Source: Cercozoa sp. M6MM (lineage: Eukaryota; Protista; Endomyxa: Ascetosporea). From it: a stretch of DNA of 64,000 bases. The first letter of the stretch is position 1, and each line of letters starts with the position of its first letter. The notes under the pieces are model-generated. The model was not told where the DNA came from and searched no databases. It saw only the letters and a list, made by a program, of their open reading frames with translations. The position numbers were made by a program, and so were the translations under genes. The DNA lies in the NCBI GenBank assembly GCA_040357565.1, contig JBDODJ010000027.1, one strand, 5' to 3'. Positions 1-64,000 of this stretch are shown one piece after another.

Positions 1-337
1 TATTTTTCAATCGGAGCAGATATATAAAAAACACTGTGCAGTCGAAGAACATGAGCGCAGCTTTGTACATGCGTTGCTCAAGGCGCGCGCACTACCGCTT
101 GAGATACTCGACTTGTCGCAGCATACTTCGCCTGCACATTTGACCGCGACTGCTTCGATAATACAGTGCGAAACACAACGGCTGCTTCGCGAAAACACTG
201 CGTTTGTCGCACGACTCGTCCGACCCAGTGCTGCAACAGCCGAAGACGAAGAAAACCAACACGTTGTGACCGCATTGCTGTTGCCACACTGCTGCGATGA
301 TGTCGCCAGCGTTATTGCCGAATACTGCTTGGAGTAG
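1..337 (+). CDS. 3' end of a hypothetical protein (partial, begins upstream of window)
   Basis: Open frame ending ...TALLLPHCCDDVASVIAEYCLE* at TAG 335-337; no family recognised. Confidence 0.5.
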   Translation, partial: IFQSEQIYKKHCAVEEHERSFVHALLKARALPLEILDLSQHTSPAHLTATASIIQCETQRLLRENTAFVARLVRPSAATAEDEENQHVVTALLLPHCCDDVASVIAEYCLE

Positions 338-707
338 TGTTCGTGCCGCCGCGACCGGCAAAATTGGTTGCTTCAAAATGTTCCACTAGTTTGAGTTTCT
401 CGTTTGTTGAGGGCGGACAGGATCGAATTGAACAAACTGTCCAATGACGTATACCGTAAATATTGCCACCGTGCCACGGTGAGTCAGCGTAAAGTGCTGT
501 AGTTCGGTTGTGTTGCGCATGCCAACCGACGTCAACTAAAGTTGGTCGCGTTCAGTTGGTCGGATGCGATGCGATGTATGGTATAATTATTGCGATGCCT
601 GCAGTTGAAATTGGAAGGAATAAATCAAAACCAGCGCTAGATAGCGGCATCAAACGTGCATCGCATGCACGGCAACGCAAATAGCTAGCGTAGCGTGGGG
701 CTGGAGC

Positions 708-2325
708 CTACGTATCCCACAACCACGAAGACTTCGACGACGAGGATGAGGCTGATCTGGCGGAATATGCACCCTCCATTTGCGACTGATCCGGTGAACG
801 CACATCCAAGGAGTGGCTGCTAGCCCGATCACCACCGTTTTTGTCGAATGTGAGATCGTTGACCTTCCATAAATCAGTATCGACGACAAGGGACGGTTTT
901 TGTGCTGATCCTGATGATGTTTCTGACCGTGTTCTTGATGACAGCGTAGGTCGCTGTGTTGGCGCACTCCCGTGCAGCGATTCCACCGAAACACCCCACC
1001 TGACGAACACACACACACACACACATGCTACGTGTTTTATCTGTGTGTATATTATTGAGTATACATTGGGTGCGAGTTCAAGTCATTGGTGAGAGACAAC
1101 GGCACAGGTGTTTCCGAGTGACTGTACGGCTGCGCCTGTTCAAGCTGCTTCTGCAACTGCGCCGCCCTCTCTGATTCCTTGCTGGCCTGCACAAAGGTGA
1201 TATTGATGTGCACAGACAGAAACAGGCACAGGAGCAGGTTAACCTGTGTTTGTGAACGTCGCAGCGCGCCCTTGGACTGCAGTAACTGTTCACGCAGCTC
1301 CGTCGTAGTTTCTCTCTCCTGCCAATACAAACAACCCAGGATGCAGAAGTCTAAGGATTTGAGGAGAAGTGTCGTAGGCAACAAAAGTACTCGCTGCAGC
1401 TGCTCAGTGAATCGCTGGATCTCCTCGACAGCGTACAAGGCGTCTTCTTCCAGTTGTTGCTTCTTCTACAGATACATAAAGTGGACAGGCAAAAGGAGCA
1501 ACGGTAGAAGTAAAGGCAAAAATACAAGCGAAATATCATTAAGCTGAGCAGTCGTCTCGGCGAGTTTGATTTCCAAAATCACCCTCCTCGACTTTTCCTC
1601 GTTCAAGTTGCTCCGCAGGCTTTCGATTTCTTTAGTCGGCTGAGTCGATACTGTTTGCATTCTCGCTGTTTCAGAACGACGCATAGCGTCAGAGAAAGTA
1701 GTGTCAAGAGACAGAAGCAAACAAGTACCACTAAATAGAGCCTCTGAGCTCCTGCGATTCTCCAATCTGAGTTGCGTGATTTCGTCGCGTAGGCTTTTGT
1801 TATCGCAGCGCAACTCGTCATTCTGGTCTAGCAAATCGTCGACTTCAGGCGACTCATCCATCGCTATGTTTTCAAGCTTGGCTGAACACAAGTTTCAAGC
1901 ATCGTTGTCAACACGAAAACGACAAGATTAAAAAGTCAAATCTAAGTTTACCTCGCACGAGTTGGGAAGCGAAACGACGATTCTCAAGTTCGAGCTTTGC
2001 ATAACGTGCGCGCAATTCGTCTAACTTAAAACGCAGCTCGTTCAACTCTTCCTCATAATGCTCGGTCAGCGGAGTGCTTGCGTGGAAACTGTTCGTCATG
2101 TCGAAACCATGTGCGTCGTTTCCGTGTTCGCTGGCATCGCTGGTTTCGCTCAGATCGTCCGGTTGAGGCACGAAAACAGCACTCCCAACGTCTAAACCAG
2201 CACGTGGTGCGAAGGACTTGCCGTGATTTACCTCTTATCACCAGCATGTAGAGGTAGTCAATCTCGCGGTGCGGGCGAAAAATCATTGTACCTGATGGAA
2301 GAAAACTAGCGGCAGAAACGTCCAT
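708..2325 (-). CDS. Multi-exon coiled-coil hypothetical protein
   Basis: Heptad-rich exons (YEEELNELRFKLDELRARYAKLELEN; LLDQNDELRCDNKSLRDEITQLRLEN) separated by GT-AG introns; last exon ends ...SKSSWLWDT*. Start is approximate. Confidence 0.6.
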
Positions 2326-2502
2326 GGGACTCGCCCAATGGTATGCACACGTACTAGCACTGGCCAGCTTTGTCCGTAGGCGCTGTTAGCTCTTGCGATT
2401 TGTACAGTACAGAATATTAAAAGTCTTTCGCGGGAAAACACAACATTAAGAAAACGACGCAACGCCTACAGTGACACTCGTTCGGTTACACCGCACACAC
2501 AT

Positions 2503-2755
2503 TTACGCGATGGAAGCCGAGCTGCTCCTGGCCGAGCTGGTGTCACTGTGCTCACTTTCACTCGGCGACTCGTCAACCGAGTGCAGGCGCTCGCGTTGGT
2601 TTTCCTCGATGGCCGCCAAGGCACTAGTGGCATTAGTCGGGTCAAATATTATATATATATATATATATATATAATTCAGTTACCTCTCGAGGGATTGGCG
2701 GGCCACGACGTCGAGTGACTCTTGCTGCAACTCCTGCGGTGTCTGCGACATACAC

Positions 2756-2820
<65 letters not shown>

Positions 2821-5800
2821 TCAAGGGCACACACCTGTCGAACAGGAGCAGGAGCTGTCAGGTCGTCATCGCATGGGTCCCGGACGCCTGCACAATCGAG
2901 TAATCATTCACGCACTCGTTCTGTCACAAGAATATGACAGGTGTGCTACGAGAGAAGACGTTGTCCTTCTTGCCACGGTTCACCTTGTCCCAACTGAAAC
3001 GCGGGGAGGGGATTCCGACAGCAAAGCAAAAACAGTAAGAACGAAGACAGAGCAGTACACAATGAACGACGTACGTTGCTTTCGCATCGGCTTAGACGGC
3101 GAGTACGGCGTAGCCTTCACAGAGAGGAGTAAAAGCAGGGGGTAACCAAACTGTCGTACCTGAGCCTCGTGGTGTTCGTCGCTGTTATCAACTTTCTGCG
3201 CCTCGACCAATTCATCTGACCGAAACGAGGACATTGGGGGTAAAACTATAGAGGTCCACACCAATGTACCGTGCGAAGGAGGTTCAAAAATCGTCGTATT
3301 CAATCCTTTCTCGCCGTGCCTCTCTAACGACAGATTGAATTATGGATGGGGTAAGGAGGGGGGGGGGTGGTAAACTGGGTATACTCGTAGCTGCGCTCTC
3401 TTGTTGCTGCTGCTGCTGCTCGCCCTCCTTGCTGTCCTCGTCCTGCTCGATCGTCTCCGAAATGGCTGCCAATTCGGCCACACGTTCTGGTGCGATGCCT
3501 GTACGGGGGGAGGGGGTAAAGGGAGGTGTAAAGGTAGAAGATCAAGAGTACCCATGTCGAGAGCGATACGAGTGTAGCGACGCACACGCACGAAATTCTT
3601 CACATCTGATAGCAGCGACGTGCGGTCCCTGTATACAAAGATTCTTAGCTTTTACCCTCCCCGGAAGTCAAGATGTAGTGTATTGATACTGTCGGCCGAC
3701 AACGACATTCGACGTTCGGTAGAGTTCGGTGGCACACTTGGCCAGGCGTTGCAGATCGTCCTGTGTTGCCACCAGTCAGTCCAGTCAAAGTAAAATTCTT
3801 TTCCCGTCTCTCTCGAATGAAAACCAACCTCGACAGTGCAGGCCTTCCTGACTGATCTGGCCGCCGCCATCAGTCTGCTCATGAGACGTCGGGTTAATGG
3901 GCAGGGGGTTGGGTAGGGGGTGAACAGCTACCGTTCGGCAAGCTGATCCGTGCTGAGTTTCGTCACGCCGCGTTTCGCAATCAGTTTCGACAACTCGCGA
4001 ATCAGCTGCAGGTCCGGTGTACGGCCTGTCCACATATATATATATATAGTACAAATATACTGCTGCATCAATGTACAAACTGGATGTACAATGAACCAAT
4101 ACGTGCAAAGGTACCTTCGAGGAGTCGCAGGAAAGCACTCAGTTTGAAAAAGAAAACAGCGTCGCTCTCGGCGCGCTGCTGGATGCGCTGCATCTTGCTC
4201 TGCTCCGAGCGACTGAAGCCTGCGCGTGCGGTACATGTGTACACGGGTGACAGTTGTATAGGTCCATTTGTACCTCGTGTGACCGAGTTGAGTTCTTGTA
4301 CTTTAAGCACATTGACAAGGAGGTCCACAACCTGTCCTCGACATAAAATTGGAGTTCGTGAGTGGGTAAGGTGCACAGACTACCTTCTTGACCAGTCTAA
4401 GGTCCTCACTGCGTCCTACACGTGCAGCACACATGTGCAGCCCAGATGTGCAGTCCAGACGTACAGTTCAAATGAACAGCGGCGAAGAAACGCAAGGTAC
4501 CGTCGTGGAAGTGAACCCCGCACGCGAGCACCTGTCGAATCGGACTCGTCGATGGCACGTCCAGTGGCGGTCCCTATCCGCGCGGATCATCAGCAAAATC
4601 AACACCGAGGGGGAGAAATCACCGGCTGACCGCGGTGCCTGGCCGGGCGGAACAGCACGAGTTCCTCGATCACGAGCAACAGCTCGTGAAAGGCGTTCCA
4701 CACCGACGCACTCGTGCTATCGCGCAGCTCCAAAAAACTGCTCGTGACGCGATTCACGATCGAAAACAGCATCTACACAGATGGACGTACGGATATACCG
4801 AGACACATATCTATAACAGATAAAGGTACAGATAAACATATCTATATATATAAACGGAGATACAGATAAACATAGATATACAGATAAACATAGATATACA
4901 GATAAACATAGATATACAGATAAACNNNNNNNNNNTACAGATAAACATAGATATACAGATAAACATAGATATACAGATAAACGTAGATATACAGATAAAC
5001 ATATAGATAAATATCTATACAGATATACATATACAGATAATACAGATAGACATAGACACAGATGAACATATGCAGATGAATATGTACAGAAAAACGTTAT
5101 ACAAGAGGATATACCAGACGAGCGACGCGCATGGAGGCCACGTTCCATGACCAGAAGAACTCGATGGCCGACAACGTGCGCAGCAGCAGGAAGCGCATCG
5201 GCCCCAGTTGTGCCGCGCCCTTAAATGCCGCTTTAATCTCTTTCTGTGCCAACCAATACGGTTGGTTTAGTCAAAGGAGAGATACACCACAATGTACCTG
5301 CAGGGGTTTGTTGAGCATGACGGCAAAGTGCGATTCCACAAACAGCGTCATCAGCAGTCCAAACAGGCGGAACTCATCGTCCTCTGTTCCTTACACATAC
5401 ACACATACAAGAGAAACGGACACAGTAGAAAAAATAGAAACCGTCCGGGTCGGGCTGCACCCACACATTGCGACGCAAAAGACCCTACAGAAGGAAAGCA
5501 CGCAGGGGTGAGTGCGCGCGCGCGTGTGTGTGTGTGTGCAAAGCGTGGTGGCACCAACAAGTAGGGCTGAAAGTTCTTCTCCAGCACGAGTGCACGAATG
5601 ATGTGCTTGCCCTGTCCCATGGCGATGGGCACCACGAGGTACTGCTCGATCACGTAGATCCAGTGCGCGCGCGGCAGTAGCTCCATCACTTGGAAGAAGA
5701 GCTTGACGTCGGGCCGCTCGCTGCGCGCCAGCTCGAGCTCGTTGAAAAACTGCTCGTCATCCGGCGACAGCGGTGATCGCTTCACTGCCAGCAGTCAACA

Positions 5801-6206
5801 ACAAACAAATGAATGCAAGCGACCAACACAACAGATGAATGCAACGGATGAATACAACAGACGAATACAACAAATGAATACAACAGAAGATTAAGACGTA
5901 TATAACAGATGAATACAGAAACAATCACAAGAAGAAACGCACATTTGCCACGCTGCCGCTTTCGACGCAATTCGGCACGAGCCTGGAGTTCGGAGTCGTC
6001 GTTCTTGCGGCGCAGCATCGGAACCGAGCCATCCTCCTGAACCTCACAAACATCACTTCGTGTTCCCCGCGTGAAAGAAGAACAGAAAGTACCCCAACAG
6101 CACTGCGCACGTTGGCACGAGTGCGTAGCTCACGATTGGACTCGAGAGTCGCCGCGCGGCTCCTCAGCGACTGCGATTCCGACACCGAGTCGCTCCCAGT
6201 AGACAT
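2503..6206 (-). CDS. Large multi-exon hypothetical protein
   Basis: Coding-like exons (KRSPLSPDDEQFFNELELAR..., MLFSIVNRVTSSFLELRD..., SRLMAAARSVRKACTVEVGF...) joined by GT-AG introns; final exon ALAAIEENQRERL...SSASIA* (TAA 2505-2503). Confidence 0.6.
4830..5090. repeat. Intronic 18-bp minisatellite (TACAGATAAACATAGATA)n with an assembly gap
   Basis: Directly visible tandem units, degenerate at the edges, with an N-run inside. Confidence 0.9.
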
Positions 6207-6512
6207 TTTCTGCAGCCACCGGGAAAGGGGACACCCGCACGTACAGGCACCTCAGTAAATCAGTTGATGCAAATGGTGACGCACACAAGCTCGTGCCTGT
6301 TGCTTACGCGAGAAACTCGTAGCGATAGGAACTTGATCAAAGACTCAGGCAGAAAAAAAAGGAATCTTTCTTGAGCTTTTGGTTAATTAGACAGGCTCCG
6401 CGCGTGGTTCTGGTAAGTTTATGGGGGGTTAGTCTGTGTCAGAACATGTTTTATCTTCCATTTGCCACGGCAGAATTTTACGCGATCGGCGCACTGGTGG
6501 TGGTGTCAAAGC

Positions 6513-8118
6513 ATGCCGCGTCTGTGTGAATATTGTCACGAGGCGCGCGCCCAAGTGCGACGTCCGCGAAATGGCGACAAAGTGTGCAAGGAGTGCTTCC
6601 TGCGTCGGTTTGAAGACGAGATTCATGAGGTGCGTTTCGCCTTTGTTTCAGCTGGGCAACACTGGTATCTTTTTGTCTTTCAAGGTGATTGTGGGCAATG
6701 AATTGCTCAAGCGCGGAGAACGCGTTGCTTTGGGCGCATCTGGTGGTACACCGGGGATTGTTTGAAGGTGTGTCTGGTGGTTTGATAGACCTCTATGTGC
6801 GCAGGCAAAGACAGCACTGTACTGGCGCACGTGCTGACTACGCTGAACGAGCGGCACGACTACGGCGTCGAGTTGCTCTTGCTCTCAATTGACGAGGGCA
6901 TTCGCGGCTACCGCGACGATTCTTTGGCCACGGTTGCTCGCAACCAAGTGCGTTGTGTCTCTCCTCTCTCGTTCGTGCTGTTGTTCTATGCGTTGCACAG
7001 GAGCAGTACCAGCTGCCTCTGCACGTGCTGAGTTACAAGGACCTCTATGGCGTCACAATGGACGACATTGTCGCCCAAGCAGGCGTGCGAAGTAGCTGCA
7101 CGTTTTGCGGTGTGCTAAGGCGACAGGTAGTGAATTTTTTAACACCTACGGACGTTCTGTGTCTCTATGTGGTTTACAGGCACTCGACAGGGGAGCAGTG
7201 CAAATTGGAGTGACCAAGCTGGCTACAGGTGCATGCTTCTGTCTTTGGATACGAGAAGTTTGTGTTTGTGTACCCTGCCTATATTTCTGATAGGCCACAA
7301 CGCCGATGATGTGGCCGAGACGGTACTGATGAATCTGCTTCGAGGTGATATCGCTCGCCTGGTCCGTTGCACCGACATTGTCACCGGCGCGGCCGCGCAA
7401 GACGGCGGTGATGACGTTGTACGCTGGCTTGCTTTGTCTGTTTTGTCTTCACTCTCTCTCTCACACACTCCTTTGCTCTTCGTTGTCGTAGTTCGCGTCA
7501 ATTCCGCGCATCAAGCCGTTCAAATACGCCTACGAAAAGGAGATTGTCATGTACGCGTACTTCCTGAAACTGGACTACTTCAGCACCGAATGCACTTACG
7601 CGCCCGAGTCCTACAGAGGTACCTTTGCTGGTTTTTCTTGTGTTTTTCTGTTGCACTGTTTCATAGGATACCCGCGAATTCTCGTGAAGAACCTTGAAAG
7701 GTGACCTTGCTGGAAGAAGGCTGTCTCGGCTTGTTGAATATGAGCTTTTGTGCGTAGGCACAACAGCGCAGCCATCTTGGATGTTATCAGGAGTGCCGAA
7801 CACATGCGACTGCCGTGCAAGGTGCGTGTCTTACTTGTTGAGACAGTACGCAAGCTTACCGTTCCTTCCTGGCTTACGTAGACAAAGCAGGAGCGGCCGC
7901 AGATGATGCGATGTGCCAAGTGTGGCTACCTGACGTCACGACAGGTCTGCAAGGCGTGCATGCTGCTCGAGGGCATTCGGACAGGACAAACGCGCTCAGC
8001 GCTCACCAAGGGGGTGTCGGTTCCCACCATTGAGTCAGCGGACAGTGCCAACAACACCGCCTCCTGCAGTAAGCCCGGCTGCTCCGGCTCGTCTGGCGAT
8101 GACTGCACGAGTTGGTAG
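6513..8118 (+). CDS. CTU1: Cytoplasmic tRNA 2-thiolation protein 1 (Ncs6/CTU1)
   Basis: Spliced product has an N-terminal CxxC...CxxC, PP-loop [42 protein letters not shown] and C-terminal CAKCGY..CKAC. Confidence 0.95.
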
Positions 8119-8228
8119 TTTCGCGATCGTCCGCGCCGGTTGGTTCGATTCGCGACATCGGTTGCTTATGGGCTTCTAGACACCGACCTAGACTCTTGTG
8201 TCGAAATAGACTGAACTAACTAACTTAG

Positions 8229-9825
8229 CTAGCTCAGCTGTGGCAATTTCATCTCACCCGCCTGGCCCGAGCGCTGCTTTTTCTGCGGTGGCTGTTGCAA
8301 CTGGGCATACCACTCAGGCAACGTATCGTGCGTGTATCCATAGTCGACAAGAAGCTCTTCGTCTTTGTCGACAGCGCGTGTGGTTCGAATGCCTGGGCAG
8401 ATACCCAGACAGGCAAAAGAGAAAAGGGCTGAACATACATTTGATGTCGCCAAAGCGCGGGTGGAAGCACAGGTCATAGGCCGCGTTCTGCCGGCGGGTG
8501 CAGTGATTGGCAAAGTGGCCCAGAGACGCGTTGTAAGCAGACGTTTGCGCCTGAAAGTTCCACCACACACGCTCGATCCATTCAGTACGAAGTACAAGTC
8601 AAACTTCTACCAAATGAGCAGGCACATCAATGACAATCTCGTTATTCAGCGTGATTGTATTGCCGTTCAACGACCAATCTCGCTCGTCCACTACACACAT
8701 AAGTAATTGCACAGGCAGGCATCACAATCGATCTGCAAACACCACACACCTTCCTGGTGAGTGAGTCGCACACCGTTGTAAAACGATGCTATCTCATTCG
8801 CTTCCAGCGGTCTCCTGCACGTCTCGGGTATTGCAGGACAAACCTCGGCACACAAGACCGACAGTACTTGGCAAAAAGGCCGAAACCGGCGCCTGGGATT
8901 GTCGAAGGCGCCACGTAAACACGTTTTTGTTCGTACCTACAAACACACAAACCTGAAATAAACAAGAAAATCAAAGCGCAGTGCACATGTCAGGCAGCAG
9001 TGGATTTGAGCTGATGCGCGAATCGGTGGCCTCATCGAACGAGATACAGCCCTTCTCTTTTTCTTCCTTCTCTTTCCCTCCCTTCTTTTCTACAGCGAGT
9101 TCACACCGTAACACACCCACATAGACCCACCCTCTCCAGGAACCGAGGTACCATTCTCTTCGATTCGCTCGTACAACTGTTCGACAAACGAAGCATTCTC
9201 AAAGTCGCCTTCCTCGTTCAGTATGCCTGTGTATGCAAGTTTAACAACGACACACCAACGAGTTCGGCGCTGTACCCACAAGTGTATCAACAACACGGCC
9301 ATGCTTGTGCTGTTGTGGATACACGTAGGTGGCCGCACTGCCTGGAACTACATCACCACCGTCGAAGATGGCGTATATTTCACCACCGTCAGCCAGATAG
9401 ATCGTTCCCTAATACACACACGTATCCACAGTCGATGTCCCAGGCTACGTGTCGGTATTCAGCACCCTGCCATGCCGATCCGAGCCAGACATCCCGCCTT
9501 TGTATAACAAGACATCCTCGCCACTGTATTCTTCAGCACTCGTGTCTTGGAGTTCATCGTCCTCAAACATCCCTGCGTAAACTTCAACAACATCGCCTTC
9601 CTCGTCATAGCACTCCAAGCGGCCCTTGCCTTGCCGAGTTCCCTGCAAGTCGTGGTCATCGCATCTTCGCCACGCGTGCAGTTATTTTTGGATTCTTACC
9701 TGAAAAAAATGTCCGCGGTACACTTGTGCGAGCATCCCGTCGACAGAGACACGTTGCACCCCTACTCCGTGCGGCAGCTCCTCCGTATTCAACTCACCTT
9801 CATATTCTGCAGATATCTCCGACAT
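8229..9825 (-). CDS. SETD7: SET7/9-like lysine methyltransferase (MORN repeats + SET domain)
   Basis: MORN-like YEGELNTEELPHGVG; VYVAPSTIPGAGFGLFAK; LGHFANH; HPRFGDIK|CIRTTRAVDKDEELLVDYGY...PEWY. Confidence 0.8.
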
Positions 9826-9913
9826 TTTCCCGTCGGCATACAATTCCTTCGACCTAATATAAACTAAGCCGAAAGTAGTGGGCCACGCCCGATCAACTCT
9901 AAATGCGCCAGTT

Positions 9914-9927
9914 CTACTGTACAGTAG
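9914..9927. promoter_or_regulatory. Palindrome CTACTGTACAGTAG in the divergent SETD7/RPB5 promoter; candidate cis-element (TACAGTA core)
   Basis: Perfect 14-bp palindrome; core recurs in intergenic DNA near 2403, 16413, 16422, 21662, 35769, 42034, 46547, 52121, 52211. Confidence 0.45.
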
Positions 9928-10064
9928 ATGAGGTTTTGTTTTGTCTACTGGGCGCTCGCTTAATTGTAGTCAATTCGCGCACGAAAAGTGTCGAGAAGCG
10001 CTGTGAGACACTCAAGGAGTGTGGCAACTCATCTGCGCGGTGAACGATTAACCCTACTGGCACA

Positions 10065-11132
10065 ATGTCTGAGCACACAGCTCGTCGCTTGTGGCGCGTC
10101 CGGAGGACATGTTTTGAGGTAAAAAACAGAGATGTTGTGTGCTGTGATGTGTATGTGTGTATGTGTGTGTGTTTAATTAATATCGAGTGTCTTGGCACAC
10201 AGATGCTGCGCGATCGCGGCTACAGCGTGGCGCCTGAGCAGTTGGATTGCGATCTGGAAACTTTCGTGGAGGTACCTTTCGGTGGTCGGGTTTTGTGTTT
10301 TGGTGGATCCATGTGAGCAGGAGTACGGCACGAATCCCGATGCGAGTCGACTGACGATAGGTAGCTTTTTGAGCAATCAAAGTGGGAAACGGTTTAAATG
10401 AGACCTGTTTGATTGAATACAGTGAGCAACAAGCTCGACGACGAAAACGACATGATTGCCGTGTTCTTCGACAGCAGCGAGAAGCTCAAGTGAGTCTTCA
10501 GAAAATTCTCCATCCACTGTGTTTGTGTGTGTGTGTTTGTGTGTGTGTGTTGCAGTCAGCATTCTCTGTTTCTACTTGAGTGTTCAGGATTCAGTCGATC
10601 AAGGGCTTTGTCGAGTCGATGAAGAGCAAGAAGATTCAGGCCGGTATCGTGGTGGTGCGCGAGGCCATCACGCCGGTTGCCAAGAAGGTCTTCACGGAAC
10701 TGGAGGAGCAGCTGCATCTGGAGGCCTTCTTCGAGGTGCACACGCTTTTGTGTTTCTCGTCTTTTTTGTGGTTTTCGCACTTGTTTTTTTTTTGTAAATA
10801 CAGCGAGAACTTGTGATCAACATCACGCAACACGAGCTGGTGCCGCAACACGTGCTGTTGTCGCCGTCCGAGAAGGAGACGCTGCTGCAGAAGTACCACT
10901 TGAAGGACACGCAGCTCCCGCGTATCCAGAAGTTGGACCCGGTGGCGCGCTACTTTGGCGCCAAGCGCGGTCAGGTACTCCGTCTCATCTGCCCAACCTG
11001 CCTCTTTCCTTCATGTGCCCTTCTCAATGACCTTCGAGACTGCACTCATATTCGCAATGCATACAGGTCTTCAAAATCGTGCGGCCTTCGGAAACGGCCG
11101 GTCGCTACGTCACCTACCGACTCGTCGTTTAA
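10065..11132 (+). CDS. RPB5: RNA polymerase I/II/III shared subunit RPB5
   Basis: [18 protein letters not shown]; [15 protein letters not shown]; [16 protein letters not shown]; [16 protein letters not shown]; 6 GT-AG introns. Confidence 0.97.
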
Positions 11133-11415
11133 CTGCGATTCAGGGAAAGACATCCGGCGCGATCAATGGGTGTGTGTTTGTCGGGGCTGAAGAGTCTTCA
11201 TTCAGCGCACCAGTTTCGGCTTAACGCTTCTAGAGTTACCTGTTCCGTTCGGTTCGTTTAGTTAAGCGAAGGTTGTTTGCTTCAAGCTCAGTTGCGTTAA
11301 GTGCAGTTCGTTGTTGTTCCAGGAGGTTTCAGTTTTTGTGAAGCGTTTTTCGTCCCGTCTCTTGAACTTGCGCGATTAGACTGCCCGTAGGCAGTGAATA
11401 AGTGTGCAGCCATTC

Positions 11416-12513
11416 ATGTGCCGCTTCTGCATCTATTTTGCGCCCTCTAGGCCAATAGCTTTGGCCGAATTAATCACACGTATTGTGGTTCAACTGAGAG
11501 TAATCACACGTATTTGAACGATGTGTATGATAGGACCGTCGCATTCTATCATTCGGCAGTCCTACCAATGTGAAGAACGCCTGACCTCGCATGGCATGCC
11601 AGCGTCGCTTAACGCAGATGGCTTTGGAATTGGTATCAAATGCGAGACTAAGGAACCTACACACTGTCTACTATTCTGGCCCAGGCTGGTACGTGGAAGA
11701 GAAAAAAGCAGCCGAAACAATTGATACGGTGTCAGTGAACGCCGCTGAAACCACGCGACTGGCCATCATGGTGCCGTTGGTGTACTTGTTGTGCAGGTGC
11801 AGCTGTATTGACCCGACCGAATGAATACAGGAACCAGAGGTGTTTGCGAAAGCCGTTCGAAAACAAGACGAACAATCCGCACGGACGCCCTGTGTGTTCA
11901 CGTCGACCGTACCTATGCTTTATCACAGCTCCACCTTTGCTTTGATGGGTGTACTGTACCAGTTGCCAGCTTGGAACAACCGCAACCTCTTTCGCTTGGC
12001 AGAGAAGGTAGTCAGGTGTGTCTGTTTTGTCTATTCACCGTCTCAGTCATTGTATAGCATTGTCTTGTATCTGCAAAGTCCGTTGTTTTTCGCGCACGTT
12101 CGCGCAGCTTCGTCGACAGCTTCAATCACGGGTACCTGTACACCCTTGTTTAGTTTACTTCATGCTGTATCGTTTCTACCGGCAGAAAGCAACTGCCATC
12201 CGTTCAATTTTGGCGCCTATCTTTTCCAGCACAATGGCATGGGTACTTTCGCTTCTAAAGTAAACGGGCAGCGCTCTTGCCAACAAGTTCATTTGGAACA
12301 GTTTGCAACTTTGCGCGAATGAAGCGTCAGATCCTGGCGGTTCTGCCCGACCAGGTACACTTTGTACTTAGCACTAGACACGCGGAAATGCAGAACAGTA
12401 TGCTGTGCTGGTAGGTGTTTGACTCATTGAGTGGAACGACCGATTCCGAGCACGCGTTTGCTTTGTTCTTGGCGCAACTCAAAGACTGGTATCTTATGTG
12501 TGCATGTGTGTGT

Positions 12514-12610
<97 letters not shown>

Positions 12611-13499
12611 TGTGTGTTGGAAGACTATGCGCATGTTTGGAACAACAGCACGGGTCTGACGGAAGGTGGTCGACTGACGCCGTTGCAGTTGTTTGCAGCG
12701 GTAGTTTTTCTCTGAACGCGTGTTTCGTTTGTCCCAAATGTGCTGCTGTGGTGACACAGGTGCGACGAGTCGTACGATACCTGCAAAAACTGCACCGGTC
12801 ACTCTCGCCGGAACCATCTGGTTCCTTGCTCAATTTTGCTGTCAGTGACGGTACATTCTGTCCTGCACAAGAAATGACGTGTGTAAACATAAATAAGGAA
12901 GGCATATCATGTGCAGGCCGCTCGCTGGTGGTCACACGATTTGCAGACACTCCGGATGACAAAGTAGTGTCTCCACCAGTTAATTGTAGTACTGTATAGT
13001 TTTGCAACTGTTAACAGGCCCAAGCTGCCAGCATGTACTTTTCGGTCGGCGCAGCTTTCGAACGAGACCGGTGCAGCTTCATTGTTAGCTCTTGCGGTCC
13101 GTCTCTTTGCACAGTACCCCCCCCCCCCCTGGCGGAACAAGCAACACACCGAGTACCGCATGACACAGGTAAAGTAGTCGCCCCTCTTTTTCCCTCTGTT
13201 CTGTCGAGTGTCGTTCAATTAGGACGCACGTGTCGAGGACGTCTGCATCGTGAGTAGCGAGCGACTCACCGGGGCACCGAACGACTGGACCGAGGTTCCA
13301 ACCAACCACGCGATCGTGGTGACTGGCAAACACGAGGGCACCATCGGTATTACCACCGAGTTGCTTTATGATTTGTTCGTATTGATACATTATGACTAAC
13401 GCAGACTGGCTGTTGATGCCGCTGCCGTACGATGGGACTGAGGACGCTGACTTGTCGCATGTTGGCATGTCGCCTCTCACCGAGCCGCGGATATTCTGA
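11416..13499 (+). CDS. Class II glutamine amidotransferase, DUG3/EgtC-like
   Basis: N-terminal MCRF (Cys nucleophile), NADGFGIGWY, PAWNNRNL, FFAHVRAAS, NCHPF, QHNG, GTTDSEHAFALF, LNFAVSDG, IVSSERLT. Confidence 0.88.
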
Positions 13500-13736
13500 G
13501 TCAGTTTTCGTTCCGTTCGTTGTCAGCCGACGATTCTGCATTCAGTTTTCCGTTTCAGTCGCTTTTGGCGATCACAACGGACTGCGAAGTCGGTGCGGAG
13601 TTGCTCAGCTGTGTTGATCACTCCAGACAGCAGTAATAAATTAATTAATTATAATTATATAATCAAGCCAATAGTCAGCCTGTGCAGGTTTCGTGCTGTG
13701 CAGCGTTGTGGGCACGTACCTAACTTGACATTGAGG

Positions 13737-14693
13737 ATGCTGAGCGATCGTATGGTGTTTGCCGAGTTGCTGGCGCACAAGCAGGTCATTGTACGTTGTT
13801 GTGCCCGTGTTTTGTAACTTCCAGTCATGCGTTTTGTGCACACGATAGGACAAGACGCACCTGCGCGAGCTGTTCCAGGCAGATGCAGAGCGTGCAAAGC
13901 GTTTTTCGACGGAGCAGGTGGGTTTCTTTGTGGACTACGCTCGTCAGCGGGTGACGGCAGAGACCGTGACACTGTTGAAGCGTCTGGCCGAGGAGTCGTC
14001 GCTCAAAGAGAAGGTGCGCGGAATGTTCTGCGGCGATGTCGTCAATAACACCGAGAAACGCATGGTGCGTCATGTGGCGCTGCGCGCGCAGAAGAACGAC
14101 CCCGAGTTTGATGAGGTACCTGTCACGCTCAATGGGGGGGGGGGTACTCTTGCCTTTGTTCACTCACTTGTTTGTCGAAATGTAGGACACGCTCAGCAAA
14201 GTGCACAACGTGCTAGCCAAGATTAAAACCTACACGCAGCGCATTCGTGACACGCGTATTTACTCTTTGCTTGATGTAGCTGTCAGTGTAGATGTGTGTA
14301 CCTCTTACAGAAATCACGGATGTCGTGGTGGTTGGCATCGGCGGCTCCTACCTCGGCACAGAGTTCTTGTACGAGACACTGCGCATGCATCCCGAGTGTC
14401 GACAAAGCGCACAGGGTCGTCGCTTGCACTTTGTGGCCAATGTGGATCCCTACAGGTGCGTTTCCTTCTGCTTACTTCCTTTTTCTGGTTTTTCTGGTCC
14501 CTTTCTGACTGTATCGAACGCGCATTTGGTCAGTGCCACCAAGGTGATGCAGACGCTCGACGCAACCAGCACATTGGTGATCGTGGTGTCCAAGACTTTC
14601 ACGACGGCAGAGACCATGCTGAATGCGCGTACTCTACGTCGCTGGCTGCTGCAGTCGCTGGGCGAGGGTTACGTAAGATATCTTTACCCCCCC

Positions 14694-14755
<62 letters not shown>

Positions 14756-16387
14756 TCACCCATTTTCACGTGACATAGGGCAAGCACATGGCGGCAGTGT
14801 CGGCTGCACCTGAGAAGGTCACTCAGTTCGGTACCATTGACACTCACCTGCACTTGGGTCTTTTGTCTGAGTACTCGGTATGTATGTTGTGAAGGTATCG
14901 ATGCCAACGAGGCCATGTTCGAGTTCTGGGACTGGGTTGGCGGCCGCTTCTCCGTCACCTCTGCTGTACATTCAGCCTCTATCTACCCTACCCTACCCCC
15001 TTTTACCTCTATCCTGTCATGTCAGGTTGGCATGCTGCCTCTGTCTCTCGTGTTCGGCTTCGATATTGCTCGCGAGATTCTCGCCGGTGCACGTGACATG
15101 GACCGGTGCTGTTCACATTTTTACCAAGTAGGGAAAGCGAGGTGTTACCTTTTCTCCCTTGTGTAGACACTTTGTAGAGACCGAGAACCCTCTGGAGAAT
15201 CTGCCGGTGCTGCTAGCACTGCTGGCAGTGTGGAACACTCAATGCATGGGCTACACGGCACGTGCCACGCTGCCCTATGCGCAGGTATTAACCTCACCTC
15301 TTGATGCTTTCTCGTATTCTTTTAGCCCCTCCCTTCAGGCACTGCACCGCTTGGTGGCGCACGCGCAGCAAGTCGCCATGGAGAGCAACGGCAAGCGAGT
15401 CACTCGCGACGGTTGCTTTCTTTCTTCCTCACATTGTTGTACACACATTGTTGTACACATTCTTGAACACACATTCTTGTCCGCGTATTGTTGTGTGTGC
15501 CCTTACGTTTACTCGGTAGGCAAAGTGATCGAGCACACGACGGGCGAGATTGAATTCGGTGAGCCCGGTACCAATGGACAGCACTCGTTCTACCAGCTGC
15601 TGCACCAAGGTGAGCTGTCTTCTCGCATGCGCCAATGCCGTGGTCCCATGGGTCATTTCTGATTGTGTAGGCCAAGTGATTCCGGCCGACTTTTTCGGCG
15701 TTGCCAAGTCGCAGTGTCCGCTGGACTACACGCAAGAGGGTGCCGCACGGATTGACTATCTGTTTTGCTAGTGTGCAGCTGTTGCAGTCGATGCATGTAC
15801 TGCAGGTGAGAGCGTCTCCAACCACGACGAGCTCATGAGCAACTTCTTCGCGCAACCTGACGCACTCGCGTTTGGCCGCACTGCCGACGAGGTCGATGAC
15901 GCGCCTGGTACTATGCCCCACCTGTGCTGTATGACGCACGACAAGTGCTCCATTTGTATAGAGCTGGTGCCGCACAAGGTATTCCCCGGCAACCGTCCTT
16001 CGACGTATGTTTCTTCTGTCTTAAAGCAACGCAGCTGCAAGAAATGCGTGTTTCTGAGAGCAGGAGCATCCTGATGGCCGAGCTGGACGCGCGCACTGCC
16101 GGCAAGCTGCTTGCGCTGCTCGAGCATCGCACGGCGGCTCAGGGCTTCCTGCTTGGCGTGAATTCCTTTGACCAGTTCGGTGTCGAGCTGGGCAAGGTGC
16201 TCGGCAAGTCGGTGCGCAACACGCTCGCCGTGGCCCGTGCGCAGGTAGTCCCTTTTTACATGAAGATCTGTCAGACACGTTGCTTATTTTCGCCTTTGCT
16301 TGATTTTAGGACGAATCTGCTGACCTGGCGAGCTACAACCCGTCAACGCAGCGATTGCTGACGCGCTATCTGGAGCTCTCGCAGTGA
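13737..16387 (+). CDS. GPI: Glucose-6-phosphate isomerase
   Basis: [73 protein letters not shown]; about 15 introns. Confidence 0.97.
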
Positions 16388-16819
16388 GTGAGCACCGACA
16401 GTACACAGGACTTACAGTACTTACAGTACTGTACACTGACTGGATGAGTTTTTGATCCTAAAAAACGCACGAGTTGGTTTCTGGAAACGTTCTTGACGGT
16501 TTACAACTATCCAATCGACAAAACGATCAAACGCGAGCACTGCAGCCCATGCACGCACCTAGCTGACCCTTGGAGTGAAAATCACAGTACACCGCTCTGT
16601 ATGTGCTGGGTATTGTTGCACACTGAGTTGCAAAAACCGAGCCCTCCATTGGGGACTGATTCAACGGCACACTCGGAGATCAACGGGGGCTCAAAACGGA
16701 AAATGATTGCATTCCACTGAGTGAGTGGACTCGCTGTATGCACCGACGGCCGAACGGCGCCCTTTGCGAGCTACCGAAACACGTGTGCTGTCTAGTTCAG
16801 ACCGAAACACGTGCGAGGC

Positions 16820-18548
16820 ATGAAGAGTAAGTTCTGGCTTCTTTTCTGGCTGTCTGTGTGATGGAGTTTTTTTTTTTCTTTCGGTTTCGTTTCTGTGCTT
16901 TCGGAAGTTACTGGCGCAAGTTCCGCCTTGTTTTGTGGCACATCACCGCGTTTTTTTGGGGCAGAACTCATCGTCAAGAAATCACTGCGCACGCGCGGAG
17001 GACGTGCGCTGGCGACTCGCCTCATTGGCGCCGACGGCATGTTCGTACTTGACGTGCGTGCTCTTTTTGTGTCCATTGTGTGCGCGCGCGCGTGTGTGTG
17101 TTCGCAAACCTTTATGTGTTGTGCGTGCAGGAGGTAGCAGAAGTGCTGTCGGATCGCACATGGCGTAAGGATGCCATCCGCATGATGGCCAAGGTTAACT
17201 TCCTGCTCGAGGGAGACAAGCTGACGCACTCGTTTGAGTCCGGCGGAAAGGTGGACGTTCTCGCCGTCACATTCGCGATGGCTGTGCTGCAGATCGGGGC
17301 TACAGACAAAGACGCTGGCAGTGGCACCACCTCTGATACTGGTACGGCACACGTGCTCTACATGTCTGCATGTGCGTGGCGCATGGTATGCCTTTATGGG
17401 AACACTCTCAGACCAAGTTGACGTGATCAAGGTGGCCACCGAGATCGTCGCTGACCTCGCCGACATCGTTGTCGATGTTTTTGGACCACACATGAAAGCC
17501 AAGAATGCTGCCGTATTGCTTGCTGCCGCTCCTGTAGGATTGTGTCTGTGGAGTTTATTGCTCAGAGGTTGCGAGAGCTGGTGGACGCACTCGCAAACGA
17601 AAACGTCATGCGGGAAATCTCGGCGAACAATGTACCAAATGTCTGCATCTCCCTCCGACACTCTACCATGCGCACAGACCGTGATGGCAGTGCTGCGGCC
17701 AGCGCTGCGTGAGTTCATTGATGCGCGCATTGCCATGTGGCCCAAGTGCAGCACGGCGCGATGCGGTGAGGCCACCGTCCCTCCTCAGGGCGACTTCGCA
17801 GCCACCGGACTGTGCTTTGAACATCATGACGCCTTCACCACCTCGCTTGAGGAACCAGCGCGCTGGTGCTTTCTCTCTTTTTCTATCCTGTTGCTGCATC
17901 ATCGTACACTCTATCAAACGAACAGGGCGGACCCTAAAAAGACTCCAGTGCTGGCGCGTCGTTTCCAGCAGTTTCTCGATACAAATGGCGACAAGGTTCG
18001 CTCGCTTCGGTTGCTGCTCCTATGTTGATGTTGGTGTTTGTTTTGTTAGACGGAGCAGCAGCTCGTGCAGATGTGCAGCACATTGAACGACCTCGCCAAG
18101 ATTGAAAATATGTCGGTCAAGGTAAACGTGCCCATACCTGTGTTTAGGCATCTTCTTTGACTTGTGCCGATATGCGTGAACAGGCCGATCGCATGCGCCG
18201 CTTCCGACGTCGCTACTCTAAGGTGCTCGCGCTGTCAGATGATGCGGACTTGCCTACTGTGCAAACTGAGGTACTTGTTCCAATCACTACTGACGACGCT
18301 TCTTAGGGATGCGAGTTTGCGTGTGCACAGCTTGAAAGACGGTTGGGTGAGACATGGACGCGATGGCGCCAGTCGCCAGAGTACGCCGAGTTTGTACAGC
18401 ACGTGCTGACGCCACCGCCACGTTTGCAGCAGCTGCGGCGCATGAACGAGGTAGTCCCATCAGTGCCAGAATCCGTGCTGTGCCACAGGAGTTACGACGT
18501 GTGTGTGTGTGGTTTCAGTTGCGAAACGGTGAGGAAGCTGAAGCGTAA
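16820..18548 (+). CDS. Hypothetical protein with possible C-terminal RGS-like helical domain
   Basis: Exons splice in frame from MKITGASS to ...NGEEAEA*. RRFQQFLD and WTRWRQSPEYAEFV resemble the first and last RGS helices (weak). Confidence 0.55.
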
Positions 18549-19371
18549 CCTGCAGCGTGGTTGAGCGCATGGTGTGCGAGTGTACACACGACGAAACGAA
18601 TTCGACCGAAACGCGAACTCGAGTATCATTATTTGTCTTACGTTTGGAACTCACGTTGCCAGTGGTGTCGCGTCACAGTTGCACGCCTGTGCACGTGCAC
18701 TTGTTTGATTTATTTACGTTCGGTTACGTTAATGTTAATCAGTTAATGTTACGGTATGAAACCAGGAACTAAATAAAGAAGTGTTAACGTCATTTAGAGT
18801 CGAAGGGGAGGACTGGAAGACATGCCCTTGTAGAAAAGGTCGTCGAAAGCTAGAAGGTTTTTTGAAGTCAATTAAATCAGCCCAAGCACTATCACGGCAG
18901 AACGTATCAAGTGCAAAGGGACGAAGCTCCGGATAAGAGATAGCTGCAGTCAAAGAAGCCTCAGTATGTAATGCAGGCGATATGTTTGATCGTCCGCGCT
19001 GACGAGTAGTCAGATGAGAGACTTAAATTTTTAATTGACTGAGAAACGCTGTGCCGTAACATTCAGTTACGTGCGGTGTCTTCTGCGCTAGCCGCTGAGC
19101 CACCTAGCCCGTGCGCTATTGTATGTGGGACCGCACGGCACTGTACACGGGAGTATACCGAACACCGTACGGCATGACAGCGTGCATCGACTGATGGGAT
19201 ACACGCACGGCAAGGATGGTTCAAGTTGACGAAGTGAGCCGAAATTCGGCTAGTTCGTCCGCTGGCTTTCAGTTTTGTTTTGAACAGTTGTGGCGCAAAG
19301 TCCGAAAGCGCGCGCACAGCACATGTGGACGATACGCACTTGCAACACATTGGACTGACGAGTAGGGGTCA

Positions 19372-21395
19372 TATGTACTTCATTCTGGTGCTGTCACTGC
19401 TGTTGGCTTCACTGCACGAAGCGGGAGCATCGTCGAGTGCAGCGAAGTTGAAAGAGGCGCGTCGCTTGCAAAAGCAGCGCTTGAAAGATGAGCAGCGTGT
19501 GAGGCAACAACTCGCTCTGTCGATGATTACTGGTGCCATAGTTCTTTGAAAAACACTAAATGCAAGCGTTATGCTCTGTTTGTGTGAATGTGCAGGCGCT
19601 GTGGCGAGTGGAGCGGCGGTACATGCATTGGACGGAAGAGCTTTGCATGTGACACTCGCTTCGGTCTCTGGCGCCATGTCGAGTTGCAGTCGAAATGAGG
19701 TAATGAACCCGCACTCACGCCGAGTGAGAAGCCCTTTCATGGACTTGGTACTGCAGATGGTCCCTGAAAACGCTGTCCCAGGAGGGCGACTTCGCGTGAT
19801 AGGCCATCTTTTGCGCAACAAGCAGATGATGTCACTTCTGTGTGGCGTCGCCGATTCAAGCGCGCTAATGGTCATGAACAATGCCATCAGTGCACAACTG
19901 CCGATGCTGCTGGCTCTCGCCGAAGACATGTATCGATATTCCTTAATGCAATGTACAGTTGCTTGTTAAACAGGAACGTTGTATCGTTTCAGGGAGGGCG
20001 GCGAAGTGTCAAGAGTGATATCATTGCTGACGCAGTTGACAACGAGAACGCTCCTGCCCATTGTCCTAGCTTCCGGTACATTCTTTGCATATTTCTATGT
20101 TTTCTATCGCTACACACTACAATATGATAGGAGCGCGCTCTCTAACAGATGTTCTTAGTACCACAGTGCGTCGCGGTCAGCGTAACATTGGCCGACTGTG
20201 ATTTATTAAGGAGTGTGTGAAGCTCCTGCACCTGCTATTATTTACGTAGCTCTTGCCACACCGTCTCGCGTCCGCATTTTGTCCTTCTTCGCTGGCATCT
20301 TTGCATTTAATATGCTGCAAATCATGACCTCGTGGTTTCTCTTATGTGCGTCGCCGTTGGTAAACTTATACTACAATCTCGGTTCCCAAAGATACAGTAG
20401 CGCAAAAGTGTGTCCGCATCCTATGCCGTAGCTAGCAATGGACGTGCAACAAGTGCCAGTACAGCAGCAGAAGCTGCTTGTTTTCGCTGCTCCCATCTAC
20501 ATTCTCGCGTTGCAGGTGCCATGTCATAAAATGCGAATCAATTTAAGTACTGGTATGTTCGCTGATGATGAAACTGTTTTGCTGTCTGTTTAAAATAGTT
20601 CATCTGCCGCCTGATGTCTGTTTTCTTCGTCAACGCTTTTGCCTATGGTCGCACCATTGGATATTACCGCTCTGCTTTGCGCAACGCGTAATGCTTTTGT
20701 GCTACTACCCTGCCCCTGTGTTGCTGCTCGCGATGTTTTTCGCAGATACAACAGGCAAGAGGCTGGATGGGCGAGTGTGCTGTTTTTGATCTTTACGTCG
20801 CTGATCCCCTTCGTGCTGCCGTCATTAATGTGGTATACGGCTTCTTTCTGTCTATGCTCAAGCTTCAAGTCAGACACTGCGACGAGGCAGGTGTGTCGTA
20901 TTCTTTGCGGTGCTACCAAACGTTTGGTCGCTCGCTCAATGGGTAAGCTCAACTATAACTCGGCGCACCCCTCCTCACCTTTTAAGTATACCCATAGTGC
21001 ATTTCGCGCATTAGCTACCTTGAGATTACTGTTAGAGCCTGACGTCTCAAGCGCAAGCAGCTGTCGAATGGGCACGTAAATTACTCAAGCTGCCCGATAC
21101 CGGTGCGACAAGCATACTGACTGAAAGCGAAATCAAGGTTCTTCCTCCAGCATCTCGATACTTTTTTGAAGTGGAGATTAGTTTCTTTTTTTTTTTTTTT
21201 TGCAGAAAGCTTATCGCGCAATGTCGAAGCAAGCTCACCCTGATATTGGTACCCACATGTTTTGTCGAAAGTCCCGAAGCTTGAGTGCGAAATTTCTCGT
21301 CTACAGGAAGTGGTGGCAGCAGAGACCTACAGGCCAAACTAAACCTTGCGAAGGAAACCTTGTTGAAGCACGCCCGCGGCGACTTTCAGCAATGA
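19372..21395 (+). CDS. Signal-peptide, multi-pass membrane protein with C-terminal J-domain
   Basis: MYFILVLSLLLASLHEAGA signal; hydrophobic exons at 20230-20860; EIK|KAYRAMSKQAHPD..GG...LNLAKETL (HPD motif). Confidence 0.7.
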
Positions 21396-22089
21396 GCCCT
21401 TACAGGTGTACGGGGAAGGGGGTTTCAGTTCGACGGAAGTTAAAAACTGAACTTAATGCTTCGTCTGCAGTTAAATCACACAACATCCGATAGATGCTGC
21501 GCTGCAGTGATAGCGGCACTCCCTTGCGTCTCGTGCAGTGCCAGTTTACGTTTCGGCTTTATACGAAAGTTCAGATACATGTCGAACTATAGCTACTTCT
21601 GCCAGCTCTGCAGGTTGCAGCGACATGATTCGATCATGCCAGCAAATGACCGAATCATGAATACTGTACAGTAGAGTAAACTTCTTGTGATTTATTTTGA
21701 AGTGTAGTATTAAAAGCCCCTTGCCTTGCAGCTTTTTGGAAGCGCATGATCTGGTAGCCTGCGATGTCCAAAGTCCCCCCCCCCCCCAAGTTCTCCGACT
21801 TTTTTACATGAGTTTTATCACAGAAACCACCGAAGCGACATCTGTCGACGCGGGTTCACCGATGTTTCCGTTGACCCGAACGGCTATGCAGGTGCAGTTC
21901 CCCACTTCTGTGTGGAAGTCGTTAATTTTCGTGCGTCAAAGTGGTGTTGTCTTTGGGGAGAACGAACAAGTAAGTTTACGCCTTCGAGATTTACTTCCAC
22001 GCTCTTGTAGATGTCTAAATTTACAACACTTAATTAACACTCAATAACTTTACTGCACTTCAGTTCTAAAGTGAGCGATGAACTTAAGA

Positions 22090-22215
22090 AGTGTGAACTA
22101 TGTGGTTGAACTTTGTGGGTTGAACTTTGTGTGTACTTTGTCGGTGAGTGGGTGAACTTGTGGGTGAACTTGTGCGTGGGTGGAATTTTGGTGAACTTTG
22201 TGGGTGAACTTGCAA
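22090..22215. repeat. Degenerate tandem repeat of about 12-13 bp (GTGAACTTTGTGG)
   Basis: About 8 visible GAACTT-containing units in an intergenic region. Confidence 0.8.
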
Positions 22216-22493
22216 CAGATTTGTGCGAAGAGGATTTCACACAGACATTTCCATCAACTTCGAAGTCATCCGTCAGTCCCCGTTTCACTTTGTCCCTGTG
22301 GGGCTGATACGTACCCCCCCCCCATTCTTTGGTAGTCAGAACCAACTCACTAAACGTAGGTAAAAGTAAAACAACTCGAAGGGCCATCGCGCCACCACGG
22401 CATCACCTCCGGTCGACGTCACTACCAACCGAACATCAAAGCCGCGGCCTAGCTTGCTCACTGGGGGTTTGCCAGTTCAGTGTTCCGAGACAT

Positions 22494-23260
22494 TTAATTC
22501 TCAAAGTCAACCGGATCGAATCGGTGGAACCTAGATGCCAAGCAGACAGGAAGTGAGGTTGTGGGGTGTGTAACAACGCAAAAAGTGGCGGTACATCCAG
22601 TACGCCACCGAGAACGTGATTAAGATATTGTACACTGCGCAGATGTGAACACAAAATGTATGTGCGAGTAAGTATGCAAAAGAAAAGGTACACTGCGTGG
22701 TGAGATAGATCGTAAAAGGAGGCATCACAGCCTTCCAGACCGAAACCTGCTCTTGCTGGTTGCTGTCTTCGTCGCGGGCCGTGAAGGCCTCATCGTTGAT
22801 GCTTACGACACCACCGGCAGGCTTCTCGTCGCTACCACCACTCTCAGCGTCCCCTCGTTCGGCAGAGTTGCTCTCGGAGTTGGCAGTCGCGGCACTCTTC
22901 AGCTTGGCGTACATAACATCAAGTCGGGTGGCCAGGCCGATACCCGCAAAGCCGAGTGTGAACCACCACTTAGACGTCTGTTCCATTAGCTTCTTCAGTT
23001 CCTTAGCCGACAGCTCATCAGCCTCTCTGCACAGCACAACTCTTTCTCCCTCCACAACTTCTCTTCTTCCCTCCACAATGTATCTGGCAGAACACAGCAC
23101 AAGAGACAGCAGCTACCGCATGACGGTCAACACGACAGACAGAGCAAAGAAGCCCAGAACGAACTTGGGGAACTTTGCCCAGAAGAGCTTGTACCACGGC
23201 TGCGCTGCTGCCGCGGGCACCTGACGCTGCTTGCGCTCACTACCACACACACGCACACGC

Positions 23261-23314
<54 letters not shown>

Positions 23315-24570
23315 CAACTCTAGAACCTTTTTGTTTAGGTTCTTAACTTCGACAAAGGTACACGTCAATGCCGGCATCGGTTTCGAGAAAAGGCTCTTCG
23401 ATCTCACTGCACCAGTATGCACCATACACACATATTAATGCCCAAGCAACACAGGGTACGCAAGAGGGTCCTCGTATCGCAGCCAGTAGGCCAGCACGCC
23501 AACGCAAAAGAGGCCAATGACGGTGTTCTGAATCATCTTGACGGTGCTTGCAATATCGACCCAGATGGCTTGGTGCTCTACAACCCAGAGGCAAATCTGT
23601 CACACCAACGGGGGGGGGGCACTACACAGCGTATACCGCCGCCCAGGAACGAGGCCGCTGCAACGACACCACCCGTTGAGTTGCTACCCACACGCGAGGG
23701 GCGAATAGGTCAAAACGCAATCAAGAACAAGGAATAAAGAGGCGCTACATGGTGCCACCGAGTCCAGCAGCCGACACGGCGTCGGGCAATCCAATTGCTT
23801 GTGCCAGGAACGGCATTGTCTGTGCAGCTCCAGTCACTCAGTCTCGTCTCATCCAGTGACGATTGGAACGGGGACTGTTGAATACCATCATCTGCGCGAT
23901 CGTAAAAATCGACAGGATCGAGACCGTAAGCGTGAGGTCCTCCTGTGTCGCGTCAATCGTCGTCTGGACGGCCGTTGCTGCCGATGAGCCACAGATCGAA
24001 GTGCCCGACACCTGTCGCATATGGGGGCGATACGACAATAAAGTGACACCCCAAATCACAACACAAGTCAATAAATAATACGAGAAGCATGGCGAGTTTG
24101 CGCTGCGTTTTTGGCACAAAAAAGCGACGCGCGGTGGCGTAGCCCAAGGTAAAAACGGCCACTGTGACCGGCAGCGCAACGACGACACCGTTGGCGCCCA
24201 AGGCGCCGAGTGTCTGCAGGTCGAGACCGAGCAGAACGAGACCGACTTTGATAAGCGTTTCCGACGACTTACCGCCGAGTGTAATCCACGCAGGGAGGTC
24301 ATAGCCCAACATGACAGGGATGTTGGCCACAGCAAGACCAATCTACGCAGAGACATATATATATGGATTATATTTAATACATGGATGCCATGTGCGTAAA
24401 ATGCAGTGTGAAATTTATCGATACCAGTAGAGCAAAGACTTCGTTACTCATGCCGGCCGAGTAGAGGTCCTTCTGAGTTCCCAAAATGATCGCAGCCAAT
24501 GACAACAAGTGCAGGAACAGGAAGGCCTGCAGGCAGAGCTTTGTTTGCGCCCAGCCTGTCACTTGCGTCC

Positions 24571-24645
<75 letters not shown>

Positions 24646-24649
24646 GCAC

Positions 24650-24681
<32 letters not shown>

Positions 24682-24959
24682 GTCTCTTGTTAATTTTCCA
24701 CACTCAGGAAATAAAAGACACGTACACGCTTGTGTGCAATGACGTGCGGACAGCCAATGAGCAGCAAAACAATGACAACCAGCGACATCAGCACCCAGGA
24801 ACTGAATAGTCAAATTATAATCCAGAAACACTGCACCAGACACGTCGGGATGAGAAAATAAATAGGTGGTACACAGCTCTTTCAGTGTCCCACATTTCTG
24901 ACCATTTGGTCCAGTTTTGCGTTGGGAGAAGGTGCTCCGTCAAAGACAGGAACACGCAT
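22494..24959 (-). CDS. YeiH/UPF0324 family membrane protein (putative sulfate exporter family)
   Basis: LIKVGLVLLG, GTSICGSSAATA, AGLGGT, VKMIQNTVIG, KFPKFVLGF, WWFTLGFAGIGL motifs across introns. Confidence 0.85.
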
Positions 24960-25726
24960 GGTAACTACGACGAGTGTTATCATCGAGGCACAGTACACTC
25001 ACTGGTAGCGCGACAGGGATGGAGTATTTATAAGATAGTCTAACCAAGATCAGGAAGCTCGCGAAGCCCCACAGATTGCAAACCCAGCCTGATTACACGC
25101 GAAATACTTGTTGCTCATGTCAGGCGACGACACCAAAAAACACAAACGATTGTTGTTTCTTGCACGCACCTTCTTTCATGGCTAAACTACGTCGTATACT
25201 TTGCGAGCACTCAGCACACCTCGTTGCAGCGTCTGGGTGTGATAAAAGTCGCTGTTTCGACCAAAAAACCGAAAAATGATCACGAAAATGATGTTCAAAT
25301 AATCGAACACAATTCTTCTCGGTCACATACGCTCTAGTAATAACATGGTCGGCATCTATTTTATATATTGCGCCACTCGGCTAGAAAAGGCGGCATGAAC
25401 GCTAAGCAAGCGCGCGTTTTAGTTTATTTTTTGCAGCCTTTTGCGCGATTTTTTGCGTTTTTTGAATATCCACGATGCCCGAAGCAAAAATACGAAAAAG
25501 CCGAAAATGTTTCCCTGTACGACACGTACTGAAACGCTCTCGTTTGCTCTCACTGCTCCGACACTGTCAGCGGTTCCTACAGAAGCGCTAACTCGCCGTG
25601 CAGTTTAGGTGCTGCCAAAAACAAGCCTCCTTCTCTGTCCGTCTGCAGGTTCAAATCTCTGGGTAGACTGTGCATCTCATTAAGAGAAGTAATTGTAGAG
25701 TTCTGACGGATTATTGTTGAGCGCAG

Positions 25727-28739
<3,013 letters not shown>

Positions 28740-29013
28740 CAGTTATCATTCAAACTGACTCTGATGTGCCGTCTGTGCCCTTAGTGTGATTAAAATATCG
28801 TAAACTAGCGTTGTTCGTGTAAAACAACGCCCCGAAAATTCTCCCAGCCACCCCCTGAAGAAATTTTAACCCACTGCAACAGTAGGTTCTCATTGGTATT
28901 GAGCAAGCCTAGAAGTGTGCGCGCACATTCTGAGAGCTTTTAAACTTCTCATCCGGCTTAGTTAGGACACACGAGAAACCCGTCGTTGTGGATATTTGCT
29001 GATCCGAGGTGAG

Positions 29014-31161
29014 ATGAGCGACATTGAGGCTGAGCTGGCCGTGCCTCGCAAGAAGCACAAAACTTTCCGAACTGCTGAGGTACCTGCGGTGTGCAGTGCA
29101 CTAGATGTGTCCACGTATGCCGTCATTGTGCAGGAGAGACGACAGTACAAGCACGAATTGAAGCGACGGTTGGCGCTGCTCGATGAGGTACGTTTGTGTG
29201 CCAGACTCAGCCTCGCAACTTCGCAAAATCTTCGTCGTCTTAGGTACTCGCTGAGAGAGACCGAAACGCCGAAAATGAGCCGACTAAAGCAGGTAGTTTC
29301 GTGTAAACCAGATGCACTTGTGTGTCTGTGTCTGTGTGTCTGTGTCTGTGTCTGTGTCTGTGTCTGTGTCTGTGTCTGTGTGTGTTTGTGTGTTTGTGTG
29401 TTTGTGTGTTTGTGTGTTTGTGTGTTTGTCATGTTTGGGTTGAATTCAACAGTTGACAGCAAGGTGGCAGGAGGCATCGGCGCCGCTGTCGATGTCGCCG
29501 ATGGCGCTGACGGAGGCAGCAGCAGCAACGACAACGAACAGAGCCGCGGCGGAAGCAGTGTCGACAGCCGCGACAGTGAAGCCAAGAATCGACAGGTGGT
29601 GGGCTCAGTGCCGTCCATTGTGACCTGCAAGAAGGTGCTGCAAAACCTGATCCGAATGGACGCGCGGAGATTATTCCTTGAGCCGGTACACACCCTTTCT
29701 GAGCCGTGTGTGTTCCGACCCCCCCCCCCCCGTCACCTACAGGTGGACCCAGTAAAACTTGGCATTCCCGACTACTTCAACGTCGTCAAATTCCCCATGG
29801 ATCTTGGTACATTTGTCCACCTGCATGTCCATTTGTACACAATGTCCATTTGTACTTGTCGCAGGCACGGTGAAGAAACGCGTCGCCGCCGGTCAGTGTC
29901 TCACGCCGCGTCGTTTCGTTAACCTGGTACTTGTACCCACTTGTTCGGTAGGAGGCGGGTCACATAGGGAGGTAGTAACACTGAGGCATCGCACAGGTGC
30001 GGCTCGTCTTTCAGAACGCAATGCTGTACAACCCCGCCAGCAACTACGTTCACAAGGTACACACACACACACATATATACTTGTGAACTACCTTGTCTGA
30101 CCTGTTTACTATGTTTGATCGGGTGTGTAGGTGGCCAAGGGCTTTCTGAGTCAGTTCGAACAAATGGTANNNNNNNNNNNNNNNNNNNNNNNNNNNNNNN
30201 NNNNNNNNNNNNNNNNNNNNNNNNNNNNNNNNNNNNNNNNNNNNNNNNNNNNNNNNNNNNNNNNNNNNNTGTGTGTGTGTGTGTGTATGTGTGTGTGTGT
30301 GTGTGTGTGTAGATCGCCGACTGGCCCGAGGAGTGCAAGATGCCTGAGCCCGAGGCCATCGTACCTCCACCAACTAAACTAGCTTATCCAGAGACTGTCT
30401 CAAAATGTGCGTAGCTGCTCGAGAACGAGACACCACAGGTGCTTAACTCGGAGATCACGCCTGAGCCAGAAGCCATGCCTGAGCCGGAACCTGAGCCAGT
30501 AGTGAAGCTCGAGTCGGCGTCGGACGTTAAGTCAGAGCTGGTGTCCGAGTCAGTGTCAGAGCCGGTGAAAACCGAGCAAAGCGAGACCACCACAGCTTCC
30601 TCTGGTGTCAGTGTCAGTCCCAGTGCCAGTCATGCACATGTGGACCCAGCTGTTCTGGAAGTGAAAATCATGAAAGCGCACGAGGCTGTGTCAGATGCAC
30701 TTCTCGGCAAGGTAGTTCCGCCCATGTTCCTCTCCTGTGTTGCTCCTTGATCCATCTATGCGATGCAGATGTGGGATTGGCTTCCGGAGAACTTGATGAA
30801 GATGAACGATGTAAATTTAAATACACTGACATCTTCCTTGTGAGTCTGTTTCTTACAACACGTATTGACTGGGTTGTAAACGCAGGAGGAAGAAGACATG
30901 GAGCTGGACCTCACTGTGCTGCCTCAGAAGGTCCTTCCTCGCTCCCATTTTTAACACTACTGTAGCCTTACCTTTTGACTACCTGCGCAGGTGCTGCGAC
31001 GAGCACGCAACGCGCTCAAGCTGCTCGAGCGGCAACAGTCGAGAGGCGAGGTACTTTGTCTGTCAGTGTTCGCGCCTGTGTCTGTGTGAGAAGGGAACCC
31101 TTTTTGTGCGCAATTGTAGCCGTTGTTAATTGCGCCGGACGCCGAATTGGACGCCATGTAG
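29014..31161 (+). CDS. Bromodomain protein with ET-like domain (BET/GTE-type)
   Basis: FLEP|[54 protein letters not shown] (ET-like). Simplest stop is TAG 31159-31161, followed by AATAAA near 31202. Confidence 0.85.
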
Positions 31162-31276
31162 TTCCGAGATGTTCCTGCCGTTTGTCAGTGAAAAGAACTA
31201 AATAAAAGACGTCTATTAGACGAAGCGAGGGAACCGAATGATTCAGCTGAAGAAGCGCAGTGAAGAATTACGTCGT

Positions 31277-31495
31277 CAGCTGATGCCAAGTAGGTAAGGT
31301 TTTCTCTTTTGCCAATTCAAGTTGGCAGGCTCAATCACAGAGCCACAAACCGGGGCATATAATCTAAGTCAGTTTGTAACAAGGATATCGACTCTACCGT
31401 ACGTACATCGTGCGAAGCGTACGGTATAGGAGGCTGGACTTTCTATCGTATCGAAGTAAATGATAGATTGATGTTTCGATTTGAACAACTAAGTG
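31277..31495 (+). mobile_element. Degenerate copy of a dispersed LINE/SINE-like 3' fragment
   Basis: Collinear blocks shared with the reverse complement of 55650-55845: CAGCTGATGCCAAGTAG..AGGTTTTC.CTTTTGCCA, CAGGCTCAA, CACAGAGCCACAAA, ATAATCT.AGTCAGT.TG.AACA. Confidence 0.7.
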
Positions 31496-31569
31496 CCGGA
31501 TGCCTAGTCATTAGGGTCGGAGATTTTTAAGCCGGCAAGCGCTTACCGACGACTCAATGGCGGATCGGT

Positions 31570-32177
31570 CTAAGACGGTCCGCGCGAAGTCAACCCGGTG
31601 AGAGGGGGCTGCGATCTCCTGAGAAGATGGTGGTGCGCGACAGACACGGCAGACGCTAGACTCGTCTGACTTGGCCTTGAGTTCACCAGTGCGTCAACTT
31701 GTCTCCCTCGAGCAGGAAGTTCACTTTCGTAGGTACTCGACTTGCGTAACGTGACGATCGGTACAAACAAACGGAGTCTAACCGTAATTTGAAACTTCCC
31801 AAACGAGAAAATCACCTCCCGCCTCGGCTGAGCTCCAAATTCAATCCGACACGGCAGAGTCGTCTGAGTCGTCGCTGCTGTCGGAGAAGTGCACGAGGCC
31901 TTGGAACGGACGCGGTCGCTTCTTGCCCAACTGGACGACGACTTCGACCTTCTCCTTGTCATCACAGAGTGTCTCCATGTCCGAGGCATCACGGCTTTCG
32001 TCGGCAGGGCCCTTTGACTCAGAGCTGGTGGTTCGACCACCGAGAGAGGAGTTGTTGCCGCTGTTCCATGCACCCAAAATGCGCCGCACTTCGCGCGCCT
32101 CTGCCTCGAGCTGCTCGAGCTTCTTTGTGTCATCATCTGCAAGTGCATCTGCCACACATACACACCACCACCAACCA

Positions 32178-32246
<69 letters not shown>

Positions 32247-32949
32247 GCGTGGAAACACGGCCAGTACGGTACCTTCAACAAGCGGCAGATTCTCGGATTC
32301 ACGTCCGAAAACGCTGACTTTTCTGGGCTCATTAAATTTGCCTTCAGTCTCGCTTTCGTTGTTACGCTCGCTGCAGCTGGCAGTGTTGTTGCCGTCAGTG
32401 TGGCAGTCAACGTTGTTGTCAGTGTTGCTGCTACTGGCAATGTTGCTGCTGCTGCTGTTGTTATCAGACACTATGTAGTTATCAGTCACTGTGTCGTGAT
32501 CAATGTTGCTGTCAATGTTGCTGTCAGTATTGCCATGACCGACTATCCTGACAGCGACCGTGTCTCCGCGTGCCTCCGCATCCTCCGAATCCAAAGCGCC
32601 ACTGGCCTCGTCTAAACCGCTATCGTCGTCGGCGCTAATGTCACTCTGGATGTCGTTGCGACTGTCTCCAATATTGTAGACAGGCGTCATGTTGCGCACA
32701 ATCGCGTCTGGCACAGCAGGAGTCTCCTGCACGCGCCGCCGCTTGCCCGGCGACTCACCGCGCACCCACAGTGGCAGCCACTGGGACACACGATTCGTGC
32801 TACGAAACATCAACACGAACATGTAGCACACACGATACCACCCGCATCACACACGCACCACGTCCGAGGTAACATAAGTGTAGGTTAGCGTAGCAGTTCA
32901 AAGAAAATTGAAGCGTCAATAAATCAATCAGATCGTGTTCCTCATCCAT
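31570..32949 (-). CDS. Low-complexity acidic hypothetical protein
   Basis: MDEEHDLIDLL... exon followed by a long D/S/N-rich exon (SQWLPLWVRGESPGKRRR...); 3' end approximate. Confidence 0.5.
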
Positions 32950-33118
32950 CACACGCTTTCCCACACACTTTCTCACTCGCTCGCACACAGCGGCAGCCAG
33001 ATGTTCAGACAATCGCAGCAACACACGGACAAACACCGCACACACACACGCAACGAAGGAACGAAACGTCAGAGAGCCAACAAGGAGCGATCCGGCAAAA
33101 AACGGGCAAGGGTGCAAC

Positions 33119-35409
33119 TCACATTCCGCTAAACATGCGCGCCATCCGGTTGGCAGCACGTTCCACGTCGCTTCCTGTTTTAACGACACACAAGTCAACG
33201 GAAATGTCAGTGCGGATATCAACACTGACATGCAGAGCAGAGAAATGCATCGGAAAAACAAACGCGAGGAGACGCTGGTGCTTTTCGAGTTCGTGTTGGA
33301 CGCGTCGGTTGAGTGCTCTCGCTGCGCGCGCACCTTTGCTTCAACGAGCGCCTGGCCCTGCGCTTTGCCTTCAATGAAGCACAGACTTCTGTCGGCTTCG
33401 AAACTGCAATCGCATTCATGATGCATGCACGCCATATGGTTTACACGGAAAGAAATGGGGAGTCCAGAAATATACCCTGTTTGTGACATCGGAGTATCCG
33501 GCGATGGCCGCGAGCCTATTGAGCGCGAGCGGGCTCGAGCCGCCGCGTGGTGTGCCGGCAGCTGAACCTGCAGTTTGAGCGATTGGCGTTCCTTTTGCTG
33601 CTTGTCTTCGCCCGACAGTAGTTCTGCGTGACGACAAAGGGAGGAACATGCTGAGCTGGAGTGAGCGCAGTGTGGGGGCTACCTTCTTCATCGTGCATGG
33701 CTTCAGCTTTGGTGACGTCGCCTGTCGGTATTTCCTGTGCCTGCAGTCCGTTCTCCTTGCTGTTCATATACGGTGTCCGTGTGTGTGTATGCGTGCGTGT
33801 GCGAGTGATACAAGTACTTTTTGCTGACAGCTTGGTACAGTTCGTGCATGATAGGTTGTTGTTGTTGGAGGTAGAACTGCTGCGGGCCAATCACTGAGCC
33901 TGAACAAAAGGGCGTAAATACTACAACCAAAGTACGGTCGCTCGGGTACCAGGCCGTACGATGCGCATCCAGGCAATGCATTGCTCGGCAGTCCAGCCAA
34001 ATCGTTTCATCATGTAGCATCTACGTACATCAGATGTAACGTGTTAAACATTCAGTGGATCCAATGTACCCAATGAGGGTGCCGGTGCGTCCCAGACCAG
34101 CCTTGCAGTGCACGGCAACTACACCCTTTGAGCGCTCGACGATGCGCAGAAACTCGCGAAGGATTTGAGGCGGTGGGCCTGTTAAAAAACTCACTTATAG
34201 ATAATGTACACAGGCTGTGGAAACAACGTACAGGTGCCGTCAAAGAAAAACATATCATGAAAGCGAAAGCCGTGCCGTGTGAACTCATGCGACTCGTAAC
34301 ACTGTCGGTTGAGTCGAATTATGTCTGTCACGCCCATGCCTGCGCACAAAGACATATGGATGCAAGCAAAACCTTAAATTCGAAAGAATGTACTTTTAAA
34401 CATAGAGACGTAGTGTTCGGGCGTATGCAAGTAGTAAGACTCGGTCGCTCGGTGCGCCGAAGCCGGGCCTGAGAAGGCAAGCACCTTGTTCGGTACCATC
34501 ACGGTAAGGTCCGCGTTCTCTACCTGTGACAGCAAGCAAACATACAGCAAGCACAGCTAGGGTGAACATAAAAGACAAACCTTCTCGAGCCAGTCGTACT
34601 GCTCCTCGGCAAAATTGCTTGGATCGTACCAGTTCAGTCCACGCGGCCCGGCCAGTTCAATAGCCTGCGCGCCATAAGCGATAAATAGACGATAAACCAC
34701 GGTAAAGGAGAAAATTAACCTGCAGACAGTGCGAGACAAGCAGCTGGAACGCGCAAGGGCCGGGCGTCGGATCGTGGAACGGCGTCAACAATCCACCAGT
34801 GTGCAACGGTCGGAGCACGTGCCACGCCTGCTGCCAGGTCAGTCCAAGGCGCAGCACTGCGTAGGCGCCCATCAGCACGGCCGCGTTGGCACGCGACTTT
34901 CCGCAGTTGCGCGTTACAAGCACGAGGACGCGCTCACGCAGCGTAGGGTCAGACAGCTTCTCGTCCAGACGACGAATGAATCGATTCAAGTGACCGAGGT
35001 TTAGCGGACCGAAGTCGGCAAAAAATGGCTCGTAGACCAGGTCGCGATCGACGCAGAACATGTGCCATGGTCCACGATTAGACTAAAGCGAAGTGGTTTC
35101 TAAAAATTATGCAAGTCAAGGAATGCTACTTCATGTTGCGGCGTCCCCTTGTCGAAAGAACCAAACAGCAGTCGGTCTATGAGCAAAAATAAATGAAAAA
35201 AGAGGAAAGTAAGAAATGAATATGCAGCGTACAAGTGTACCTGGAACGAACTCGACAAGAGTGCGAAAGTGTCGCTCGACGTCACAGTTCTTATCGATGG
35301 ACAGGTGCACGTTGATGCAGCGTTTTGCTTGCTTCTGCTTGTGCTTCGGCGACGAAGCACGCGCGCGCCTCTTTGCGTCCGTGCCGATGCCGAGGAAGGA
35401 GAACGTCAT
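33119..35409 (-). CDS. CDC14: Dual-specificity phosphatase CDC14
   Basis: [31 protein letters not shown], catalytic [21 protein letters not shown]|SVIGPQQ. C-terminal exons are less certain. Confidence 0.93.
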
Positions 35410-35887
35410 AGACAGGGGCTCGCAAAAGATGCTTGAAAGAGCGATTTTGGATCACTAGGAGCACGGCCAGAGAGGTGATCCTTCACGCGAAGCGCGACGA
35501 AATCAATCGAGCGACGCGAGCGAACAACTAAAATCACCCAGCAGAGCAACCCACCGAGATTTATGATGTGCCACAAATCACACACTGACTTGCCGACCGG
35601 CTGCACAGCTGTGATAGCAGCGATCGGTCACAGCAAGGGGCACGCGGGTGCGCCAAGAAACGCGCCTGCGAAACGCTGCCGCCGATCCGCGTTGACTCGC
35701 TGATGTCGTGGCCGAGCTTTCCTGACGTCGATCCGAAAAGAAACTCACGCACTTCGCTTGGTTGCAATTACAGTACTGACGGGAGAGGATACTAGTGAGT
35801 GTAGGTTAGGCTGGGACTTTCTTATTTCATAGTCATGAAGGAAGTGGGCTTTCGCATTGAGTCTCCCTGCTCGACCGGCGGGCTCAG

Positions 35888-36998
35888 TTAATTCTCGTTC
35901 AAGCCCGCCAAGATGTCGGCAACAATGCGACGGGTGTCAGCAGGCGACGTGACAGTGTGGCCTGACGAGTCATGTAAAAATCAACACACAGACACAGACA
36001 AGACACAGACACAGACAAGACACAGAAACAGACACAAATAGCATACCGACAACGCGATCGTCGTGGAAAATCTCGTAGTCGTTGCCACCCTCAAAGGTCT
36101 TATCACCAAAGAAACAGATCTTCTCAAAGCCGCATGGGAGCAGGTGCTTCAAACAGTAGGTCTTGTCCCAGCCTTGCGGGAACACATCGAAGCTGATCTG
36201 GCCGCCTGCACACAGCATCTAGAAGCTGCTTTCACACACACAGACAAGCGGCATGGTACCAATGCTAAACTTGAGCTCGAGGTCGGCGAACTCCTCCTGA
36301 AGGATCTTGATAAACTTGGCGCGCACTTTGGCCTCCTGGTCAAAGGCGTAAAACTCCATTCGCTCCTCTTGCGTGCAGTTTCGACCGGCGGGCGACACGT
36401 TAATCAAGCCCGTGCGGTACTCGACAAAGCAACCACTGTATCAGCACACACAAAAGTAACGCATGCAGAAGATAAACACGCAAGGATCATAAAAGAGCGA
36501 AACTGTACCGCTTGTACGGCAAGTCTTCTTGCGCGCAGAGCACGAGGCAGCGCGAAATGAACTCCTCCAGTCGCTTCAGCTGGCCGCGCTGCTCAAAGTG
36601 CTTTGTGATCGTCATCTCGTCCTTCTTCTCGCCCTGCTCGAAGAACACGAGGCCATTTTCCGGAAAGCAGAAGTCGAACAACTCCAAGGCTTGGCCGTGC
36701 AGCTGGTGCTGCTGCTTGGGCAGATCCGAGCCGCCAACAAAGCCGACATGGTGATCCCTGCGTGCAAGATTGAGTTTTTAATACACTCGGCCAGCCACGT
36801 GTTCTAACAACTCATTGCACAACACACCGACGGAGCTCCTTTAAAAAGGTGAGCATTTCGTCGTCGGCTTCATTGCGCGGAACCGTCAAGGTACCTATAA
36901 TGAAAAAAAATCTCAAGCATTGTGATTCCAAAAACAGGACAAAAACAAAACACACCATCCACGTCAAAGAGGAACAAGATGTTCTTATTGCGGTCCAT
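35888..36998 (-). CDS. PMM: Phosphomannomutase (HAD family, PMM/SEC53)
   Basis: FLFDVDG|[57 protein letters not shown]. Confidence 0.96.
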
Positions 36999-37238
36999 TC
37001 TAATATCTTGTTCGCAAAACCAGCTGTGAACTCGAATTACGACAACAAAGTCCCACTGTATGCTGTACCGGTACAGATATGACGTTGAGTTGAATGTTAT
37101 ATTTTTGGACAGGTGTAGCCAGCATCCGTACGCAGCAGGCGCGGGCTGTCTGCGTGGAGTAGGCGCGTGCCGATCGTGTTTAGAGTGTCTCAAACGCAAC
37201 TTTACGCGCGAATAATTCGCCCAGTCGGCACAGAAAGC

Positions 37239-38003
37239 ATGTCGTCTGGCGACGAGAACTCGACGTCTGCCGCCGGCGAGAACGCACTGGCTGGCGTGGA
37301 CACGGCCGACATAGCCCTTCTGCTTGACGACTCAAGCAGAACTGAAGCCTCAAGCCGCAAGGACAGTAAGACACAAGGAGAGGCAAAGACAGTGCAGCCG
37401 CTGCGTTTGGGCGACGTGCTCAAAACGTCCGAGACGCGCAAGATCGAATCCAGCAGACGTCGAACGCGCGTGCGAAGCGAGCTGTCTCGATTGAACGCAA
37501 AGAGCGCTGTCCGCGCTGAAAACAAGGCGGTATCACCTGGCAGAAAAATGGCATCACATTGGTATGTGTGTTTAATTGGTTTGCCAGATGGGCGTGGCTT
37601 CGCGGTCACCAAAGAAGGCCGAGCGTGCGTTGAAGTGGCACGAACTGCCGGAAGGCAAGCTGACCAACGACATCAAGACCAACTGGAAGTTGATTCGCTA
37701 CCGCGATCAGTTGAACCCGGGCAAGTTCCACAAGAAGGCAGTTCGCGCCATCCCCAAGCACTTCCAAGTCGCCACGGTAGCTCCCACTTGGTTGCCCCCC
37801 CCCCTGTCCGCACGTTTATGTGCATGTGCATGTGTGCAGGTGCACGTGCCTGCCGAACAGTTCTACTCGTCGGGTGGCACAAGGCGGCAGCAGCGCGGCA
37901 ACTGGGCGCAACAGTTCATGCGCGATGGCACAAGCTCGAAACTCAAGGGACGATACACACAGCACCAGCAACGCAAGGGTACCCTCCTATTTTCTCTCTC
38001 ACT

Positions 38004-38052
<49 letters not shown>

Positions 38053-38062
38053 NNNNNNNNNN

Positions 38063-38111
<49 letters not shown>

Positions 38112-38207
38112 GCGCGCACCTTTCTATTACCCATGCCTCCCATCGCAGGCATGGTAAGCGGCAAAGCCGGCGCGCGTGCCAAAAGACGAGTGCACAAGCG
38201 TCGATGA
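37239..38207 (+). CDS. FCF2: rRNA-processing protein Fcf2 (DNTTIP2 C-terminal domain)
   Basis: KWHELP...LIRYRDQLNPGKFHKK...PKHFQVATV...EQFYSS pattern; basic C-terminus. Confidence 0.8.
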
Positions 38208-38391
38208 CGGTAGCGGAAGTACCCGAATTAAATGAGCAGTTTCTGTACCCCCGGGCCACACCGGCACATGGATCAATCGGGTAGCTACGCCACCGTACGC
38301 TAGGATCATACATATCTGTGTAATATTCAAACCGTCCGCTCCAGTCCCGTCCGATAAAACAGACGCGCGAACCAAGTCCAGCACGCCCTCT

Positions 38392-38981
38392 CTAAGTAGA
38401 TCGCACCGCCTTGTGCTGAGTGGACTGCACGTGCACCTTTTTCGACTTGGTATGCTCGTTCAAAGCCTCCGAGGTGTGTTCGCAATGGCAGCCGTAACTC
38501 TCGCCGCGCAGTCTTCGTCGCAGAAGGCACGCGATCTGGAAGGCCCAGAAGAAGGAAAGGCCCTGCATGCCCACCATGAGCAGGAAGGCTACGAAACAGA
38601 AGGATACAAAAATAGTGGATACATAACAATAGGGCTGGAGGTAACACAAGTACCCAGACACAGGCAGACAAAGTGGAACGCCGACTCGGTTTGCCGTATC
38701 CTGTCAAACACGGCGACACCGTAGCGGTAGTTCGTGCTGACTCCAACACTGCACCTCGACAGGCAGAACGTCACTGTGAGCCCAGCACACAGCACACATT
38801 GAACACATTGAACACATTGAACAGGAAAAGAAAAATCCAGTTACCTGCAAACAGAACCTCCAGCAGCAGCTTGATCCTCTTGTTTCGCCCGTTGACGATG
38901 ACGCCGCTGTCCAGCAGCACTTGGCGCAGGTGTCGCGGAATGTTGGACAGTTCCCAGAACTACACACAAACACACAACACA

Positions 38982-39032
<51 letters not shown>

Positions 39033-39653
39033 CAGACATAGAGGTACACCCACTCACTCAACTTATATACTTTAGGGTACAATGGCAAAGACGACAGGGA
39101 CCGAGGCCCAGCCAAACAGGGCGCACAGACAGGCACCCGTGATACCGCCCAGATGATGGCCAACTGGACCAGACCAGACATATCAGTCACTACCAACGAA
39201 GCAAGTCAGCGAAGGATACCGTAGATTATTTCGGCCTTGCGGGTGTACAACATTGTGGCGAGTTCGTACACAAAGTACGCGATCGCCATGCAGGAGTAGT
39301 ATGCACTTAACTCACTCCGCGCATACAGAACGTCCTCCCACTGAGCACACAGACCCGTTCTCTCAGGCAGCACTCACATTCCTCAGGAAATCCATGGTAC
39401 GGCAACGAAAGCAGCATCCGCTGTCGGATCGACGTCAAAAAACAGAACACGCACGGCACCTTGCGTCAGTACCGTTGCGCAGACGATCGACACTGCAAAA
39501 GAACAAAGCGCGATGTCAGTCAGTGACAGCAAGACGAGACCAGGGTACCGATGCTTTTGCATGTAGGCGACGTGCCTCGCTTGTTGCTCAGACAAGGCCA
39601 CTTGTAAAGACTTGCAACATGCGCCACGAGGACTAAACACAAAGCAGTACAGA

Positions 39654-39688
<35 letters not shown>

Positions 39689-39909
39689 ACGACGAGAAAG
39701 CGTACGTTCACAGACAGAGCGCAGGACAATGAGCGCGCCCACCCAGCACGCCAGGGTTGGCAGCATCAACCTATTCGCAACACAGTGACATGTTGTACCT
39801 TAAAATAAAGGAAACACGGGTACCGAAGGGCCTGTGGCCACGTGTCAAACGAGAGCTGCTTGTAGTAGTCATCACCGAGTCCCAGAAAGTCACGTGCATC
39901 GCCGATCAT
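38392..39909 (-). CDS. TLC (TRAM/LAG1/CLN8) domain membrane protein
   Basis: YFVYEL, VGHHL, WELSNIP, LSFFWAFQI motifs in multiple TM exons; start approximate. Confidence 0.7.
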
Positions 39910-40318
39910 GGCCAGATTCACAAACGGCACCACAGACTCGGGCAGCAGCAAGCGCTTCGCACGGGATCAAACGATGCGAGCACCTCCTTCTGCGGCAGCA
40001 GAACACAAATGCGATCTTCACGCAGAAACAAAGAGACAAAAATGCGTCCATCCAACGTACCTGTTAAATGCCACTGAGCACACCCCGGTGTTTGCCAGCA
40101 AACAATGGCGTGACGTCGTTTTAGCGACACGCTTAGCACGTGCGAGCCTTATGGAAACGTTATGTGATCGCTTGTCAAGACATCGAATGAGATCACGCCC
40201 TGTGTCACGCGTCGATCGTCTGAAAATCCTCGGCACTTTGCTTAGCGGTGGGCTGGGCAGTGGGTTAAGCAGCAACTGTAACTTCCAGCAATAGTTGAGG
40301 TATCCCCTGCCGTTGTGA

Positions 40319-41951
40319 TTACTTGCGGCCACTTCGCTCGTCGCGCAACATACGTCGCTGCATATCGGCGACACGGGTGCGCTGGTGCGCCTCGTCGAGT
40401 CGCTGTTCCGTGCGCTGCAAGAAACGCTGCTGCTCGAGGAAACCCTTGTCGCTGCGTGCGTGCTCCTTGAGCTGTTCTTCATCTCCCTGCACAACACACA
40501 CCAGACAGTACAAAGCACTGAAGTACAGTTGGTAGTCTTCCAAAAGGAACAGGCAGGAAAGAGGCAAGAGAGAGGCAGGAGAACAGGCTGGCTTGTACCT
40601 CCTGCTGCAGGTCGGCTCTCCAGTCCTGTCGCGTCTTGTCCATGACGGTGGCTTTCTTCTTGGTGGCGAACTGCGCCAGTACGTCGTCGATGGCGCTCTT
40701 CTGACGTGCGAGTGCCTGCGCCTTGCGGTGCTGCGCACTGTTCTGGTCGACGTGCCGCGTGAGCTGCACCTTGCTGCCAGCAAAGTCGACTTCCTCGGTC
40801 ACCTCGACCTTGGTGTCGGTCACGATAGACTCACAGCTTGGGCCGTGTTTAGGCTGCTCGCGCTCCCACCAGGCCAGCTTCTTCTTTTTCTTCTTGCCCT
40901 TCTTGCCTTTTTTCTGCTTGGGTTTCGACTCCTTGGGCGCCGTGTGCTGCGCCATCAAGGCCTCGAACTCCTGGTCCACTGCCGCCGAGGCAAGCGACGA
41001 CAGCTGGACTCCTGAAACTGCAAGCAAGGCGACATGAGTCAGTCGGTAACAACGCATGAATATACTTATATACATATTATACATACATACATATATATAT
41101 ATATTTTTTTCATAACAGAAACAGATTATATATATATATATATATATATATATCATACATACATATATTTAATAGAAACAGATTATATATATATATATAT
41201 ATATCATATATATCATAGATACCATATATATATAATAGAAACAGACAATATATATACCATATATATAATAGAAACAGATACATATATACCATATATATAT
41301 AATAGAAACAGATTATATATATATATATATATATGCAAGCAAGGCGACATGAGTAAGCCGGTGATATATACACACATATATCTATAGATATATATATATA
41401 TATATATATAGAAACAGATAATGTATAAACAAACACGTGTGCGTAGATGTTATATCAAGATAAAGTACCAGTATCATCGGTCGAACTTTCTGCCTGCGCC
41501 GCGCTACTGTCTGATTCAAGCTGTTCCCGCAACTTTCGTCGCTTTTCGGCTCGCCTCTGCTCCTCCTGCAAAATACGCATAATCGATAGATATGTCGACG
41601 GGCAAAACAGCGGAAGCTCACCTCCTCCATGAGCGCAGCCATTTCGGCGTCTTCTTCGACGTTCTGAGACACTGTCAATCGGCGGCGTTTCGCCTGCCGC
41701 TCGCGCTGTCGCTTCTGCTGCAGCGTTTCTTGTGGCTGCTCCTGACAACGCGAAAGTATGAAGCTTGACACTTCCCCTGGTTCAACCCAGAATACCTCCT
41801 TTTCCGCACCGTCATGGTACCCTCGAAGCTTTCCATACTGCTTGATGTACGCGCGTTCATCTTCCTCGTCGCTCAGCGGCTTCGATTCGTCAATCTCGAA
41901 ATCGGAGTCATCGCTGGATTCACCACCACTCAAGTCCGTGATGGTAGACAT
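40319..41951 (-). CDS. Bucentaur/CFDP1/Swc5 family protein (BCNT-C domain)
   Basis: Acidic N-terminus; EEVDFAGSKVQL; KKATVMDKTRQDW; KGFLEQQRFLQRT. Confidence 0.87.
41070..41430. repeat. Intronic AT-rich composite repeat (ATAGAAACAGA units interleaved with (TA)n)
   Basis: About 6 AGAAACAGA units separated by TA runs. Confidence 0.85.
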
Positions 41952-42184
41952 ACGTGTGAGCTGTCGCTCCCACGCCCTCTGTTACTGCTTGAAGTGACGA
42001 TAAAATTCCGTACGGTTCAGAATTATTTTATAATACAGTACAGTAGTACTATTGTATTGTACAAATAATATTTTTATCCGGAGCGCCGGTTTAAACATAC
42101 AGAAGATAAAAATGATGCTCAAAGATTCTGCGTGATCAATGACATGCATGGCTTGTCTAGTATACCGCGCAACGAAACACTTTT

Positions 42185-42719
42185 ATGGCACAAAGTCACT
42201 TGGGGCAGACTGTAGCTGTTTCTATCAGCGTTCAGACAAATGCTGACAGGTGAATCATTTCATCAAGTTTCGCTTCACCTCTTCTATAGGCGCGTCTATT
42301 CCTCTACTTTGCAGAGCGCTGTTGTTGTTGAACAACATGGTCCTGTATGACTCTGCTCTGGACCCCCTCGTGTAATTCTGTCCACTGCCCTACAGGATTT
42401 GGAGACTAAGTTTTCGAGTCTGTGCAGCGACCGTGAAGGTGAATATCTCACCTGTCGCACGCAATGTCGCCCGCTCTTCAATGTAGACCAGCTGCGTGTG
42501 AATTTGTACACGAGGGTATACTCACAACAGCAACAACAACAACCACAGCAGCAGCAACAACAACAACAGCAGCAGCAGCAGCAACAACAACAACAAAAGC
42601 AACAACAGCAGCAGCAGATACGTTTCCGATGTGTCGCCACATCGCCGTTTTTCCGAGTCTCGTCGAGTTCGCAGACATGGACGGACCTGGCAGTCCCTTT
42701 ATTTTCTTGTTTTTTGTAC

Positions 42720-42763
<44 letters not shown>

Positions 42764-42863
42764 NNNNNNNNNNNNNNNNNNNNNNNNNNNNNNNNNNNNN
42801 NNNNNNNNNNNNNNNNNNNNNNNNNNNNNNNNNNNNNNNNNNNNNNNNNNNNNNNNNNNNNNN

Positions 42864-42896
<33 letters not shown>

Positions 42897-44105
42897 ACGT
42901 GTGTGTGTGTACACGTGTGTGTGTACACGTGTGTGTGGTGCTGTATACAGGGACGGCCACTGTCAGAAGTGGACATCAACATGCGCTCACAGGTACACAC
43001 ACACGCACACACCTGACAACTGCACACACACAGGCACACACCTGCACACCTACACACCTCTGCAATGATAGACCAACCTCCTTGACTCGCGCTGGGTGGT
43101 TCCAGTCGCCGTTCAGACGGGCTTCTGGACGGCGCAACTGCAGCCGAAACTTCTGCCGGCGCACATCAACACTACACCTGCGTCTGGTGCACTGAACCTT
43201 GGTAGTATCAGCAACAGTCGCATTAGCAACAACAGCAGCAATAGCAATGAATCGGAGTTCGACGCTGATGCCATTGCAGCTGCCATTCGCAATGTCTCTG
43301 TACGTTTCACACACTTCCCTTTCGATGTGCTATGTATGTTGGTATGCTTTGCCTTTGTACAGAAAGTCAAAGCGACTGTGTCTGGCAGCAAGAAGGTCTA
43401 CAAGTGCACACTGTGTGATAAACCGCTGTCTTCAAGGCAAGCACTCAAGGTACACCCAGGATGGTTTGCTTTTTACTCGCTCTCTGACTTCTATAATGTG
43501 GTACTGTCAGAGACACCTGCGAACTCACAGTGGCGAGCGACCTTTTGAGTGCCCTATCTGTCAGAAACGATTCCGGTATCTTTTTTGTCTCGCATTCATT
43601 ACTGTTGTGTGTGATTGGGTTGGTTTTTGTGCGCGTAGTGTGAACTCGAACCTCTTGCGACACAAACGGTACACTTATGTGTGTCTTCTGCTTCAAGAAA
43701 CTATCAGCTAAGTATTCTCTTTGTGACAGAATGCACGAGAAGAAAATGCGAGAGCAGCAACAGTCGGTGCTGACGTCATTGAGTGCTCCTTCGAATGCAA
43801 CCACTCCGATCAGCACCTCGACACTGTCACTGGGCCTTCCCGGCAATCACAGTCACAGCTACCCACTCAGTCGCAGCAGCACGCCTACTCATGCAATGTC
43901 TCAGCCACCAACTGCTCCCTCCTTTGCACCCACACCTCCCTCGCAGTCTTCCTTCTGCTCGACAACGGTATCCACAGTCTTCTCGACTGTGCCGACTGTG
44001 CCGTTAGTCATCACGGTCCCTGCCTTCCCGCCTGCGCCTGTAACGTTGTGGGACTACGAATCTGATCCGCTGGTGAGCCAAAGTTGCCAGTGCTCAAGAT
44101 ACTAG
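42185..44105 (+). CDS. C2H2 zinc-finger transcription factor with polyQ
   Basis: YKCTLCDKPLSSRQALK|RHLRTHSGERPFECPICQKRF|SVNSNLLRHKR|MH; polyQ at 42525-42617; S/T/P-rich tail. Confidence 0.85.
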
Positions 44106-44138
44106 TACTCGGCTTATAATATCTGAACTTCGCTTGCT

Positions 44139-44442
44139 CCGAGAACAAGAGTGGGGTTAACCGTATAACGGTATACGATACTTTACGCAGTTTGAGCGGA
44201 TGGCACCATCAACAACCTCTGTTAGTAATTTAAAGATAAGTTCGGGTAATTACTGTACCTGGTATTTACCCTGGGTTTATCAAACTTTGTTCTCGTGGCT
44301 CTGTGGCTTGAAGAAACATGTCTTGTGTCGCTACTAATTACTAGCGCTGTCTAGGCCTCTAAACGTGCGTTTTAAGACAAAGGGTCGGGTAAATTAACTT
44401 ACGGGTAATTACCCGGCCAATTACCAAACCTTTTGTTCTCGG
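44139..44442. mobile_element. MITE-like element
   Basis: Terminal inverted repeat CCGAGAACAA / TTGTTCTCGG; internal GGGTAATTAC repeats including the palindrome GGGTAATTACCC (44403-44414); AT-rich and non-coding; no clear target-site duplication. Confidence 0.5.
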
Positions 44443-44496
44443 TGTTGCGTTGCATTGCTATGCTGGTGCTTTAATCGGTCGCGAATCAGAGTTGAC

Positions 44497-45871
44497 ATGA
44501 GTACTTTAGAGTCGGATCTTGATCAATTTTCGTCGTGGCGTTTCGTGAGTTGGGGACGGAGTTCGCTTGCGTTTCTTTCGCTTCCTGCGTCAGTGTTGCG
44601 ACGGTATTAGAGTTCGAATCTGGAGAAGAGGCCTTGTGCCACCATGCAGCAAGTGTGCTTTGATGCAATTGTCCCTGTTCCGGCAGACGCCTTGTGTTTC
44701 GCAAAAGTCCCTGCGGCCACAGATGCCTGGTAAATATCGAACACCCGTCGTATACCAGTGGAATCCTTAGGACAGCAATTCATTATTAATCTGTTTCTTT
44801 AGGTGCACGGCAAGGAGATGTGTGGACGTGCCTCAGCTGTGTTCGTCCAAGTCAGCACCGACACCTGCACCAACAGACGACACTAGTAATTACCAATGGA
44901 ATCACAGTGCGAGATGTGAGTTCGACGTAGCGTCGCAACAGTGTGTCTCCAAGACCACAATTTGGTGCGAGGAAGTAGGCACTCAAAGTAGGTACAGTTT
45001 GTTTCGTCTGTGCGTTTGCATGTATGTCTCCATAAAACTTAAAATACTTGAACAGAGTGACGTCGCCCAAGTGTCGAGCACAGGAACCGCCCAACTTGGA
45101 GGACGATGTCTCGTGCAATGATAACTCCTGCATAAAGTAAAGAAAACACATAACTCGTGTGCATACTTACCAGAATCCCACTACCGTACACATGGACAGT
45201 GAGGCCTGGGAAGGTGGGCAGTCTCGGTGGAAGTACACTGGGTGGTCGCAATGCCAGCGCTCCACGAACAACGGCTGTGCACTGAAGCGCCATGTGCACT
45301 GTCAAAGCGACTTCTGGATCCTTCCTGACGAATGTACGGAGCTCTACATTGGTCTAACACCTATTTTTAGTGTACCATGGCTAAACGCTTAGTCTGCGCG
45401 GCGACGGGCGTCAAACCGGCTGCGCTCAAATCCTGCGATTGGTATCAGTAAACTTATTGCCAGTTGATGGCTCAAGCACGTACGAGTGTATTGAATCTGT
45501 AGTGACCAAGCAACAGACGCTCCGACGGACACCGTAGTAACGCAAAAAGTGCGGGATGCTCTTGTTTCGCTTGGGCTGTATCTGGGGTAAACTTGATTGT
45601 CAAATTGACTGACCTGGGTGTCCGTTTGAGACAAACAACTTTGTAGTGCACAACTTGTGTTTTATTGGCAGGACCGGATTACAAGCTCGAGTCGACAAAA
45701 GAGGCGTCAGTAAACTGCGACGTCGAGTTGCGTATCCACATCCTCTCATACTGATTTCCTAGAGGACTAAGCACATCGGACAAGAATGCATCTTGCAGAG
45801 GCGAGCTGCAAGTGGATGTCTCACATGTGAAACTAATTTTGCGAGGCAGCGTCGGCCATCCCGATGTAAGC

Positions 45872-45907
<36 letters not shown>

Positions 45908-46009
45908 NNNNNNNNNNNNNNNNNNNNNNNNNNNNNNNNNNNNNNNNNNNNNNNNNNNNNNNNNNNNNNNNNNNNNNNNNNNNNNNNNNNNNNNNNNNNN
46001 NNNNNNNAT

Positions 46010-46057
<48 letters not shown>

Positions 46058-46293
46058 CCCTAGCTTACTTTGATACACAGACCTTGGTCGTGGACGTTCA
46101 CCTCACACCGAGCGCTTCCGCACAAGTCTTGGCCCGTACAAACTCCTCATTTTCGTAGCCCACACCTTGGTTTTGCATTTGCCTGACAACCAGATTTCCC
46201 TTTGTAGAACACGCAGCGTCGAACAGTGCAACATCGGTCCGCGCGGTGTCGTTGTTGACGTCGTTGGCATTGCTGGCTCTCTTCGTTGCCTAA
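44497..46293 (+). CDS. Cys-rich surface protein with about 3 ADAMTS-type TSP1-like repeats and a GPI-anchor-like C-terminus
   Basis: RWKYTGWSQCQRSTNNGCALKRHVHC...C...KPAALKSC and two related repeats; C-terminus AASNSATSVRAVSLLTSLALLALFVA*. Signal peptide/true start not found; N-gap inside. Confidence 0.6.
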
Positions 46294-46562
46294 AATAAGG
46301 CCAAGAAACCAACTATGTAGTTCCCCTCAGTCAAACTCTGGGGGTGGGTCGCAAGTGCATGGCCGTTTCAGTAAATTAGTCCCCTTTTGAAGTTCCCCGG
46401 GACACCTTCTTTAAGGTTGGTTGATACAGTCGGTGGGTAAATGCCAACGACGCGAAATTAAATTAAAAGAACCGGGCTTCCGTCGCCATGCGCGACGGTT
46501 CAACCCCCACTGGGGGGGGGGGGGGGGGTTGTAAACTGAAAATCGTACAGTACGCGCACAAT

Positions 46563-46640
46563 AGTTAGTTAGTTCAGTCTACGAAGAAACCAACGATCTA
46601 GTTCCCCTGTACCAATCGTTGGGTGTGTCACGAGCTCCTC
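46563..46640 (-). mobile_element. 3' end (stem-loop + CTAA tail) of the LINE/SINE-like family; partial second copy at 46303-46352
   Basis: TTAGTTAGTTCAGTCTA..AAGAAACC.ACGAT.TAGTTCC..TGTACCA shared with 55553-55610; tail also at 8207-8226. Confidence 0.7.
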
Positions 46641-47350
46641 TGCTCTGCGTTTGACTCTTCGAGCGAGCCTCAGGCGTTTCCGCCTTGCTTCTCTTTCTTC
46701 TTCTTCGCCGTTCTTTCGTCGACTACTCCGACATAAGAATGTTACCGCAGCCTTTAGTAATTCAGGTTTGGCAGTGCAAAAAGAGTACTATACCAGGAAA
46801 AAGACAAAGAAACAAATGGAATCGACATGAAGTATTGAGTCAGTAGACGTAGGCAGTTCAGATGTAGTTACTCCAAGATAGGGTCGGCAAAGTACAGGAA
46901 GCGAGGCCCGGCAGTAGTCAGAAGAAGGAAGGAAGGAGAAGAAGGGACGTAAGAAAAAGGCTCTCTGTGCTGGGAAGGCAGCAAAAGGGCCAGGATTACG
47001 TGTGAGTGCAAGGACTGGAGCCTGGAGAGGTGCTTTACCTGGTCAGTAGAGAACCTTTTGCAGGAAAAGGAAAGGAGCAATCTATGCTCTTTCGAGGTCG
47101 TCTACCAAGCACAGGGTAAGGAGGTCAGGGTACCAGACAAACACAATACAACACTCTAGCTAAGGGTCCTAAATGAGTGACTTTCTCCCGCGCGGAGCAC
47201 CAGGACTCAGATAAACCTGACTGACCGGATAGACGAGAGAACACCGTTTCGTAACAAGAAAGACGAAAGGTCGCAACGCCGACTCGTTCGACTGGTATCC
47301 GTGCGTGTCGTGTGACCGTGCGCTGACGGCTTACATTGGCCCACACCTCA

Positions 47351-48695
47351 TCACGCACCCGACTCTTGTGGCATGTCGCTGCCAGTACTCACGTCGTGTT
47401 CAACGTCAGTTTTTGTCAACTGCACCGAGTGCGATTCCCCTGCAAAACACCACATCACTTGACTCAAGCAGACACGAAGCAGAAATGTGCTGCAATGCTC
47501 TACCAGCAGCACGTGTCGACTTTGTGCGCGTTTGAGTGCGACTCTTATCTGTGTATGTTTGTTGTGGTGCTTCACAGAAAAGAAGGGTCACCAAAAAGCA
47601 TGTATATTTACCCGTATAGGTGCGAGTCTGCGTCTGCAGGTGACTTTCGCCCCACCGGCCTGTGTACGTACGTATACGGGTGCAACGAGAATGCAGGATA
47701 TGCGATGTGATTAAAGAAGTCCAACCACAAGATATGAAGTGCAAGAACGCAGCTGCGGTTTCAAGCGAGCACCAGAAGATTCCTGCTGCACGTACCGACA
47801 GTGAGAGAGCACACCAGAGAAAGTAATTTACATTCTCTGCAAACAACTCTAACTCTACCAAAGAAAGCAAGTGGAACAAGCAGAAGTCCAATGCGCATCG
47901 CGGCATCCAGTGTCGGCGGGAACAAGTGCGAGTACCTAAGTCCAATAGCACATACGAAAAGTAGATAATTGTTTTAAAAAAACGAAAAGAGAAACTAAAT
48001 TTACGTTTTCTCCATGCAGTTCTCGTATGCAATGGTTCGCATGGTGCTGAGGCACTGTTGTAAAACACACACAGGTACACAGGTACACAGACACACAGAC
48101 ACAGACACACACAGTGTCGTTGCACCCACCAACCCTACCTTCTCGAGCGACATGCCAGATTCGATTTCATCACAGGGTCCGTAGCTCCCTGTCCGCATAT
48201 ATCCAAACAGTTCAGAGGGTCTCTGTCGTAAAGTTGTTGATACCAGTCAGCGTAACAGCGAGCACGATATCCTGCAAACAGCACACTCAGAGAAGAAGGA
48301 CATGACTGCTGGACATAACATTCTGTGTCCTACACGGTGCGGATAGTCTTCGCCCATACAAACCACCAAATCTACAGGACACAACAAACACTCCCAACTT
48401 ACAAGACAGAACAAACACTGCAAGACACCATCAACAGCATCGCTAAACTCGTTCAGCGAGATTGACACTATAAACATACAAATATCGATTGGAAAACGCA
48501 GAAGGAACGAACTGAATGCACTTACACTGAATAAAGAAGACACAGAGTGACGTCAAAGTGATTAAATACAACGGCACGAACAAGGCAAATTTCTGCATGA
48601 ATAAGAAGACCAAACGCATCACGGACTGTGTGCGTAAAAAAGTATTAAACAATAATACTGTAAGTGTGCGAAGACTGTCATATCGCTTGATCTAC

Positions 48696-48745
<50 letters not shown>

Positions 48746-49908
48746 TAAATGTATCCACGTACTACATAAACGTGCAAGAGTAAGCTACCGACAGAGCGGC
48801 CTTGCAGGTGTCAACCAGCAGAATGGCTTGCAGCACAAGCCCGATTCCTGCATTCACAGGCACGAAACAATACCGCCTCCTCACATGGTATTCCACAGGT
48901 GACTACACAGATACAAAAAAGAACTGCATACCCAGCAGTGTACAGTGCGGCACCAGGAAACACACAATGATCCAGTTCGACGACTGCGCCGATGACAAGA
49001 AACATAGCGGCGACCCTGGAAAAAAGGAGGATCTGCTACATCACGAATGTCTACTTTGCCTTTTCTTTGCTTACCAGGATTGTAGCGGTACTGTCCGGCA
49101 ATGAGCGGAACCACTGCGCACAGTCCTGCCAGTGCCCAGGACGCCTGGAAATGAAAACAGAAATAAATTTAGTCTCAGAAACGACTCCTGAAGAAGACAA
49201 AAAATTAAATACGGCGTGCATGAAAGGTTCAAATGAAGCCAAGTTTTGTGACGTTGCATTTTTCCGGATGCCAAGGACCACCATGTACTGCAATCAAACA
49301 GTGCGTTATCGCAAGGCATGTTTTAAAAAACTTTGAACGGAGAGTGTATCGTACGAAAAGTGCAAAGCAAAAGCACGCCCACCAAGCAGACATGCCTGCA
49401 TAAAAATGCACGAGCATGCATGTAGCTATTTCAAAAGTTAACGTGTCTGATAGCATCCTCAAGTACCGATACTTCCGAATACGAAGAGAAAGCCTGTGAA
49501 TGCGCACTGCGACGACTCATTCGCCTCGGTCGCTGATGCACCGCAGTTTTCCAGTGTTTGACTGTTAGTTAACTCATTGGGGTTTACCACTTCCAGCAGC
49601 ACATTCGTCGTTCGGAATTCTGTGCTCAAGTGAACAAACATGTGAGCACAGACAGGGGTAGGAGACATAGAACAATGCGTTACAGCAGCGATATTGAGAA
49701 AATCAGCAACGACACCGCAAAGTACGCTAATCCATCATCGCACATACAGTGAGGCTTAAAGGTATGGCGAAAGACTCAACACACCAGCAATTCGGGAGGG
49801 GAACTGTTGACGTGGCTTGTATGATGCCCAAGTTACGCACACCTGGAGGTAGAACACATAAACACATAAACACATAAACACATAAACACATAAACACATA
49901 AACACATG

Positions 49909-49956
<48 letters not shown>

Positions 49957-49966
49957 NNNNNNNNNN

Positions 49967-50015
<49 letters not shown>

Positions 50016-51799
50016 AAACTTGCACGATAAACACGACAGTCCACGTACAACAAGCGAAATGACGAGTCCAATGATTCCCGCCGACGACAGGAGGCCGTCT
50101 GGACCCCATAAAATCTATATCGACAAAGCACCTGTAGTATCGTTTTACCAAGGGCATTTTGTGTCCTTTCTGAATAGCCGCGAGGCGCAGGACATTGCAT
50201 CTGTGCATTCGTGCTATATGACAAGGCGGCACCCCAAGAAGCTACAGGAGTACCGCGCAGGCCTCGCCATTTTCGGTCGGAACTTTCGGAGACTCACACT
50301 GCAGTGCGACCGGTCCTTCCATCTTTGCCAACGTATCCCAGATGTCAAAGCACGACGCGTCGTGCCTCTGTTCGGCATTGTCGACAAAGTAGGTCGGCCT
50401 GGAAAGAAACAGTTACCCATACTCAAAACAGAACATGATATATGAAGGGCACCTATCAGCCACAAGCATGGAAGCGAACGGCAGTCGCTCGTTGTACACC
50501 GGTGGGATCGCCCACTACATCACACAACAACATACAATATAAGCATGCCATACCGGTACCCGACCCTGTATCACTGTGGCTTACGCTATGCCCAAAGCCG
50601 TAGTCGCCTGTCCAAAATTTGACAATCAAAGGCAAAAACGATTAAAAGGTTAGGCGGAATTGGTGTTACCAAAGTCGAATTTGGGACATGGAACGTCGAG
50701 TTTGAGTGCCTGTTTTATTGTGATATTCAACAATTGAAGTCCATAGGAAATTAAATCCTTCAATTTACTTTGAGAACAACGTTGAGTCTCGGACACTCCG
50801 ACTTGAGTCGAGTACACACTACATTAATCGTTGCAAACAAACAAAGAGAGCAAACGTAAAAGTTGTAATCGATAAATTTACTGTTGGGACAAAATGGCCG
50901 CCGGAACACTCTACATTTTTTTGCATTGCACTCTGCATACAGAGGAGAACATAGAATTACAAACATGTTATCGATACTCTGTGGTCACGTTGCTGACAGT
51001 TTGGTTGGAGGCAGGAATTTGGTCAGTGCTAAAGTTACGGTGATAAAGTATGCCACACGCACAGCATCAAATTCACAGTCTTGTGATTTACCCAGGATCC
51101 CGCCAAAGTTTAGTTGAGCGCTGTCGATTCGTTGTGCTCAACAATCGCGCCCACGGAGGGAAGTAGCATGCCACACGCCAGCATGTAGGACTTGACGACG
51201 CCTGCACCAACAAACGCAGTGTATACTCAGAAAAGTGATGACATCGATGTTCAGTTTAATTTACAGTCAATGCCGTCGTCGGCCACAGCAGAAGAAATAA
51301 ACTGGTGAAGAGTTTCGATGTCATTTGCTCTTCTCTGTGCGCCGCGTTAGGATTGTAAAATTAAATCCTCTGGGAGGGGTAGAACTGCGAGGCAACACAA
51401 AAGGCACCTCAGGCGTGTCATCCCCTCGAGAGCCAGCAGCGAATCCGGCGAACTTCGCGAACTTCGGGTTCTCACTAAAACTCAGTAAAATATGATATGC
51501 ACCTCAGGAACCAAGCTTCGTGTAGGAACTTACTTTTTTGGATCGGCGCTGGCCATCAAGTTAGCGCATAGCCGTCTTCCTTTTGCCGACACATCTAAAA
51601 CCTACAGCATCACCGCACATCGAGAATTTTTTGATACGTTAAAACGATGGGAACTCCTAGTGTTCGACACCTTCAGCGGCGGGCCGCCGGTATATGACCT
51701 GATTTCAACAAAGAGTGAGCTTTCGCGTACCCACTCTTCGGGCGGAACCACTGCCCAAACCGTGCTGATGACGGTCGCGAGAGACAGCACAAGCCACAT
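47351..51799 (-). CDS. Frizzled/Smoothened-like (class F) 7TM receptor with signal peptide and Cys-rich ectodomain
   Basis: Signal MWLVLSLATVISTVWA; CRD-like CSPLYAEC...VCTRLKSECP; VTWASYKPRQQFPSRI; QCAFTGFLFVFGSIGMSAWWACFCFALF; EPFMHAASWALAG; GSPLCFL; MRIGLLLVPLAFFGIFWCSLET. All are in class F order. Confidence 0.8.
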
Positions 51800-52270
51800 C
51801 GTGCGAATGGTCCAGCCGGTTGCCGTGGTCAAGCTTAATTGCTGTCAACTAAGTTGAGTGTGCGACCTTCGAGCGCGCTTTGCAAGCACTGCGGAGCACT
51901 AAGCAGTCGACAAAGATGAGCAAAATAACCCCCTGTTGATCCAGCCACACGATTTTTTTGTATCAATGTCAGCCGTCAGTTGACTTCTTCAATTGACCAC
52001 AATATCAGCAAGATATTAAACCGAACGACGCGTCCGGCGCTGTGTTGAGCCTTTTGTAGCCTTAATATCGATAAACATGCAAACAACAAAAAATAATAAA
52101 ACTATATCGAGAATAATACTTACAGTAATTCTTATTATTTTTTTGAAAGAAAAAACAACTCGTCCCCTCGGGACCGATCAAGTTTAATCAAGCATTCTGA
52201 AAACCAGTTGTACTGTACACGAGAGGTTGCCAGCGTGTGCGTGTGCTTCCATAAGTAGTGGGGTGGCTTT

Positions 52271-54889
52271 GCCGCCTCGTAAATCTGGGCATGGCGAAAT
52301 GTACTTCTGCGCTGCGCCTGGCGCTTGCCGCCTCCACGATCGTCGTGCTGGTGAGTTTTGGTGCTCTGTTTTTTACGCGACAACAAGAGATCAGCTTCGT
52401 GACACGCCCACCGGACACAGATGATGTATGTTCTTCCTTTGCCTGTTCAAGATTTTCACGTGCGCACTTGTTTCTCCAGTGGATGGAGGACCTGCAACAT
52501 GGCACATGTGTGCAAACGAATGCATCGTTAGACTTCTCATGTCCACCTATTTTGAATCCGTTCACCGGTATGTCTGTGTATCCGCCTGGGTGGTATTGTA
52601 CAAGTGAGTTTGCACCTGTGGTATCTTTGGATTATATTTAGCGTCGCCGAGTGCTAGATTCGAGCGTCGCGTTACTTTTGTTGAACCGCGAGGAGGCTCT
52701 ATGTGGGTCAAGGTACACTTTTGCGCTATGACCGTTGGGCAACTATTGAGTCAAAGTATCGCATTATTCCAGGGCGGGTTGCATGCTTTCCTGTGGGAGC
52801 AAAACTACTGTCGGCGTGGGTCTGTAAGCCTTGCCTCCTTCTACTCCTCTGTGACTTTCTCGATGGCCTTGTTTCACTCCATCAAAGTAGACTTGTCTGT
52901 ACGATTTGTTCCTGCTTCACCGCGTCACTCGTGATGACCCCGACTGCGACACAAAGTACCCCTTTCTGCCTTCTTCTTGCCTTCGTTCAAGCGTGTTGGG
53001 TGCAGACAGTTCCCCGAGCAGTGCGGCACTGGCATTCCAGGACCGACTCGCAAAGGTACCGACAGTTTGTAATAACGTTCGATGTCTGAAGCGCTGTTGT
53101 TGTCCAGAGCTGATGAAGTGGGTGCTTGTGGGATCGCGGATACCCAACACGGGTATCTTCCCAGTCCACCTGCCCGAAAAAGCTCGCGCTGGTGCCTGGA
53201 AGGTGCTCTCGTGTCCTTTGTCTGTGTGTACGTATGTGTGTATGTTAATGTGTGTACATGTGTGGTACTTTGTCTGCCTGCTCCAGGCTGTGTTGAGAGA
53301 CTCGAGTGCCGCGGAGGTGAACTCGACAGTGCAGCACGGCTGGCAGGTCGTGTCGGCACCCAACAACGGCGACACTAACATCGGCGCGAGGGAGTACCAC
53401 ACCTACATGCAGGTACGCACGCACACACACACATGCAGCCTTTTGAGTATGTATGCACACCCTTGTGCAGTATGTGTTTGGTGCCTCTGTTTTGTCCTTC
53501 CTGGCCTCGCTGGTACGCCGCTTCTTTGTGTTGGTCTGTGTGCGTGCTTGACTGCATGTTTGTGTTGCTTTGGACACAGGCAGGTCTGGCAGTGGTCTTT
53601 GGCAGCCCCGAACGTCCTTCCAACCACTATGTGCCACTACACTTCCTACACTTCCTAGTTGCACCCTGTGTTATCCTTTATATTTCTCGTTCTCGTAGGA
53701 CGCGGCGTTTTCACCAAGTGTGAATTTTGTGCAAAACAACTACGGCACACCAGTCGTGCACAGCCATCTGACCACTGATCCAGCGATCGTTCAGCCCGGT
53801 CAGAATCATCCGATAGTCGCTGGTCAAACCGAAACGCCGAATGCGTCGCCAGTGAGACCAGAGACGGCGACAAACAAAGCGGTACACATTTCCTTGTTGA
53901 CCAAACATTATGACAACACGTACATGAGACATTTTTACTGGGCAGCATGTGTGCTCGGCACCCAAGTGCGGCGCTGAATTCTGTAACTCGCCTTGTGTGT
54001 TCTTGTACTTGTGTTGTGTATGTGCGTGTGCGTGATACAGCCTCACTGGCGCGATTACAGCGACATACGGCCGCTCACAAGAGTACGACAGCACACATCC
54101 TGACGTACTATGGGCTGTTGTATTTGCACCTTGTTTCCGTAGAGTTCGGCACTGCACGACCCTTCGTGTGTCCTGTTTGTGACAAGTAATGCTCAAACAC
54201 ACCATCTTTCTGCAGTTCAATCTTCTTGTGCCTGCATAGGGCCTTCACGAGAAAGTGCAACAGAACGCGGCATTTGGTGACTTTGCTCAGACCTCCATAT
54301 TCGTTGTGTGTTCATTTTCTAGCGTGGTATTTGTTATAGGTGAGCGTGCACTCGGATGCGAAACCCTTCAAGTGTCCCTCGTGCAATAAGTAAACCTTGA
54401 CGTTCTCCTCAGTATTTGAGTGAATGGATGCATTTATGTGAGACTGACAGGGCCTTTAGCGACCGCAGCAACATGGTCAAGCATGCGCGAAAACAGCACC
54501 ACACGCAGCATGCTGTAAGAATTAACTCTGCTTTAATATAGTCGCATACATGGGTGTATGTACACCGACAGGAACTGGCGACCACGCGGACATCGCTCGC
54601 TGAGATTGCGTACTTTGAGCTGCCCATTTTAATTACCTCCCCCCCCCCCCCATCTTTGTTTTTCGACCAGTGCAACGGCGGTGCATTCACATACGCGTGG
54701 ACGAAACAATCGCAGCAGTAGACCCAACTGTCACAACAACAACAATAACAACAACAACAGCAACAACAACAACAACAATAGCAACAACAACAATTACACC
54801 AGCACTGGTGCGACTATCTTCTCCCAGTCTAACAGTCTCCACGATATGGTTCAGGTAGTCTTTGTACAGACTCTTTTGGTGGTATCACT

Positions 54890-54940
<51 letters not shown>

Positions 54941-55049
54941 CTACTGCGGTCGCAGATGCTGATGCAACGGCATGCCGAGGTTGCCGGTGGCAGTGCAGGC
55001 AACTGCGCCGACATGGTGCACACTCCCTTGCTGCATCAGCAACAACTGC

Positions 55050-55092
<43 letters not shown>

Positions 55093-55251
55093 CCAAAAAC
55101 AACAACACCAACAACAACAACAACAACAACTGCAACTGCAACAACCGATGCCGCTGCCTTCGACACTGCTGCCGTTATCGCTGGACGAGCTGCTGCAACC
55201 CTTGCCACTGCCTCCACCGTATTGCTCCACTCTATCTCGTCACACACACAC

Positions 55252-55300
<49 letters not shown>

Positions 55301-55523
55301 CACACACACACACACACATGACACACATGCATAGATCACCGCGGTGGCAGCCACACGAATACGACATCTTTTCGCCGACAAGGTGCGCTTCTGTTTCCAC
55401 TCTCTCTCCTCACTTACGACACTTTGCTTTCGTGCGCGTGACAGCGAGTTGAACCAGTTGCTGGCGCCCTTGTCGACCGACTCGCGCCGATCGAGCGCAA
55501 ACGACTTCTTTGCCTTGCGTTGA
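52271..55523 (+). CDS. Predicted membrane-tethered C2H2 zinc-finger protein (TM - Cys-rich loop - TM - 3 x C2H2 - polyN/polyQ)
   Basis: Hand-spliced continuous frame with GT-AG introns; fingers CSAPKC..H..H, CPVC..H..H, CPSC..H..H. The fusion depends on the 68-nt intron 53631-53698. Confidence 0.65.
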
Positions 55524-55552
55524 CATCTGCAGAAAAAGCGAACGTTCTCGTG

Positions 55553-55860
55553 TTTAGTTAGTTTAGTTCAGTCTATTAAGAAACCGACGATGTAGTTCCT
55601 TTGTACCAGCCGTATTCCAGCGCCCGCTTAGGGTGGGCCGCCCGGAGCTGCAGATATGTTCCAGACTGACTCAGATTATGCAGTCTCCGCGCGCGGGGAT
55701 GAACCCAGGCCGAGAGTTAAGGCTTTGTGGCTCTGTGGTACTGCTGCCTATGGGGCTGTGACTGGACCTGTCTGAAAGCCTGTCCTGTAGGTTGAGCCTG
55801 TCGGCTGGCAAAAGTGAAAACCTCATCTACTTGGCATCAGCTGGTCAGCGCAGTTGCTCT
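55553..55860 (-). mobile_element. Longest copy of the dispersed LINE/SINE-like 3' fragment
   Basis: Its tail matches 46563-46640 and 8207-8226; its body matches 31277-31390. Confidence 0.7.
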
Positions 55861-55912
55861 GTAGTCTCTACTCATATCCAGATCTACAAGTAACCATTGG
55901 CTGCTGTAGCCA

Positions 55913-56742
55913 TCACTCGCTCGACTGCTGCTGCTGCTGCTGCTGGCGCTGCTGCTGAAACTTGTGGTCAGAGTGGCGCAGGTCGGACATCATCACCTGC
56001 TCGCGCGAGTCACTCGACACCTAAAACACACCACCCAATCATTGAGTTGCATTGGCCACCGATCTGACTCAGGTTTTTTAGCCTGCATGCATGCATACCT
56101 CTTCAAAGTCGTACTGCTTCTGGCGGTTCTTGATCTTGCGTTCGGAAAGCAGACTAAAAAAAAACTACTGTGTGCACAGATCGAATGCAAAAACATACGC
56201 GCGGACGGCGTCACGTTTCGCTCGGATTTCTTCAGCCTGAGTCAGATCGGTTTAATTTGCTGAAAAACTCACAAACGAAACTAGACGAGTGATACCGTCG
56301 GCTCGTCTTTTCGGAACCCAAACTTCCCAAGATCTGAAAGCGCAACGATCCACAAACACTCCCGGCGTTCAAACATTAAAAAAACGACTTAGAAATATAT
56401 TGTTGTACCTTCATCTGACATTAAACCTTTATGTTGGCGACATTCTAAATACGCTTTCATTGTGTCTTTGCATCTGCAATGAAAAATGATACGACACAAG
56501 CTTGTGTTTATGCATGTGTTCTGCCGAATTTACAATGTTGCATCGTTATCGTGCTGCTTGAGACAATCCATGATCGCGCGCACTGTGTCACTGCATTCTG
56601 CACACGCACAAAGGAAAGGTAACAACCACGAGTCAACAAACAGTTACAAGCCGATCGGACCTTTGAGGTGATCGAGCGGAAACGAACCGCGCACTGGAGG
56701 AGCACGCGGTCGTCTCTGTGCAGTAGCACCGCCACCAACCAT
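55913..56742 (-). CDS. COX19: Cytochrome c oxidase assembly protein COX19 with C-terminal extension
   Basis: PPVRGSFPLDH; twin CX9C (EC...DCLK; CKDTMKAYLECR); GLMSDEDLGKFGF; extra exons ending in polyQ-SSE*. Confidence 0.88.
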
Positions 56743-57200
56743 ATCTCGGTTTGAATTAGTGCAAAGTCGGGCAATAATCGGTTTTGCGGCGAGGATTTAA
56801 GTCTGCGCCAACGGGTAAGGGGGACGATTTCAGGAAAAATCAAATCGCACCGAAAAGCTGCGGACTGAGTTAGTGGTGTGTGTGGCCACGTGAGCACGCC
56901 AAGATTATCGCGTTGCTATACTGGCTGCTCGGGTTAGTCTCTTTTTGCATGAGATGTGCAAACTATATCACCTTTCTTGTTGCAGTGTCTTTGTGTGCCT
57001 GTTTGGCGGCTACTGGATCACCGCGTGGCTTTACTACGCTGTTGTACGCTTCAATCAGTCTTGCTGTCTGTAACTGTTTTGCTTGAATACGAACCCCACA
57101 GGCTCTGCTGCGCGCACAGTGGGCAATTCACACCGCACGCAAGTAAGTCTTTCGCAATTGTACATTGATGTTACTTTTACTTTGGGACCACAGGCACTGT

Positions 57201-58332
57201 ATGAAACGTGCCGAACGACCTCAGAGTGGTGTCTGACCTTCTGTGCCTGGCTGTGTAATGTTATGTTACGCACGTGTCTTCAGCAGACGAGCCAAAAGCC
57301 AAAAAACCGTCGCTGATGCAAGTTTCTACCGCAATTGAGACGACTGAGTCGTCGCAAGAGACGCCGCTGTTTTTGTTTCGCCAAATGCGCAACGACGCAC
57401 CACGTTTCGCAATTTTGGGCTCAAAAAAGCGTCAAGCAGCGCCGTCTCGTGAGTTTGTCTCTGAGTTGTCGATTCTCACAAAGCTTCAGTTTTTCTTTTT
57501 TTTTTTGTTGCGCAGAAGGTTACGCGATATCGCTGAGTTTGCAGAAGCAGCGATTGTTGTCAGCCGAGGCAGAAGCGGCAAAGACGAAAGCTGGAATTGA
57601 AACTGAGACGAAAACGCGCGAGCTGCGACAGCTGCTGCCGTGTGCGGTTGATGCCTTCTTTGCCGAAGTTTCGACTGTACGGTTTTCCTGTTCGACTGCC
57701 GTATTTTGGAGTCTCTTTCTTTCGTTTGACAGACCGAAGGACAGGTCTCGCACGAAGAACTGTATCGCAAGGTCGTTGATTTCGCCGAAATTGCAGAGTA
57801 CATGCGTTTTACTCTGACGCAAACACTATTTAATGCTTATTCTACGGCTTTGGATAGCCAACTTACGGCCCAGGGAGTCTTTGATGAAGTGGCGTTACGT
57901 GTGCGACGATGCGTTGCCTCGCAGTGCTCGCAGATTGACGACATCATCCTTCCGCGTGGAACAGATGTATGACCGATCAGTCGATAGAGATACAACTCTT
58001 CGTGATGTGTTGTGCTTTTATAGCTAGAGATGGCAACGACATTGACGGTTTTGGCCTCGTTTTTCGAGCGAATTTTCCTCTCTGTCGCTGTAAGCTAAAC
58101 TTTGCTACTTTGACTCGGTAGGACGTAACATGTTGTTTCAGAGAACGCGATCGGTGGTGTCGCCGCTCGAACAACGTTGTTCCAGCAGTCGCGCCAACTT
58201 GCGGCAAGTGGCACTGGAGGCACTCAAGAAGTAACAATCACTGTTCGGGGTGATCATTGTCGGTGAGACACATTTGTTGCTGCAGTGAAATTACGACCAA
58301 GGACGATTTTGCGGGCAGGTACAAAGAGAGTC

Positions 58333-58426
<94 letters not shown>

Positions 58427-61400
58427 TATTATGTAAATAAACGCACTCAGGAGTGAGCAAGTGATCTTCCGTGCCTTCGCGATCCTGCGCAGCGATCCGT
58501 CATCTTCGCTGTACACAGCGTTTTATTTTGTTTCCCGCATGAAAAGACAAAAACTTAAAAAAACTCGCAGAGTACGCAAAAACAATGTGGCGAAGGCTCT
58601 CGAATTCGTCGCTCTCTGCGCCGATTCCGACGTGTTCTCGCGGTAGCATTTTTCTTCTTACTTCAAGCTCAACTGATGAATGACTGACTAACTGACTGAC
58701 TGACTGTGACACAGTCGTTTCGAGCACCAGCTTGAAGTGGCAGCGCGAGAATACGCGTCACAGATTCTGCCGCCAAAGCCACCGTACGTTTGTGTTCTCG
58801 TTTCTTTTGCTGTGTGGCATGCTTGTGTGGACATGCAGAAGCAGCACGTCCGCGCGAATGCGAGATGACAGCGGTAACTACGACTTTTCTCTCGATGTGC
58901 AAGGAAGCTCGCAAACAAGATTGTTACAGTGGAAGAGGGGCATGCTGATGACTCGACGTTTCTGTCGAACTACGCCGCCAGTGCCAACTCGTTTTTGAAT
59001 CGCGAGAAGGCGCTAGTCTCGGCCTGTGTGCCGACATGCTTTGCGCATTGGACACACGCGGCCGACAAGATTATCCGCGCGGAGCTGTTTGAACTACCCA
59101 TCAAACGTGGCGATTTGTTGCGTTTGGATCTGTGTAATGTCGCTCCTCCACCCGCACGCTCTGTCCTGCACTCTGTATCAATTTTTTGTTGCAGTGAAAG
59201 AATGTATCGGCGAGTTAGACTTTGGCGGCATTCGCGACGTGTTCGCAGCTGCACACGATGTTCCTGTATCTGCTTCTCAATATCGCTGTACCACACACAA
59301 TTAAGACTGTTTGACATGGCTTAGGACGCACTGGAAGCACTGGTTAACGCCTTCATGTCAATCGTGCAAGAGCAAGTGCTGAATGGCGAATGGGCGCCGC
59401 GCAACACGTGTTTCCAAACTGCGATGCGAGAGGTGGATTCTCCAGCTTTAGGAAATTTGAGCCAAATCGCCAAATCTCTTTTTTAAATACTGTTGCGATT
59501 GTTTTGCTCAGTTGGCACAAGCCGAACTCGTTCGTGCCGTTCAAGACTCTGCGATCGCCATTGCGCGCCTTCTCGACGTTTTCAGCGTTTGTGCACGTTT
59601 TTCGCAAGTGCTGACCCGTCCGCGCGGACGCGAGTTGCGAGACCAAGTGGCCACAAACATCGCCAAATTTGCGGAGCATGCTTCGTTTTCTGGCAGTATA
59701 AACCCACTTCCCTTTTGCAGAGGTAGAACATCTGTGAGAACTTGAAATTGTCGACTTCAGCTTCGGCGGCGGAAGGACTCGCGAATTTCGCTTCGTTCGC
59801 GCTTGCTTCGCAGGTAGCATTGTTGTGACTTTAACAGCTGTAGTTGTTTGATACAAGGTTGCTTGATTTGACTCTTTGGCACAGAGTGCGACAGACAGCG
59901 ACACCTCGTTGCGGCTCACTTCGGTAACCTTGGTGTTGCGTGCATCTACACACAAGACTCAAAATGCTTTTTGAAGGTTGTCGCTTTGCTTTCGTTCTTC
60001 CGCAATTCGGATCTGTTTGGCGAAATCTTCCTGCGGTAGTGTTCTTTGCGCACGTATCAGTTTAATGAGATGCATGTATGTGTAGCGACTTGGCGAGACG
60101 ACTCGTGTTGCATCACTACCGAAGGTATCTCTTGTGTGTGCATAGTTTGGATGTTGACGGATGCGCTTCAGTTTGGAAACTGAGACGAAATTCATTCAGC
60201 GCGTTCGTGTATCATTTGCCTCAAGTCATCTGCTTTCTTCTGTTTGATGAGTCGAGTTTTTGTTTTAATTAGGGTGTGCTGACTGCTGACTTTGGTGATC
60301 GGTAGCTTCGGCTTTGATTCGAATGCTTTGTGAATGTGTGTATACCATACATATGTGTCTCTCTGCAGTGGCGCTGGTATGCTGCGCGATATTTCGGAGC
60401 ACTCGAAACTGAACGAACACTTTGCCGAGTGGCGCGTATCACTTGCTTTACCCTTCTGCTGCGTGTGTGGTCTTTATACGATCAGAGTGTAGAAGCAACG
60501 AGAGGAAGACGAACTCAATCTCAAGCTGAATGTGCATTCTCGTTTTGTTTTTTCTCGTTACTTTGTTAACCCACGCAAACGCAGGTGCAAGTGCTGACAC
60601 GTGGCCTGTGGCCTCAGTTCCAGGGCTTCGAGATGACCGTACAACCTCCCACAAGATCTCCCCTGTACACATACAGGCTATCCTGTGCAGGTCCCGGAGA
60701 AAGCTCGCGCTGCGGAGTCGCACTTTTCGCAATTCTACCGGTCGCACTTCCGTGACCACCGTACCTGATTTTTGTCAAGAAGGGAGAGAAGGAATGCTAC
60801 ACACGCTTTGTGTGCTCAGGAAAAGTGGAGTTCGCGCCGCACTTATCACACGGTAGACTGCGCGCGCACTTTCCGAAAACTGAAACTCGTGTCGACATCG
60901 TCGGTAGCCTTTCGATCCTTTGCCATGTTGCCCTATACTATTCCCTGTATTTAAATCTCTCTCGCGATGCAGTGAGTGCCATGCAAGCGGCGGTGATGCT
61001 CGCGTTGTCGCAGCAACAGAGGCCGTGCTCTGTGCGCGAAGTGACCGACTCTGTTGGCGTACGTGCTGTGGCTCGTTCATACAGTCTGTGTGCATGTGCT
61101 TGATGTTTGTTGTGTGATGTATGTTGTGTGTGCGTATGCAGTGCAACCAGATTCACGTGATCGAGCAGACGTTGCAGTCGCTCGTGTCTGCTCGTCTCAT
61201 CGTACAGAGGCAAAGTGAAGACGGTGCCGCTGTGTGCTACACCGTCAATGCCGACTTCGCGTGCGATCAGCCTGTGCTCAAGATCAACGTGTTCCAAGCG
61301 TATGCCAGCAAGGTACACTCCTCTCTTTTTATTCTGATCGATGTTAAGTACATGGCTGTGTTGCCACAGGAGGAGACGAAACAAGCCACCGTTTCTGTCG

Positions 61401-61815
61401 CTCGCGACCGCAAACTTACCTTGGTACCGCTATAGTCTGCCGTGTACACCGGCAACGATAGTAAATCTCCTTCGTATTTGACAACAGGATGCTACCATCG
61501 TGCGACTGCTTAAACAAAAGAAGGAAATGTACTCAGTCTCATTACATCGTTCTTTTGCCATTGTGGGTGCTCCTTTGAATGGACTGAGTGCCTGGTGTAG
61601 CCGCGACGTGGACCTGTACGCCGACGTGTCAAAGGTCTTATCGATTCCGTTCACCAGGTATCCCCCCCCCCCCGTTTGTTCCGACGGGATTGCCTCACTT
61701 TTAATGCGGTATCTGCGACAGAGAGGACTTTGACCAGCGCATCGAATCGCTCATCGACCGCGACTTTGTGGAACGCGACTCCGTGAACGAGAGCGTGCTT
61801 CATTACGTTGCCTAG
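57201..61815 (+). CDS. Divergent cullin family protein
   Basis: C-terminal neddylation/winged-helix domain DRKLTL|DATIVRLLKQKK...RIESLIDRDFVERD...HYVA*; YTVNADF in the cullin homology region. Start inferred (MKRAERPQS|ADEPKAKK). Confidence 0.8.
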
Positions 61816-62120
61816 TTGCTTTCCTGTCCTTGTCCGGTGCAGGTCGCGGTGGGTTGCGTTGGATATGTTGCCTACGCTACGCTAGTTTGCGTTGGTTTCC
61901 TTGCCACGCTAGTTGGGGTCATTGGTTTAGTGCCCGTACGGTAGCGTTCGGTAGCTAAATAGCGTCGCGCGCGCGCGTTACTCTAGTATCTTGACCGCAG
62001 CGCGCACTTGCACGGCACTCGACTAACTGCAGTAAAAACAGCGTGAGGCACTATTCGTTCGTTAACGTTTGCAGTGCCGTGCTGAGTGGCAAATCAGAAA
62101 GTAGGAAGGGCGTGGTGAGT

Positions 62121-63838
62121 TTACGATGACGTCGTCGACGGCGAGGTACTGCTATCTATCAGCCCGCCCGCCGTGCGCGTTGTGTCGTCCGCGGCAGTCA
62201 CTGGGGTGCTCAGTTCTACCTCAATCGGATGAGCGGCGTTAGAAGTCTTTATCTCTCTCGTTTCGTTCGCTCCCTCCTTTGCAGGTGACGCAGCGACAAA
62301 GTGTCGACACAGGAGCACGAGAGACACGGCAAGGGCGGCTGCAAGGGGAACACACAGCAGCAGTGGTCGCTTGCCTTGTTTAGAAGTCTGGTGTGCTGCC
62401 ATGTACTGCAATGCACACTCAACACTGCACAAAAAGATGATGTCGCTTGGAAACGCCTCTGCAGTACCAGTTGCGCAATCACTGAGAAAATTAACATGAG
62501 GACACGAGTCATGTTTTGCCACCTGAACACAACCAACAGCTTGACAAGAGCATGAACTTTCGCGCACTTTAATCTTAAGTAAAGGCACCACGTGGCAAAC
62601 GGAAGCGTAAGTAGCAGCACCACCAACGAGAACGTGGCTGCGCCTAGCGAGGCCGCGAGCGACCATGGGGAGTTCTAGAACACCAACTGCACCATCGTAG
62701 GATACCGTAGCGTCCTACTGCATCCTTACCGCACTCGCACTTGCTATGGAAGCAGCCACAACGAGGAGTGACAGCGGAAAGCCGAGTTGCCGAAACCAGA
62801 AGCAATCTGGTCGTAGATCTCTGCTCACGATGCCATTTCGTAAAACTACACCCCGGTCAAAGTTACGGGATATCAGAAACCTCCACAGAAAGCCGTATTT
62901 CTCATGCCGCTTTGATTTATGGAGTCCGCGCACATAGCTGCGCCAAGCCACGCGCAGGCACATCAGAGGAAACACGGCACCCACCAGTACGATGCCCGCC
63001 CAGGCAGATAGCTGCATTGCCTGCTCACAAAAGTTCCGCCGTGGTCAAGAGCTTAAAGCAAGGGTGAGTGTGTGACCAGAAATGCGCGAAAGGTACCAAA
63101 GTGGAAGCTCCGCGGTAGCACTCGGTGGCATTGTCGGCGTTCAAGAGCCACTTCTGCTCCGACGCGTCGTTATCGCCTTCCTGTGATTGATTGCTTCTAT
63201 GCAACAGAAAGAGGGGGAGAACACGGATGATTTGTGAGAGAATACCGTGTCTTGAACGCTGTAGTGCACGCGTGCAGTGTAGCACTGCACGGCCAGAATG
63301 CAGACACGCAGGAACTGGACGTAGGCGATGGTAACGAGAATAATCAGCGACTGCACCGCACGGTACTTGAAGGTCTTGATGCTACCTCTGTCACTATCAA
63401 TGCTACTGTCACTGTTGTTGTTCACTGCAGCTGCTCCGGCCTCTTCTTTGGACGCAAAGTGTTGCCTCTGCGGTTTTCTCAATTTTCTACGACGAGTGTC
63501 TACATGATGATGGATGGACGGGTAGACATGTTTACCTTTGATACAACGAACGCAGGTACGCAGCGAGCACAAACAGAAGCACCGCGAACAGCAGCACTAT
63601 CCAAGTGGCCCAGTAGATCGTTCCGTGACGCACCGACGTCAGGTGACACTGATCCAGCCACACAGAGCGGCACACGTATATATATATATATATATATAAC
63701 ATGGACAGATGCACCAAAAAGTACCTCAACACGGCCGAACTCGGGCTGAAAGTTAAAGACGGTCATGGCGTGGATCACCTTCGTCACACTGGTCGGCAGT
63801 GAGACTTGCTTGCCTGTGCCTCAATCCAGTTAGGGTAT
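62121..63838 (-). CDS. 3' part of a large multi-pass membrane protein (partial)
   Basis: AMTVFNF; IILVTIAYVQFLRVCILAVQC; WLLNADNATEC; KYGFL..DLRPDCFWF. This pattern is typical of protist proteins with a C-terminal multi-TM region; the gene runs off the window. Confidence 0.7.

Positions 63839-64000
<162 letters not shown>

Follow-up and report, generated by a model that had tools for sequence, protein, structure and literature searches.

A candidate membrane-tethered C2H2 transcription factor in the rhizarian amoeba Lemnamoeba sinaloensis

The closest described systems to the locus analysed here are Notch, the ATF6/CREB3 factors and SREBP: as proposed here, a membrane span holds their transcriptional part on its cytosolic side, the lumenal or extracellular part possibly acts as a sensor, and cleavage is the expected route to the nucleus. 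SREBP forms a hairpin with an N-terminal DNA-binding part, and ATF6 is a type II protein. These factors carry bZIP, bHLH-Zip or ankyrin/RAM modules, whereas the present locus encodes C2H2 fingers, and there is no sequence relationship between them; furthermore, their cleavage sites and proteases are defined, whilst any cleavage of the present product is hypothetical. A likeness of another kind is offered by the bacterial one-component regulators ToxR and CadC, in which an outer sensor, one span and a cytoplasmic DNA-binding domain form a single chain that signals directly from the membrane to the gene. Unlike our model, these regulators are prokaryotic, use a winged-helix domain and contact DNA without leaving the membrane; in eukaryotes, the nuclear envelope intervenes, so that such a factor must either be released or reside in the inner nuclear membrane. 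To our knowledge, no characterised protein has classical C2H2 fingers joined directly to a receptor-like ectodomain. An initial sequence-only reading of the locus had called this architecture unrecognised, which is roughly right for characterised proteins, but proteins combining transmembrane segments and C2H2 fingers have been listed in plants, where an in silico prediction of membrane-bound transcription factors includes 70 C2H2 members from 14 species (PMC5694209). In the listed proteins, as in the model proposed here, a single polypeptide combines the fingers with predicted transmembrane segments, most of which lie towards one end; the list is computational, however, comes with no described receptor-like ectodomain or functional study and concerns an unrelated lineage.

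In the architecture that we propose, a hydrophobic N-terminus, acting as signal anchor or as cleaved signal peptide, would place a Cys/Trp-rich, glycosylatable domain of ~210 residues on the lumenal or outer side of the membrane, and the span encoded by exons 9 and 10 would return the chain to the cytosol, where a disordered linker of ~70 residues, three classical C2H2 fingers and an activation-like polyN/polyQ tail would follow. Such a factor would be kept at the ER or plasma membrane until proteolysis in or just past the span freed the fingers, as happens with Notch, ATF6, SREBP and the plant NTL factors, and the freed finger fragment would then enter the nucleus; switching may occur by intron retention or by intramembrane cleavage. 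It is possible, if somewhat doubtful, that the locus belongs to a group of single-chain receptor-transcription factors which L. sinaloensis evolved independently of animals and plants, each joining a lineage-specific ectodomain to one span and C2H2 fingers and signalling by cutting the fingers loose. If the fusion is real and recurrent in this rhizarian amoeba, it would represent a direct route from membrane to nucleus that arose independently in a little-studied eukaryotic supergroup; if it is not real, the locus serves as a warning on the stitching of tiny exons in an intron-dense genome.

Exon chain and coding signal

The organism, Cercozoa sp. M6MM, now Lemnamoeba sinaloensis, is a marine rhizarian amoeba, for which both a transcriptome (SRX22918777) and a chromosome-level assembly have been published (PMC13746701). 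Within the window (the whole 64,000-nucleotide stretch of DNA that was analysed), an open chain of 22 exons and 630 codons runs in one frame along the plus strand from ATG 52291 to the stop codon at 55521-55523, with all introns being GT-AG (Table 1); window positions 52200-55600 correspond to ~98.8-102.2 kb of contig 27 in the draft assembly. This bears out the single-frame splicing claimed by the sequence-only reading, whose other features were likewise all present where it had placed them when the locus was read directly, its end coordinate of 55523 included. The start codon is preceded by an in-frame stop, by a leader without any ATG (52078-52290) and by an A/T-rich block at ~52040-52160. 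The locus is read most economically as a 22-exon fusion encoding a membrane-tethered C2H2 factor, a reading that we hold with middling confidence; the full-fusion protein is plausible as such a factor.

Table 1. Features of the candidate gene and its upstream region.
Feature	Coordinates	Strand	Basis
Promoter region and 5' leader	51800-52290	+	direct reading, ATG list
Exon 1: start codon, short basic N-terminus, 19-residue hydrophobic stretch	52291-52425	+	hydropathy, codon score
Exons 2-8: orphan Cys/Trp-rich domain, predicted to face outward	52480-53412	+	codon score, parser
Exon 2	52480-52603	+	
Exon 3	52642-52712	+	
Exon 4	52773-52823	+	
Exon 5	52891-52955	+	
Exon 6	53006-53055	+	
Exon 7	53108-53202	+	
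Exon 8	53287-53412	+	
Exon 9: second hydrophobic span, first half	53471-53512	+	hydropathy; kept in best parser paths
Exon 10: second half of span, short juxtamembrane stretch	53580-53630	+	hydropathy, parser
Intron 10: 68 nt, GTGCCA...TCGTAG, phase 0 on both sides, T-rich (0.40)	53631-53698	+	splice weight matrices, composition
Exon 11: 61-codon P/T/N/Q-rich linker without Met	53699-53881	+	translation
Exons 12-17: three C2H2 fingers	53946-54514	+	pattern matches in spliced model
Exon 12	53946-53982	+	
Exon 13	54041-54082	+	
Exon 14	54143-54185	+	
Exon 15	54240-54276	+	
Exon 16	54340-54389	+	
Exon 17	54451-54514	+	
Exons 18-22: Q/N/P-rich tail, acidic-hydrophobic motifs	54572-55523	+	translation
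Exon 18	54572-54609	+	
Exon 19: polyN	54671-54854	+	
Exon 20: polyQ	54941-55218	+	
Exon 21	55335-55382	+	
Exon 22, stop included	55445-55523	+	

Coding potential was assessed with a dynamic-programming parser that combines a codon score with splice-site weight matrices, the latter trained solely on introns of the finger half and on tubulin introns. The best path from ATG 52291 to exon 11 scored 54.1, a value that none of 198 dinucleotide shuffles reached (18.9 +/- 9.6), while the exon path of the sequence-only reading scored 39.1 and was equalled by 7 of the 198. Introns 1, 3, 6, 8, 9 and 10 were kept by the parser and other junctions were chosen between 52568 and 53286: the exact mid-loop exons in this interval are not secure. 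Starting from 29 upstream ATGs, the best open paths all ran via 53631-53698, most also via introns 8 and 9, and ATG 52291 scored highest; since so flexible a parser opens paths from almost any ATG, openness by itself proves little. In codon score, exons 1-10 gave +25.9 bits in the proposed frames versus -16 and -22 when shifted and -20 to -30 in antisense, a frame contrast exceeding that of the motif-validated finger exons, with exons 2-8 contributing +15.2 bits (shifted: -17 and -23). Codon scores are weak for exons 2-4, and the acceptor of intron 4 is poor. Introns of the front half are T-rich and A-poor, the same as validated introns, and GTAC and GTGC donors are the norm in this genome, as seen in its tubulin introns. 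Intron lengths in the gene (38-116 nt) are consistent with the published mean of 82 bp in what is a very compact genome, its genes lying a median of 162 bp apart.

Predicted membrane segments, fingers and the junction between them

Two hydrophobic segments are present in the 630-residue model, where the sequence-only reading had claimed an N-terminal anchor and a second transmembrane segment (53471-53512 joined to 53580-53630): the 19-residue Kyte-Doolittle window reaches 2.38 in exon 1 (codon score +5.3 bits) and 2.19 across exons 9 and 10, and no third segment of at least 1.6 occurs anywhere in the 630 residues. The exon 1 stretch may be a signal anchor or could equally be a cleaved signal peptide, which would give a single-pass type I protein; thus the two segments of the "2-TM sensor" described earlier are there, but a signal peptide plus one span fits them just as well. 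Either arrangement would leave the fingers cytosolic. This predicted topology agrees with the basic N-terminus (charge +2) and with the count of spans, be it even or one in addition to a signal peptide, whereas the residues following the second span are not basic, their net charge being -1. Between the segments lies the putative outward loop, which is indeed rich in Cys and Trp (7 of each) and carries the N-glycosylation sequons NAS (exon 2) and NST (exon 8), but which comprises 211 residues with the originally proposed exons, rather than the ~190 claimed.

The linker, three C2H2 fingers, polyN and polyQ expected after intron 10 were all found. C-x(2,4)-C-x12-H-x(3,4)-H patterns match residues 334-356, 367-388 and 396-418, satisfying the C-x(2-4)-C-x12-H-x(3-5)-H spacing of classical C2H2 fingers (Pfam zf-C2H2, PF00096); all three are split by introns, each spanning an exon junction and becoming canonical only once spliced. 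An exon-wise, genome-wide search for fingers recovered unsplit examples elsewhere and none at this locus, where the fingers lie in pieces of 12-21 residues. In the tail, the polyN run extends to 8 residues and the polyQ run to 14; introns 19 and 20 are TG/CA microsatellites. A second C2H2 gene in the window (~43.1-44.1 kb) was considered as a possible recurrence of the fusion, but as it has no clear membrane segment and adjoins an assembly gap, it lends no support to this.

The connection between the two halves depends on intron 10, which is of normal size, resembles other introns of the gene and the genome and is in phase 0, as the sequence-only reading had described. Its donor at 53631 scores 4.9 bits, placing it in the top 8% relative to 241 decoy GTs and as the best of 6 GTs within range, and its acceptor at 53698, with 9.5 bits, outscores every one of 115 decoy AGs: as the strongest acceptor of the locus outside the training set, it marks exon 11 as an internal exon. 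The claim that the fingers have no independent start also holds, with no in-frame ATG in 53631-53945 and no Met between residues 238 and 409, the latter already inside finger 3. Furthermore, the frame of exon 11 is closed upstream by the TAG of its own acceptor and opens exactly at 53698. Given this closure and the missing Met, the fingers need upstream coding exons. Retention of intron 10 stops the frame at 53721-53723, in agreement with the stop proposed at 53723, and adds a basic-ended open tail of 30 codons. The further argument that there is no intergenic gap is weakened by the compactness of the genome. Taken together, the structural case for a fused protein (no start for the fingers, a normal intron, a coherent topology) stands, and from it we infer a single transcript.

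Searches for relatives and for an annotated product

The protein collection searched includes the RNA-seq-trained public annotation of M6MM, with several isoforms per gene; its presence was confirmed with the phosphatase ORF of contig 7, a tubulin control being uninformative because the collection is clustered at 90% identity. When the open frame 52891-53412 was run against the full library with HMMER, and 52891-53655 in a word-based search, no product with exons 5, 7 or 8 was detected; this part is thus either missing from the public annotation or modelled there in another way. The sole HMMER match to the frame (P0001) was spurious, as it aligned to an intron-encoded part. Of 14 single-ORF candidates taken from the locus and its surroundings, exact look-up found none. 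Pfam assigned no family to the front-half exon pieces at E-values up to 10, two metagenome scans returned no relatives of the outward domain, and searches of the organism's own genome yielded no paralogues of this domain (with exon 2 and with exons 7+8) or of exon 11. Without relatives, paralogues or family, conservation cannot vouch for the outward domain. An identity as a type II PMR5N/PC-esterase (trichome-birefringence-like) protein was also considered, solely because a language model scored exons 1-2 at 0.92 for resemblance, and was rejected: Pfam gave nothing at E-values up to 10 and the PF14416 profile had 0 matches genome-wide.

Alternative readings of the locus

A shorter product starting at an internal ATG (e.g. 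53407, 53453 or 53556), with exons 9 and 10 as N-terminal anchor to the C2H2 fingers and no outward domain, appears rather unlikely; in that case exons 1-8 would encode a small membrane or secreted protein of their own, belong to an alternative isoform or serve as untranslated leader. From these ATGs, exon 11 can indeed be reached by open paths, all via intron 10, and a product of ~390 residues starting after exon 8 would be invisible to our searches, in which no public product with exons 5, 7 or 8 was seen. These paths score only 8-16 against 54.1, however, there is no A/T-rich, promoter-like block in 53200-53600 resembling that at 52040-52160, and the front half has a clear frame-specific coding signal over exons 1-8 and a start codon behind an ATG-free leader. 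The frame-specific codon signal of the front half, which exceeds the shifted frames by 40+ bits, argues against the front half being a stitching artefact or a decayed gene, with the modelled 630-residue protein not being made, as do a best path that beats all shuffles, introns composed like validated ones and the need of the fingers for an upstream start in any case. We consider this reading very improbable, even though open chains are easily stitched, the original path was matched by some shuffles, exons 2-4 and the intron 4 acceptor are weak and the front half was not found in the public proteome when exons 5, 7 and 8 were searched.

Two neighbouring genes would comprise a type I or two-span membrane glycoprotein ending at 53721-53723 and a soluble C2H2 factor whose start, either non-AUG or in an undetected exon, has been missed. 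The open tail with its basic end and stop that results from reading through intron 10, the very compact genome and the general rarity of receptor-to-finger fusions would suit such a pair. It is nevertheless improbable: finger 1 has no in-frame ATG in 53631-53945, the stop of the first gene would fall within a coding exon of the second, the acceptor at 53698 speaks for exon 11 being internal, and there is no space for a 3' end and a promoter. A small chance likewise attaches to a variant of the fusion that is never cleaved, residing in the ER or inner nuclear membrane with nucleoplasmic fingers that tether or regulate chromatin and with the outward domain in the perinuclear lumen. The predicted topology would fit, and inner-nuclear-membrane proteins with nucleoplasmic DNA- or chromatin-binding domains are known, such as the LEM/Heh family and the lamin B receptor. 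Against this variant, though not as tests of it, the long Q/N-rich, acidic-hydrophobic tail resembles the activation domain of a soluble factor and a Cys-rich domain that can be glycosylated points to the cell surface or the secretory pathway. With regard to the proteases that release of the fingers in the preferred, cleaved fusion would call for, homologues of rhomboid and of signal peptide peptidase are present in the genome, which speaks for that fusion; the site-1, site-2 and gamma-secretase machinery was not recognised (no S2P or presenilin was detected in an exon-wise HMM search of the genome), which, as far as such a search goes, favours the uncleaved variant.

Gene model and splicing into the finger half

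Three-frame reading of the locus with scripted codon phase gave a plus-strand model of 22 exons and 630 codons that starts with the ATG at 52291 and stops at 55521-55523. All of its introns are GT-AG and measure 38-116 nt, and a small convergent gene lies on its 3' side. Ahead of the start codon, 52078-52290 holds no further ATG, and an A/T-rich block at ~52040-52160 resembles a promoter region. The sequence-only reading had proposed a membrane-tethered C2H2 transcription factor here, and its exons 9 and 10, intron 10, linker exon and 3' end were recovered to the nucleotide. The middle exons of its outward domain (a Cys/Trp-rich loop between two hydrophobic segments) fared differently: our parser, which combines codon score and splice-site weight matrices by dynamic programming, favours introns 52568-52692 and 52899-53009 and keeps introns 4 and 7 unspliced, whilst the originally proposed path scores 39.1, a value reached by 7 of 198 shuffles. 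Two introns of the gene (54855-54940 and 55219-55334) consist mostly of (TG)n/(CA)n microsatellites, fitting the published abundance of AC:GT repeats in this genome (PMC13746701); N runs (assembly gaps) at 42700-42870 and 49980-49995 lie between CA/TG repeats, in or beside neighbouring genes whose models are incomplete there.

Features of the gene model (window positions, or residues of the 630-residue product)
Feature	Position	Strand or exon	Remark
Exon 9	53471-53512	+	
Exon 10	53580-53630	+	
Intron 10	53631-53698	+	GTGCCA...TCGTAG, phase 0
Linker exon (exon 11)	53699-53881	+	61 codons, no Met
3' exons	54941-55218, 55335-55382, 55445-55523	+	limits refined here
Hydrophobic segment 1	residues ~10-28	exon 1	maximum 2.38
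Hydrophobic segment 2	residues 241-259	exons 9/10	maximum 2.19

On its 5' side, exon 11's reading frame ends at the TAG of its own acceptor, and 53631-53945 lacks an in-frame ATG, hence the fingers need upstream coding exons, and the earlier claim that they have no independent start holds. Weight matrices were built from independent introns, ten in the finger half plus four in this genome's tubulin genes: the acceptor at 53698 reaches 9.5 bits and exceeds every one of the 115 decoy AGs at the locus, and the donor at 53631 (4.9 bits) scores among the best 8% when set against 241 decoy GTs and ranks first among the six GTs lying 35-130 nt from that acceptor. GTAC and GTGC are the usual donors, with GTACGT, GTACAG and GTACCT carried by the tubulin introns (loci L007, L008 and L010); between 52426 and 55444 they account for 8 and 3 of 21 donors respectively, and GTRAGT is not dominant.

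Since the parser finds open paths from nearly any ATG, an open chain alone means little. The path from ATG 52291 to exon 11 scores 54.1, as against 18.9 +/- 9.6 when the intervening DNA is shuffled (0 of 198 shuffles as high), and is the best among 29 upstream ATGs, whose best open paths all use intron 10 and in 24 cases introns 8 and 9 too. Scored with a codon table from long ORFs of the same genome (~20,000 codons), the proposed frames of exons 1-10 give +25.9 bits, compared with -16 and -22 when the frame is shifted and -20 to -30 on the antisense strand; the proposed frame beats both other sense frames in eight of these ten exons, a frame contrast larger than that of the motif-validated finger exons.

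Predicted protein and search for relatives

A 19-residue Kyte-Doolittle mean of at least 1.6 occurs in two segments only, separated by 211 residues with seven Cys, seven Trp and two sequons (NAS, NST). The hydrophobic start in exon 1 could serve as a signal anchor or, given that a 12-residue core is followed by small residues, be cleaved off as a signal peptide; the fingers are predicted to be cytosolic either way, so that the product would be a membrane protein, single-pass or hairpin, whose C2H2 transcription-factor half faces the cytosol. Three C2H2 patterns, at residues 334-356, 367-388 and 396-418, keep the C-x12-H spacing exactly; introns split each of them and they become canonical only once spliced, which validates introns 12-16. 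The model has no Met between residue 238 (end of exon 8) and residue 409 (within finger 3). In the tail, runs of eight Asn and of 14 Gln occur alongside acidic-hydrophobic motifs.

Individual exons and open read-through frames served as homology queries. The HMM search of the loop, proposed as a check in the sequence-only reading, returned no Pfam family, and no relative of the outward domain was found among 1.8 billion representatives or metagenome contigs, nor a paralogue by exon searches of its own genome. A plant PMR5N look-alike suggested by a language model for exons 1-2 was rejected, the family profile giving no support; it probably reflects a common layout of anchor followed by Cys-rich stretch.

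An annotated draft of 23.67 Mb is deposited at NCBI (PMC11069148), and a 27 Mb chromosome-level assembly reports 13 introns per gene with a mean length of 82 bp, its annotation having been trained with a transcriptome (PMC13746701). The annotated proteome is present in the protein collection searched. Nevertheless, a full-library HMMER search queried with the open frame bearing exons 5, 7 and 8 found no product containing them, nor did a word-based search over products of 140-446 residues, a product starting after exon 8 being undetectable in both. The public annotation therefore either omits this part or gives it another gene model. Elsewhere, an open frame of 440 codons (contig 7, 2804-4123) that encodes an NLI-interacting-factor-type phosphatase domain corresponds to the public gene MHM6MM_000683 of Cercozoa sp. 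M6MM (now Lemnamoeba sinaloensis), with five deposited isoforms of 457-640 residues.

Alternative readings and proposed function

We favour, with about even confidence, a single protein joining the membrane and outward half to the C2H2 half. A shorter finger protein, N-terminally anchored and made from an internal start, is rather unlikely. Two separate genes are improbable; the earlier argument from a missing intergenic gap is weaker because the genome is compact (median intergenic distance 162 bp; PMC13746701), yet it would remain uncommon for one gene to stop within a coding exon of its neighbour. That the locus is an artefact or decayed gene we consider very improbable.

If the single protein is real, its C2H2 half would have to be freed by proteolysis in or after the membrane span before acting on genes, unless the protein resides in the inner nuclear membrane; the same gene model as an uncleaved nuclear-envelope tether seems unlikely to us. 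Rhomboid and signal-peptide-peptidase homologues are present in the genome; S2P and presenilin were not detected by exon-wise search, from which absence does not follow. By frame reading, retention of intron 10, conjectured earlier to act as a switch, would yield the finger-less product, ending at 53723. The predicted fusion protein resembles Notch, ATF6 and SREBP-type factors in function and bacterial ToxR/CadC regulators in logic, but belongs to none of these families. The architecture had been called unrecognised. In our literature searches, no type I receptor carrying C2H2 fingers turned up among characterised proteins; for plants, in silico lists of transmembrane-plus-C2H2 proteins exist (PMC5694209).

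Other observations

On the minus strand, 62121-62666 holds a 181-codon ATG-to-stop ORF, possibly a gene, which encodes a Cys/His-rich region and, after it, a hydrophobic segment; the ORF has a codon score close to zero, and the protein collection does not contain it in this form. The small contigs 353, 1364 and 1069 (L014, L012 and L017) carry HSP70 genes with G+C-rich exons, the introns of which are made up of tandem C/T-rich units (ccctaccctat..., cttacccttaacc...) resembling, on the opposite strand, the reported TAA[G]n end motif of the genome. As these introns look unlike those of the window, the HSP70 genes may belong to a separate gene class or be of foreign origin.
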